Shown: piece after piece, positions 1-44,510 of the stretch | Layout: every line of letters starts with the position of its first letter | Numbering within the stretch: position 1 is the first letter of the stretch | Assembly: GCA_023150535.1 (NCBI GenBank) | Contig: JAKLKS010000003.1 | Location: 1 to 44,510 of the forward strand | Length of the DNA: 44,510 nucleotides | Direction of reading: 5' to 3' | Source of the DNA: Planctomycetota bacterium | GTDB lineage: Bacteria > Planctomycetota > JAJSAM01 > JAKLKS01 | Made by a program: the position numbers and the translations under genes | The notes under the pieces: model-generated | Told to the model about the DNA's origin: nothing | Seen by the model: the letters and a program-made list of their open reading frames with translations, nothing else | Database searches by the model: none

Positions 1-1
1 G

Positions 2-625
2 CCGCTGGCCGCGGCGGCGGGGATCCTCGGCGCCCTCGAGGCGCGCGCCTCGGGGACGCCGGCCCCGCTCCGGTGGGGGTGGAGGACCGCGCTCGCGGGG
101 TGGGGGGCCTTCGTCTCCGTGCCGCCGGGGGACCGGACCGCGATCCTCGTCGGCGGCCTCGCCGCGGGGACGCTGGTGCTGCTCGCCCTCCTCGACCGCG
201 GCGCGCGGGGGGAGGCGGCGGCCGCCTTCGCGCCGGCCGTGGCCGCGGCGGCGGTGGGGACGGCCGTGGCGCTCGGGCTCTCGGGGACGGTCCTCCTGGC
301 CCAGGTCGCGGGCACGCTGGCGGCGGGGTCGGGCGCGGCGGCGGCGCTGTCGCTGCGGCGGCCAGCGCTTCCCGCGGGGGCGGTGCTCCCCTCGGGCGTC
401 GTGCTGGCCGCGCTCCTCCCCAACGGGGCCCTCTTCGCCGAACTCCCCGTGGCGGCCGCCCTCCTCCTCGCGGCGGCCCCCCTCGGGACGCTGCTCCCCG
501 ACGGCCTCCTCCGCCCGCTGCCCCGCCCCTGGATGCGCGCGGGGGCGCGGGTCGGCGCCGCGGTCCTCCTCGCGGGAGGGGCGGCGGCGGTGGCCTTCGC
601 GGCGTCCCCGGGTACCGGGTACTGA
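2..625 (+). CDS. polytopic membrane protein, 5' end outside the window
   Basis: Frame is open from nt 2 to TGA 623-625. Ala/Leu/Gly-rich hydrophobic segments resemble TM helices. G/C at almost every third codon position in this frame only. Confidence 0.5.
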   Translation, partial: PLAAAAGILGALEARASGTPAPLRWGWRTALAGWGAFVSVPPGDRTAILVGGLAAGTLVLLALLDRGARGEAAAAFAPAVAAAAVGTAVALGLSGTVLLAQVAGTLAAGSGAAAALSLRRPALPAGAVLPSGVVLAALLPNGALFAELPVAAALLLAAAPLGTLLPDGLLRPLPRPWMRAGARVGAAVLLAGGAAAVAFAASPGTGY

Positions 626-751
626 CGGGAGGGGGAGCGGGGGGAGAGGCACCGGGCCGCCCTCGAGCGCCTCGACCGCCTGCGGCGGCGGGCGCGGGGT
701 AGGGCCACCGACGCCACCGCCTGGATCCGGGAGCTGCGCGACCGTGGCTGA
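626..751 (+). pseudogene. start-less antitoxin-like reading frame immediately upstream of vapC
   Basis: 42 sense codons (…HRAALERLDRLRRRARGRATDATAWIRELRDRG*) with coding-like GC3. Its TGA (749-751) overlaps the vapC GTG (744). There is no ATG/GTG/TTG anywhere in the frame after the upstream TGA. Confidence 0.3.
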
Positions 752-1178
752 GGCGGGGGACCTCGTCCTCGACGCCTCCGTCGCGGTGAAGCTCCTCCTC
801 GAGGAGGAGGGGTCGGCCGGGGCGCGCCGGATCCTCGGGGAGGGGGGAGGCGCGGGGAGGCGCCTCCACGTGCCGGAGACCTTCTTCGCCGAGTGCGGGC
901 ACGTCTTCCGCCGGGCGGTGATCCGGTCGGGGTTCCCCCCGCGGTGGGCGGAGGAGGCCGCGGCGGGGATGGCGGCCCTCGACCTCGTCTCCTGGCCGGT
1001 GCGGGACCTCGTCCCCGGCGCGGTGGCCCTGGCGAACGCGGAGGGGCTGTCGGTGTACGACGCCTGCTACGTCGTCCTCTCGGACCGGCTGGGGGCGCCG
1101 CTCCTCACGGCGGACCGGAGGCTCCGGGAGCGCCTCCGGGGGTCGGGGCACGCCGTGGAGGAGCCGGGGGAGGGCTGA
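744..1178 (+). CDS. vapC: PIN-domain ribonuclease toxin (VapC-like)
   Basis: 144 aa. N-terminal 'LVLDASVAV' and C-terminal 'YDACYVVLS…LLTADRRL' carry the acidic PIN-domain signature. Confidence 0.8.
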   Translation: MAEAGDLVLDASVAVKLLLEEEGSAGARRILGEGGGAGRRLHVPETFFAECGHVFRRAVIRSGFPPRWAEEAAAGMAALDLVSWPVRDLVPGAVALANAEGLSVYDACYVVLSDRLGAPLLTADRRLRERLRGSGHAVEEPGEG

Positions 1179-1181
1179 CGC

Positions 1182-1228
1182 GGAAGCGTACTATACAAAA
1201 AATCACGATTTTTGTATAGTACGCTTCC
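1182..1228. repeat. perfect 20-bp inverted repeat with AT-rich core
   Basis: ggaagcgtactatacaaaaa (1182-1201), loop atcacga, tttttgtatagtacgcttcc (1209-1228). It fills the gap between the vapC stop (1178) and the next ATG (1229). Confidence 0.9.
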
Positions 1229-2374
1229 ATGGTACCCCGCCCCTTCTGGACCCGCCGCATGGAGGCCTGCTGGCGGGAGGCCCCCGTCCTCTGGCTCACC
1301 GGCGTGCGCCGGAGCGGGAAGACCTCCCTGGCCCGCTCCCTCGACCCGGAGCGGACGCTCCACCTCGACTGCGACCTCCCGTCGGTGGAGGGGATGGTCC
1401 GGGACCCGGCCCTGTTCTTCCGCGACTGCGGGAAGCCGGTCGTCGTCTTCGACGAGATCCACAGGCTCCCCGACCCGAGCCGCGTCCTCAAGGTGGGGGC
1501 CGACCACTTCCCGGGCCTGCGGATCCTTGCCACGGGCTCCTCGACCCTGGAGGCCAGCGGGAAGTTCCGGGACACGCTGGCCGGGAGGAAGCGGACCCTC
1601 CGCCTCCTGCCCGTGCTCGCGGAGGAGCTCCCCGCCTTCGGGGCCACCCTCGCGAGGCGGCTCCACCAGGGGGGCCTCCCGCAGGCCCTGCTGGCGGAGG
1701 GGAAGCCCCCCTCCTTCTTCCGGGAGTGGCTGGATTCCTTCTTCGCCTTCGACGTCCAGAGACTCTTCGGGATCCGCAGCGCCGAGAGGTTCAACGCCTT
1801 CTTCGAGTTCCTGCTGCGGCAGAGCGGCGGGCTCCTCGACCGGAGCCGGGCGGCGGCGGCGCTCGGCGTGGCGCGGCCGACCGTGGAGAGCCACCTCGCG
1901 GTCCTCGAGGCGACGGGGGCGGTGACGGTGGTCCGCCCCTTCCACGGCGGCAGCCGGCGGGAGATCGTGAAGATGCCCCGGGTCTACGGTTTCGACACCG
2001 GGTTCGTCTCCTTCGCGCGGGGGTGGGAGCCCCTGCGCTCCGAGGACCTCGGCGCCCTCTGGGAGCACCTGGTCCTGGAGCACCTCCTGGCGCACCATCC
2101 CTGGACGGCCATCGGCTTCTGGAGGGACAGCGCGGGCCGGGAGGTGGACTTCGTGATCCCCCGGGCCCGGGGGGCGGCGGACGCCGTGGAGTGCAAGTGG
2201 AACCCCGCCGACCTCGACCCCGCGGGGCTCCGGGCCTTCCGTGGACTCCATCCCGGGGGGCGGAACTGGCTCGTCGTCCCCGGGGACGGGCCTCCCCACG
2301 CGCGGCGGTTCGGCGGGCTCGAGGTGACGGTCTGCGGGCCGGGGGACCTTCCCTCCGCCGCGGAGCCCCGCTGA
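1229..2374 (+). CDS. AAA-family ATP-binding protein (AAA_14 + DUF4143-like architecture)
   Basis: 381 aa. Walker A 'GVRRSGKTS', Walker B 'VVVFDEIH', and a C-terminal restriction-endonuclease-like tail 'GREVDFVI…VECK'. Confidence 0.8.
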   Translation: MVPRPFWTRRMEACWREAPVLWLTGVRRSGKTSLARSLDPERTLHLDCDLPSVEGMVRDPALFFRDCGKPVVVFDEIHRLPDPSRVLKVGADHFPGLRILATGSSTLEASGKFRDTLAGRKRTLRLLPVLAEELPAFGATLARRLHQGGLPQALLAEGKPPSFFREWLDSFFAFDVQRLFGIRSAERFNAFFEFLLRQSGGLLDRSRAAAALGVARPTVESHLAVLEATGAVTVVRPFHGGSRREIVKMPRVYGFDTGFVSFARGWEPLRSEDLGALWEHLVLEHLLAHHPWTAIGFWRDSAGREVDFVIPRARGAADAVECKWNPADLDPAGLRAFRGLHPGGRNWLVVPGDGPPHARRFGGLEVTVCGPGDLPSAAEPR

Positions 2375-2398
2375 CCGTCGCGCGAGGGGGCGGCCAGC

Positions 2399-3472
2399 CT
2401 ACCCCTCCCCCCCCGGCCGCACCACCCAGTAGGCGTTCTGCACGTCGTGCTCGAGGCGGTGCACGGTATAGGAGCCGAAGCCGGCCTCGGCCAGCATCGC
2501 CCCGGCCCTCTCCCGGCCCCACATCGCCCCGAGCCCGTCCCCGCCCTGGGCGAGGGAGACGGTCATGCAGTGCATGCAGGAGACGGTGTAGAGGAAGGGG
2601 GCCAGCGGGTGGTCCATGTTCCCCTCCACGGTGCTCGACCCGTGGATGTCCTGCATGAGGTAGTGCCCGTCGGGCCGCAGCGTCCGCCGGATCCCCCGCA
2701 GGAGGTTCCCCGGCTTCGCCTGGTCGTGGACGGCGTCGAAGGTGGTGACGAGCCCGAAGGCGGCCGGCTCCGCCTCCTCGTGGAAGCGGGAGAGGTCCCG
2801 CGCCTCGAAGCGGACGTTCCCGAGGCCGGCCTCCGCGGCCCGGGCGCGGGCCCAGACCACCGCCTCCTCCGAGAGGTCGATGCCGAGGAACTCGCTCCGC
2901 GGGTACCGCGCCGCGAGGTGGAGGAGCGCGCGCCCCCGGCCGCAGCCGAGGTCGAGGACCCGCTCCCCCCGCTCGAGGCGCTCCGGGTACCCCGGCACGA
3001 GGGGGAGGACCCGGTCCTCCAGCGCCGGGAGCAGCGACTGCCCGGAATCCTCGGCCATGACCTCGTGGAAGCGGCCGTAGCGGGAGTAGGGGACGCCGCC
3101 CCCCTCCCGGAAGCAGCGCACGACGTCGTCCTCGACGGAGCCGAGGAGGCCGACGTACTGGGTGAGGGTGGCGAGGTTGTCGGCGCCGCCGCGGCGGCAG
3201 AGGAGCGGCACGTGGGCCGCGGGGAGGGAGAAGGTCCCGGCCGCCGGGTCGTGGTCCACGACGCGGAGGGTGGCCATGGCGCCGAGCCACTCCCGCACGT
3301 AGCGCTCCTCGAGGCCCGCCGCCGCGGCGATGGCCGCCGGCGTGGAGGGGGGAAGGTCGGCCAGGGCGTCGAAGAGGCCGGTCCGGTGGCCGACGGAGGT
3401 CATGAGGGCGAGGGAGGAGGCGTTGAGGGAATCGACGATGCGGTCCAGCAGGGGCGTCGCGGCGGCGGTCAC
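2399..3472 (-). CDS. class I SAM-dependent methyltransferase with N-terminal winged-helix-like domain
   Basis: 357 aa. Motif I 'VLDLGCGRG'. GTG start at 3472 is preceded by AAGGAG 5 nt upstream. Confidence 0.85.
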   Translation of the reverse strand: MTAAATPLLDRIVDSLNASSLALMTSVGHRTGLFDALADLPPSTPAAIAAAAGLEERYVREWLGAMATLRVVDHDPAAGTFSLPAAHVPLLCRRGGADNLATLTQYVGLLGSVEDDVVRCFREGGGVPYSRYGRFHEVMAEDSGQSLLPALEDRVLPLVPGYPERLERGERVLDLGCGRGRALLHLAARYPRSEFLGIDLSEEAVVWARARAAEAGLGNVRFEARDLSRFHEEAEPAAFGLVTTFDAVHDQAKPGNLLRGIRRTLRPDGHYLMQDIHGSSTVEGNMDHPLAPFLYTVSCMHCMTVSLAQGGDGLGAMWGRERAGAMLAEAGFGSYTVHRLEHDVQNAYWVVRPGGEG

Positions 3473-3511
3473 GGCGGCTCCTTTCCGGTCCCCGGCGGGG
3501 ACCCCGTTCAG

Positions 3512-3531
3512 AACATACCGTTTGGTATGTT
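3512..3531. promoter_or_regulatory. candidate TetR operator
   Basis: aacatacc-gttt-ggtatgtt, 8-bp arms, in the divergent methyltransferase/tetR intergenic region. TATGTT reads as a -10-like hexamer on both strands. A second palindrome accgtacggt lies at 3585-3594. Confidence 0.4.
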
Positions 3532-3610
3532 ACGGGCGGGGCGACGGGCGTCAAGGGGATTCCGCCGGAGCGAAGTGGAAGGGTACCGTACGGTCTGGTA
3601 CCCTGTCCCC

Positions 3611-4222
3611 ATGAGCGATCGCGGCGCGGCCACCCGGGAGCGCATCCTCGACGCCGCCCACCGCCGCGTGATGGACCGGGGCTTCGCCGCCACCCCGCTC
3701 GACGCCGTCCTCGCGGACGCCGGGGTCACCAAGGGGGCCTTCTTCCACCACTTCGAATCCAAGGCCGACCTCGCGGAGGCGCTGGCCCGGCGCTACGCCG
3801 AGGGCGAGGCGGCGGCGCTCGAGGGCCTCTTCCGCCGCGCGGCCGCCCTCTCCGACGACCCGCTCCAGCGGGTGCTCCTCGTGGTCGGCCTCCTCGCCGA
3901 GGCGGTCGAGGGGGCGGGGGAGGGGGATCCCGGCTGCCTCCTCGCCTCCTACTGCTACGAGAAGGACCTCATGACCCCGCCGGTGCGCCGGATCCTGGGG
4001 CAGGCCCTCGGGGGGTGGCGGAAGCGCTTCGGGGCGGCGCTCCGGGAGGCGGCCGCCGTCCACCCGCCGCGCGCGCCCGTGGACTTCGATCTCCTGGCCG
4101 ACCACTCCAACGCGGTCATCGAGGGGGCCTTCATCATGGCCCGGGTCCTCGGGCGGAAGGGAGTCGTCGCCGCCCACCTGCGGGAGTTCCGGCGGTACCT
4201 GGAGCTGCTCTTCGAGGGGTAG
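3611..4222 (+). CDS. TetR/AcrR-family transcriptional regulator
   Basis: 203 aa. N-terminal HTH 'TRERILDAAHRRVMDRGFAATPLDAVLADAGVTKGAFFHHFESK'. Confidence 0.9.
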   Translation: MSDRGAATRERILDAAHRRVMDRGFAATPLDAVLADAGVTKGAFFHHFESKADLAEALARRYAEGEAAALEGLFRRAAALSDDPLQRVLLVVGLLAEAVEGAGEGDPGCLLASYCYEKDLMTPPVRRILGQALGGWRKRFGAALREAAAVHPPRAPVDFDLLADHSNAVIEGAFIMARVLGRKGVVAAHLREFRRYLELLFEG

Positions 4223-4231
4223 GTGGCGGCG

Positions 4232-6244
4232 CTACTCCTCCCCGAGACGCACCGTCCGCTCCGCGGGCTTCCCCACGACGAGGAGGACGCGCAGTTCGCG
4301 GCCGCCGCCGGGTTCGTCGCGGCGGGCGACGAGGAGGCGGTGGGGGCCCGGCGCGAGGCCCTCGAGGAGGAGCGTCCCCTCCGGTGCGGGGTGGATCGCC
4401 CCGTCGAGGAGGACGAGGGCGTCGGCGGGCTTCCCCTCCCCGTCCAGGATCCGGAGCGCGAGCACGCAGGTGCCCGGGGGCGCCGCCGGCTCCTCCTCCG
4501 CATCGTCGTCCTCCTCCGGCAGGGTCCGCCCCTCGCCGGGCCGCACCTCGACCGTCCCCCCCTCGAGCGGCGGCAGGTCGACCTCGAGTTCCCGCGTCGT
4601 CCCCGTGCCGTCGTCGTAGCGCAGCGTCACCCGCCCCTCGGCCCAGGTCTCGAGCGCCCCCCCGGCGGCGCGGAAGGCGACCTCGCGCTCCCCGTCGAGG
4701 AGTTCCGCCTCCCGCGCCCCCTTGGGGAGGATCACCCTCCGCGGCTCGGGGATCGCCACCTTCGCCTCGCGGACGCCGTCCCTCACGGGGCCGACGAGGA
4801 AGAAGAAGGGGGGCGCGCCCTCCACTTCCACCCGGAGCTTGGCGGTCGCATCGCCGGGGAGCCAGGGGGACCAGGGCTCCTCGGGGGTCTGCTCCCCATC
4901 CAACTCGTAGCCGGGCAGGGCGAGGACCAGATCGGCCCCCTCGGGGACTTCCCCCGTCACGCGGAGCCGCGGACGGGGCCGCACCTCGAGGAGGAGGTCC
5001 GCCGGGGCGCCGGTGGCCGCCTGTCCCATGACGTGGTCGAACTCGAACTTCCCGAAGGGATTGTCGGGACGGACGACGAAGGGGCCCGCGGGGATCTCCT
5101 CCAGCGCCTCTCCCGGGAGGGGATCGTTCGCGCCCCCCGGGTCCGCGGAGGCCGTGGTGCCTGCTGGCCCGCGGAAGGTCCGTAGGGACATGACCCGGTA
5201 GGCCACGCCGCCCGCGGGGGCGTCATCCGCGGTGCGTGCCCGGATGCGGACCGTCGCGGTCTCCTCCTCCTCGACCACCCCGAGGGAGGTGACGACCACG
5301 GTCATGGGGACGCCGGGCACGGCGTCGTCGACATGCCAGTCGCCCTCGTCCTCGGTCAGGTCCCCCTCGGGGAAGAAGACAATGGAGTCGCCCTCCACCC
5401 CCTCGAGGACGAACCGCCCGTCGGGGCCGGTCATCGTCGCCGGGCCTCTCTGTTCGTTCCAGGCGCGCACGACGCACCCGGCCTGCGGCCGCCCGAGGGG
5501 ATCGAGGACGCGGCCCTCGAAGCGCAGGCCCGGTTCCCCGACGAGGACGGCCGGGCGGGAGCCGAGCGATTCGGGGCCGTCGGCGGCGACGAGGTCCGAA
5601 GCGATGCCCGGGCCCTCGATCCAGTACTGGCCCAGCCGGCACCGGTGATCCCCCAGGGTGAAGGTCCCGTCCGCCCCCGTCGTCGCGCGGAGCGCGGCGG
5701 TGCCGTGGCTGCAGCCGCCGAGGTACTCCACCGACCCGCCGGCGACGGGGCGCCCGAGAGGATCGAGGAGCACCCCGCGGAAGGGGCGGCCCCGCTCGAG
5801 GAGGACCTCCGTCTCCGGCACCGGGCCGTACTCGTGGGCCGGCGCGTAGCCCTCGGCGAGGACGAGCCAGTGGCAGTCGTCCTTCCAGAGCCAGGGGAGG
5901 GATTCCATCCGCGCGATCCCCTCGGCGTCGGTCACCGCGACCTGCATCACCGCGTCGGCGCGGAGATCGCCCCCGGGGCCCATCTCCGGCGTCCGCACCC
6001 AGCGCGCCCCCGGGACCGGCCGCCCCGTGGCGGCGTCGAGGACGCGGAGGCCGAACCACTCCGAGCCGGAATCCCCCTCCTCCTCGTCGCCGAAGCCCTG
6101 GTCCGGATCGGGCAGGAACCCCTCCCAGGGGCGGTCGTACTCCCCCTCCGCGCCGGGGGGCGGGGCGGCCTCCTCCGCGGGGGGGGGGCCCGGGGCGGCG
6201 AGGAGGCCGAGGACGAGCAGGGCGGGGATCCGCAGGATCACCAC
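4232..6244 (-). CDS. secreted protein with repeated carboxypeptidase-regulatory-like (CarboxypepD_reg) beta-sandwich modules
   Basis: About 670 aa from GTG 6244 (alternative GTG 6241). Signal-like 'VILRIPALLVLGLLAAPG'. Repeats such as 'GRVLDPLGRPQAGCVV…TGPDGRFVL' and 'GVLLDPLGRPVAGGSV…TGADGTFTL'. The start overlaps the stop of the upstream cytochrome c gene. Confidence 0.7.
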   Translation of the reverse strand: MVILRIPALLVLGLLAAPGPPPAEEAAPPPGAEGEYDRPWEGFLPDPDQGFGDEEEGDSGSEWFGLRVLDAATGRPVPGARWVRTPEMGPGGDLRADAVMQVAVTDAEGIARMESLPWLWKDDCHWLVLAEGYAPAHEYGPVPETEVLLERGRPFRGVLLDPLGRPVAGGSVEYLGGCSHGTAALRATTGADGTFTLGDHRCRLGQYWIEGPGIASDLVAADGPESLGSRPAVLVGEPGLRFEGRVLDPLGRPQAGCVVRAWNEQRGPATMTGPDGRFVLEGVEGDSIVFFPEGDLTEDEGDWHVDDAVPGVPMTVVVTSLGVVEEEETATVRIRARTADDAPAGGVAYRVMSLRTFRGPAGTTASADPGGANDPLPGEALEEIPAGPFVVRPDNPFGKFEFDHVMGQAATGAPADLLLEVRPRPRLRVTGEVPEGADLVLALPGYELDGEQTPEEPWSPWLPGDATAKLRVEVEGAPPFFFLVGPVRDGVREAKVAIPEPRRVILPKGAREAELLDGEREVAFRAAGGALETWAEGRVTLRYDDGTGTTRELEVDLPPLEGGTVEVRPGEGRTLPEEDDDAEEEPAAPPGTCVLALRILDGEGKPADALVLLDGAIHPAPEGTLLLEGLAPGPHRLLVARRDEPGGGRELRVLLVVGKPAERTVRLGEE

Positions 6245-7023
6245 TTTCCTCCGTCGATGAGCGCCGCGAGGTCGGCCAGGTCCTGGTCCGGGAGCGCGTC
6301 GGGCGTGAAGAAGGGCATCCAGGCGTCCCCGGTCCGCCGCTCGGCGTCGCCGGGCCCGGAGCGGACGTAGGCGATCACCCGCCGGGCGTCGGGGGCGGTG
6401 TCGTCCCGGAGCGTCGGGCCGAGCGCGTCCGGCCCCCCGCTCCCGTGGCAGGGGGCGCAGGCCGCCGCGAAGACCGCCCGCCCCCGGGCCGCGTCCCCGG
6501 GGAGCGCGGCCACCCGGGCCAGCGCCTCCCGCGAGGAATCCCGCGCCGCCGGCGAGGGGGGGTGGGGGCCGGGCCGGGCGAGTGTATCTAAATATGATAC
6601 AATGGCGGCGAGGTCGGCGGGGGGGACCTCGACCTTCGACAGGTCGCGGCCGCCGTCGGGCGTCACCGGGAGGACCGTGTTCCAGGATCGCTGCTGGAAC
6701 CGGGCGACGCAGGTCAGCGCCGCGTCGCCGACGGACTCCCCCTTCGCGGCGTCGAGCGCCCCGTGCCACCAGGAGGGCCGCCGCGTCGCGTCGGCCAGCG
6801 TGTGCCCGACCCGCCGCCGATCCCGGTCCGGCTGGTCCTCGGCGGAGCGGGAGTGGCAGTCGGCGCAGGAGAGGCCGCCGACCCGGCGCTCGAAGAGGGC
6901 CCTCCCCCGGTCGGCGGGGGAGGCGGCGGCGGTCGGAGGGGCGTGGGCGGGGTCCGCCTCCGGGGAGCAGGCCGCCGCGGCGAGGGCGACGAGGAGGAGC
7001 GGGGCGAGTCCGGCGGGTCCCAT
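6238..7023 (-). CDS. dihaem c-type cytochrome lipoprotein
   Basis: 261 aa. Lipobox 'LVALAAAAC' and two CxxCH motifs (CADCH, CAPCH). Confidence 0.8.
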   Translation of the reverse strand: MGPAGLAPLLLVALAAAACSPEADPAHAPPTAAASPADRGRALFERRVGGLSCADCHSRSAEDQPDRDRRRVGHTLADATRRPSWWHGALDAAKGESVGDAALTCVARFQQRSWNTVLPVTPDGGRDLSKVEVPPADLAAIVSYLDTLARPGPHPPSPAARDSSREALARVAALPGDAARGRAVFAAACAPCHGSGGPDALGPTLRDDTAPDARRVIAYVRSGPGDAERRTGDAWMPFFTPDALPDQDLADLAALIDGGKW

Positions 7024-7029
7024 GGCCCG

Positions 7030-7050
7030 ATTGTACGGGGGAGTTAGGAT
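7030..7050. promoter_or_regulatory. back-to-back -10-like hexamers for two divergent, probably leaderless genes
   Basis: Minus strand: TACAAT (7035-7030), then 6 nt, then ATG 7023. Plus strand: TAGGAT (7045-7050), then 6 nt, then ATG 7057. Confidence 0.4.
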
Positions 7051-7056
7051 CGGGAG

Positions 7057-8388
7057 ATGCACCCGGGCCCCCGCCGCCCCACCCTCCGCCTCCTCCCCCT
7101 CCTCGCCCTCCCGGTCCTCCTCCTCCTCGCGTCCGGGCCCCTGCCGGCCGACACCTTCGTCCTCCGCAACGGGCAGGAGATCGACGGCTTCCGCATCGGG
7201 AAGGCGGGGAAGTCCGACCTCCTGCTCGGGAACGCCTCCGGCACCCGGAAGGTCTCGGAGGCCGTCGTCGCCGAGGTCCGCCCGAGCGCCGACCCGCCGG
7301 CCGACTTCAAGCGCTACTGGGCCGGCCTCGGCCGGAAGGACGCCGACGCCGCCGCCGCGCTCGGCGCCTGGGCGAAGGAGCGGGGCCTGCCGGAGGAGGC
7401 GAAGAGGGCCTTCGCCCGCGCCCTCGAACTGAAGCCCGACCACCCCGTGGCCCGCGAGGGGACCGGCTTCGTCCTCGTGGACGGGCAGTGGGTGGCCGCG
7501 GAGGAGGTGGAGAGGGCCCGGGCGGAGGCGGCCCTCCGGCAGGAGCTGGTCGCGCGCCACGGGAAGGCGGTGGGGGCGGAGGCGGCGGCCGCCCTCTCGG
7601 AGCACTGGCGCTACGTCTCCTTCCTCGGGGACGCGAAGGAGGGGGACCGGGTGAAGGACCTCGAGGCCGCCTTCGCCGCGGCGAAGGAGGTCCTCGGGAG
7701 CGACCCCTGGAAGGACCGGGCGCTCGCCGTCGCCTGCTCGGGCACGGAGCAGTACCACCGCTGGATCGACACCGAGGGGAAGTCCCTCCCCGGCATGAAG
7801 GGGGGGATCCTCGAGGGGGTGAAGGCGGCCACGGGGCTCAAGTGGCTCGAGCCCGCGGCGCTCGTGCGGAGCGACGTCCCGGACACCTACGCGATGCACG
7901 GGGCCTTCGTCCACTCCGCGGGCCACCTCCTCGTCCACCGGTGGGGGACCCTCAACCGGGAGATCCCCTTCTGGATCGAGGAGGGCTTCGGCGGGTGGAT
8001 GGAGCAGAAGGTCCTCCAGCGCACCACCTCCTTCTGCCGCCACCCCTCGAAGGAGGAGGGCTACGGGACGCTCGGCCGCGGTTCGAAGCAGTGGGACGTG
8101 GACCAGCCGGACTGGCACGGCCTCGTGCGCAAGGCGGCGGCCGCCAACGAGTTCCTCCCCCTCGACCAGCTCGATTCCCTCCCCCCCGGCCAGTTCTCCG
8201 GCCGCGAGGTGGGGCAGGCCTTCTCCTTCATGGACTTCCTCCTCACGAAGAAGGACCACGCGCGCCTGCGGGACTACCTGGAGCGGGTGAAGGGGGGCGT
8301 GAAGAGCCCCGTCGCCTTCAAGCAGGCCTACGGCGCCACCTTCGAGCAGATCGAGCCGGAGTGGAAGGACCACGCCCGGACGTGGTGA
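7057..8388 (+). CDS. secreted protein, possibly peptidase-MA/DUF1570-like fold with a degenerate metal motif
   Basis: 443 aa with signal peptide 'LRLLPLLALPVLLLLASG'. 'HSAGHLLVH…FWIEEGFGGWME' resembles HExxH…EG(l/f)A families, but the Glu is Ser. Confidence 0.6.
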   Translation: MHPGPRRPTLRLLPLLALPVLLLLASGPLPADTFVLRNGQEIDGFRIGKAGKSDLLLGNASGTRKVSEAVVAEVRPSADPPADFKRYWAGLGRKDADAAAALGAWAKERGLPEEAKRAFARALELKPDHPVAREGTGFVLVDGQWVAAEEVERARAEAALRQELVARHGKAVGAEAAAALSEHWRYVSFLGDAKEGDRVKDLEAAFAAAKEVLGSDPWKDRALAVACSGTEQYHRWIDTEGKSLPGMKGGILEGVKAATGLKWLEPAALVRSDVPDTYAMHGAFVHSAGHLLVHRWGTLNREIPFWIEEGFGGWMEQKVLQRTTSFCRHPSKEEGYGTLGRGSKQWDVDQPDWHGLVRKAAAANEFLPLDQLDSLPPGQFSGREVGQAFSFMDFLLTKKDHARLRDYLERVKGGVKSPVAFKQAYGATFEQIEPEWKDHARTW

Positions 8389-8520
8389 CCAGGTCGGTGT
8401 CGGACACCGTTTCACGCACCCGGGGGTCCGCCTCCCGTCCCCCCGCTCCCCGTGATTCCCGGGAGGTCGTGCGCCAAGGTGTCTGACTCCCCGACGGCCG
8501 GCCTCCCTACAATCACGCGG

Positions 8521-10209
8521 ATGGTGCGCCACCTCCCCCCCCTCCTCCTCGCCGGCCTCGCCGCGGCGCTCCTCCCGATCCCGCTCGGCGCGGAGGAGCC
8601 CTCCCCCGCCGAGGCCGGGGCGGCCGCCGCGCTCCGCTCCCGCGACTTCGCCGCCGCCGCCGAGGGGTTCCGCACCGCCGCGGAGGCGGCCGCGGGCCGG
8701 GAGCGCGCGCGCCTCGAGGGGTGCGCCGAGGACGCCGCGCTGGCCCTGCGGGGGCTCGACGCCGTCCTCCGCGCCGTGAAGGAGCACCCCGACCGCTTCG
8801 GACGCGTGCCCCTCACGAAGACCCTCCCCGCCACCGTGACGGCCGCCGACCGGGAGGGAGTGACGGCGGTCGTGCAGGGGACCTCCTCCCGCATGGCCTG
8901 GGGGACCCTCGATCCGCGGGTCCTCGCCGACCTCCTCGAGCGGGCCCGCCCGGCGGGGGAGGACCTCCTCGGCGCGGCCGCGCTGCTCCAGGCCGCGGGG
9001 GAGGGGGAGGGCGCCGAGCGGATGCTGGTCCGCCACCTCGCGGCCGGAGGGGACCGGGTCGCCGCCTCCCGGGCGCTCGCGCGCTGGCGCGGGGAATCCC
9101 CGCCCGAGGGGGGCTACGTCGAGCACGGGGGCCGCCTCCTCTCCCCCGCGGACAGGGACGCCCTCGTCCTCGAGGAGCGCAAGGCCGCCGCCTGGAAGGA
9201 CCTCCTCGGCGACGACGCCGCGCGGCGGCGGGCGGCTTTCGAGGACCTCCGCGCCCTCGGGGAGCCGGCGCGGTGGACGCTCTACAAGGGGCTCCGCGCC
9301 CGGCGCGCGCTGCTCGCGGAGCGGCTGGCGTCGGCGAAGTCCCTCACGGCGCCCGCCACGAAGGCGCGCCTCAAGGCCGAGGTGGAGAAGCGCCGCGCCG
9401 AGGCCCTGGCCCTCATCGAGGACCCGAAGAAGTACCCCTACCCGAGCGAGGAGCACCGGGGGCAGGAGGAGGTGGACCGGCTCGTGGCGCTGGTGCGGGA
9501 GGCCTGGGAAAGCCCCTTCGACGTCGTCGCCGCCTGGGACCCGGCCCTCCCGCCGATCCTCGCCGAGGCGGCGGAGGTGGACGGTTGGATCGCCGCCTCC
9601 GAGGACCCCGGGGCGGACACCCCGTACGTCCCCGACCCGGCCGCCCTCAAGGGGCCGGCCAACGCGGTCCTCGACGTCCGGGGGATGTTCCGCGACGAGT
9701 ACTCCGAGAAGGTCCTCGCCTACAACGCGAAGGTCCGCACGACGGCGGACGCCGAGGAGCGGGACAACGTGCTGGCGGTGAACGAGTACCGGATCCTCAT
9801 GGGCCGCCCCGCGGTGAAGATCCACGAGCGGCTGGTGCGGGCGGCCCGCGGCCACTCGAAGCACATGCGCCTGCACGGCTACTTCTCCCACGACAGCACC
9901 TTGCCCGGCCTCGAGACCCCGGGGAAGCGCGCGGCGCGGCAGGGCTACGCGGGGGGCGTGGGGGAGAACATCTCCATGGGGCGGGAGACCGGCCGGGGGG
10001 CCTTCGACGGCTGGTTCCACTCCTCGGGGCACCACCGCAACATGATCGGCGCGGGATGGACGGAGATGGGCTGCGGGCGTTCGCAGGCGCACTTCACGCA
10101 GCTCTTCGGGCGGGCGACGGGCAGGAGCCTGGAGGAGCCCGATCCCCTGCCGCCCCCGGCGGAGGACGTGGCGCCGGAGGGGACGGCGGGACGGCCCTCC
10201 GGGGAGTAG
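8521..10209 (+). CDS. secreted CAP/SCP (PR-1-like) domain protein
   Basis: 562 aa from ATG 8521. Signal 'LLLAGLAAALLPIPLGA'. C-terminal 'GHSKHM…GYFSH…ENIS…W..SSGHHRNMI' is a CAP-domain signature. Confidence 0.8.
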   Translation: MVRHLPPLLLAGLAAALLPIPLGAEEPSPAEAGAAAALRSRDFAAAAEGFRTAAEAAAGRERARLEGCAEDAALALRGLDAVLRAVKEHPDRFGRVPLTKTLPATVTAADREGVTAVVQGTSSRMAWGTLDPRVLADLLERARPAGEDLLGAAALLQAAGEGEGAERMLVRHLAAGGDRVAASRALARWRGESPPEGGYVEHGGRLLSPADRDALVLEERKAAAWKDLLGDDAARRRAAFEDLRALGEPARWTLYKGLRARRALLAERLASAKSLTAPATKARLKAEVEKRRAEALALIEDPKKYPYPSEEHRGQEEVDRLVALVREAWESPFDVVAAWDPALPPILAEAAEVDGWIAASEDPGADTPYVPDPAALKGPANAVLDVRGMFRDEYSEKVLAYNAKVRTTADAEERDNVLAVNEYRILMGRPAVKIHERLVRAARGHSKHMRLHGYFSHDSTLPGLETPGKRAARQGYAGGVGENISMGRETGRGAFDGWFHSSGHHRNMIGAGWTEMGCGRSQAHFTQLFGRATGRSLEEPDPLPPPAEDVAPEGTAGRPSGE

Positions 10210-10218
10210 GCGGCGGGA

Positions 10219-10413
10219 TCAGGAGGAGGGGGGGCTCCCCGGCAGCGGCTCGAGGAGGCCGTCCCTGTCGTGGTCCCGCTCCTCGAGGACGCGCTCCACG
10301 GAGCACTGCACGCACCGGAACTTCCCGTCCCGGACGCGCCAGTGGTGGGTGGATTCCCGGCACTCGGTGCAGAAGGCCAGGCGGTACTCGGACCGGGCCG
10401 TCGGATCCCGCAT
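10219..10413 (-). CDS. small CxxC…CxxC zinc-ribbon protein (paralog 1)
   Basis: 64 aa from ATG 10413. 'CTEC…(15)…CVQC'. Alignable to the neighbouring 61-aa ORF. Confidence 0.55.
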   Translation of the reverse strand: MRDPTARSEYRLAFCTECRESTHHWRVRDGKFRCVQCSVERVLEERDHDRDGLLEPLPGSPPSS

Positions 10414-10485
10414 CCCGGAAGGGTACCCGGGCCGGAGGCGCGGTGAAGCCCGGCCGCTGACGGCCGTCAACCGGGGTGGCGGGAC

Positions 10486-10671
10486 CTACCGCGTCTGGAA
10501 GATGCTCGAATCCAGGCCGAGCCCGCGGGAGCGGTCGATCTCGAGGTCGCACTGGCAGCACCGGGAGACCCGGTCCGACAGCAGCCAGAAGGTCGTCCGC
10601 TCCTTGCACTTCGGACACTGGGCGGTCTCCCACCGCAGGGTCGTCGTCCGGGGGTCCTTTCCATCGGGCAC
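10486..10671 (-). CDS. small CxxC…CxxC zinc-ribbon protein (paralog 2)
   Basis: 61 aa. 'CPKC…(15)…CCQC'. GTG start is preceded by AGGAGG 6 nt upstream. Confidence 0.6.
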   Translation of the reverse strand: MPDGKDPRTTTLRWETAQCPKCKERTTFWLLSDRVSRCCQCDLEIDRSRGLGLDSSIFQTR

Positions 10672-10770
10672 GGTGCACCTCCTGCCCGAACCCTACCGCA
10701 GCCGAACCGAACCCGACCCGGGTTGGCGTCCATACCGTGGGATTTTCCCCACCCAGGTCACTCCCCGAGC

Positions 10771-11499
10771 CTAGGCCAGGGCTTCCAGCAGATGGCGGAT
10801 CTCGTCGTCCACCTCCTCCGGGGAGCCCACGGTCTCCGCGATGGCCCCCCGGAGGAGGTCCCGGTAGCGCCGCCGCAGGCGGTGGAGGGCGACCCTGACC
10901 GCCCCCTCGGACAGGCCGAGGCGGGCGGCGGCCTCCGCGTGGGAGGGGGGGTCGCCGGCCGCCGCCAGCCAGGGGCCCAGGGTCTCGAAGAGGACGGCCC
11001 GCTCCCCGGCGTAGTCGGCGCGGAGGTCCGCGAGCACCCGGTCGAGGAGGGCGAGGGCCCAGCGGCGCTCGTAGATCCTCTCCGGGGTCCGGTCGTCCGC
11101 CGGTTCGGCGAGGTAGCGGCTCTCGCCGTCGGAGAAGTCGAGGGGGAGGACCGCGCCTCCGCCCCGCTTGAGGGCCCGGGCCCTCTCCCGCTCCTTCGAG
11201 GCGAAGTGGCGGAAGGCGGCGAGCAGGAAGGTGCGGAACCGACCCCGCGCCGGGTCGGCGGCGGCGATGCCCTCCCGCTCGAGGAGGTCGGCGAAGAACC
11301 CCTGCACGAGGTCGGCGGCGTCGGCGGGCGCGGCCCCGCCGCGGCGGGCGAAGGCGTAGAGCGGGAACCAGCAGTCGCGGCAGAGGGTCTCCAGCGCCGC
11401 CCTCCCCTCCGTCCCCTCCGCCGCCCCGGCCGCGACGACGAGGCTCCACCGGGTCGTGCGGAAGCGGGCGGAGCCGGGCGGGGTGGCGGGGGAGGTCAA
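10771..11499 (-). CDS. ECF-type RNA polymerase sigma factor (kinase-associated, ECF43-like)
   Basis: 242 aa from TTG 11499, which overlaps the kinase stop as TTGA. N-terminal 'TRWSLVVAAG', region 2 'DLVQGFFADLL', region 4 'SHAEAAARLGLSEGAVRVALHRLRRRY'. Confidence 0.85.
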   Translation of the reverse strand: MTSPATPPGSARFRTTRWSLVVAAGAAEGTEGRAALETLCRDCWFPLYAFARRGGAAPADAADLVQGFFADLLEREGIAAADPARGRFRTFLLAAFRHFASKERERARALKRGGGAVLPLDFSDGESRYLAEPADDRTPERIYERRWALALLDRVLADLRADYAGERAVLFETLGPWLAAAGDPPSHAEAAARLGLSEGAVRVALHRLRRRYRDLLRGAIAETVGSPEEVDDEIRHLLEALA

Positions 11500-14126
11500 C
11501 GGAAGAGGAGGCCGTCCTCGTCCTCCTTCGTCGGGGGCCCGTAGCGGAACTCCCACTCGGTCTCGAGGAGGACCCAGCGGTCCCCGTCCCGCTCGATGCG
11601 CGCCGCGAGGGTCCCCGCGGCGCCGCCGAGGACGGCGCGGCCCGAGGCCCCTCCCTCGTCGAGGGCGACCGCGTGGAGCGCGTAGTCCGAGGCGTTGCCC
11701 GGGATGCGGAACTGCCCGCCGCCGTAGAGGGTGACTTCCCGGCGGACGTACTCGGGACCCACGTCCTTCCAGAGGGCCCGGACGGCGCGGGCGACGGCGG
11801 CGAGGGCCTCCGCTCCCGTCCCCGCGGGGGCGCCGTGGACGAGGCAGGCGTCGGCGGCGAGGGCGGCGTCGGGGGGAGCGGGGGTGCGGCCCCCGCCCTC
11901 GGGCGGGGACGGCCAGCCGCCGCCGCCCATCCCCCCGGCGAGGAACTCCTCCCACTTCCCCTGCTCCGCGGAGCGGTCGAACCACTCCCCGCCGGAGGAG
12001 GAGATCCACCAGGAGCCGAGGCCCGCCTCCACGGGGACGGCGACCGCGGCGGCGCCGTCCGTCCAGACCATGCGCCCCGCGAGCCCGTCGGCGCGGATCT
12101 GGACGCCCGCCAGCCGCATCGCCGCCGCGCGCGCCCCCCTGCCGGTGCCCGGGAAGCGCTCCTCGAGCCAGCCCTTCCCCAGGCGATTCCACAGGGACCG
12201 GAGGTGGTCGACGAGCTCGACCTTCCGCGCATCGGTCATGCCGGCCGGGGCGAGGGTGACGAGGCCGGGATCGGAGGGGAGCGGGAGCCAGGGGCCGCCT
12301 CCCGGCCCCTCCCCGTCCAGGATCCTCCCGTCCCGATCCTCGTCCACGGGCGGGCCCGGCCGCGCCTCCCGGTCCCCCTCGGGGACGGACCAGGCGTTCC
12401 CGTCGTGGACCGCGGGGAAGGCCAGCGTGTTCCGCCCGTCGGAGACGACGACCCGCCCCGACCAGCCGTCCGGCGCCAGCGCGACGAAGCGCACCGACCA
12501 GGCGGAGGGGAGCCTCCCCTCCTCGCCGGCCAGGTACATCTGGTGGAGGAGGGACGCGCCCCGCACCCGCCAGAGATCGTCCATCTCGCGCGCGACCCAT
12601 TCCCGCTGGAGGTCTCCCATCATGCGCGGACCGCCGCGGACGTCCCGGGCCCGGCCAGTCTCCCCCGGGAGGACGGCGCCGGGGATCCGGTCCCCGCGGA
12701 TTCCGCGATCGACGACGTACCGCCCCCCGAGGAACCGCAGGGGGGGCGGCGAGGGCGGCGTCACGAGGAGCGCCGCCGGCACCCCGAGGCAGAGGACGAA
12801 GGGGTTGAGGAGCGAGCCCGCCACCGCCCAGCCGAGCCCCCGGAGGCGGCCCGCGGCGCGGTGGATGCGGATCCAGGAGGCGATGCCGAGGACGGTGGCG
12901 ACGAGGAGCGTCGCGACGGCGGTGAAGGCGGCCGCGCGGGGGCAGAGGGCGTCCTCGTCGGGGCCGTGGGTCAAGGCTCCCGTGATCGCCCAGGCCGCCG
13001 CGCCGAGCACGAAGGCGAGCGGTACCCCGAGACCTGCGGCGACGGCGACGCGGCTGAGCGGCGCCTCCGGGTCCCCGTCCCTCCAGGCCCCGTGCAGGAA
13101 GCCGCGCAGGCGCCTCCCCTTCTCCTCCGCCGGGGCGTCCCCCGGCACCGTCCCGGGCTCTGCCGCCGCCGCCGCGGGCTCCGACCCCGCCGCCGCCGGC
13201 CCCGCCGCGATGGAATCGACCTGCGTCCGCACCTCGGACGCCTGCTGCCACCGCCGGTCCCGCTCCTTCTCCAGCGCCCGCATCACCACGGCGTCGAGGC
13301 GCGCGTCCACGCCGGCCTTCCGCGAGGGGGGCGGGAAGACGCCCATGGGGAGCTCCCCCGTGAGCATCTCGTAGAAGACGACGCCGAGGCTGTAGATGTC
13401 GGCGCGGTGGTCCACGGTGTCCGGCGAGCGGTACTGCTCCGGCGCCATGTAGTGGAGCGTCCCCATGACCTGCCCCTCGCGGGTGAGGGTGAGGTCCACG
13501 GGGGCGCGCTGGACCATGCGGGCGAGGCCGAAGTCGGCGATCTTCACGCACCCGGAGCGGTCGAGGAGGAGGTTCTCCGGCTTGATGTCCCGGTGGACGA
13601 TCCCCTGCCCGTGGGCGTACTGGAGCGCGTCGCAGACCTGCGGCACGATGGCCAGCGCCTGGGCCGGTTCCAGGCTCCCCTCCCGCAGGACCTGGCGCAG
13701 GTTCGGGCCGTCCACGAACTCCATGACGAGCCAGTAGAGGCCTCCGGTCTCGCCGAAGTCGTGGACCGCGACGATGTGGGGGTGCTGGAGGCGGGCGAGC
13801 GTGCGGGCCTCGCGGGTGAAGCGCTCGGGGAAGCCGGGCTCGCGGGCGGCCTCGGGCGGGAGGACCTTGAGCGCGACCATGCGGTCGAGGTTGCGGTGGC
13901 GGGCGCGGTAGACGATGCCCATGCCGCCCTGGCCCAGCACCTCCAGCACCTCGAGGTGGGGGAAGTGGCGGGACATCTCCTCCGGGGAGGGGGGGGCGGA
14001 TCGGTCCCCGGGGCCGCCGGATTCCAGCCCCGCGGCCAGGAGGCACCGCGGGCAGGCGCCCCCGGGGGAGCCGGGGGGCGGGGGGGTGCCGCAGGTCGGG
14101 CAGGCGGGCGCGGGCGTGTCGGGCAT
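11496..14126 (-). CDS. transmembrane Ser/Thr protein kinase with N-terminal zinc ribbon and a repeated C-terminal sensor region
   Basis: 876 aa. 'CPTC…CPRC', then GxGxxG 'GQGGMG', 'VALK', 'HRDIKPEN', 'DFG', 'APE'. Hydrophobic TM block 'VAVAAGLGVPLAFVLGAAAWAI… LLVATVLGIASWI…'. SD GGAGG lies upstream of the ATG. Confidence 0.9.
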   Translation of the reverse strand: MPDTPAPACPTCGTPPPPGSPGGACPRCLLAAGLESGGPGDRSAPPSPEEMSRHFPHLEVLEVLGQGGMGIVYRARHRNLDRMVALKVLPPEAAREPGFPERFTREARTLARLQHPHIVAVHDFGETGGLYWLVMEFVDGPNLRQVLREGSLEPAQALAIVPQVCDALQYAHGQGIVHRDIKPENLLLDRSGCVKIADFGLARMVQRAPVDLTLTREGQVMGTLHYMAPEQYRSPDTVDHRADIYSLGVVFYEMLTGELPMGVFPPPSRKAGVDARLDAVVMRALEKERDRRWQQASEVRTQVDSIAAGPAAAGSEPAAAAAEPGTVPGDAPAEEKGRRLRGFLHGAWRDGDPEAPLSRVAVAAGLGVPLAFVLGAAAWAITGALTHGPDEDALCPRAAAFTAVATLLVATVLGIASWIRIHRAAGRLRGLGWAVAGSLLNPFVLCLGVPAALLVTPPSPPPLRFLGGRYVVDRGIRGDRIPGAVLPGETGRARDVRGGPRMMGDLQREWVAREMDDLWRVRGASLLHQMYLAGEEGRLPSAWSVRFVALAPDGWSGRVVVSDGRNTLAFPAVHDGNAWSVPEGDREARPGPPVDEDRDGRILDGEGPGGGPWLPLPSDPGLVTLAPAGMTDARKVELVDHLRSLWNRLGKGWLEERFPGTGRGARAAAMRLAGVQIRADGLAGRMVWTDGAAAVAVPVEAGLGSWWISSSGGEWFDRSAEQGKWEEFLAGGMGGGGWPSPPEGGGRTPAPPDAALAADACLVHGAPAGTGAEALAAVARAVRALWKDVGPEYVRREVTLYGGGQFRIPGNASDYALHAVALDEGGASGRAVLGGAAGTLAARIERDGDRWVLLETEWEFRYGPPTKEDEDGLLFR

Positions 14127-14235
14127 GGGAGCCTCCTCGACACTACCTGACGGAAGCGGGGGGGGAGGTTACAGGAATCCGGCCGGGAGGGGAGGGGGCT
14201 CGCGGTTCCGGGGGCGGGCCGGTATCGTCATCTCC

Positions 14236-14688
14236 ATGGACATCCGGAGAGGCGTGCCCGCCGACGCGCCGACGCTCGCGCGATTCAACACCCTGCTCGC
14301 CGCGGAGACGGAGGACCACCGGCTCGACCCCGCCGTCATCGGGCCCGGGGTGGCGGCGGTGCTGGCGGACCCGTCGAAGGGGCTCTACTTCGTCGCCGAG
14401 GAGGGGGGGCGCGTGGTCGGCCAGACCATGGTCACCTTCGAGTGGAGCGACTGGCGGAACGGGACGATCTGGTGGATCCAGAGCGTCTACGTCGAGGCGG
14501 CGGCGCGGAAGCGCGGCGTCTTCAAGGCCCTCCACGCCCGCGTCCTCGAGGAGGCGAAGCGGGCCGGCGTCGTCTGCGTCCGGCTCTACGTCTTCGACGG
14601 GAACACCCGCGCGCAGCAGGTCTACGCGCGCCTCGGCATGCACGACGCCCGCTACCGGGTCCTGGAGCAGGCGGTCGGGAGGGATTGA
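14236..14688 (+). CDS. GNAT-family N-acetyltransferase
   Basis: 150 aa. 'IQSVYVEAAARKRGVFKALHARVLEEAK' is an acetyl-CoA-binding motif A-like segment. Confidence 0.85.
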   Translation: MDIRRGVPADAPTLARFNTLLAAETEDHRLDPAVIGPGVAAVLADPSKGLYFVAEEGGRVVGQTMVTFEWSDWRNGTIWWIQSVYVEAAARKRGVFKALHARVLEEAKRAGVVCVRLYVFDGNTRAQQVYARLGMHDARYRVLEQAVGRD

Positions 14689-14689
14689 C

Positions 14690-14760
14690 CGATACGGAGC
14701 CAGGCTCCCTTTCCTCACCGCCCGGAGGGCGGTGAGGAAAGGGAGCCTGGCTCCGTATCG
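14690..14760. terminator. 33-34-bp perfect hairpin between convergent genes (no U-tract)
   Basis: cgatacggagccaggctccctttcctcaccgcc (14690-14722), loop, exact reverse complement at 14728-14760. It begins 2 nt after the GNAT stop and contains the stop and last ~15 codons of the minus-strand peptidase gene. Confidence 0.7.
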
Positions 14761-16082
14761 ATCACCACCGCCGCAGGGTTCGAGAACCACCGCACGCGGG
14801 CCCGCTTCAGGTCCTCCGTCGTGAGGGCCGCCATCTCCTTCGCAAGGGCGGGGCCGTCGATGCCCATCTGGTCCCGACGGCCGATGCCGAAGGCCGCGCC
14901 GTAGGGGTTCTGCGCCGCCTGCGCCGGCGGGACCTTCATCGTGGCGAGGAGCGGAGCGAGGACCAGGGTGGCGATCCTGCCGTCGGCCTCGGGGAGGTCG
15001 AGGATCGCCGCCGCCGCCCCCCGGAGCCTCGCGATCGCCGCCTCCGGCTCCTCCCCCTCGAGGAGGGGGCCCGCGAGGTACGCAGGACCCGGATCGTCGA
15101 GCGGGAGGAGGACGCCCCGCGGCCGGCCGGAGGGGGCCCCCGGCCCGAGGGAGGACTTCACCATCAGCCGGGACGCGAGCACCGTGAAGGCCGCGTACCC
15201 CTCCTCCCCGGGCCGGGGGCCGCGCCAGGCGAGGCAGGCCTGCGAGCCGGGGACGAGGGCGTCCTCCACCGCGACGACGAGGGGGGCCTCCGGCGGACGG
15301 ACCGGGGCCGGCGGGGCCGCCTTCGCGGGCGGCGTCCCGCGGGGGATCCCGGCGAACCGCTCCCGCACCGACCTCGCCGCGGCCCCGGGGTCGAACCTCC
15401 CCGCGATCACGAGCCGCGCGTTCCCCGCCCGGTACCGCTCCCGCAGGAAGGCGCGCACCTCCTCGAGGGTGAGGGCCTTCACGGCGTCGGGCCGTCCGCC
15501 CCTGCGGACGGAGGCGGCGGCCGCGGGGTCCCGGAGGAGCGCCTCCCGCGCGTGGTTCGTGGCGGCCAGCGCGGGGAACCGCCCGTACATGTTCGCCAGC
15601 TCCTCGAGGAGCCGGGGCTTCTCCCGGTCGAGGTCGGCCTGCACCGGGTCGAGGGTCGCCATGCGGGCCGCCATGTCCGCGAGTTCCGCCTCCAGCCCCT
15701 CCGGCGGGACGACGGAGGCGAGGACCGTGTAGTCCCACCCGGTCTGCGCGTTCCACCCGAGCGGGTAGGCCGCCGCGATCCCCTCGGCGGTGCGCGCCGG
15801 GGAGGAGGCGGTCGCCGCCGTGCACCAGAGGTGCTCCGCGAGGTGGGCGAGCCCGGAGCGGCCCGGCGGGTCGGCGTCCTCGCCGAAGTCGAAGAGGAGC
15901 ACCGCGGCGGCGGAGGCCGCGGCGGGCAGCGGCTCCAGGGCGACGCGGAGCCCGTTGTCGAGGGTGAACCGCTCGATGCCGGCGGGGGCCGGCTTCGGCG
16001 GGGGAGGGGCGGGCTCCTCCGCGGCGGCGGCCGGGGGGAGGAGGAGGAGGAGGGAGAGGAGCGCCGCGAACCGGGAAGCCAT
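14715..16082 (-). CDS. secreted M16 (pitrilysin/insulinase) family zinc peptidase
   Basis: 455 aa with signal peptide. Inverted zinc motif HxxEH = 'HLAEH'. Confidence 0.85.
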   Translation of the reverse strand: MASRFAALLSLLLLLPPAAAAEEPAPPPPKPAPAGIERFTLDNGLRVALEPLPAAASAAAVLLFDFGEDADPPGRSGLAHLAEHLWCTAATASSPARTAEGIAAAYPLGWNAQTGWDYTVLASVVPPEGLEAELADMAARMATLDPVQADLDREKPRLLEELANMYGRFPALAATNHAREALLRDPAAAASVRRGGRPDAVKALTLEEVRAFLRERYRAGNARLVIAGRFDPGAAARSVRERFAGIPRGTPPAKAAPPAPVRPPEAPLVVAVEDALVPGSQACLAWRGPRPGEEGYAAFTVLASRLMVKSSLGPGAPSGRPRGVLLPLDDPGPAYLAGPLLEGEEPEAAIARLRGAAAAILDLPEADGRIATLVLAPLLATMKVPPAQAAQNPYGAAFGIGRRDQMGIDGPALAKEMAALTTEDLKRARVRWFSNPAAVVIDTEPGSLSSPPSGR

Positions 16083-16116
16083 GGGTTCCTCCGCCGGGGG
16101 TCCCGCCGGGCCCCCG

Positions 16117-16968
16117 CTACTTCGGCCCCTCGAACACGAAGGAACCGACGTCCGCCCAGTCCTCCTTGGACATCCTCGAGAGGAGGTCGGCGCGCCCCGC
16201 GCCCGCGATGGTGAGGACCTTCGACAGGGAGACCTTCCCCGCCATGGCGTCGATGCGCCAGGAGGGGACGACGGGGTCGGCGTCCCCGTGGACGAAGAGC
16301 ACGGGCGCGGTGATCCCCGCGAGGGCCGGCTCGACGGAGTAGCGGTCCCTCAGGAGGAAGCCGACGGGAAGCCCGCCCAGCTTCTCCCGGACGCCGTCCT
16401 CCATGTCGGGCAGGGTGGCGAAGGCGATCACGCCGGCGGCCTCGGTGCGCGTGGCGAGGTTCAGCGCGACGGCGGCCCCCATCTCGATCCCGCCGACGAA
16501 GACGCGCCGGGGGGCCACCTCCTCGCGGCTCGATAGCCACGAGAAGGCCGCCGCCGCCCGGGCCATCACCTCCGCCTCCGTCGTCTCACCCTCGGCGTCC
16601 CCGTAGCCGGGGTACTCCAGGGCGAGGACGTGGAACTTGAGCTCCTGCATGGGGCCGAGGACGGAGAGGGTGTCGGTGATGTCGGAGCCGCGGTCGTGCA
16701 TCCAGAGGAGGGCCGGGGAGGTCTGGTCCTTGCAGGGGGACCAGAGGGCGCGCAGGCGGACCTTCGGGTCGCCGGCCTCGATGTGCACGGCCGCGTATCC
16801 GCGGTTCTGGACCGCCTGGATCCGCGTGGCGAAGTCCGCGCCGCCCCCGGAGAGGGGCCTGCCCGGGTACATGAGCATCCCCTGGGCCAGCCAGACGACG
16901 AGGAGCCCGAGGAGGGCGAGGACGAGGAGCCAGGCGAGGAGTTTGAACAGCGTCTTGAGGTACTTCAT
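16117..16968 (-). CDS. membrane-anchored alpha/beta-hydrolase-fold protein with a substituted catalytic triad
   Basis: 283 aa with N-terminal TM helix. The nucleophile elbow reads 'GGIEMG' (Ser to Glu). The His position reads 'GAGRADL' (His to Arg). 'HGDADPVVP' is retained. Confidence 0.75.
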   Translation of the reverse strand: MKYLKTLFKLLAWLLVLALLGLLVVWLAQGMLMYPGRPLSGGGADFATRIQAVQNRGYAAVHIEAGDPKVRLRALWSPCKDQTSPALLWMHDRGSDITDTLSVLGPMQELKFHVLALEYPGYGDAEGETTEAEVMARAAAAFSWLSSREEVAPRRVFVGGIEMGAAVALNLATRTEAAGVIAFATLPDMEDGVREKLGGLPVGFLLRDRYSVEPALAGITAPVLFVHGDADPVVPSWRIDAMAGKVSLSKVLTIAGAGRADLLSRMSKEDWADVGSFVFEGPK

Positions 16969-17167
16969 TCCGTGCTCTCCGGGTGCGGCGGTCCGCGGCC
17001 GGCGGTGGCCCGCCCGCTCCGTACGGCGGGCGAGACTACCAGACGGGGGCGGTCCCGGCCCCTCCCCGGACGGCGGTCCTCACACCCGGATCATCGGCCG
17101 GGGACCCGTCCCGACCGGAGGCCCGGGGCCGTACAATCCGCCCCGTCCCCGATCCCGGAGCGCCCCC

Positions 17168-17920
17168 ATGCGCCTCCCCGCGGCCTTCCTCCCCGTGCTC
17201 CTGGCCCTGCTGCTGCCCCCGGCGGCGGGCTGCGGGGCGGAGGGGGGCGGCGGGCCGGGGAGGATCGTCGTGGGGACGGAGGCCGCCTACCCCCCCTTCG
17301 AGTTCGTGGACGCGGAGCGGCGGATCGTGGGCTTCGACGTGGACCTCGTGCGCGCGGCGGCGCGGGAGGCGGGGCTCGAGGCCGAGTTCGTCGACCAGCC
17401 CTTCGACGGCCTCATCCCGGGCCTGCGGGGGGGGAAGTACGACGCCGTCGTCTCCGCCATGACCATCACCCCGGAGCGGGCGGAGCAGGTCGCCTTCACC
17501 GAGGGCTACTACGACGCGGGGCAGGTGATCGCGGTCCGGGAGGGGACGACGGGGATCGCCGGTCCGGCGGACCTCCGCGGGAAGGTCGTGGCCGTGCAGG
17601 CGAACACCACGGGCCACCGCCAGGCGGAGAAGGCGGGGGCGGGGGAGGTCCGGGCGTTCCCCTCCATCGAGCCGGCCTTCATGGAGCTCAGGGCGGGCAG
17701 GGCCGACGCGGTCGTCAACGACGAGCCGACGACCCTCCTCTACGCGAGGGAGCACGGAGGCATCCGCGTCGTGGGGAGGCCCTTCACCGAGGAGAAGTAC
17801 GGGATCGCGGTCCGCCGGGAGGACGGGGAGCTCCTCGCGAAGCTCAACGGGGGGCTGCGGAAGGTGCGCGCCTCCGGGGAGTACGACCGGATCCGGGCGA
17901 AGTGGATCGGGGGGAAGTAG
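17168..17920 (+). CDS. amino-acid ABC transporter substrate-binding lipoprotein
   Basis: 250 aa. Lipobox 'PPAAGC'. 'YPPFEF…GFDVDL…DAVVSAMTITPER' is a family-3 SBP signature. Confidence 0.9.
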   Translation: MRLPAAFLPVLLALLLPPAAGCGAEGGGGPGRIVVGTEAAYPPFEFVDAERRIVGFDVDLVRAAAREAGLEAEFVDQPFDGLIPGLRGGKYDAVVSAMTITPERAEQVAFTEGYYDAGQVIAVREGTTGIAGPADLRGKVVAVQANTTGHRQAEKAGAGEVRAFPSIEPAFMELRAGRADAVVNDEPTTLLYAREHGGIRVVGRPFTEEKYGIAVRREDGELLAKLNGGLRKVRASGEYDRIRAKWIGGK

Positions 17921-17923
17921 GGC

Positions 17924-18601
17924 TTGGGCGCGGGGACCCTCCTCGTCCTCCTCGAGGCGCTCGGGCTCTCGCTCCGCATCGCCGCCTGCTCGCTCGCGGT
18001 GGCGCTCCTGCTAGGCCTCCTCGTGGCCCTCTGCCGCCTGAGCCCCCGCCCCTGGCTCCGGCTGCCGGCGACGGCCTACGTGGAGGTCGTGAGGGGCGTG
18101 CCCCTGCTCGTCCTCCTCTTCTGGATCTACTTCGGGGTGTTCTCGGAGGTCCTCTCCGACCTCGGCATCGCGATCCACGGCTTCGCGGCGGCGGTGCTGG
18201 CCTTCGGGATCTGCTACAGCGCCTTCATCGGGGAGACCTACCGCGCCGGGATCCAGTCCGTGGACCGGGGCCAGGAGGAGGCGGCGAGGGCGCTCGGCAT
18301 GACCCACCGGCAGGCGCTGCGGTGGGTGATCCTCCCCCAGGCGGTCCGGAACGTGCTCCCGGCGCTCGGCAACGAGGCCATCGCCCTGGTGAAGGACACC
18401 TCGCTGGCCAGCGTCATCGCCATGCCCGAACTCATGCACGTCGGGCGGCAGGAGGCGGGGCGCACCTTCCGCACCATGGAGGTCTTCACCGCCGTCGCGC
18501 TCCTCTACCTCGCCACGACGCTGGTCCTCTCCCGCGTGCAGAAGCGCCTCGAACGGAGGTTCGGTGCCGGAACCCTGGATTCGGCTCACCGGCCTCGCTA
18601 G
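17924..18601 (+). CDS. amino-acid ABC transporter permease
   Basis: 225 aa. '[29 protein letters not shown]' is the EAA loop of the His/Glu/Gln/Arg permease family. Confidence 0.9.
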
Positions 18602-19292
18602 GTCCTACGGGGCCGTCGAGGCGCTCCGCGGGGTGTCCATGGAGGTGGCCCCCGGGGAGAAGCGGGTGATCGTCGGGCCGAGCGGCTGCGGGAAGTCCAC
18701 GCTCCTGCGGTGCGTCAACCTGCTCGAGGTCCCCGATTCCGGCACCGTGGAGGTGGGCGGGGTCCTCGTGAACGGACCGGGCGCGGCGACCGACCTCCAC
18801 CGGGCCCGCACCGGCATGGTCTTCCAGCGCTTCCACCTCTTCCCCCACCTCACCGCGCTCGAGAACGTGGCGCTCGCCCCCCGGGTGGTCCTCGGCCTCG
18901 GGGAGGAGGAGGCGCGGGAGCGGGCCCGGTCGATGCTGGAGAGGGTCGGGCTCGCGGACCGGGCCGGGGAGTGGCCGCTGCGGCTTTCCGGCGGCCAGCA
19001 GCAGCGGGTCGCCATCGCCCGGGCCCTGGCCATGGAGCCCCGGGCGATGCTCTTCGACGAGGTGACCTCCGCCCTCGACCCGGAACTCGTGCAGGAGGTG
19101 CTCGCGGTCATGAGGGACCTCGCCGCCTCGGGCATGACCATGATGATCGTGACCCACGAGATGAGGTTCGCCCGCGAGGTCGGGACGATCCTCACCTTCA
19201 TGGATGCGGGGAGGATCGTGGAGGAGGGGCCCCCGGGGGAGGTCCTCGACCACCCGAGGGAGCCCCGCACCCGTGCGTTCCTGCGATACTGA
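18564..19292 (+). CDS. amino-acid ABC transporter ATP-binding protein
   Basis: 242 aa. Walker A 'GPSGCGKST', signature 'LSGGQQQR', Walker B 'MLFDEVTS'. Confidence 0.9.
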
Positions 19293-19366
19293 ACCCGGCA
19301 CAATTCAGCAGCCGGCCCGGCAACTCCCCCGGGCCGGCTGCTGAATTGTGCCGGGTTCAGTATCGC
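19283..19366. terminator. 38-bp perfect hairpin engulfing the stop codons of two convergent genes
   Basis: Left arm 19283-19320 is the exact reverse complement of right arm 19329-19366. Loop is caactccc. Both genes end …R-Y-TGA inside the arms. Confidence 0.7.
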
Positions 19367-20295
19367 CGTCGGCGCGCGAGGACGAGACGGGGGCGGACGA
19401 CCTGCTCGAGGCGGGCGTGCTCGCGGAGGACGAGGAGGAGGTCCTCCTCCCGCTCGAGGTCGAACCCCCGCTCCGCGAGGATCCGGACGAGGGCGTCCCG
19501 GGTCCTCTCCACGCCGCCCCCGATCCACCGGGAGCGGGGCGCGTGCTCCTCCCACCAGGTCCAGGGGGAGGCCACCGCGAGCCTCCCGCCGGGACCCGCC
19601 AGGGCGGCGGCCCTCTCCAGGAACGCCGCGGGGTCGGACTGGCGCTCGAGGAGGTTCGCCGCCAGGACGAGCCCGGCGATGCCCGGGGGGAGAGGGGGGC
19701 GGTCGGGGTCCGCCACCACCACCTCGAGGGGGCCGGGGAGGAGCCCCCCGAGGTCGGCCTCCACCACCCTCTCGAAGGCCCCCTCCTCGACGAGGCGCAC
19801 GGGCGCCCTCCCGTCCCGGAGGATCCCGCGGCAGAGCCGCGCGGTCAGGAAGGAGGACTCCAGGGCGAGCGTGAACCCCGCCCGGCGCGAGAGCCCCAGC
19901 GCCGCCCTGCCGGCCGAGGCGCCGAGGTCCACGGCCAGCCCCTCCACGGGGAGGTCCCCGAGCCGCCGCCAGAAGTCGCCGAGGTGGAGGTCCCTCCTCT
20001 CCCCCTCCGCCAGGAGGTCCCCATAGTGGGCGAGGAGGTGGGGGCCGAGGGCCCGGAGGGGATCCTCGACCTCCCCGGTCTCCTGGGCGACCTTCCTCCA
20101 CCCGTCGGGGACCAGCACCGCCACGCCCTGGACCACGGGGTAGCGGTCGCCGCACTTCACGCACCGCAGGGCCCCCTCGAGGATCTCCTCCGCCCCCCCG
20201 TCGGACCGCTCCAGCCGGAGGGCGGCCGGGGTCCCCCGGCGCCAGGTGCAGTCGGGGCAGGTGAGCTGGACCCGGTCGAGGAGGTCGGGGCGCAT
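19357..20295 (-). CDS. Trm112-like zinc-ribbon fused to a class I methyltransferase-fold domain
   Basis: 312 aa from ATG 20295. 'CPDC…CVKCGDRYPVVQGVAVLV', then 'AVDLGASAG'. Confidence 0.7.
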   Translation of the reverse strand: MRPDLLDRVQLTCPDCTWRRGTPAALRLERSDGGAEEILEGALRCVKCGDRYPVVQGVAVLVPDGWRKVAQETGEVEDPLRALGPHLLAHYGDLLAEGERRDLHLGDFWRRLGDLPVEGLAVDLGASAGRAALGLSRRAGFTLALESSFLTARLCRGILRDGRAPVRLVEEGAFERVVEADLGGLLPGPLEVVVADPDRPPLPPGIAGLVLAANLLERQSDPAAFLERAAALAGPGGRLAVASPWTWWEEHAPRSRWIGGGVERTRDALVRILAERGFDLEREEDLLLVLREHARLEQVVRPRLVLARRRRY

Positions 20296-20319
20296 GGGCG
20301 ACAGCCTACCGGGGGGGCT

Positions 20320-20443
20320 CCCCGGCCCCCTTCCTTCCCCGCCCGCCCCTCCACCCCCGTCCCTCCATTCCCGGCCCCGGCCCGCTCCCCGCCCTCCCCC
20401 CTCCCCCCTCCGCCCCATTCCCCCTCCCCCCCCCGGGGGGGGG
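20320..20443 (-). repeat. dense G-tract block (C-tracts on + strand) ending in a C9G9 palindrome
   Basis: 17 runs of >=3 C between 20320 and 20434 on the + strand, then ccccccccc/ggggggggg at 20426-20443. Confidence 0.8.
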
Positions 20444-20461
20444 CCGATGTAGGATTGATCC

Positions 20462-20491
20462 TTGCCTTCTCCCGACGCGCCCCCCTAGACT
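20462..20491 (+). promoter_or_regulatory. candidate sigma70-type promoter of the lipoprotein gene
   Basis: TTGCCT (20462-20467), 18-nt spacer, TAGACT (20486-20491). Confidence 0.35.
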
Positions 20492-20549
20492 GCGGTATCC
20501 TTTCGGGGACGCCGGGGGTTCCCCGGCGAAGGGCAGGAGGGCGTACACC

Positions 20550-20813
20550 ATGAAGAAGAAGCTGGCCGCGCTGGCTCTGCTGGTCGCCGGGTCCTTCGGT
20601 CTCTCGGGCTGCTACCTCTCCCGCCAGGTGGCGGGCGACGACCTCGTGGGCGGGCCCACCAACCCGATCCTCTGGGTCACCGTCCCCGTGGACACCGTTC
20701 TCTTCCCCTTCGAACTGGCCCACTTCATCGACCACAAGGACTCCTGGACGCCCTGGTCGGCGGACGACATGCGGGCCCAGTACATCGACGCCTACAAGTG
20801 GCCGGGGGAGTAG
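20550..20813 (+). CDS. small lipoprotein
   Basis: 87 aa. 'MKKKLAALALLVAGSFGLSGC' lipobox. GGAGG upstream. Confidence 0.75.
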   Translation: MKKKLAALALLVAGSFGLSGCYLSRQVAGDDLVGGPTNPILWVTVPVDTVLFPFELAHFIDHKDSWTPWSADDMRAQYIDAYKWPGE

Positions 20814-20859
20814 CCTCCTCGCCCACCGCCTGACGCGAAGGCACGACGCCGCGACCACC

Positions 20860-20883
20860 GGAGGGCGCCCTCGGGCGCCCTCC
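20860..20883 (+). terminator. 10-bp perfect hairpin after the lipoprotein gene
   Basis: ggagggcgcc-ctcg-ggcgccctcc. Confidence 0.5.
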
Positions 20884-21033
20884 TCGATTCCCGCCAGGGG
20901 GGATTCCCTTGGGCGGGCCCGCCGCAAGCCGCTAACCTGCCCGCTTTCCCGGCGGGGTTGGGGCCGTTTCCCCGTCCGGGGCGACGTTCCCGGGAGGGCC
21001 GGGCCGCACACCGCCGGCCGGGACGCGATCCCC

Positions 21034-21297
21034 ATGGGCGACCGGGAGACCGGCGGTGACGAGGAAAGGGACGGGAAGCCGGGGGACTCCTCCCCCGGGC
21101 TCGGCCCCTACCTCAGGTTCATGCATCTCGGCACTCAGATGACGATCCTCATCCTCGCCGGAGTCTTCGGCGGGATCTGGCTGGACGGGAAGTGGGGGAC
21201 GGACCCGGTCGCGACGGTCGTCGGCAGCCTGGCCGGCATCGGCCTCGGCCTCGCCGTCGTCATCCGGGACACGGGGTCGGGCACCAGGAGCTCCTGA
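21034..21297 (+). CDS. AtpZ/AtpI-family small membrane protein
   Basis: 87 aa with two TM helices 'MTILILAGVFGGIWLD…VATVVGSLAGIGLGLAVVI'. First gene of the atp operon. Confidence 0.6.
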   Translation: MGDRETGGDEERDGKPGDSSPGLGPYLRFMHLGTQMTILILAGVFGGIWLDGKWGTDPVATVVGSLAGIGLGLAVVIRDTGSGTRSS

Positions 21298-21307
21298 AGC
21301 GGCGACC

Positions 21308-21736
21308 ATGAGCGGGAAGTCCATCGTCGGGGCGGTCCTCGCCGGAGCGGTCCTCGCGGCCGCGGCGGCCGCGGGCCTGCGCGCCCTCCTCGGCGGCTCC
21401 GCCCCCGTGCTCCTCGGCATGGCCGTCGGGTTCGCGCTGGGGGCCGGCGGCGCGGCGCTCGAGGTCGTCGTCATGTCCCGGGCCATGGCGAAGGATCCCC
21501 GCCGCGCCATGAACGTGGTCCTCTCCGGCCTCGGCATCCGGCTCGTCGTCCTCATGCTCCTGACCGTCCTCTTCCACTTCGCGGTCCCCGCCGTGAACGA
21601 GACCGCCTTCGCGCTCTCCTTCGTCGCGGGCTTCGTCGCGGCGCTCCCCGCCGTCGGCATGGTCTCCCTCGGCCGCCGCGGCCCCGCCCCCGCCGCCCCC
21701 CCGGCGCCGGTCCGGAACGGGGAGGTGCACGCGTGA
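21308..21736 (+). CDS. atpI: ATP synthase protein I
   Basis: 142 aa hydrophobic protein immediately upstream of atpB, with a GTGA overlap. Confidence 0.6.
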   Translation: MSGKSIVGAVLAGAVLAAAAAAGLRALLGGSAPVLLGMAVGFALGAGGAALEVVVMSRAMAKDPRRAMNVVLSGLGIRLVVLMLLTVLFHFAVPAVNETAFALSFVAGFVAALPAVGMVSLGRRGPAPAAPPAPVRNGEVHA

Positions 21737-22659
21737 ACGCCCCCCTCGTCCTCGCCGCCGGCGACATCATCGGCCACCTGACGAACTCCTACGAGCTGCA
21801 CTTCGGGTCCTGGACCCTGGACCTCAACCAGTGGGTGAACTTCAAGGTCGCGATGTGGACGGGCGGCCAGGCCGTCATGGGGACGCTGCTCCAGCACGGG
21901 CACGAGGTCGAAGGCATCGTCGGCGTGAAGGGCGGCTTCAACCCCGGCGTCAACAAGCACGTCGTCATGATGATGCTCGCCGCCATGGTCACCGGGACCG
22001 CCGTCATCGCCACCTCCCGGGTCGTCGACCGCCGCACCGGCCGCGCCTTCTTCCCCTCCATGATCGAGTGGGCGGTCGTCTGGCTGCGCGACGAGGTCAT
22101 CGGCGAGGGGATCCACGACCGGAAGCAGCGGAGGAAGTACTTCCCGCTGCTGGCCACGCTCTTCTTCTTCATCCTCTCCTGCAACCTCCTCGGCCTCCTG
22201 CCGCCCCCCCTCGGCGCCACGGCCACGGGGAACGTGAACGTCACGGCCGGCCTCGCCCTCATCACCCTCTCGACGATGATCCTCGGGGGGATGGCGGAGA
22301 AGGGCCCCGTCCACTTCTGGATCGGCCTCGTGCCGCACGGCGTGCCGCTGCTCCTCTGGCCCCTCGTGTTCGGCATCGAGGTCATCGGCCTCATCACGAA
22401 GCCCTTCGCGCTGACCGTGCGCCTCTTCGCCAACATGACGGCGGGCCACGTGATGCTGGCCGTGCTCGGCGGGTTCCTCCTCGTCGGCGGCGCGGACCTC
22501 GGCTCCTGGCTGACGAACAAGGCCATGGCCGGCATCCCCTCCATGGCCTTCTACCTGTTCATCAACAGCTTCGAGGTCCTCATCGCCCTCATCCAGGCCT
22601 ACATCTTCACCATCCTGTCCTCGATCTTCGTGGGGATGATGCTCTCCCACGAGCACTAG
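21733..22659 (+). CDS. atpB: F0 ATP synthase subunit a
   Basis: 308 aa. 'LTVRLFANMTAGH' is the conserved Arg motif. Confidence 0.95.
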   Translation: MNAPLVLAAGDIIGHLTNSYELHFGSWTLDLNQWVNFKVAMWTGGQAVMGTLLQHGHEVEGIVGVKGGFNPGVNKHVVMMMLAAMVTGTAVIATSRVVDRRTGRAFFPSMIEWAVVWLRDEVIGEGIHDRKQRRKYFPLLATLFFFILSCNLLGLLPPPLGATATGNVNVTAGLALITLSTMILGGMAEKGPVHFWIGLVPHGVPLLLWPLVFGIEVIGLITKPFALTVRLFANMTAGHVMLAVLGGFLLVGGADLGSWLTNKAMAGIPSMAFYLFINSFEVLIALIQAYIFTILSSIFVGMMLSHEH

Positions 22660-22707
22660 TCCGAATGGTCCCGGCCCCGGAAGGGGCCCCAAGCTGGAGG
22701 TAGCGAA

Positions 22708-23010
22708 ATGCAGGAAGCTCAGGGAGTCTTCAACGCGGCCCAGGCACTGACGAACATGCAGTGGGCCGCCTTCGGCGCCGGCATCGGCGCCGCCTTGTCG
22801 GCCATCGCGGCCGGGTACGGCATCGGCAAGATCGCCTCGACCGCCTGCGAGTCCATCGCGAGGCAGCCCGAGGCGGCGGCCGACATCCGGGGGACCACGG
22901 TCCTCACGGCGGCCTTCATCGAGGGCGTCTGCCTGTTCTCGGTGGTGGTCAGCCTCCTCATCGTCCTGAACCTCAACGGCTGGTTCATGTCGGCCAAGGT
23001 TCTCGGCTAG
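22708..23010 (+). CDS. atpE: F0 ATP synthase subunit c
   Basis: 100 aa hairpin protein. 'ARQPE' loop and carboxylate in 'AFIEG'. Confidence 0.95.
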   Translation: MQEAQGVFNAAQALTNMQWAAFGAGIGAALSAIAAGYGIGKIASTACESIARQPEAAADIRGTTVLTAAFIEGVCLFSVVVSLLIVLNLNGWFMSAKVLG

Positions 23011-23035
23011 GACGCGGTCCGCGAGGAGGCGCGCC

Positions 23036-23602
23036 ATGCCCCAGTTCCTGATTCCGCTGCTGGCCTCCGGCGAGGGGGGTGGCAAGGGATTCCAGCTGAT
23101 CGACGTCCAGTGGGAGTCCGTGATCTGGCTGTGGATCATCTTCGCCTGCCTCTTCTTCATCCTCCGCTGGATGGCCTGGCCGATGATCACGGGGGCGGTG
23201 GAGCGCCGCGAGGACTACATCGCGGAGAGCCTGAAGAAGGCCGAGGAGGTCCAGCGGGCCGCCTCGGAGATCGCCGCCCGGCAGGAGGCGCTGCTGGCCG
23301 AGGCCAACGCGAAGGCCAAGTCCGTCCTCGACGAGGCCCGCGAGCAGTCCGAGACCTACCGCAAGCGCGAACTGGAGAAGGCCCGGGCGGAGGCCGACTC
23401 CTTCCTCGAGCGCGCCAAGAAGGAGATCTCCCTCGAGGAGAACCGCGCCCGCGACGCCCTGCGGCGCGAGGTCGTCGATCTCACCCTCGAGGTCTCCTCG
23501 CGCGTCCTCGAGCGCACCGTCTCCGCCGACGACGACCGCCGCCTCGCCGAGAAGCTCGTCGGAGAGGTCCAGGCCCGCCGCATGGGGGCCGCCCGGAATT
23601 GA
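23036..23602 (+). CDS. atpF: F0 ATP synthase subunit b
   Basis: 188 aa with a single TM helix, then a long charged coiled coil. Confidence 0.9.
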   Translation: MPQFLIPLLASGEGGGKGFQLIDVQWESVIWLWIIFACLFFILRWMAWPMITGAVERREDYIAESLKKAEEVQRAASEIAARQEALLAEANAKAKSVLDEAREQSETYRKRELEKARAEADSFLERAKKEISLEENRARDALRREVVDLTLEVSSRVLERTVSADDDRRLAEKLVGEVQARRMGAARN

Positions 23603-24147
23603 ACCGCTCCGAACCCGCCGCCCGGTGCTACGCCGAGGCCGTGCTCCAGCTCGCCAAGGAGAAGGGCACGCTCGAGGCCACCATGGACGACCTCCGGAAG
23701 ACCGCGGAGGTGCTCCACCGGGACTCCGTCATCTGGTCGCTCTTCACCTCCCCCCGGGTCGACCGGGCGCTCAAGGAGAAGCGTCTCCTCGGCGCCTTCC
23801 GCGGCCACGTGGGCGAGGAGGTCATGGGGCTCCTCGTCGTCCTCGTCCGCAAGGGGCGCGAGGCGCTCTACGACAACGTCGTGGACTACTTCGACCGGCT
23901 GAAGGACGTCGAGCAGAGGAGGGTGCACGTCCACCTCGTCTCGGCGAAGCCGGTGGACCCGGGCGTGAAGGCCGCCGTCGAGCGGATCGTCCGGGACGCC
24001 TCCGGGAAGGACCCCGTGACCCACGAGAGGATCGACCCGGCGCTCCTGGGCGGCCTCGTGGTCCGGGTGAACGACGTGCTCGTCGACGGAAGCCTCAGGA
24101 CGCGGCTCCGGGCGCTCCGCGGCCGCCTCGTCGGGGACCGCCGCTGA
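23599..24147 (+). CDS. atpH: F1 ATP synthase subunit delta (OSCP)
   Basis: 182 aa from TTG 23599, overlapping the atpF TGA. '[13 protein letters not shown]…[17 protein letters not shown]'. Confidence 0.85.
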
Positions 24148-24172
24148 ACCGCGCCGCAACAGGGAGACTCCC

Positions 24173-25693
24173 ATGAACATCAGGCCGGAAGAGATCACCA
24201 GCGTCCTGAAGAAGGAGATCGCGAACTACGACGCCGCCATCGAGATGGCCGAAACCGGGACCATCCTCGAGGTCGGCGACGGCATCGCGCGCGTCTACGG
24301 CCTCGAGAAGTCCATGGCCGGCGAGATGCTCGAGTTCGAGAACGGGGCCTTCGGCCTCGCCATGAACCTCGAGGAGGACTCCGTCGGCGTGGTCATCCTC
24401 GGGCGCTTCCAGGACATCAAGGAGGGGCAGCTCGTCAAGCGCACCGGGCGCATCCTCTCGGTGCCCGCGGGCGAGGCGCTCATCGGGCGCGTCGTCAACC
24501 CCCTCGGGGAGCCCCTCGACGGGAAGGGGCCGGTGAACACCTCCGACTTCATGCCGCTCGAGGGCAAGGCCCCCGGCATCGCCGACCGCCAGCCCGTGAG
24601 GGTGCCGCTCCAGACCGGCATCAAGGCCGTGGACGGGATGATCCCCATCGGCCGCGGCCAGCGCGAGCTCATCATCGGCGACCGCGAGACGGGGAAGACC
24701 TCCGTCGCCGTGGACACGATCATCAACCAGAAGGGCAAGGACTGCATCTGCGTGTACGTGGCCATCGGCCAGAAGGCCTCCACCGTGGCGGGCGTCGTGG
24801 AGCGCCTCAAGGAGAACGGGGCCATGGACCACACCATCGTGGTCGTGGCCACGGCCAACGACCCGGCCCCCCTCCAGTACGTCGCCCCCTACGCCGGGGC
24901 GGCCATGGCCGAGTTCTTCATGTACAGGCAGAACAAGGACACCCTCTGCGTCTACGACGACCTCTCCAAGCAGGCCGTGGCCTACCGCCAGCTCTCGCTC
25001 CTCCTCCGGCGCCCGCCGGGCCGCGAGGCGTACCCCGGCGACGTCTTCTACTGCCACAGCCGGCTGCTGGAGCGCGCCGCCAAGCTGAGCGACGAGAAGG
25101 GCGGGGGCTCCCTCACCGCGCTCCCCATCATCGAGACCCAGGCGGGCGACGTCTCGGCCTACATCCCGACGAACGTCATCTCCATCACGGACGGGCAGAT
25201 CTACCTCGAGCCCGACCTCTTCTACGCCGGCGTGCGGCCGGCCATCAACGTCGGCATCTCGGTCTCGCGCGTCGGCGGCAACGCGCAGATCAAGGCCATG
25301 AAGAAGGTGGCCGGGACCCTGCGCCTCGACCTCGCCCAGTACCGGGAGCTCGAGGCCTTCGCCCAGTTCGCCTCCGACCTCGACAAGAACACGCAGAGGC
25401 AGCTGGCCCGAGGCGAGCGCACCGTCGAGGTCCTCAAGCAGGGCCTCTACGCCCCCTGGCCCGTCGAGGAGCAGGTCGCGGTCCTGTACGCCACCGGGAA
25501 CGGGTACTTCGACGAGGTCGAGGTCGAGGACATGAAGCGGGTCGAGAAGGAGATGGTCGAGGCCCTCAGGGCCGGGAAGGCCCTCGGCCTCATCGCCGCG
25601 AAGAAGGAGCTCTCCGCGGACGTGGTCGAGGCGCTCAAGGCGGAACTCGACGCCTTCAGGGCGCGGCTGAAGTCGGCCGCGCCGAAGGCCTAG
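24173..25693 (+). CDS. atpA: F1 ATP synthase subunit alpha
   Basis: 506 aa. 'GDRETGKTS' P-loop and highly conserved sequence throughout. Confidence 0.97.
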
Positions 25694-25709
25694 GGGAGGG
25701 CGACGGAAC

Positions 25710-26609
25710 GTGCCGGTCAACACCAAGGCGATCCGCAAGAGGATCAAGTCCGTGTCCTCGACGCGGAAGATCACCAAGACCATGGAGATGGTCGCGACCA
25801 GCAAGCTCAAGCGGGCGCAGGACGCCGTCGTCTCGAGCACGCCCTACTCCAACCTCCTGGTCTCGATGATGAACGACCTCGCCTCCCGGGTCGCGGACCG
25901 CTCCGGCTTCCCCCTCCTCCGCAGGGCGGAGAAGCCGGAGAGGACGCTGATCTTCATCGTCACGGCCAGCCGCGGCCTCTGCGGCGGGTTCAACTCGAAC
26001 CTCGTCCGCCTCGGCAGGGACACCGTGAGGGCGGAGATCGCCGCCGGCCGGAAGCCCGTCGTCCACATGGCCGGCAAGAAGGGGATCGCCGCCTTCCGGT
26101 TCCAGGAGATCCCCGTAGACCGCAAGGTCCTCGACCTCTCCGACCGGCCCACCTACGAGGAGGCGGAGCGCCTCGCCGAGTCGCTCACGGGCCCCTTCCT
26201 CGCCGGGGAGGTGGACCGGGTCCTCGTCGTCTACCCCGACTTCCGCTCCCTCGCCTCCCAGCCCCCGACGGTGCTCCAGCTCTGCCCGGTCGGCGACCCG
26301 GGCGCGGCCGGGGCGAAGGCGGGCGAGGCGAAGCCGGGCGCGCCGGCGGAGGAGTTCCTCTTCGACCCCTCCCCCCGGGCGATCCTCGAGAAGCTGCTGC
26401 CGCTCTACGTCCGCACGACCGTCTACCGCGTGCTCGTCTCGGCCGTGGCCTCGGAGCAGATCGCGCGGCGCACGGCCATGAAGCTCGCGACGGACAACGC
26501 GGGCGAGATGGTGACGAACCTGACGCGGGCCTACAACAAGGCCCGGCAGGCCCAGATCACGCAGGAGATCGCCGAGATCATCGGCGGCGCGGAAGCGCTG
26601 AAGAAGTAG
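25710..26609 (+). CDS. atpG: F1 ATP synthase subunit gamma
   Basis: 299 aa. 'IKSVSSTRKITKTMEMVATSKL' and C-terminal 'ITQEIAEIIGGAEAL'. Confidence 0.95.
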   Translation: MPVNTKAIRKRIKSVSSTRKITKTMEMVATSKLKRAQDAVVSSTPYSNLLVSMMNDLASRVADRSGFPLLRRAEKPERTLIFIVTASRGLCGGFNSNLVRLGRDTVRAEIAAGRKPVVHMAGKKGIAAFRFQEIPVDRKVLDLSDRPTYEEAERLAESLTGPFLAGEVDRVLVVYPDFRSLASQPPTVLQLCPVGDPGAAGAKAGEAKPGAPAEEFLFDPSPRAILEKLLPLYVRTTVYRVLVSAVASEQIARRTAMKLATDNAGEMVTNLTRAYNKARQAQITQEIAEIIGGAEALKK

Positions 26610-28040
<1,431 letters not shown>

Positions 28041-28050
28041 GGGACGAACC

Positions 28051-28464
28051 GTGCCCGACTCCCTCTTCCAGATCGAGGTCGTGAGCCCCGCGAGGCCCCT
28101 GTTCAAGGGGGAGGCCGGCTCCCTCGTGGCCGAGGCCTACGACGGCGAGATCGGGGTCCTCCCCGGCCACGCGCCGCTGGTGACGATGCTCGGGACGGGC
28201 GTGGTGACCGTGAAGTACGCCGGGCTGCGCAAGGGCGAGGAGCGCTTCGCCGTGCGCGGGGGGTTCCTGCAGGTCCTCGGGCGGAAGGTGACGCTGCTCG
28301 TGACGGAGGCGCGGCGGGCGGAGGACGTCGACGCGCCGAAGGTGAAGGCCGCGCTCGACGGGGTGATGGAGACGCTCCACCACCCGCCCTCGGACGCGGA
28401 GTACGAGCGCCTCCTCGACGAGCGGCGGTGGCTCCAGTCGCAGCTGAAGATCGCGGCGAAGTAG
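28051..28464 (+). CDS. atpC: F1 ATP synthase subunit epsilon
   Basis: 137 aa with GTG start. 'GEIGVLPGHAPLVT'. Confidence 0.9.
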   Translation: MPDSLFQIEVVSPARPLFKGEAGSLVAEAYDGEIGVLPGHAPLVTMLGTGVVTVKYAGLRKGEERFAVRGGFLQVLGRKVTLLVTEARRAEDVDAPKVKAALDGVMETLHHPPSDAEYERLLDERRWLQSQLKIAAK

Positions 28465-28551
28465 CGTCCCCGCCGCCGCCGGCGGCCGCCGCCGGTTGAC
28501 GCCCCCGCCGCCCGGGAGTACCCTCGACCGCGGACAGGGAGGGCTCCCCCC

Positions 28552-30264
28552 ATGAGGCTCGCCGCCGCGGTGCTTCCGCTTCTCCTCGCCGCCGGGGCCG
28601 CCGCGCAGGACGCCGCGAAGCCCGCCGCACCGCCGCGGGAGGAGTTCCCCGTCGGGGACCTGGTCCTCGCATCGCGCGAGGGGGCGCCCGTGGACCCGGT
28701 GTCCATCCTGCCCTGGTCCACGGCCGGGGGCCAGAGCGCCTCGGGGATGGCGGGAGGCTTCCTCCTGCCGGTCGAGGAGGAGCCGGGACGCCGGGTGCTC
28801 CTGGAGATGGAACAGCTGCAGGATCTCCTCGGCCTTCTCGTCGGGGGGGACGACCTCCCTCTCACCCCCTGCGGGGGGGGGATCCTCCTGGCCCCGGCGG
28901 CCCGGGCCGCGGAGGTGCGCGGCGCCCTCGACCGCCTCCGGGCGGCGGGGCCCGGCCCGCTCGCGGCCTCCGTGGTCCTCGAGGAGGAGGATGCCGGGGG
29001 ATGGAGGGTCCGCCTCTCCGCGGCGGAGCCGATCCGCCCCGGGGTCCGCGCCGTCTTCGCCGTCGCCGAGGACCGGACCTTCCTCGCCGACTACGACGTG
29101 GAACTCGCCCAGGACTCCCAGCTCCACGACCCCGTCCTCCTGACCCAGAGGACCGGCGCCTCCCTGGACCTCAGGGTGAGCCCCCTCCCCGGCGGCGGCG
29201 CCGCCGTGGTGGAGGCCATCGCCCGGGTCTCCGCGGCCCTCCCGCCGGAGAGGGCCGAGGGGCTCCACCCCGACATGGGGCATCTCGACCGGGGCGTGGT
29301 CGCCGGCGCCCAGGCGGCCCTCCTCTTCCGCGCGGAGCCGGGGGTGGAGACGGTCCACGCCTGGCAGGCGCGGGACGGCCGCTCCTTCCGGCTGCGGACG
29401 ACCCTGCGGTGGGCCCCGCCCCCGGCGGATGCCGGGGAGCCGGTCCTCCTCTGGTCCCCCGTTCTCGCCTGGGAGTTCACCAGCCGCACCTGTCCCAACT
29501 ACGTTCTCCGCCCCTCGGGAGCGGAGGCCGACGAGAACCGCCCCAGGTTCGGGAAGGCGGAGGAGGACCATCGCCCCACAGCGGAGGACCGCCTCCTCCG
29601 GGTCGCGGAGAGGCTCGAGGGGGGCGCGGAGTTCGACGGGGAGGTCACGGAGAGCGGGCTCCTCGTCCTCTCCGGGAAGGGCGCCGCCGCCGCGGCGCGG
29701 GAGTTGCGCGGCTCCATGGACCGGGAGTTCCGGTCCCACGCCGTCGAGGTGGAGGCGCGGCAGGCCGGGGACAAGGAGCGCCTGCTGTTCCGCGCCTCCG
29801 GCCCCCTGGTCTCGGGGACGATGGTGAACTTCCTCTCGGGCGAGGCGCGGAACTACGTCCAGGACTGGGACATCGAGGTCGCGCAGGGGGCCTGGATCCC
29901 CGACCCCATCGTGGACTGCCTGCAGGCCGGCGACTACCTGAACCTCCGCCTCGTGGACGCGGGCGACGGGACGCCCTTCGCGGTGGACCTCGATTTCCAG
30001 ATGGCCCTCTTCGAGGGGTTCGAGCCGGTCGACATGCCGCTCCTCGACGCCATGGACCGCCCGGGGGGATCCCCGAGCGGCGCCCCGACGGGGCCGCCGC
30101 GCCGGGGCACCTACCGCGTGGAGAAGCCGACGGTGCGCGAGGTGCGCATCGCCGGGCGCTACCCGCTCGCCGCGGACGGGACGGTGGCGATCCGCCGCTC
30201 GGCGCCGGGGTTCCTCGGCTCGGGCCGGGAAGTCGTCCTCACGGTGAAGGTGGCGCGGCCATAG
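28552..30264 (+). CDS. secreted hypothetical protein
   Basis: 570 aa. Signal peptide 'MRLAAAVLPLLLAAGAAAQD', GGGAGGG upstream, consistent GC3. No domain recognised. Confidence 0.65.
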   Translation: MRLAAAVLPLLLAAGAAAQDAAKPAAPPREEFPVGDLVLASREGAPVDPVSILPWSTAGGQSASGMAGGFLLPVEEEPGRRVLLEMEQLQDLLGLLVGGDDLPLTPCGGGILLAPAARAAEVRGALDRLRAAGPGPLAASVVLEEEDAGGWRVRLSAAEPIRPGVRAVFAVAEDRTFLADYDVELAQDSQLHDPVLLTQRTGASLDLRVSPLPGGGAAVVEAIARVSAALPPERAEGLHPDMGHLDRGVVAGAQAALLFRAEPGVETVHAWQARDGRSFRLRTTLRWAPPPADAGEPVLLWSPVLAWEFTSRTCPNYVLRPSGAEADENRPRFGKAEEDHRPTAEDRLLRVAERLEGGAEFDGEVTESGLLVLSGKGAAAAARELRGSMDREFRSHAVEVEARQAGDKERLLFRASGPLVSGTMVNFLSGEARNYVQDWDIEVAQGAWIPDPIVDCLQAGDYLNLRLVDAGDGTPFAVDLDFQMALFEGFEPVDMPLLDAMDRPGGSPSGAPTGPPRRGTYRVEKPTVREVRIAGRYPLAADGTVAIRRSAPGFLGSGREVVLTVKVARP

Positions 30265-31199
30265 AGGTCCGCGCCCTCCGGGAGGACGACGCGGGGGCCG
30301 TCTCGGCCTTCTTCGCCTCGGCCCGCGCCGCCGATCCCGCGGTGCGGCCGATTCCCGTCGAGGACTGGCGGGCCTTCCTCTCGCTCCCCTTCAACCGGGG
30401 CGGGCGGGACTTCGCGCTCGCGCTGGAGGGCGGGCGCGTCGCCGGTGTCCTGACCTCCACCCGCATCCCGGCCGCGGGCGCGAGCCCCGATCGGCGCCAC
30501 TTCCGGATCGTCGTCCACCCGGGGTTCCGCCGTCGCGGCGTCGGGGGGGCGCTGCTCCGGCTCGTCGAGGCGCAGGACCCCGGGGACCCACCGGCGGTGC
30601 TCCAGTGCCGGATTCCCGCCACCTGGACCGCGGCGGCCGCCTTCTTCGGGAAGCGGGGCTTCCGGGCGGTCCAGACCGACGTGGAGATGGAGCGGACGGG
30701 GCCTCCGCCGGCGGAGCCGCCGCTCCCCGCGGGGGTCGCGATCCGGGACGCGGTGCCCGGCGCCGACGACGCGGACCTCCTGCGCCTCCACGACGAGGGG
30801 TTCGCGGAGGACTTCGGCTTCGTCCCCGCGACGGCGGCCTTCCTCGCGGCGGAGCGGGCCATGGCGGGCGCCTGGTACGGGGTGGCGGCGGCGGAGGGGG
30901 CCGTGGCGGGCTACGTGAAGACCCACCACGAGGGGGAGTCCACGGGCTGGCTCAACGCGCTCGTCGTCGCCGCGCCCTTCCGCGGCCGGGGGATCGGGCG
31001 GGCGCTCCTCCTCCGCGCCCTCGCGCGGCTCCACGGGGAGGGCCGGACGAAGGCGGGACTCGTCACCGAGGATCGGAACACCGCGGCTCTCGCGCTCTAC
31101 CGGTCGGCGGGTTTCACCGTGGCGGAGGAGGAGGCGGCGTGGTGGAGGGAGGGGACGGGGGCGGTCAGTCCCACTCCTCCACGAAGTCCAGCCCCGTGA
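30261..31199 (+). CDS. tandem-GNAT acetyltransferase (two acetyltransferase domains); start codon uncertain
   Basis: Two motif-A copies, 'RIVVHPGFRRRGVGGALL' and 'ALVVAAPFRGRGIGRALL'. The conserved N-terminus 'IEVRALREDD' begins at an ATA that overlaps the upstream TAG. Confidence 0.65.
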   Translation: MEVRALREDDAGAVSAFFASARAADPAVRPIPVEDWRAFLSLPFNRGGRDFALALEGGRVAGVLTSTRIPAAGASPDRRHFRIVVHPGFRRRGVGGALLRLVEAQDPGDPPAVLQCRIPATWTAAAAFFGKRGFRAVQTDVEMERTGPPPAEPPLPAGVAIRDAVPGADDADLLRLHDEGFAEDFGFVPATAAFLAAERAMAGAWYGVAAAEGAVAGYVKTHHEGESTGWLNALVVAAPFRGRGIGRALLLRALARLHGEGRTKAGLVTEDRNTAALALYRSAGFTVAEEEAAWWREGTGAVSPTPPRSPAP

Positions 31200-31980
31200 T
31201 TCGCCGCCAGGCGTCCCCGGCAGGAGTGATCCTCCGATCACCGTCGTCGCCCATCTCCCTCGCCTTCCAGAGGAGCGCCCGCAGATCCACCCCGGGGAAC
31301 GAGTGGAGCAGGCGGAGGCGCCGCTCCGCGGCCGCGGGATCCCCGCGCCGCTCCCCCGCGATCACCTCCGTCGCCCGGAACTCCGCGATGCGGACGAGCC
31401 TCCCGGCGGCGAGGCAGCCGCCCCCCAAGACGCAGGCCGCGAGGAGCGCCATGGCGAGCGCGGGCCCCGCCCCGAGCCGATCCCGCCCGTGGGCGAGCGC
31501 GCGCAGCCCCGCCCCCGCGAAGACGGCCGCCGTGAGGAAGGGGAGGAGGCCGAGGAGGCCGATCCCGAGGACGAGTGCTCCCATGAGGCTCGCGGGGAGG
31601 AGGACCACGGCCGTCCCTCCGGCGAACAGGGCCCCGAGTAGCAGCGGGCCGGCGGCGACGGCATGGGCCCAGCCCCCGCGGCGGCGGAAGGGAAGCCAGG
31701 CGAGGAGGGCCGCGATGCAGGCGAAGGCGAGGATCGGCGTGTAGGGTCGGAAGGGCAGCACGCCGCTGGCGTCCCCGAGGAGTCCCCCTGCGATGGTCGG
31801 GAGCCAGTGGAGGTCGAGGTGGAGGAGGAGGGCCGGGACGGCGGCCCCGAGGAGGAGGTCGAAGGAGAGCGGCGGGTTGGAGTCGGGAACGGGCAGGGGG
31901 AGGTCCCGCCAGGACCGCCACGGCCAGCGGAGTCCGCGGGGAAGGGGCGCCGCCGGCGCCGCCTTCTCCGCCTCCCCCAT
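31165..31980 (-). CDS. polytopic membrane protein with soluble C-terminal tail
   Basis: 271 aa from ATG 31980, with several hydrophobic helices. It lies 9 nt downstream of the radical SAM gene on the same strand. Confidence 0.6.
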   Translation of the reverse strand: MGEAEKAAPAAPLPRGLRWPWRSWRDLPLPVPDSNPPLSFDLLLGAAVPALLLHLDLHWLPTIAGGLLGDASGVLPFRPYTPILAFACIAALLAWLPFRRRGGWAHAVAAGPLLLGALFAGGTAVVLLPASLMGALVLGIGLLGLLPFLTAAVFAGAGLRALAHGRDRLGAGPALAMALLAACVLGGGCLAAGRLVRIAEFRATEVIAGERRGDPAAAERRLRLLHSFPGVDLRALLWKAREMGDDGDRRITPAGDAWRRITGLDFVEEWD

Positions 31981-31988
31981 GCCCCCTC

Positions 31989-33674
31989 CTACGCGGTCGC
32001 CGCCATCGCCGGCTCCTCCCCGCGCACCGCGGCGGGGGGCGGGCCCGGGAGCGGCGGGAGGCCGCCGATGCCGGTGAGCAGCCGGTAGCCGGCCGCGAAC
32101 ACGAAACGGCTCCACCAGGTGCGCTTCGACTCGCGGTAGCGCTGGAGGGCGACGAGGGTGTTCTCGGCCGAGAGCTTCTCGACCGCCTTCTCCCCGAGGT
32201 CCCCCTTCCCGCGCGCGCGGCAGACCTCGGCGAGCAGGGGACCCAGTTCCGCCGGGCCGAGATCGGAGGCGCGCCGCCCCGATTTCGCCAAGAGCCGCCC
32301 GATCTCGAGCACGACCTCCGAGGGCGGGATCCCGAGCCCCTGCGCCGTGAAGGCCAGCGTCCGCACCGCGTGCACCCGGTTGTAGACCCAGTCCGAGGCG
32401 TCGCGGAAGGAGGCGAGGTCCCGCGCCTCCGCCGCCGTCAGCGTCCGCGAGGATGTCGCCTCGTACTGCGCGTCCTCGTCGAAGACGTAGCCGTGCTTCG
32501 CGTGCTCCCCGCCGAGCTCCGTCCCCGGGAGGATCTTCGTCATCGTGATGACGATGGTCGAGGGCCCCACCGCGAACACGAAGTCCCAGGAGCGGAGGAA
32601 GTCGGCCGCCGTCTCCCCCGGGAGGCCCATCATGAGGTCCACGGACGCCCCGCCGTGGGCGGAGAAGGCGCAGGGCCGGTAGATGCCCGCCTCGAGGAGC
32701 GCGCGCACGCCGTTCGTGAACCTCGCGCGGTCGTACCAGCGCTTCACCGTGTCGAGGGTGCGCTCGTGCACCGACTGGAGCCCGATCTCCGCGAAGTAGT
32801 CGAGCGCCGAGATCGCCCGCGCCTGCTCCGCGTCGAGGAGCTCCCCGCGCAGCTCGAAGGCGTAGCGGATGCGCCCCGGGAGCCCCGCGAGGAACCCCCA
32901 GACCTCCACCGCGCGCTTCCGGTCCATGTTGAAGTTCGTGTCGAGGAAGGCGACCTCGCGCACGCCCGCCGCGGCGATGGCGCGCATCTCCTCCTTCACG
33001 CGGTCGGCGGGGAAGCTCCGGACGCGCGCGAAGCCGCGCGGCTCGAAGCAGAAGGTGCAGGTGTAGGGGCAGCCGCGGGTCGTCTCCACCATCACGCGAT
33101 CCTGCCCGGCCAGCAGCGGGCCGAAGGCCCCGGTCACGTAGGGGGAGGGCACGGTCGCGAGGTCGGCGATGGGCGGGCGGGCGGCGTTGCGGCGCTCCTT
33201 CCGGCCGTCGCGCCAGCAGACCCCCTTCACCTCGGCGAGGGCGGAGGCCCCGAGCGGCCCCGGCGGCAGCGCCGCCAGCCGCTGCAGGACCTCGCGGAAG
33301 GTCTCCTCCCCCTCCCCGAAGACGACGAGGTCGGCGTTGCGGTTGCGGCGGAGGTAGCCCGCGGGGTCGGGCGTCACCTCGATCCCGCCGAGGACGACGA
33401 GGGGGCGCCCGGAGGCGGGCAGGCGCGTCAGCGCCTTCTCCACGGCGCGGATGTTCCAGGAGTAGCAGGAGAAGCCGACGAGGTCGGGGGCCTCCCGCGC
33501 GACGGCGGCGGCCACGTCCCCGGGCGGGGTCGCCACGGGGAGGTGGAGGAGGCGGATGTCCCAGGACGCCTTCACGCCGGGATCGGCGTCGGCGAAGGCC
33601 TTGAGGTACCCGAGGGCGAGGGAGAGGTCGTACTCGGGGAGGGCGTAGAGATCGACGAGGAGCGCCCTGCGCAT
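31989..33674 (-). CDS. B12-binding-domain radical SAM protein
   Basis: About 561 aa from ATG 33674 (a TTG at 33686 is also possible). N-terminal cobalamin-binding-like Rossmann segment, then 'CPYTCTFC' (CxxxCxxC). Confidence 0.85.
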   Translation of the reverse strand: MRRALLVDLYALPEYDLSLALGYLKAFADADPGVKASWDIRLLHLPVATPPGDVAAAVAREAPDLVGFSCYSWNIRAVEKALTRLPASGRPLVVLGGIEVTPDPAGYLRRNRNADLVVFGEGEETFREVLQRLAALPPGPLGASALAEVKGVCWRDGRKERRNAARPPIADLATVPSPYVTGAFGPLLAGQDRVMVETTRGCPYTCTFCFEPRGFARVRSFPADRVKEEMRAIAAAGVREVAFLDTNFNMDRKRAVEVWGFLAGLPGRIRYAFELRGELLDAEQARAISALDYFAEIGLQSVHERTLDTVKRWYDRARFTNGVRALLEAGIYRPCAFSAHGGASVDLMMGLPGETAADFLRSWDFVFAVGPSTIVITMTKILPGTELGGEHAKHGYVFDEDAQYEATSSRTLTAAEARDLASFRDASDWVYNRVHAVRTLAFTAQGLGIPPSEVVLEIGRLLAKSGRRASDLGPAELGPLLAEVCRARGKGDLGEKAVEKLSAENTLVALQRYRESKRTWWSRFVFAAGYRLLTGIGGLPPLPGPPPAAVRGEEPAMAATA

Positions 33675-33824
33675 CGTGGCCGTCAAGCCCGCGGCGCGGC
33701 GAAGTCCGGTCCGCCGGCGCTGGCCCCTTTCGTTCCGGTGCGCTCCACGGGGCCACTGTAGCCGAAGCCGCCGGGGGCGTCGAATCGCGGCGCCCGGGGG
33801 GGGAGGGGGGGAGGCGAAGCGCCG

Positions 33825-34091
33825 CTACCGGCCGAAGAGACCCCGGGACTGATGCGCGGAGCGGGAGGACCGGAGGGCCGCGAGAATGTCGGGCATGGGC
33901 TCCCCCGTGGCGGTCCGTCGCCAGGCCGCGGGAAGCGGAACCCGCGCTTCCTCCAGGGCGGCGATGTCTCCCTCCTCGAGGAACCTCCGCCCGCCCTTCA
34001 TCCGCAGGGGGAGCCTTCCTTCCCGGATCCATCGGTGGAGGGTCCCGGCGTTCCGGTGGAGGAGGCGGGCCGCCTCGGGGATGGTGAGCAT
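33825..34091 (-). CDS. excisionase/MerR-like helix-turn-helix DNA-binding protein
   Basis: 88 aa. 'MLTIPEAARLLHRNAGTLHRWIREGRLP'. Confidence 0.6.
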   Translation of the reverse strand: MLTIPEAARLLHRNAGTLHRWIREGRLPLRMKGGRRFLEEGDIAALEEARVPLPAAWRRTATGEPMPDILAALRSSRSAHQSRGLFGR

Positions 34092-34145
34092 GGGGCCATC
34101 ATGCCAGACCGCCGCCGGAATCCCCGGGACGGGGTGGCCGGCTGC

Positions 34146-34610
34146 CTACAGCCCCTCGCGCCGCTCGTCCTCGCGGAAGACGGCGACGATCTCCTCGGGG
34201 CTCCTCGCCTCCGCGAGGGCGCGCTTGGCCTTCTCCTGGTTCAGCACGCGCGCCACCTGGGCGAGGGCCCGGATGTGGGGGCCGGATTCGTCGGGGTGGG
34301 AGACGAGGAGGAAGAGGATGCGGCAGGGCTCCCCGTCCACGGCCTCGAAGGCGAGGCCGCCGGGGCAGGTGGCGAGGGAGGCCATGAGGCGGGGGACCGC
34401 CTCGGTCTTGCCGTGGGGGACGGCGACGCCGCGGCCGATCCCGGTGGAGAGCACGGATTCCCGCTCGAGGACGGCGCGCACGACCTCGGCGGCGCCGTTC
34501 CCCCCGGGGAGGGGCAGGAGCGAGACGAGTTCCTCGATGGCCTCGCGCTTGGAGGAGGCGCGGAGGCCGATGCGGATCTGGCTGGCGGGGAGGAGTTCGG
34601 AGAGGCGCAC
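34146..34610 (-). CDS. ptsN: PTS EIIA-Ntr-type protein
   Basis: 154 aa. 'STGIGRGVAVPHGK' phospho-His motif. GTG start with GAGGG upstream. Confidence 0.85.
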   Translation of the reverse strand: MRLSELLPASQIRIGLRASSKREAIEELVSLLPLPGGNGAAEVVRAVLERESVLSTGIGRGVAVPHGKTEAVPRLMASLATCPGGLAFEAVDGEPCRILFLLVSHPDESGPHIRALAQVARVLNQEKAKRALAEARSPEEIVAVFREDERREGL

Positions 34611-34804
34611 GCGTCACCCTCGGGGCGGGACGGGGCCGGAGGATTCGTCCCGGAGGGGGAATGGTAGCCCCCGGGGAAGGGGGCGGCGGACGAATCGGGA
34701 GGGGGGTGTCACGGGCGGGAGGGGGCGGCCGGCGCCCCGTGAGGGCTTTCCGCCGGCACGGTCCGTGGAGCGGAAGGTGGGCGGGGAGCGGAAGTGTGGA
34801 GTGG

Positions 34805-35860
34805 GGGCAAGGGCACCGTGGCTGAGCTCGGTGGTCCCCTTCAGGGTCTTCGGTGCAGCGGGTTGCGCACCGCCGTCGCCGGCGACGCGCCTCCCCTCCT
34901 GGTCTTGCCCTGCCTCTCGGAGCTTCCGCGTCCTGCACCTAGCCGCGTTCTGGTTCGCGGCACCCTCCACGCCGTTCCTCCGGCCTCGAGGTCTTCGATG
35001 CACGACACCGTCCGGGACCGCGGTCCCGGCTGCTCCCGCAGGCTTGGGCGTCCCTCCAGGGTATGACCCTGGCTGCCCGTGCCGCGACGGCCTTCGCCGT
35101 GCGGCGACCCTCCTGGGGTTCCGTCCCCCTACAGCGGTCACGACCTGCCGGAGTCCGCTCTTCCCGGAGTTCCCGACCTCCGGCACGGTCCGCCCTCGGC
35201 GTTTCGCACGCCCTCGACGGTTTGCTCCTCCAACAGGCTCCCGGCCCTTTTCAGGCCGGTGCCGCTCCTGGGGTTCTCCCTACAGAGCCTTGCTCCTCCT
35301 CGGGAAGCCGTGCGCCTTTCGGCGCCGATACCCTCCTGCCGTTCACAGAAACCGCGGTCCTCCACTCTGAGGTTTTTCTGGAAGATCACGGTTCTCCGCA
35401 GCTTCAGGGTCTTGCTCCTCCCGACGAGTCCGTACCCCGCGGGGCTGCCGCCCCGCAGCCGGGCCGATGCTCTCTTGGGATTGGGCCTCTCCAGGGCTCT
35501 CGCCGGAATGCCATGGCCAGCGCTTCCGCCGGCCTTCCCGCCCGCACTTCGGCTTCGCCGCGCCTCGCTAAAGACGGGACGTCGCCTGTGCCTCCGGGCT
35601 TCTCTGCACGATCCGGTCAGGGGATCCGTCTCCGGACCCCCGGCCCTCCTGAGGTTTTCCACCTGATCTCGCCCTAGGTGCCCCCTTAAGGCACCCAGGC
35701 GTTTCCGGCAGGCACTGGGCCCGCCGGCGCGAGGGGGGTTTCCCCCCTGGGCGGCGGGACCCGAAGGCCCCACCCACCCGACTCGCTGCCTGGTTGTCAA
35801 AGAGGCACTTCGGACAGGCGAGACCCCGGTGACGAGTCCCAGAAGCGCCCTTGCCCACCG
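34805..35860 (-). ncRNA. candidate large (~1.05 kb) structured non-coding RNA or giant structured ptsN leader; family not recognised
   Basis: No credible ORF. Purine-rich on the minus strand. Promoter TTGACG-16-TAGACT lies just upstream. A 13-bp helix joins 35856-35844 to 34817-34805. More than 10 perfect local hairpins, including UUCG/GAAA/GAGA loops. Internal 10-12-nt exact repeats. Confidence 0.4.
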
Positions 35861-35866
35861 GGGGAG

Positions 35867-35894
35867 AGTCTACAACGCGGGGAGACTTCGTCAA
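35867..35894 (-). promoter_or_regulatory. near-consensus sigma70 promoter facing the ORF-free region
   Basis: Minus strand TTGACG (35894-35889), 16-nt spacer, TAGACT (35872-35867). A 60% A+T block at 35911-35950 sits in the UP-element position. Confidence 0.45.
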
Positions 35895-36093
35895 GGCGGA
35901 TTCCGTCCACAATCTGTTTCCTATCAAGGAGTTATGACGGATCTAACCTGTGGATGAGCGGGTGGAGAACTCCCCATCCCCCTGCTCCTCAAGGGGATGC
36001 GAAGTTGTGGAGAGAGTGGATAACCGGCCGCACCCGGCCGATGAAAGGGGGACGAAGCGAGGCGGACGGATGCGGAATCCCCGTGGAAGGATC

Positions 36094-36118
36094 GGATCTC
36101 CACAGGCTGTGGAAATCC
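36094..36118. promoter_or_regulatory. 25-bp near-palindrome, candidate dimeric regulator site
   Basis: ggatctccaca-ggc-tgtggaaatcc, 11-nt arms with one mismatch. Part of a cluster of eight GTGGA/TCCAC cores (35906-36113). Confidence 0.4.
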
Positions 36119-36295
36119 AGGGGCCCCGGTCCGAAGGCCCTTGAATCCTGCGCTGGAAGCACTATTCTTAGGGGGTCTTACCGGATCCGACCCCAGATAT
36201 GGCGGCTAGGACCCGTCCGAAAAGGCGGATGCTCTGAGGGCCGCCCTGCCGCCGGGGTCGGGGACGGAATCGGGACGCCCCGATGGAGGCGAACC

Positions 36296-37297
36296 TTGGG
36301 CGCTCCCTTCCTTCCCTTCCTCCGGACGCAGGGCGGCCGGCGCCTCCTTCCCGCGCTCCTCGCCCTCCTCCCGCTCCTCGCCGCCTGCGCCTCCACGGAC
36401 CCCGACGCGGGCAGGACCTGGCAGCCCGCGGACGAGTCCTCCTGGGCGACGACGGCGCGGGCCCTGGCGGCGGACCTGGGGGCCACCCTCGTCGCGGAAC
36501 CCGGCACGAGGACCCTCGTCATCGAGGGGAGGGGCGGCCGCATCCTCTTCCTCGACGGCACCCGCATGGTGACCGTGGACGGCCAGCGCCTCGAGGCCTC
36601 GACCACGCTGCAGTTCGGGGACGGGGACGTGGCCCTGGCCAACGAGGACGCGGTGCGGATCTCCCAGGCGTGGAAGGAGGCCGTCTCCCGCAGGGAGGCC
36701 AGGGAGCGCGCCCTCGCCGCCGCCGCCGCCCCGCCGCCTCCCTCCCGCGCCCCCCCGCGGGGCGACGCCGTGGGGGACCCCGAGTGGAACGTCCCCCTGA
36801 AGCGGGACTGGGAGGGGATCCTCATCCACCACTCCGCGACGGAGGGCGGGAACCTCGCCAAGTTCGACAAGTTCCACCGCGAGGTGAACGGGTGGCTCAT
36901 GGTCGGGTACGACTTCATCATCTGCAACGGGGACGGGGGGCCCGACGGCCTCGTCCAGACGTCGGAGCGGTGGACCACCCAGATCCAGGGGGCCCACGCG
37001 GGCAAGGGCCTCAAGAGGTACAACGACCACTGGGTCGGCATCTGCCTCGTCGGCGACTTCAGCCGCGAGCGCCCCACGGCGAAGCAGATGGCCTCTCTCC
37101 GCCGCCTGGTCCGCTACCTCCAGGACCGCTGCGGGATCCCCGACGCCAACGTGCGCACCCACCGGGACGTCCGGGACACGGACTGCCCCGGGAAGCACTT
37201 CCCCCTGGGGGAGGTGCTCCGCGCCGGGGCGGGCCCGCGCGGGGCGGAGGCCCTGCGATCGGGGGCGGGCCTGCGCGCCTCGCCCCGGGGGAAGTAG
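36296..37297 (+). CDS. lipoprotein N-acetylmuramoyl-L-alanine amidase (Amidase_2/PGRP domain)
   Basis: 333 aa from TTG 36296, with GGAGG 6 nt upstream. Lipobox 'LLPLLAAC'. 'ILIHHSAT…GYDFII…HAG…NDHWVGICLVGDF…H.D…CPG'. Confidence 0.8.
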   Translation: MGAPFLPFLRTQGGRRLLPALLALLPLLAACASTDPDAGRTWQPADESSWATTARALAADLGATLVAEPGTRTLVIEGRGGRILFLDGTRMVTVDGQRLEASTTLQFGDGDVALANEDAVRISQAWKEAVSRREARERALAAAAAPPPPSRAPPRGDAVGDPEWNVPLKRDWEGILIHHSATEGGNLAKFDKFHREVNGWLMVGYDFIICNGDGGPDGLVQTSERWTTQIQGAHAGKGLKRYNDHWVGICLVGDFSRERPTAKQMASLRRLVRYLQDRCGIPDANVRTHRDVRDTDCPGKHFPLGEVLRAGAGPRGAEALRSGAGLRASPRGK

Positions 37298-37302
37298 GAG
37301 GC

Positions 37303-37506
37303 CTACTCCTCCTCAGCCTTCGCGGAGGACTCCTCGGTCTTCGGCTCCGGCTTCTTCTTCGCCGCGCCGAGGATCTTGTACATCCCGGTCCCGCAGGTGC
37401 GGCACTTGCCGCGCATCGCGAGCTTCCCGTTGGACATGGTCACCTCCTGGGTGGCGACCATCTCGGACTTCTTGCGGCACTTGACGCAGTAGGCCTCGGC
37501 TGCCAT
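37303..37506 (-). CDS. small zinc-ribbon protein (DUF5679-like) with Lys/Glu-rich tail
   Basis: 67 aa. 'CVKC…(22)…CRTC'. GGAGG 5 nt upstream of the ATG. Confidence 0.7.
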   Translation of the reverse strand: MAAEAYCVKCRKKSEMVATQEVTMSNGKLAMRGKCRTCGTGMYKILGAAKKKPEPKTEESSAKAEEE

Positions 37507-37639
37507 GGGTTCCTCCGCCGGCGTCGGGCGCCGGCTGGTCTGTCGGGTTGAGGGTCGGGTTGCGCGGAGCCCCCTCCGGGGGGCCCCGCTGAGTATATCG
37601 CCGGCGGGGAGGGGGAGGCGGAGCCTCTCCCGCCCGCCG

Positions 37640-38194
37640 TCACCTGCGGGCGGCGGCGGCGATGGCGGCGGAGTTCTTGGAGAAGCGGATGTCCCTGCTG
37701 TTGGCGTACTCCATGAGCTCCTCCACCATGGAGCGGTGGATGAGCCCCTCCTCCGCCAGGAGGCGGAGGAAGATGCGGCCCTCGCGGTTCTCGATCTTCC
37801 CCGAGGCGTGGGTGAAGAACCGGTTGGACTCGTTCTCGGCCGCCATGATGCAGTCGATGGCCACCTGGAGCGTGGGCCGGTCGTTCACCTCGAGGAAGGT
37901 GAAGCGGGAGCGCTGCGTCTTCACGTCGTCCTCGGTGAGCGTGGTCTCCCCGCGGCCGCAGAGCTCCCGGCGGTACTTCCGGAGGATCTTGCGGTGGTCC
38001 CGCTCCTCGCTCGCCATGAGGCGGAACCTCTGCTTCATGATCGGATCGCCCACGACCTTCGAGAGGAACTCGTAGTACTGCGAGGTCAGGGTCTTCCATG
38101 AGACCGAGAAGTCGAGGATCCTCCGGGTCGTGACCCGGTCGTCCGCCGTGTCGAAGAAGAGCATTCGTTCCTGTGTCTCCAGTGTCGCCTGCAT
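37640..38194 (-). CDS. ferritin-like/rubrerythrin-superfamily four-helix-bundle protein
   Basis: 184 aa. 'ASEERDH' (ExxH) and 'AAENESNRFF'. GGAAGG upstream. Confidence 0.7.
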   Translation of the reverse strand: MQATLETQERMLFFDTADDRVTTRRILDFSVSWKTLTSQYYEFLSKVVGDPIMKQRFRLMASEERDHRKILRKYRRELCGRGETTLTEDDVKTQRSRFTFLEVNDRPTLQVAIDCIMAAENESNRFFTHASGKIENREGRIFLRLLAEEGLIHRSMVEELMEYANSRDIRFSKNSAAIAAAARR

Positions 38195-38232
38195 GGGGCC
38201 TTCCGGGGTTGGCTCCGCTCTAAAAGCCGACG

Positions 38233-38260
38233 AGTATACCGACCGGGAGCGCGCTGTCCA
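38233..38260 (-). promoter_or_regulatory. sigma70-type promoter of the ferritin-like gene
   Basis: Minus strand TGGACA (38260-38255), 16-nt spacer, TATACT (38238-38233), ~40 nt upstream of ATG 38194. Confidence 0.45.
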
Positions 38261-38546
38261 TAGCGAGGTCGCCGGGACGCGCGGGAAAGGGGGGCCGGGA
38301 GGGCCGCGGGGGCATCACGTGGACCCGCCCCGGTTGCCCACCATCCTGCAGAGCCCGGGGTAGTTGGCTCAGTCGATGGGGCCGGGGCGGGTTTTCTTCC
38401 CAGTCGTCGGGAGTGCTTTCGCAACCCCCGTGCCGTGATCGTGGGTCAAGCGCCAGCCTCGGGCCAGCCATTTCCGGGACCGATGCCGTCCCTTTCCGTG
38501 ACGTCCCGGCGCCGGCGCGTCCCCGATTGCGACGCGGTCCGGGGGC

Positions 38547-40358
<1,812 letters not shown>

Positions 40359-40537
40359 GGGAATCGCCCATGTCTACACGGTCCGGCTCCGGCCCCGGCG
40401 GAAAAGGCGGGGGGCCGGGCGGAAGGGGCGGGCCCGGGGCCGCGGCGCGGGGTGGTAGACTCGGGGAGTCCGGCCGTCCAAGGGGGGGAGCCCCGCGCGG
40501 AGGGGCGGACGGGGGAGGGTGCGTCCTGCGGGATCCG

Positions 40538-42253
40538 GTGCCGGGCCTGGGCCTTGGACTGGCCGCGGCGGCGGCGCTGGTCCTCCCCGCCCTGGCCGGG
40601 TGCGGCGGCGAGTGGGCGGTCCGGAGCGATCCCGACGGGAAGCCCGAGGGGCCCGGTGGCGTCGTCGTCGTCGGGACCGGCCTCCTGCTCGAGCCCCCCG
40701 AGGGGGGCCGCCTCCCCGTGACCCGCCCCGGCTCGGAGGTGGTCCTGCGCTTCTCCTCCCCCCTCGACCCGGCCTCGGCGCGGGGCGCCGTCCGGGTCGA
40801 GGACGGGAGCCGGGGCCCCCTGCCCGTGGAGGTCGCGGTCCGCGGGAGGGAGCTGGTCCTGCGCCCCCTGGCCGGCCGCTCCTGGCGCCCCGGCTCCACC
40901 CTGCGGGTCCGCGTCGCCGGCCTCCCCTCGCTCGGGGCGCTCCGGTCCTCCGCCGGGGACCCGCTCGAGCGCGACGCCGAGGTCCCGGTGGCGGTCCGGT
41001 CCACCCGCCGCACCGACAGGACCGCGCCCCTGCTCCTCTCCTCCGAGCCGGCGGACGGGGCCGCCGGGGTCGACCCCGCGGCGCCCCTCGTCCTGCGGTT
41101 CTCCGAGCCCATGGACTCCCGCGCCCTCTACGGGCGGGCGGGCTCCGGGGGGACGCGGGGGTACCGCGGCGATCCCGTCCTCGTGCGGTCCGAGGGCCGC
41201 GCCGTCCCCCTGAGGGCCTTCCTGGATCGGTCCCGCACGGTCCTGACCCTGCTCCCCGAGGGGGGGCTGCCCCCCGGCGCGGAGGTCACGGTGGAGCTCG
41301 GGGAGCGGGTCCGGGACGCCGCCGGGAACCCGCTGGACGACCGCGCGGGGAGGAGGATCTCCTTCACGACCGGCACCGCGGGGACGGGGGGCCTCCTCGT
41401 CGAGGCCTTCGAGGACGACCGCCTGATGGACCCCCTGGGGACCACCGTGCGCTGGGACCACCCCTCCGAGCCCGGCGTGCTCTCCTCCGTGCTGGACCCG
41501 CGGACTCTGGAGGCGGGGTCCGGCGGCGAGGAGAGGGCGCTGCTCCTCGATCCCCGGGGAGGGACGCTGCGCGTCCTGCTCCCCGCGGCGGAGGTCGGCG
41601 ACGAGCCCCGGGTCCTCAAGGGCGTCCACCTCGCGGCGGCCCCGGGTTCGACGGCGGGGGAGATCCTCGAGCCGCGCCTGCGCGTCGCCGTCCCTCCCGC
41701 GGCGGGGCCCGGGGAGGCGGCGGAGCCCCCGCTCTGGCAGGAGGCGGCGGCGGGGTCCCCGGGGGTCCAGCCCCGGGGGGGCGCCTACCCCCTGCCCTTC
41801 CTCCACCCGGTGAGGCACGACGGCGCCTCCGACCTCCTCCTGGAGCTGTCCTGGACCGGCACGGCGGGCCCGGTGATCCTCCGGGCCGCCAGGACCGCCG
41901 AGCAGCGCACCTGCGTGGAGGGCCCGGGGCCGGAGGCCATCGCCCTCTCCCTGTCCCCCGTCGTCCGGATCGAGGGGATCGGCGAGAGGGCGGTGGCCCG
42001 GTCCCTGTGGCTGGATTCCGGCGCCTCCTCCCCCGCCTGGCTGGCGCCCGTCCCCCTCCCGACGGGCCCGGGGGCGGCGATCCGGCTGCAGGGGGCCCCC
42101 GGGGCCGCCGACGGCGGCCCGGACCTGTCGCGGGCCACGGGATGGACCGAGGATCCCGCCCTCCTCGAGGGGATGCGGTGGGTGCGGTTCCGCGTCCTCT
42201 TCGGGGCCCCCGCCACCCTGGACCGGCTCGACCTGCCCTTCGCCCACCGGTAG
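40538..42253 (+). CDS. lipoprotein with SbsA-type Ig-like domains
   Basis: About 571 aa from GTG 40538 (the track's ATG 40370 would add a 56-aa Gly/Arg tail). Lipobox 'LPALAGC'. Repeats 'P.DGAAGVDPAAPLVLRFSEPMD'. Confidence 0.6.
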   Translation: MPGLGLGLAAAAALVLPALAGCGGEWAVRSDPDGKPEGPGGVVVVGTGLLLEPPEGGRLPVTRPGSEVVLRFSSPLDPASARGAVRVEDGSRGPLPVEVAVRGRELVLRPLAGRSWRPGSTLRVRVAGLPSLGALRSSAGDPLERDAEVPVAVRSTRRTDRTAPLLLSSEPADGAAGVDPAAPLVLRFSEPMDSRALYGRAGSGGTRGYRGDPVLVRSEGRAVPLRAFLDRSRTVLTLLPEGGLPPGAEVTVELGERVRDAAGNPLDDRAGRRISFTTGTAGTGGLLVEAFEDDRLMDPLGTTVRWDHPSEPGVLSSVLDPRTLEAGSGGEERALLLDPRGGTLRVLLPAAEVGDEPRVLKGVHLAAAPGSTAGEILEPRLRVAVPPAAGPGEAAEPPLWQEAAAGSPGVQPRGGAYPLPFLHPVRHDGASDLLLELSWTGTAGPVILRAARTAEQRTCVEGPGPEAIALSLSPVVRIEGIGERAVARSLWLDSGASSPAWLAPVPLPTGPGAAIRLQGAPGAADGGPDLSRATGWTEDPALLEGMRWVRFRVLFGAPATLDRLDLPFAHR

Positions 42254-42271
42254 CCGGGGCGGGTGCGCCCC

Positions 42272-42892
42272 CTACCCGCGGTCGAGGTCCTTCCGCGAGG
42301 CGACCACGCGGTCGATGAGCCCGTACTCCTTCGCCTCCTCCGCGGAGAGCCAGTAGTCGCGGTTCGTGTCCTCCTCGATCCGCTCCAGCTTCTGGCCGGT
42401 CTCCTCGGCGAGGAGCCGGTTGAGGCGCTGGCGCGTCTTGAGGATCTCCCGCGCGGTGATGGCGAGGTCCGAGGCGGCGCCGGAGGCGCCCGTGGAGGGC
42501 TGGTGGAGGAGGATGCGGGTGTTGGGGAGGGAGAAGCGGCTCCCCTTCGGGGCCCCGAGGAGCACGATGTTGGCCGCGCTCGCGGCGAGCCCCACGCAGA
42601 CCGCGCGGACGGGGCAGGAGATGAAGCGCAGGGCGTCGTAGATGGCGAAGCCGTCGTCCACGGAGCCGCCCGGGGAGTTGATGAGCAGGGTCACCGGGGC
42701 CCCGGCGTCCTCCGCCTCGAGGACGAGGAGGCTCGTCACGATCTTCCGGGAGGAGCGCGGCGTGATGGGCTCGAAGAGGGCCACGGTCCGGCTCTTGAGG
42801 AGGCGCTCCTCGATCCCGCGGGGGCCCTTCGGCGCCCCCTCGCCCTTCTCCTCGTCGTCGCCGTGGTAGACGTGCGCCGCGCCGTCCGTCAT
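42272..42892 (-). CDS. clpP: ATP-dependent Clp protease proteolytic subunit
   Basis: 206 aa from ATG 42892, with GGGAGG 6 nt upstream. 'INSPGGSV', Ser in 'GLAASAA', 'LLHQP', 'EEAKEYGLID'. No clpX is adjacent. Confidence 0.9.
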   Translation of the reverse strand: MTDGAAHVYHGDDEEKGEGAPKGPRGIEERLLKSRTVALFEPITPRSSRKIVTSLLVLEAEDAGAPVTLLINSPGGSVDDGFAIYDALRFISCPVRAVCVGLAASAANIVLLGAPKGSRFSLPNTRILLHQPSTGASGAASDLAITAREILKTRQRLNRLLAEETGQKLERIEEDTNRDYWLSAEEAKEYGLIDRVVASRKDLDRG

Positions 42893-43030
42893 GGAGGCCT
42901 CCCTGGACACCGGTTGGAAGGGGGCATTGTAGGACCGCCCGCTCCCGATGCGGAACTCCCGCCGCGGGCCCGGGCGGGGGGCCGGCGGGGCGCCCCCCCG
43001 CGGCAGGGGTGATGGGGCGGGCCTTTCCCC

Positions 43031-43058
43031 CTTGATCGACCGTTCGACGCTGTTATAA
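43031..43058 (+). promoter_or_regulatory. sigma70-type promoter of the FHA-kinase-like gene
   Basis: TTGATC (43031-43036), 16-nt spacer, TATAAG (43053-43058). Confidence 0.45.
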
Positions 43059-43089
43059 GGATCGCTGGGGCGCGGTCCTGCGTGCTCCC

Positions 43090-44367
43090 GTGCGCATCCG
43101 TTCCCAAGGAGGCCCCACGCCCCTCCCGAAGCCCCGAAGGGATCTCGTCCTCAAGGTGACCGGCGGCCCCGCCGCGGGCCTCGAACGCCCCGTGCCGCCG
43201 GACAAGTCCTTCACCATCGGGCGCAGCGACGAGGCCGACCTCCCCGTCGCCGACACGAAGATCTCCCGCATCCACTGCGTCGTGGAGTTCAAGGACGGCG
43301 AGTGGGTCATCGAGGACCTCGACTCCCGCAACGGCCTCTGGTACGGGGGGAAGCGGGTCCCCCGCCGCGCGCTGGCCGACGGCGACGTCGTGGTGCTGGG
43401 CCGGGCGACGGAGATCACGGCCTCCCTCGTGGAGCCCCGCCCCTCCCCCGCGGGCCCGCGGCGGGTCGTCTTCCCGCGGACCCGCAGGGGCGGGGAGGCG
43501 GACCCGGCTCCGGCCCCCCTGCCCCCCGCCGAGGAGCTCCCCCCCCTGGAGCCCTCCCTCGCCGGGCTCCCCGGCACGAGCCTCGGGGAGTTCCGCATCA
43601 TCGAGCAGGCGCGGCCCCTGGGGCGGGCGGCCTTCTTCCGCGCCCTGCAGCCGAGCCTCAACCGCCACGTGCTCCTGGAGGTCTTCACCGCCGAGGACAT
43701 GGACCGGCCGGGGGTCCGCGCCGCCCTCCAGGTGGAGGTGCAGCGGGCGGCCCGCGTCCTCCACCCCAACATCCTCCAGATCTTCGACTACGGCACCGCC
43801 CGCGGGTTCACCTACGTGACCATGGAGTTCTTCCAGGGGCGGCGGCTGTCGGACGTGCTCACCGACCGCGGCTTCGTCCCCATCGGCGGGGCCCTCTCCC
43901 TGTCCCGCTGCCTCTGCGAGGCGCTGTCGGAGGCCGTCGACCAGGGCCTCCCCGCGGGGGACATGTGCCCGAGGAGGATCTGGGTGGACGGGGAGTTCAC
44001 GCCGAAGGTGAAGTTCTTCCGCGAGCCGGAGTCCCCGCCGCCCGGCGTCGCGGATCTCGCCTACTGCGCCCCGGAGGTCCTCGCCGGCGGCGACACGAAG
44101 GACCCCCGGGCCGCGGTCTACGCGGTGGGGGCGATCCTCTACCACATGCTCGCCGCCACCCCTCCCCTGGAGGCGGGGACGAAGGAGGAGATGGCGCGGC
44201 GGGCCCGGCACGACACCCCGACGCCGCTGCGCCGCGTGAACATCAAGGTGACGCCCATGCTGGCGCGCGTCGTCGAGCAGGCGCTGGCCAAGGAGCCCGG
44301 GGCCCGCCAGGAGAGCCTGCGGGACCTGGCGCGGGACCTCCACCGCACGACGGCGCCGACGCTGTAG
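43090..44367 (+). CDS. FHA domain fused to a degenerate Ser/Thr kinase-like (pseudokinase) domain
   Basis: 425 aa. FHA 'FTIGRS…ISRIHCVV…WVIEDLDSRNGLWYGG'. The kinase-like half keeps 'APE' but lacks the Gly-rich loop, VAIK Lys (HVLLEV), HRD…N (AGDMCPRR) and DFG (VKFFRE). Confidence 0.8.
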   Translation: MRIRSQGGPTPLPKPRRDLVLKVTGGPAAGLERPVPPDKSFTIGRSDEADLPVADTKISRIHCVVEFKDGEWVIEDLDSRNGLWYGGKRVPRRALADGDVVVLGRATEITASLVEPRPSPAGPRRVVFPRTRRGGEADPAPAPLPPAEELPPLEPSLAGLPGTSLGEFRIIEQARPLGRAAFFRALQPSLNRHVLLEVFTAEDMDRPGVRAALQVEVQRAARVLHPNILQIFDYGTARGFTYVTMEFFQGRRLSDVLTDRGFVPIGGALSLSRCLCEALSEAVDQGLPAGDMCPRRIWVDGEFTPKVKFFREPESPPPGVADLAYCAPEVLAGGDTKDPRAAVYAVGAILYHMLAATPPLEAGTKEEMARRARHDTPTPLRRVNIKVTPMLARVVEQALAKEPGARQESLRDLARDLHRTTAPTL

Positions 44368-44462
44368 CGGCAGGCTCTTCGCTGTTTCGTGTGGGTGATG
44401 CCTCTCCGCCCTCGCACGGCCGCTCGCCCCTGCGGTTCCGCGCCTCCTTCGTCGGCGCGGGG

Positions 44463-44510
44463 CTCCCGCCTCGCCTCGGCCGGAACGGATCGGCCGAGGC
44501 GAGGCGGGAG
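44463..44510 (+). terminator. >=20-bp perfect hairpin after the FHA-pseudokinase gene (may extend past the window)
   Basis: ctcccgcctcgcctcggccg-gaacggat-cggccgaggcgaggcgggag. Confidence 0.6.

Follow-up and report, generated by a model that had tools for sequence, protein, structure and literature searches.

A candidate stand-alone gene for a ~1,055-nt structured non-coding RNA upstream of ptsN, and its family in soil bacteria

What occupies the long gap between the ptsN gene and an amidase gene in this 44,510-nt stretch of Planctomycetota DNA (the window)? The original prediction was that the minus strand encodes here a large structured non-coding RNA of ~1.05 kb that fits no recognised family, has a promoter to itself, and is closed by a helix between its two ends; this main claim is supported by Rfam, coding, conservation, covariation, and contig-end tests. 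According to these, positions 34801–35858 (minus strand) probably form a stand-alone gene for a highly structured non-coding RNA of ~1,055 nt that belongs to a large non-Rfam family, with the role of a trans-acting multivalent scaffold or sponge appearing most likely.

The gap, the RNA gene, and its promoter

The gap at 34611–36295 is real: the ptsN coding run ends at 34610 and the gene for an Amidase_2 lipoprotein starts at 36296, which confirms the boundaries initially proposed. The accompanying statement that every other gap is at most 350 nt did not hold, as a crude coding map shows stretches of 570–760 nt without a high-GC3 ORF at 3473–4231, 10775–11495, and 23603–24172. Pyrimidine counts given for two stretches of the plus strand are exact (C+T 41/60 and 37/60), and the minus-strand RNA is 59% purine. 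The A+T count of 24/40 at 35911–35950 is also exact, but this is not the richest 40-mer of the window, since 28/40 is reached near 1183–1192. Elsewhere in the window, inverted repeats were sought at the edges of a variable 708-nt segment (31260–31967) and none were found. The features of the locus are as follows.

34146–34610, minus strand: ptsN (EIIA-Ntr type; PTS_EIIA_2, PF00359, E 2.5e-29), the downstream same-strand neighbour, context only
34611–34800, minus strand: C-rich spacer from the RNA 3' end to ptsN, poorly conserved and unalignable between lineages
34801–35858, minus strand: structured non-coding RNA gene, ~1,055 nt, its 5' end predicted from the −10 hexamer
35867–35872, minus strand: −10 hexamer TAGACT, separated from the −35 hexamer by 16 nt and part of the same match
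35889–35894, minus strand: −35 hexamer TTGACG, part of the only promoter-like match in 34000–36600
35949–36116, unstranded: six TCCACA(G)/DnaA-box-like sites matching TTATCCACA, upstream of the RNA promoter, candidate activator-binding region

The ORFs of the gap had been regarded as non-coding, and this reading stands. None of them has a Pfam match; in a 17-sequence alignment, variable sites lack codon periodicity (0.51/0.49/0.42 by phase, with no third-position excess), and 210 of the 238 indel runs are 1 nt long. A decayed protein gene or a small-protein gene could explain the long stop-free stretches present in several frames; such stretches, however, are expected at 72% G+C and change frame and position between relatives, which together with the other coding tests makes this explanation hardly credible.

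The RNA matches no catalogued family. Rfam 15 reports no match at gathering score in the whole window, including the models for OLE, GOLLD, ROOL, HEARO, raiA, RNase P, tmRNA, SRP, 6S, rRNA, and group I/II introns, in agreement with the family having been called unrecognised. At E ≤ 10 on 34500–36400 the matches inside the RNA are at chance level (at most 17.7 bits against thresholds of 52–80), and across 20 family loci the sole Rfam match is a 23S fragment in a chimeric contig (L049). ARAGORN detects no tRNA or tmRNA in the window, and the closing helix has no T-arm sequence ahead of its 3' strand. A full-text literature search of limited extent returned no description of the family. Outside the RNA, on the opposite strand, 36199–36267 gives a near-threshold match to int-alpA (33.9 bits against 35.8).

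The predicted promoter TTGACG-16-TAGACT is unique in 34000–36600 (1 sigma-70-like match, compared with 0.1 in shuffles) and conserved across five lineages. Its −35 element reads TTGAC(G/C) in all five, and its −10 element is TAGACT in three and TACACT or TACAGT in two, so that TA(G/C)A(C/G)T fits 5/5. In the same scan ptsN has no recognisable promoter of its own, and no terminator-like site lies between the RNA and ptsN in the window. Read-through may therefore also feed ptsN in the window lineage.

Homologues, upstream regions, and transcript-like contigs

Conservation in relatives had been named as a check on the RNA, and it is evident. The RNA is kept between the amidase gene and ptsN in four other lineages, with syntenic DNA identity of 79–82% over ~1.3 kb. 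The conserved block has sharp edges: it begins with the promoter (−35/−10) and reaches as far as the closing helix, ending with the 3' strand of the latter. In the lineages with a genomic contig (the window species, L011, L016, L017, L019, L034, and L067; L numbers denote homologous loci) the near-family RNA adjoins ptsN, and the ptsN orthologues of the window species, L011, L016, L017, and L019, with the RNA upstream, are 65–96% identical. The spacer between the RNA and ptsN varies from ~70 to ~230 nt across lineages (~70 nt in L011 and ~190 nt in the window); for the window spacer, 34611–34800, the folding z-score is −1.59.

Retrieval with a pattern inside the most conserved module, D-II, yielded more than 100 homologues in at least 21 sequence clusters; the family is one of soil bacteria. 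Most members are 0.85–0.95 kb long and come from MAGs labelled Myxococcota, a label taken from MAG titles and from the names attached to the closest ATP synthase beta matches. Pattern matches in Klebsiella, a Gammaproteobacteria MAG, Alkalispirochaeta, a Planctomycetales MAG, and a viral contig (L153) have no model match and were rejected as chance. More than 90 homologues in other lineages precede unrelated genes, without ptsN, and no constantly linked protein gene was found among the family loci. Tandem or duplicated gene copies occur at L031, L083, L143, and L135. Some distant members form head-to-tail repeats of 850–920 nt or an inverted pair, and some lie on contigs with exact 123-nt terminal repeats, which fits circles or identical tandem copies. 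A viroid-like or obelisk-type circular RNA replicon was rejected, as the gene sits in chromosomal MAG contigs of 8–191 kb with flanking genes.

Regarding the upstream regions, TTATCCACA with at most 2 mismatches has six matches at 35949–36116, compared with 0.61 per kb in the window, and a box ~55 nt upstream of the −35 element is kept in L011, L016, L017, L019, and L034. At the equivalent place distant members carry arrays of 4–7 direct TCACAG/CCACAG boxes. A sigma-54 −24/−12 element (TGGCAC-N5-TTGC type) is found at a fixed position in 17 of the 42 distinct upstream regions of distant members (background 0.0135 per 180 nt), preceded by the box arrays and an A+T-rich stretch. No such element was found before the window RNA, whose promoter is of sigma-70 type. 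The boxes at 35949–36116 are read as putative activator sites because the same kind of array stands before the sigma-54 promoters of distant members (including both L031 copies), and because the window has no dnaA or dnaN and no orientation switch. The absence of dnaA/dnaN from the window and the constant gene orientation at this place also led to the rejection of oriC for this cluster, though DnaA may bind the boxes.

Eight near-family contigs of 1,001–1,054 nt hold the RNA and nothing else (including L038, L111, L119, L133, L139, L147, and L149). Seven of the eight begin no more than ~15 nt from the predicted 5' end, and the 3' ends of all eight lie within ~5 nt of that of the RNA, so that the proposed ends match those seen in contigs (35851–35844 and 34804–34801, respectively). 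In an unrelated isolate assembly, a scaffold of 1,154 nt (L028) matches 34804–35850 alone, with 100% identity. In two chimeric contigs the RNA is joined to 23S rRNA (L049) and to an RNA virus with a dicistrovirus-like RdRP/capsid ORF. The ends of the short contigs, together with these chimeras, suggest that the short contigs are derived from metatranscriptomes; RNA pools would then contain the RNA as a discrete species of ~1,055 nt.

Consensus structure and its modules

RNAalifold reports 325 pairs, 89 of them compensatory. The model with the closing helix added (17-sequence alignment) has 326 pairs in 53 helices, with 97.8% of cells paired. Covariation, also named beforehand as a check, favours the RNA: compensatory double changes occur in 91 of the 326 pairs, whereas shuffles give 33.0 ± 3.7 such pairs and sliding gives no more than 26. 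The single-sequence fold of 35126–35480 has z = −4.65 on the minus strand vs −2.59 on the plus strand. The two strands of the closing helix are listed below.

35845–35856, minus strand: closing helix 5' strand (GGGCAAGGGCGC), paired with 34805–34816 in 100% of cells
34805–34816, minus strand: closing helix 3' strand (GUGCCCUUGCCC), with transcript-like contigs ending 1–4 nt beyond it

The helix predicted to close the RNA is thus found as 35856–35845/34816–34805, and one of its positions covaries: model pair 21:1071 is CG in 7 sequences, UG in 7, and UA in 1 (C-G to U-G to U-A). The distant family also closes both ends, with different covarying sequences. Competing pairings exist for the segments involved, namely 191–199/1068–1076 reported by RNAalifold and 18–26/57–66. 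As for the ten local hairpins originally listed, nine are part of the covariation-supported consensus; CCAGGG-UCAUA-CCCUGG (35072–35056) is not, and the columns it occupies form long-range pairs in which G-C is replaced by A-U in a compensatory way.

35692–35844, minus strand: 5' domain, a hairpin and a three-branch domain with the UUCG and G6-AAA-C6 hairpins, helices 2–9
35486–35654, minus strand: module D-A, a three-way junction closed by CCUC-AGG-AGGGC / GCCCU-GGA-GAGG, helices 14–22
35277–35480, minus strand: module D-I, closed by UCCC-AAG-AGAGC / GCUCU-GUA-GGGA, helices 23–31
35126–35273, minus strand: module D-II, closed by CCCC-AGG-AGCGG / CCGCU-GUA-GGGG, the most conserved module
35189–35227, minus strand: near-invariant core GAGCAAACCGUCGAGGGCGUGCGAAACGCCGAGGGCGGA within D-II, family-wide, in every member retrieved
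34836–35118, minus strand: module D-III, closed by CCCC-AGG-AGGGU / ACCCU-GAA-GGGG, helices 39–53

The 5' domain is specific to the near family, and nhmmer matches to distant members begin at model position ~200 or later. Several of its helices show compensatory changes, an example being GGGGCC-UUCG-GGUCCC, which reads GGGGUC-GCAA-GACCUC in L016. The body of the RNA consists of four similar three-way-junction modules, each closed by the internal-loop motif 5'-CCC-ANG-AG...CU-GNA-GGG-3'. Tandem Repeats Finder detects no tandem repeats within the RNA; its internal repetition is one of structural modules, not of sequence. Double changes are present in 6 of the 9 pairs of helix 16 in D-A (the GAGA hairpin of the initial list) and in 8 pairs each of helices 43 and 49 in D-III, while helices 23–31 of D-I are reproduced by the window's own minimum-free-energy fold.

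D-II was turned into a covariance model with explicit structure (R2), which finds the module at 79–182 bits in 105 of 105 primary sites. Over 103 distinct D-II sequences, 95.2% of cells pair vs 78.6% in shuffles, double changes occur in 39 of the 44 pairs, and the covariation score is 0.44, a value that falls to 0.155 on shuffling and to 0.089 or less on sliding; none of 500 shuffles reaches any of these measures. The invariance of the core is partly forced and inflated, because the retrieval pattern falls inside it; its 3' half (GAAACGCCGRGGRCGGA), however, lies outside the pattern and is conserved equally. R2 also gives weak second matches within the same RNAs, and a nested D-II-like module is found in D-III at 34908–35047 (17.2 bits, E 6e-5).

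Mode of action, alternatives, and known systems

On the reading considered probable, the RNA would be trans-acting rather than a leader of ptsN: a multivalent scaffold or sponge, regulated and abundant, whose repeated modules might bind several copies of a protein or another partner. Its dosage would be raised by tandem gene copies in some lineages, and its 3' end would be made by trimming or by termination at the base of the closing helix. Trans action and regulation are suggested by the different neighbours of distant members and by their sigma-54 elements at a fixed position. Multivalency is suggested by the fourfold recurrence of the closure motif, the weak second matches of R2, and the tandem copies. 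The repeated motif does not correspond to any established protein-binding site, and one core under such extreme conservation is a feature seen more often in ligand pockets or active sites than in simple sponges. A CsrA sponge was rejected, since GGA is not conserved: the 5 copies of CAGGAG lie in internal loops and vary as CA[G/U/A/C]GAG among relatives.

An alternative is a ribozyme or an RNP enzyme, or a self-assembling higher-order particle, in which the core would be an active site or interface. GOLLD, ROOL, and OLE are reported as RNA-only homo-oligomers by cryo-EM (PMC12286853). The near-invariance of one core in more than 100 sequences, including positions outside the retrieval pattern, the large size and dense conserved structure (326 pairs, 53 helices), and the lack of a constant protein partner among the loci seen speak for such an RNA, and its internal pseudo-repeat, present four times, and the pairing of its two ends could help it to assemble. 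The RNA, however, contains no known catalytic motif, is matched by no Rfam ribozyme or intron model even at E ≤ 10, and has neither an identified processing junction nor an identified substrate. This reading is rather unlikely, though a serious one. Equally tentative is a broader view: an undescribed class of kilobase-sized ornate RNAs, common and strongly expressed among soil bacteria that carry the label Myxococcota or Planctomycetota, might be activated by sigma-54 together with an enhancer-binding protein (or by a sigma-70 variant with the same boxes). Its four duplicated modules might surround a unique near-invariant core acting as a catalytic or ligand-binding centre, or the RNA might form a closed particle, with head-to-tail multimers or true circles in some lineages.

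The fallback of the original prediction, a structured 5' leader of exceptional length (or a processed co-transcript) that controls ptsN in cis, would fit the same-strand position 190 nt upstream without a terminator-like or other promoter-like site in between, the retention of the RNA–ptsN arrangement in five lineages, and the spacer of merely ~70 nt in L011. As a function it is nevertheless unsupported and improbable. More than 90 homologues elsewhere have unrelated downstream genes; a ptsN 77% identical to that of the window (L015) has an upstream gap of 186 nt without the RNA; transcript-like contigs stop at the closing helix, ~190 nt before ptsN; the spacer is not conserved; and a near-family copy (L154) lies on a contig without ptsN, although that contig is a chimera. 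A riboswitch or cis leader at a constant position upstream of one gene class was rejected on the first two of these grounds. Mobile or selfish DNA, either a MITE-like element whose terminal inverted repeats form the closing helix or a satellite repeat, would account for the 12-nt inverted repeats at both ends and for the head-to-tail (850–920 nt) or inverted arrangement of some distant members. The RNA is present, however, in a single copy in the 44.5-kb window, occupies the same genomic position in five lineages, diverges in step with its neighbours, and has its own conserved promoter. Its 91 compensatory pairs are not explained by selection on DNA ends, and the molecule is found in contigs that appear RNA-derived. 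This leaves mobile DNA very improbable, and an element of the MITE or IS type was rejected given the one copy, the fixed syntenic position, and a divergence of 12–21% with compensatory changes.

According to its size (~1,055 nt), 53 helices, 91 double-change pairs, and 39-nt near-invariant core, the RNA belongs to the descriptive class of large ornate bacterial non-coding RNAs (in the Breaker-lab sense). To our knowledge, few bacterial non-coding RNAs longer than ~500 nt are known besides rRNA. RNase P, tmRNA, group I/II introns, OLE, GOLLD, ROOL, and HEARO are each mechanistically fundamental or a lasting puzzle, and the window RNA exceeds every orphan class in size. With more than 100 homologues in at least 21 clusters there is enough material for a well-supported structure, and the family is directly testable with respect to structure, partners, regulation, and genetics. 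In soil RNA the molecule appears to reach an abundance at which it assembles into a separate contig, if the short contigs are metatranscriptomic as their ends and the chimeras suggest, and sigma-54 elements with upstream box arrays in part of the family point to a specific signal. A major transcript of common soil phyla is missing from current RNA family libraries. This is relevant to the annotation of metatranscriptomes, in which the RNA is found in chimeric contigs; it even contaminates an isolate genome as a scaffold.

OLE RNA (ornate, large, extremophilic) shares with the window RNA a large, intricate fold, long conserved stretches, a stand-alone gene, and abundance; its biochemical function is unknown, and it probably works as an RNP. 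OLE, however, is ~600 nt long compared with ~1,055 nt here, shows no sequence or structure match (Rfam cmscan), and belongs to Bacillota, whereas the present family is found in MAGs labelled Planctomycetota and Myxococcota. Unlike OLE, the window RNA has no linked oap-like protein genes and consists of four modules that resemble one another. GOLLD and ROOL are likewise orphan large ornate RNAs known mainly from metagenomes, and the window RNA is of the same size order or larger. They are typically phage- or prophage-associated and located near tRNAs, whereas the window RNA is chromosomal, syntenic, not near tRNAs, and without an Rfam match to either; the only 'viral' contig with a family RNA is the assembly chimera with an RNA virus. 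HEARO/IscB omega RNA and other element-borne guide RNAs are also large structured intergenic RNAs, but no IscB, TnpB, or transposase gene neighbours the window RNA, and Rfam gives no match.

As for the mode of action, sequestration of the CsrB/RsmX-Y-Z type is the favoured working model by analogy. Common to both are repeated modules, an upstream-activator-dependent promoter (predicted here from the boxes), high abundance, and multiple or tandem copies in some lineages. The GGA-in-loop CsrA sites of CsrB/Rsm, however, are absent here. The recurring motif is an ANG/GNA internal loop and, as the first G of its 'AGGA' varies, not a CsrA site. The modules are three-way junctions of 150–290 nt vs short hairpins in CsrB/Rsm, and the best Rsm-clan match is RsmW with 17.7 bits against a gathering score of 52. 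The sigma-54-dependent GlmY/GlmZ and Qrr RNAs resemble the distant members in their upstream sites, A+T-rich stretch, and −24/−12 promoter. GlmY/GlmZ have sigma-70 or sigma-54 promoters depending on species, which parallels the sigma-70-type promoter of the window lineage. The sigma-54 link is one of a common promoter class, not of a common RNA family: GlmY/GlmZ and Qrr are 100–200 nt long and unrelated in sequence, and the window RNA is five to ten times larger.

The transcript and its locus

The sequence between ptsN and the amidase gene (window 34801-35858, minus strand) is almost certainly a genuine stand-alone gene for an RNA that is expressed and under structural constraint, and that belongs to a large family absent from Rfam. 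The flanking genes are:

34146-34610, minus strand: ptsN (PF00359, E 2.5e-29)
36296-37297, plus strand: Amidase_2 lipoprotein gene

The 1,685-nt gap between them holds no convincing ORF, and Pfam gives no match for any ORF listed in it. The base counts originally given for the gap are exact on recount; purines make up 59% of the minus strand of 34801-35858. In A3, an alignment of 17 near-family (window-like, ~1.05 kb) sequences, the variable-site fraction by phase is 0.51/0.49/0.42 and, of the 238 internal gap runs, 210 comprise a single nucleotide, while the frame and place of stop-free stretches shift between relatives. Judged by its sequence, the RNA region is not coding.

According to Rfam 15, nothing in the whole window matches at the gathering score and nothing meaningful lies within the RNA at E<=10, which agrees with the family having been called unrecognised. 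ARAGORN finds no tRNA or tmRNA in the window. The family has no Rfam entry and no description was found in a full-text literature search, and in this sense it is new; it joins a small set of orphan large bacterial RNAs, with no detectable sequence or structure in common with any of them.

As for other non-coding sequence, an int-alpA-like match directly upstream of the amidase gene (36199-36267, plus strand; 33.9 bits against a threshold of 35.8, E 9.7e-5) falls just below the Rfam threshold; its sequence is kept in L016 and absent from L011, two of the homologous loci (L-numbers). A crude map shows other 570-760-nt stretches without a high-GC3 ORF at 3473-4231, 10775-11495 and 23603-24172, none of which matches an Rfam family.

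Relatives' contigs were fetched via a graded series of orthologues of the window's ptsN. The gap is 99.8-100% identical in same-species contigs (L001-L010), and the amidase-gap-ptsN order is common to four further lineages, with ptsN identities to the window of 84% (L011/L014), 74% (L016), 75% (L017), and 65% (L019). Gap DNA identity is 82% over 1,332 nt for L011 and 79% over 1,274 nt for L016; in these alignments conservation is patchy upstream, solid from the -35/-10 elements, unbroken to ...GGUGCCCUUGCCCCCAC, and then gone. L015, with a ptsN 77% identical, has another upstream neighbour and a gap of only 186 nt.

Beyond ptsN the neighbourhood varies. A small HTH_17/excisionase-like gene (33825-34091, minus strand) separates ptsN from the radical-SAM gene and is confined to this species; a GNAT gene directly follows ptsN in L011, L014, and L017. 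The window and L007 have a 708-nt segment (31260-31967), flanked by the GNAT and radical-SAM genes, that the same-species contigs L001, L002, and L005 lack; the junction shows a 9-nt overlap, and a search for terminal inverted repeats came up empty.

Eight near-family contigs (1,001-1,054 nt) contain only the RNA. Of these, seven start at model positions 15-22 and one at 62, and all eight end at positions 1059-1064, spanning about 35851-35844 to 34807-34802 in window terms. L028 (NZ_JALGRD010000036.1, 1-1154), a 1,154-nt scaffold in an isolate assembly of Stutzerimonas marianensis, matches window 34804-35850 at 100% identity and, an internal 106-nt duplication aside, has no other sequence. It is almost certainly a contaminant, and because it comprises exactly one transcript, the best explanation is that RNA or cDNA of very high abundance was carried over. 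The RNA is also joined to a bacterial 23S rRNA fragment (L049, 776-1252; 191 bits) and to a dicistrovirus-like RdRP/capsid polyprotein ORF (L154, 1227-4748, filed as viral in IMG/VR). Both are chimeras of a kind only RNA-derived assemblies produce, and the 'viral' label of L154 carries no information on the RNA. The short contigs probably come from metatranscriptomes.

Structure and modules

RNAalifold predicts 325 pairs for A3 (87% mean identity), 89 of them with at least one compensatory double change. Before pair counting, two competing helices were swapped for the originally predicted closing helix and for a local hairpin, which gave 326 pairs in 53 helices. In this model 97.8% of cells are paired (94.0% in shuffles), double changes occur in 91 pairs (33.0 +/- 3.7 in shuffles and no more than 26 in slid registers), and covariation scores 0.179 (0.107 in shuffles and no more than 0.051 when slid); the structure is taken from the same alignment, which makes the slid control generous and the shuffle control of pair counts more telling. 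None of 500 shuffles reaches any of these measures.

All A3 sequences keep the predicted closing helix (35856-35845 with 34816-34805) paired, and one of its positions covaries (C-G 7, U-G 7, U-A 1). Its segments can pair otherwise (18-26/57-66 and 191-199/1068-1076 in the RNAalifold prediction); in L034 the alternative is broken (C-A) and the closing helix kept (U-A). Nine of the ten hairpins first proposed appear in the consensus, while CCAGGG-UCAUA-CCCUGG is replaced by long-range helices, one of which changes from G-C to A-U in three sequences. Folded alone, window 35126-35480 takes the consensus shape with z = -4.65, compared with -2.59 for the opposite strand.

The long-range helices and the terminal helix surround four modules, which follow a 5' domain:

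35844-35692, minus strand: 5' domain
35654-35486, minus strand: module D-A
35480-35277, minus strand: module D-I
35273-35126, minus strand: module D-II
35118-34836, minus strand: module D-III

Every module is a three-way junction; one internal loop, 5'-CC(C/U)C-ANG-AG...CU-GNA-G(G/A)GG-3', is common to all four closing stems, and the junction strand GAGCAA(A/G) occurs three times. The modules look like old duplications, since the D-II covariance model gives weak second matches inside the same RNAs (e.g., window 34908-35047, 17.2 bits, E 6e-5). D-II also contains the core, a 39-nt stretch (35227-35189) with almost no variation across the family.

Distant members, copy number and promoters

A 20-base pattern taken from the core, used for the first search, picked up homologues in six MAG contigs labelled Myxococcales, Polyangia or 'Deltaproteobacteria', and also recovered L016 (titled 'uncultured Planctomycetota bacterium') and the odd scaffold L028; four matches of this pattern were due to chance. 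A slightly looser pattern yielded at least 120 matches in a metagenome collection, 88 of which, among the matches listed, were confirmed by nhmmer. The distant members are ~0.85-0.95 kb long and form at least 21 clusters at 70% identity. On MAG labels the family spans two phyla, since the window's ATP synthase beta is closest to 'Planctomycetota bacterium' MAGs (87% and 82%) among named relatives.

R2, the D-II covariance model (44 pairs over 156 positions), finds 105 primary sites with scores of 79-182 bits. In its alignment 95.2% of D-II cells are paired (shuffles 78.6%), 39 of 44 pairs have double changes, and the covariation score is 0.44 (shuffles 0.155, slid at most 0.089); this alignment is fitted to the model, and the same compensations are visible in a plain MAFFT alignment (A5), e.g., CCGGCC/GGCCGG vs GCAGGA/CCUGC vs GCGGGG/CCCGC. 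End closure is a family trait, because the extreme 5' and 3' ends of distant cluster 6 also pair, using different, covarying sequences: GUGCUCGGCG/CACCGGGCAC vs AUGUCCGGCG/CGCCGGACAU in one set, and CUGGCGCGC/GCGCGCCGG vs UUGGCGCGU/ACGCGCCGG vs CCGGUACGU/ACGUGCCGG in the other.

The spacer that follows the RNA in the window (34611-34800, minus strand) is C-rich and G-poor, e.g., CCCCCACUCCACACUUCCGCUCCCCGCCCACCUUCCGCUCC, and could be a Rho-loading site; in cluster 6, GUUU stands in its place after the closing helix.

Several loci carry more than one copy. In L031 the gene occurs twice, at a distance of 1,766 nt, and both copies have boxes and a sigma-54 promoter of their own. L135 has an inverted pair, and L083 two head-to-tail 919-nt units (81% identity), at whose junction the 3' strand of one unit and the next unit's 5' strand make a local hairpin out of the 'closing' helix. 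Unit length in distant array- or circle-like contigs is 843-919 nt. Terminal repeats are imperfect in L143, L123, L064, and L096, and exact in L045, L066, L145 (123 nt; units of 901-906 nt), and L124 (226 nt). When a de Bruijn assembler meets a cycle, the two ends of its contig share an exact overlap of constant length; the templates with exact repeats must therefore be circles or else identical tandem copies.

As for promoters, the predicted TTGACG-16-TAGACT (35894-35867, minus strand) proves to be the sole sigma-70-like site in 34000-36600 (shuffles 0.1), and the near-family form is CTTGAC(G/C), a 16-nt spacer (in the window), and TA(G/C)A(C/G)T. This sigma-70-type promoter of the window's lineage stands instead of a sigma-54 -24/-12 element, TGG[CT]A[CT]-N5-N[TC]GC[ATC], upstream of the RNA at distant DNA loci (e.g., TGGCACAAACGTTGCT in L092 and TGGCATATCCGTTGCT in L027). 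Of 42 distinct upstream regions, 17 have the element at this fixed spacing of -506 to -573 relative to the core, among them those of L023, L027, L030, L031 (both copies), L035, L048, L051, L080, L092, L107, L121, L126, L131, and L146; the background rate is 0.0135 per 180 nt, and regions without the element are mostly transcript-like, tandem or chimeric contigs. Some 60 to 150 nt farther upstream is an array of 4-7 direct repeats with the sequence (T)TCACAG, CCCACAG or TCCACAG, of which the first is often TTATCCACA-like; between the array and the element the DNA is A+T-rich. The upstream regions of distant members thus have the classical sigma-54 layout, made up of activator sites, a bend and the promoter. 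The window has a comparable array:

35949-36116: box array, six TCCACA-core DnaA-box-like sites within 170 nt, vs 0.61 per kb overall

Two of the six are within one mismatch of TTATCCACA. They sit in the least G+C-rich part of the gap, and the cluster is conserved in relatives, one box being kept in position in five lineages. The boxes are read as putative binding sites for a regulator, either an enhancer-binding protein or DnaA; the window's cluster could be an activator array, DnaA-dependent control, or part of an origin.

Possible modes of action

No protein gene is constantly linked to the RNA across near- and distant-family neighbourhoods. The near-family neighbours are the amidase gene and ptsN, and those of distant members include PepQ, a LivK-like binding protein, an amidohydrolase, GNAT, PurF, a SerA-like dehydrogenase, and a cNMP-binding protein. 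Roles in nitrogen or amino-acid metabolism are frequent among these neighbours, and ptsN, a nitrogen-PTS component, lies in the rpoN operon of Proteobacteria, which together provide at most a circumstantial link to sigma-54 and nutritional signalling.

A scan of 34000-36600 finds no terminator-like site, as had been noted for the sequence preceding ptsN, and read-through may supply ptsN in the window's lineage; that the RNA is purely a ptsN leader, the fallback of the original prediction, is nevertheless highly improbable. We infer that the RNA acts in trans. A ribozyme or self-assembling RNA is a strong rival, if less likely than not, given how much structure the RNA has and that one core in it is ultra-conserved. 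The mode of action we favour, tentatively, is a regulated, abundant, multivalent scaffold or sponge, because the RNA has four like modules, its promoters are activator-dependent, and its gene copy number is amplified in some lineages. In these features it would follow the same logic as Csr/Rsm-type RNAs, with a different motif.

Follow-up and report, generated by a model that had tools for sequence, protein, structure and literature searches.

What are the short exact repeats in a long intergenic stretch of planctomycete DNA, and what are they for? The stretch contains no open reading frames and lies in a window of 44,510 nucleotides, the whole piece of DNA that was analysed, from contig JAKLKS010000003.1 of a Planctomycetota bacterium. 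An earlier note on this DNA recorded a 10-mer, TTGCTCCTCC, at 35222, 35290 and 35412, and two duplicated 12-mers, CTTCAGGGTCTT at 34839 and 35402, and CTCCTGGGGTTC at 35110 and 35265; all of these coordinates are exact. We conclude that the repeats are, with high probability, strands belonging to two types of structural module that recur within one large structured RNA.

Taken on a single sequence, the exact repeats show a modest excess over chance (p ~0.01–0.07), as judged from 2000 dinucleotide shuffles of the RNA. Some 10-mer in three or more copies appears in 52 of the 2000 shuffles, and two duplicated 12-mers in 138. Motif density, which the note allowed might prove no higher than in shuffled sequence, is modestly raised: GGA occurs 47 times where 37.9 are expected (40/2000 shuffles), and GGAGG 14 times where 6.9 are expected (12/2000). 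The longer motifs CAGGAG (5 observed, 0.83 expected; 4/2000) and GGAGCAA (3 observed, 0.18 expected; 3/2000) behave similarly. Figures as weak as 52 and 138 in 2000 would suit chance matches in purine- and GC-rich sequence, or selectively neutral traces of an internal tandem duplication. We hold either origin highly improbable, however, because the repeat motifs occupy identical alignment columns across 64 diverged homologs, which are 49–93% identical to the window. This conservation at homologous loci is stronger evidence than single-sequence counts, and is the reason that the repeats matter. Comparing the domains of the RNA (described below) two by two gives no sign of a long duplication: in four of the ten comparisons the score equals or surpasses the median of the shuffles, and III versus IV alone lies beyond the 95th percentile (9/200 shuffles).

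The stretch is an independent minus-strand gene for a structured non-coding RNA of ~1,055 nt (34803–35860, ends accurate to ~10 nt), as judged from codon periodicity, base pairing and contigs from RNA-sequencing runs. Third-position GC periodicity is absent from 34611–36282, and is 0.96–1.00 in the two flanking genes. That the transcript is read from the minus strand, as the earlier note proposed, is supported by the asymmetry of wobble pairs: the consensus pairs contain 1762 G.U cells and 466 A.C cells. Transcription would proceed from a promoter with the −35 hexamer TTGACG (35889–35894, minus strand) and the −10 hexamer TAGACT (35867–35872, minus strand) separated by a 16-nt spacer, starting at about 35860 and ending at about 34803. 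The TTGAC is kept among homologs of the same family, and the conserved block begins a few bases downstream of the −10 hexamer. This is the only sigma70-like site in 34500–36400, where shuffled sequence gives an expectation of 0.0. The RNA is better conserved than the neighbouring gene, with identities of 79–87% over 1.1–1.5 kb within the family and 66–71% across the order. It is present in 16 of the 17 genomes of the class, and in the window's own genome it is a single-copy gene.

The RNA is a discrete and abundant transcript. Contigs assembled from RNA runs of four activated-sludge RNA-sequencing studies cover 34803/4–35850 and nothing on either flank. Two studies yielded contigs of 1048 and 1047 nt with identical ends (34803/4 and 35850), although ends taken from contigs are approximate and contigs carry no strand information. 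Among words sampled from 34700–36000, 74–77% are found in six RNA runs from the four studies, against 100% in DNA runs, and k-mer depth in one RNA run reaches 3,400–30,000. In a metagenome collection, 48 homolog contigs measure less than 1,400 nt, and most of these end ~30 nt or less from the ends of the RNA.

These transcript ends bear on whether the stretch is instead a long structured 5′ leader, or cis-regulator, of the gene downstream, with the repeats as parts of that leader. The gene, ptsN-like (34146–34610, minus strand; PTS_EIIA_2, Pfam E = 2.5e-29), is a conserved neighbour, identified also by synteny. It follows the RNA on the same strand across the class and in neighbouring lineages, and the window shows neither a separate ptsN promoter nor a T-run terminator in the C-rich, G-poor spacer between them (34611–34802, minus strand). 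That spacer is uncovered in the RNA runs, however; the contigs stop at 34803/4, and ptsN itself has no coverage in four RNA runs. In homologs from the other two families a GC hairpin and T-run terminator stands directly after the terminal duplex, P1, and before ptsN, so that intrinsic terminators separate the two, and more distant homologs precede unrelated genes (a kynureninase-like gene, MgtC and IS66). A leader function is accordingly very improbable, and we take the RNA to be made separately from ptsN, probably without co-transcription. As a universal neighbour ptsN was set aside: the association does not extend beyond the class and lineages near it.

The fold was derived with RNAalifold on a MAFFT alignment of 64 non-redundant homologs. 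Of its 279 consensus pairs, 193 display compensatory pair types; 87.8% are canonical across the 64 homologs, compared with 40–47% when the partners are slid. In the proposed architecture, the two ends of the RNA come together in a long duplex, P1, which closes a central junction bearing domain I and four tandem domains, II–V. The 5′ strand of P1 lies at 35832–35859 and the 3′ strand at 34803–34831 (both minus strand), where the inverted repeat I17 is complementary at 10 of 10 positions. RNAalifold misses the outer part of P1 on the 64-sequence alignment, and there the assignment comes from duplex folding and inspection; the duplex is 25–30 bp long in all 17 genome-derived homologs (dG −38 to −52), and its core pairing shows compensated changes between families. 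Domain I (35660–35831), the most variable, comes from the RNAalifold consensus, which leaves it partly unresolved on the same alignment.

The four tandem domains, all on the minus strand like the rest of the RNA, are each closed by pairing between two short strands that we term X and Y. Domain II (35486–35654) is closed by an X strand at 35654–35643 with a Y strand at 35497–35486; domain III (35277–35480) by an X-like strand at 35480–35469 with a Y strand at 35288–35277; domain IV (35126–35273) by an X strand at 35273–35261 with a Y strand at 35138–35126; and domain V (34836–35118) by an X strand at 35118–35108 with a Y strand at 34846–34836. Further elements of domain III are an inner Y:X module and two three-way junctions of the GAGCAA kind. 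Domain IV is the most conserved: 96.8% of its cells are paired (alignment A2, model R1) against 33–51% with slid partners, 25 of its 41 pairs are compensatory, and none of 500 shuffles reaches the observed value, although significance judged from shuffles is inflated by the relatedness of the sequences, which are not independent.

Of the two 12-mers of the earlier note, one is an X strand and the other a Y strand of this one recurring module. Written in the RNA sense, GAACCCCAGGAG is a linker followed by an X strand: the copy at 35110–35121 opens domain V, and the copy at 35265–35276, where the linker is GAA, opens domain IV. Likewise, AAGACCCUGAAG is a Y strand, which closes domain V at 34839–34850 and forms part of the inner module of domain III at 35402–35413, where its partner X strand is 35341–35330. 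The X strand has the form RAA-CC(C)C-ANG-AG... and the Y strand the form ...CU-GNA-GGGG. Paired, they would form a helix, a symmetric 3x3 internal loop and a second helix, with loop consensus 5′-RNG/5′-GNR. The outer positions of the loop are homopurine oppositions, either A.A or G.G, and the centre is free.

Loops of this 3x3 RNG/GNR type occur ten times; the X:Y sequence form is seen in six of them, among which are the four that close domains II–V. In 5′ to 3′ order along the RNA, they are as follows, the strand named first being the 5′ side. Loop 1, AGG (35648–35650) with GGA (35490–35492), is A.A in 55 of 64 homologs at one outer position and G.G in 56 of 64 at the other. Loop 2, GAG (35592–35594) with GGG (35541–35543), is G.G in 56 of 64 at one, and A.A in 30 or G.G in 25 at the other. 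Loop 3, AAG (35474–35476) with GUA (35281–35283), has A.A in 46 and G.G in 50 homologs; loop 4, GAA (35403–35405) with AGG (35335–35337), has G.G in 51 and A.A in 46; and loop 5, AGG (35267–35269) with GUA (35130–35132), has A.A in 61 and G.G in 63. At loop 6, GAG (35213–35215) with GAG (35195–35197), one position is A.A in 33 homologs, G.G in 31 and mixed in none, and the other is G.G in 63. Loop 7, AGG (35112–35114) with GAA (34840–34842), has A.A in 60 and G.G in 59. Loop 8, GGA (35055–35057) with AGG (34898–34900), is G.G in 64 of 64, with A.A in 46 or G.G in 17 opposite each other at the second position. At loop 9, GCG (35037–35039) with GAG (34916–34918), one position is A.A in 32, G.G in 30 and mixed in one, and the other G.G in 64. 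Finally, loop 10, GAG (34985–34987) with GUG (34968–34970), is G.G in 57 or A.A in 7 at one position and G.G in 54 or A.A in 8 at the other. A.A thus exchanges with G.G at the outer positions, and mixed A.G oppositions are near-absent.

It is from this exchange, and from covariation of the flanking helices, that we infer the loops. The 80 pairs that flank them are 94.9% canonical, with 44 compensatory, compared with 14–20 for slid partners. The loops would consist of three stacked non-canonical pairs that set the geometry of the helices. Several familiar motifs were considered by inspection, and rejected. The register of a kink-turn, a 3-nt bulge and then G.A/A.G, is at odds with the covarying flanking pairs; the sarcin–ricin consensus, AGUA/GAA, is absent; and the UAA/GAN motif and the 11-nt receptor misfit in register or consensus. 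Compared with the G.G/G.A bubble of HIV-1 RRE IIB, with loop E and with kink-turns, the loop is alike in being a non-canonical purine internal loop, with conserved Watson–Crick flanks, that is reused as a module. What sets it apart is its 3x3 symmetry, together with A.A or G.G oppositions at each of the outer positions and no constraint on the central one.

The 10-mer belongs to a second kind of module. On the RNA strand it reads GGAGGAGCAA, and it appears to mark three similar three-way junctions, in each of which a helix strand would terminate in GGAG, and GAGCAA would form the long single-stranded segment of the junction. At copy a (35222–35231, minus strand), GGAG ends a helix with 35153–35149, and GAGCAA(A) provides the junction's long strand. 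Here G35228, G35227, A35226, G35225, A35223 and A35222 are invariant in 64 of 64 homologs, as is the motif that they spell, GGAGNAA at 35228–35222. At copy b (35290–35299, minus strand), GAG pairs with 35428–35426, and GAGCAAG is the long strand of the three-way junction; the exact 10-mer is confined at this place to the window's own family, in which there is a 2-nt insertion, and two of its bases are absent from 47–51 of the 64 homologs. At copy c (35412–35421, minus strand), GGAGG pairs with 35307–35300, and AGCAAG is the long strand of the junction, with the consensus AGCAA kept in 42–55 of 64 homologs at each position. As the earlier note had said, the RNA is modular and assembled from recurring short motifs; ten loops and three junctions are among these, as parts of a structure rather than as free purine motifs.

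The note went further, and compared the RNA with sponges of the CsrB type, and with RNAs that titrate ribosomes through motifs resembling Shine–Dalgarno sequences. Neither comparison survives. RNAs of the CsrB/RsmB/RsmZ group (Rfam clan CL00106) hold CsrA on GGA motifs in hairpin loops. What the present RNA shares with them is that it is non-coding and that a short GGA-containing purine motif recurs often, with the 47 GGA sites somewhat enriched; its motifs, however, lie in long-range helices and internal loops, and it is three to ten times their length. Only two of the 47 GGA sites fall wholly within hairpin loops of the covariation-supported structure. The best score with any Rsm-family model, 17.7 bits for RsmW, is at chance level (E = 4, against a gathering score of 52). 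CsrA (PF02599), which the note suggested looking for, was not found in the window's own genome nor in any of the 17 genomes of the class, eight of them at least 90% complete; as a control, the same search recovered it in E. coli, B. subtilis and T. maritima, three of the 14 genomes named for that purpose. That this RNA is a sponge of the CsrB/RsmZ type is, on these grounds, extremely improbable.

As for ribosomes, GGAGG motifs could act as Shine–Dalgarno mimics, sequestering 30S subunits or the 16S rRNA 3′ terminus. GGAGG is twice as frequent as expected, the RNA is abundant, and the ribosome-related genes bipA and ptsN are nearby. In the covariation-supported structure, however, no motif of this kind is fully unpaired: 0 of 14 GGAGG, 0 of 9 AGGAG and 0 of 24 GGAG. 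Most are strands of helices whose pairing is backed by compensatory changes. The purine motifs belong to helices, 3x3 internal loops and junctions instead of lying exposed, and we regard titration of ribosomes, too, as very improbable.

A related possibility keeps the idea of a sponge without CsrA. The RNA might be a multi-site decoy or scaffold for some other RNA-binding protein, one that reads the ten 3x3 loops or the GAGCAA junctions; the RNA would then titrate, or organise, many copies of that protein, and would be sponge-like without being a member of the CsrB family. The ten loops are near-identical, with outer purines strictly conserved and the central position free, and several are two-fold symmetric (CGAGG/CGAGG) and so fit for a dimeric protein. 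The depth of the RNA runs is very high. On the other hand, no candidate partner protein or ligand was found; gene neighbourhoods vary between lineages; and recurrent motifs in large RNAs often serve for RNA–RNA packing. The small zinc-ribbon protein DUF5679, a conserved neighbour, was considered as an obligate partner and set aside, since outside the class its presence does not go with that of the RNA. Such a decoy is unlikely, although by no means negligible. In the reading of the repeats as strands of structural modules, the loops may more generally be docking sites, used again and again, at which RNA tertiary contacts form or one protein binds in many copies. On that view the RNA would act as an abundant scaffold, in an RNP or an RNA-only assembly, like other ornate large bacterial RNAs.

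The RNA looks like a new, previously undescribed class of large ornate bacterial RNA. It is longer than 500 nt and non-coding, with a complex, conserved and covariation-supported structure. Searches of the window against Rfam 15 by gathering score and by E-value, and of 16 homologous loci by gathering score, returned no family; the OLE, GOLLD, ROOL, raiA and HEARO models are absent from the window even at E up to 10; and no description of the RNA was found by full-text searching of the literature. It is neither a divergent RNase P RNA nor a divergent 6S RNA, as the genome's own copies of these sit on other contigs (C455 and C243, respectively). The RNA resembles OLE, GOLLD, ROOL and the raiA motif in being long and non-coding, in its elaborate fold backed by covariation, in its many GNRA-type tetraloops, in its very high abundance and in a distribution limited to certain lineages. 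It differs from them in occurring in Planctomycetota and in matching no Rfam model, and at ~1,055 nt it is longer than GOLLD (~800 nt). We know of no member of those families with ten symmetric 3x3 homopurine loops, or with four tandem domains that have identical closures.

Few large bacterial RNAs with an intricate fold and no assigned function are on record, and each has revealed unexpected biochemistry, such as RNA-only cages and membrane RNPs. For this one the comparative evidence is unusually strong, and it comes with transcript-sized contigs from several independent RNA studies in a phylum that is poorly studied. The repeats reveal a principle of construction: one helix–loop–helix module, used ten times, in which A.A exchanges with G.G. 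This gives structural work a concrete motif, and the X and Y consensus, together with model R1, a handle on further members.

A bolder interpretation, to which we give somewhat less than even weight, would make this a new giant ornate class, the longest bacterial one apart from rRNA, spread over several Planctomycetota lineages and abundant in metatranscriptomes of sludge, soil and sediment. The ten 3x3 loops would then be a new recurrent motif that drives homo-oligomeric assembly or multi-copy protein binding, and the repeated placement near bipA and ptsN would hint at control of stress or translation. GOLLD, ROOL and OLE form homo-oligomeric RNA complexes (PMC12286853), and these may be a precedent for the role of the recurrent modules here.

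The three sets of exact repeats described in the earlier note all lie where they were said to lie: rechecked on the plus strand, TTGCTCCTCC begins at 35222, 35290 and 35412, CTTCAGGGTCTT at 34839 and 35402, and CTCCTGGGGTTC at 35110 and 35265. Set beside 2000 dinucleotide-shuffled versions of the RNA (the minus strand of 34803–35860), exact repeats are only modestly unusual: one 10-mer in three or more copies (observed 1) was reached by 52 shuffles, and duplicated 12-mers (observed 2) by 138. The density of purine motifs, also raised in the earlier note, is higher than in shuffles: GGA occurs 47 times against a mean of 37.9 (reached by 40/2000), GGAGG 14 times against 6.9 (12/2000), CAGGAG 5 times against 0.83 (4/2000) and GGAGCAA 3 times against 0.18 (3/2000). 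A single sequence would not settle the question of the repeats; comparing homologs settles it.

The ORF-free stretch is present in one copy in its source genome, an activated-sludge MAG of a member of the Planctomycetota (88% complete, 74% GC). Third-position GC periodicity is absent from 34611–36282; flanking genes reach 0.96–1.00. When relatives are aligned in the sense of the minus strand, TTGACG-16-TAGACT is kept among them. It is the only sigma70-like site in 34500–36400 (0.0 expected in shuffles), and downstream of it a conserved block with sharp borders runs from ~35860 to ~34800. The first and last ~30 nt of the RNA are mutually complementary, with a core, GGGCAAGGGC/GCCCTTGCCC, that matches at 10/10 positions (the inverted repeat I17). 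The core of this terminal duplex, P1, is swapped in other families (GGTTGAGCG/CGCTCAACC, GGTCGGACGCG/CGCGTTCGACC and similar), and a long terminal duplex occurs in 17/17 genome-derived homologs, with ΔG of −38 to −52 kcal/mol. In homologs of the order's other two families a GC hairpin and T-run lie directly 3' of the duplex; the RNA is therefore an independent gene and not a leader of ptsN. The window has no T-run terminator in 34802–34611, and a C-rich, G-poor tract that might act as a Rho-type terminator takes its place. This region (34611–34802, −) suggests that the mode of 3'-end formation has switched between the window's family and the other two. GTGGA/TCCAC cores lie at 35906–36118, in the interval that separates the amidase gene from the promoter of the RNA, and homologs from the other families have CCACA...TGTGGAG pairs upstream of that promoter. 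These elements may be an operator controlling the RNA.

From 64 non-redundant, full-length homologs (49–93% identical to the window), RNAalifold predicts 279 pairs in 57 helices. Compensatory pair types occur at 193/279 pairs, and 87.8% of the cells are canonical, against 40–47% when all 3' partners are shifted along by 1–3 columns. The excess of G.U over A.C cells (1762 vs 466) is what a minus-strand RNA should give. Domain IV, aligned separately (alignment A2), has 96.8% paired cells, against 33–51% when slid, and both-side changes at 25/41 of its pairs, values reached by 0/500 shuffles. P1 closes a central junction that bears five domains, all on the minus strand: I (35831–35660), II (35654–35486), III (35480–35277), IV (35273–35126) and V (35118–34836). 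The interdomain linkers are short and A-rich (GAAAA, CCCAA, GAA and GACGGAA). Both the secondary structure of this RNA and its expression, to which we return, are demonstrated. Conservation is 95% or more in two stretches, the hairpin tip CCUCAGAG (35372–35365, −) and UCyUUGA.A (35803–35795, −), the latter partly within a helix in the consensus. Domains I and III could make a long-range contact by CUCU:AGAG pairing.

Domains II–V share one closing module, in which a strand termed X (5'-CC(C)C-ANG-AG...-3') pairs with a strand termed Y (5'-...CU-GNA-GGGG-3') to form two helices flanking a symmetric 3x3 internal loop. The RNA has ten such loops if its inner copies and a GNG/GNG variant are included; the 80 pairs around them are 94.9% canonical, and 44 are compensatory, against 14–20 in slid controls. 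The duplicated 12-mers are parts of this module. In the RNA sense CTCCTGGGGTTC is GAACCCCAGGAG, the linker and X strand that open domains IV and V, and CTTCAGGGTCTT is AAGACCCUGAAG, the Y strand of the domain III inner module and of the domain V closure. Within the loops the central position is free, and the outer purines oppose one another as A.A or G.G, exchanging jointly. Among the 64 homologs, positions 35215/35195 are A.A in 33, G.G in 31 and mixed in 0; 35039/34916 are A.A in 32, G.G in 30 and mixed in 1; and 35055/34900 are A.A in 46 and G.G in 17. This joint exchange argues for defined homopurine pairs, which, going by isostericity tables, we presume may be of the trans Watson–Crick/Hoogsteen kind.

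The 10-mer, GGAGGAGCAA in the RNA sense, lies at three look-alike three-way junctions. At each, a helix strand ends 3' in GGAG(G), and (G)AGCAA(R) forms the long single-stranded junction segment, the remaining two junction strands being 1–2 nt each. Conservation in homologs, on which the earlier note staked the repeats, differs among the copies: in copy a, G-G-A-G-N-A-A (35228–35222) is invariant in 64/64 homologs, and copy c (35412–35421) is conserved for the most part, but the exact form of copy b (35290–35299) is confined to the window's family. A long internal duplication is rejected as the origin of the repeats. When domains are compared with one another, four of ten pairings equal or pass the shuffle median, and III versus IV alone exceeds the 95th percentile (reached by 9/200 shuffles). 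The repeats are therefore motif-level recurrences. They expose the construction principle of the large RNA; the role of the modules in it is inferred.

The earlier note likened the repeats to a modular RNA that titrates a protein, in the manner of CsrB, or ribosomes. The modular minus-strand RNA stands; a sponge of either of these kinds does not. CsrA, which such an RNA would sequester, was found in 0/17 genomes of the class (completeness is 90% or more in 8 of these) by a search that recovered it in 3/14 named control genomes (E. coli, B. subtilis and T. maritima). Only 2/47 GGA sites lie wholly inside hairpin loops, where the note had proposed to look for them, and the top-scoring Rsm-family model gives 17.7 bits, its gathering score being 52. 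Nor are Shine–Dalgarno-like motifs exposed: 0/14 GGAGG, 0/9 AGGAG and 0/24 GGAG sites are fully unpaired. The CsrB analogy and Shine–Dalgarno mimicry are thus both unsupported. The main rival on function is that the RNA is, possibly, a scaffold or decoy for a protein recognising the 3x3 loops.

The RNA seems to represent a new class among the large structured RNAs of bacteria. No Rfam 15 family matches the window or 16 homologous loci at threshold, relaxing the cut-off to E = 10 brings up nothing relevant, and the literature searched holds no description of it. The RNase P and 6S RNA genes are elsewhere in the same genome. It resembles OLE, GOLLD, ROOL and raiA in being large, ornate and abundant, but belongs to none of these families. 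GOLLD, ROOL and OLE assemble as RNA-only oligomers (PMC12286853).

The RNA is present in 16/17 species of the order (which is the whole class), at 79–87% identity over 1.1–1.5 kb within the family and, for the core, 66–71% in the order's two remaining families. A degenerate pattern built from its most conserved segment matches 19 stretches in a species-representative genome collection, 14 filed as Planctomycetota or Planctomycetaceae and the others under other taxa or none, and at least 120 in a metagenome collection. Among the matches listed, 65 new loci are near-full-length copies, 48 of them on contigs of less than 1,400 nt. Most of these 48 have both ends within ~30 nt of the predicted RNA ends, a geometry that points to transcript-sized metatranscriptome contigs. 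One 1154-nt contig filed as Stutzerimonas marianensis (L035, NZ_JALGRD010000036.1) is wholly this RNA, in two adjoining pieces with overlapping model positions; it most likely reflects contamination or chimeric assembly rather than a copy in a gammaproteobacterium.

Sampled words of 34700–36000 are found at 100% in activated sludge DNA runs and at 74–77% in six RNA runs from four studies. Contigs of four RNA runs, one per study, cover 34803/4–35850 and leave both flanks without cover; in two of these runs the cover is a single contig (1048 and 1047 nt). K-mer depth is 3,400–30,000 in one RNA run. Exact ends, strand and level are not readable from contigs. Contig ends that coincide across studies, while DNA runs extend past them, hint weakly at a discrete transcript; taken with the 48 short contigs, they make a discrete, abundant RNA well supported. 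In RNA run X15 (record 2), a 1019-nt contig of k-mer depth 840, ~18-fold above the window's own RNA there, matches the window only at 35025–35045 and 35256–35278 (the domain IV X strand), by 21–23 nt each. It is probably a homologous RNA from another organism of the same sludge.

Of 151 Planctomycetota genomes sampled, 19, spread over about ten families, contain the RNA according to a covariance model of domain IV (R1); two copies of the core are present in three of the 19 (G069, G117 and G128). The genes run bipA, rubrerythrin, DUF5679, (amidase, on the opposite strand), RNA, ptsN, HTH in the class and in lineages near it. Co-occurrence with DUF5679 was not found outside the class. In more distant carriers the RNA lies between bipA, its immediate upstream neighbour, and a kynureninase-like gene downstream; in others, MgtC, PhoH or IS66 genes are found close by. 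On the strand of the RNA, bipA/typA lies upstream of it in the window (38547–40373, −) and at loci L039, L099, L154 and L166; it is three genes off in the window and adjoins the RNA in distant carriers. This neighbourhood could reflect either inherited synteny or a link in function. In one Planctomycetota genome (locus L022) the RNA gene lies between two same-strand ORFs of 477 aa (179–1612 and 4763–6196); the one checked against Pfam, 4763–6196, is an IS66-family transposase. Just upstream of the amidase-like ORF, a near-threshold match to the int-alpA motif of Rfam at 36199–36267 (+) scores 33.9 bits against a gathering score of 35.8 (E = 9.7e-05), and this islet of ~65 nt is separately conserved, at 79–89%, elsewhere in the order and in a genome of another family (G030).
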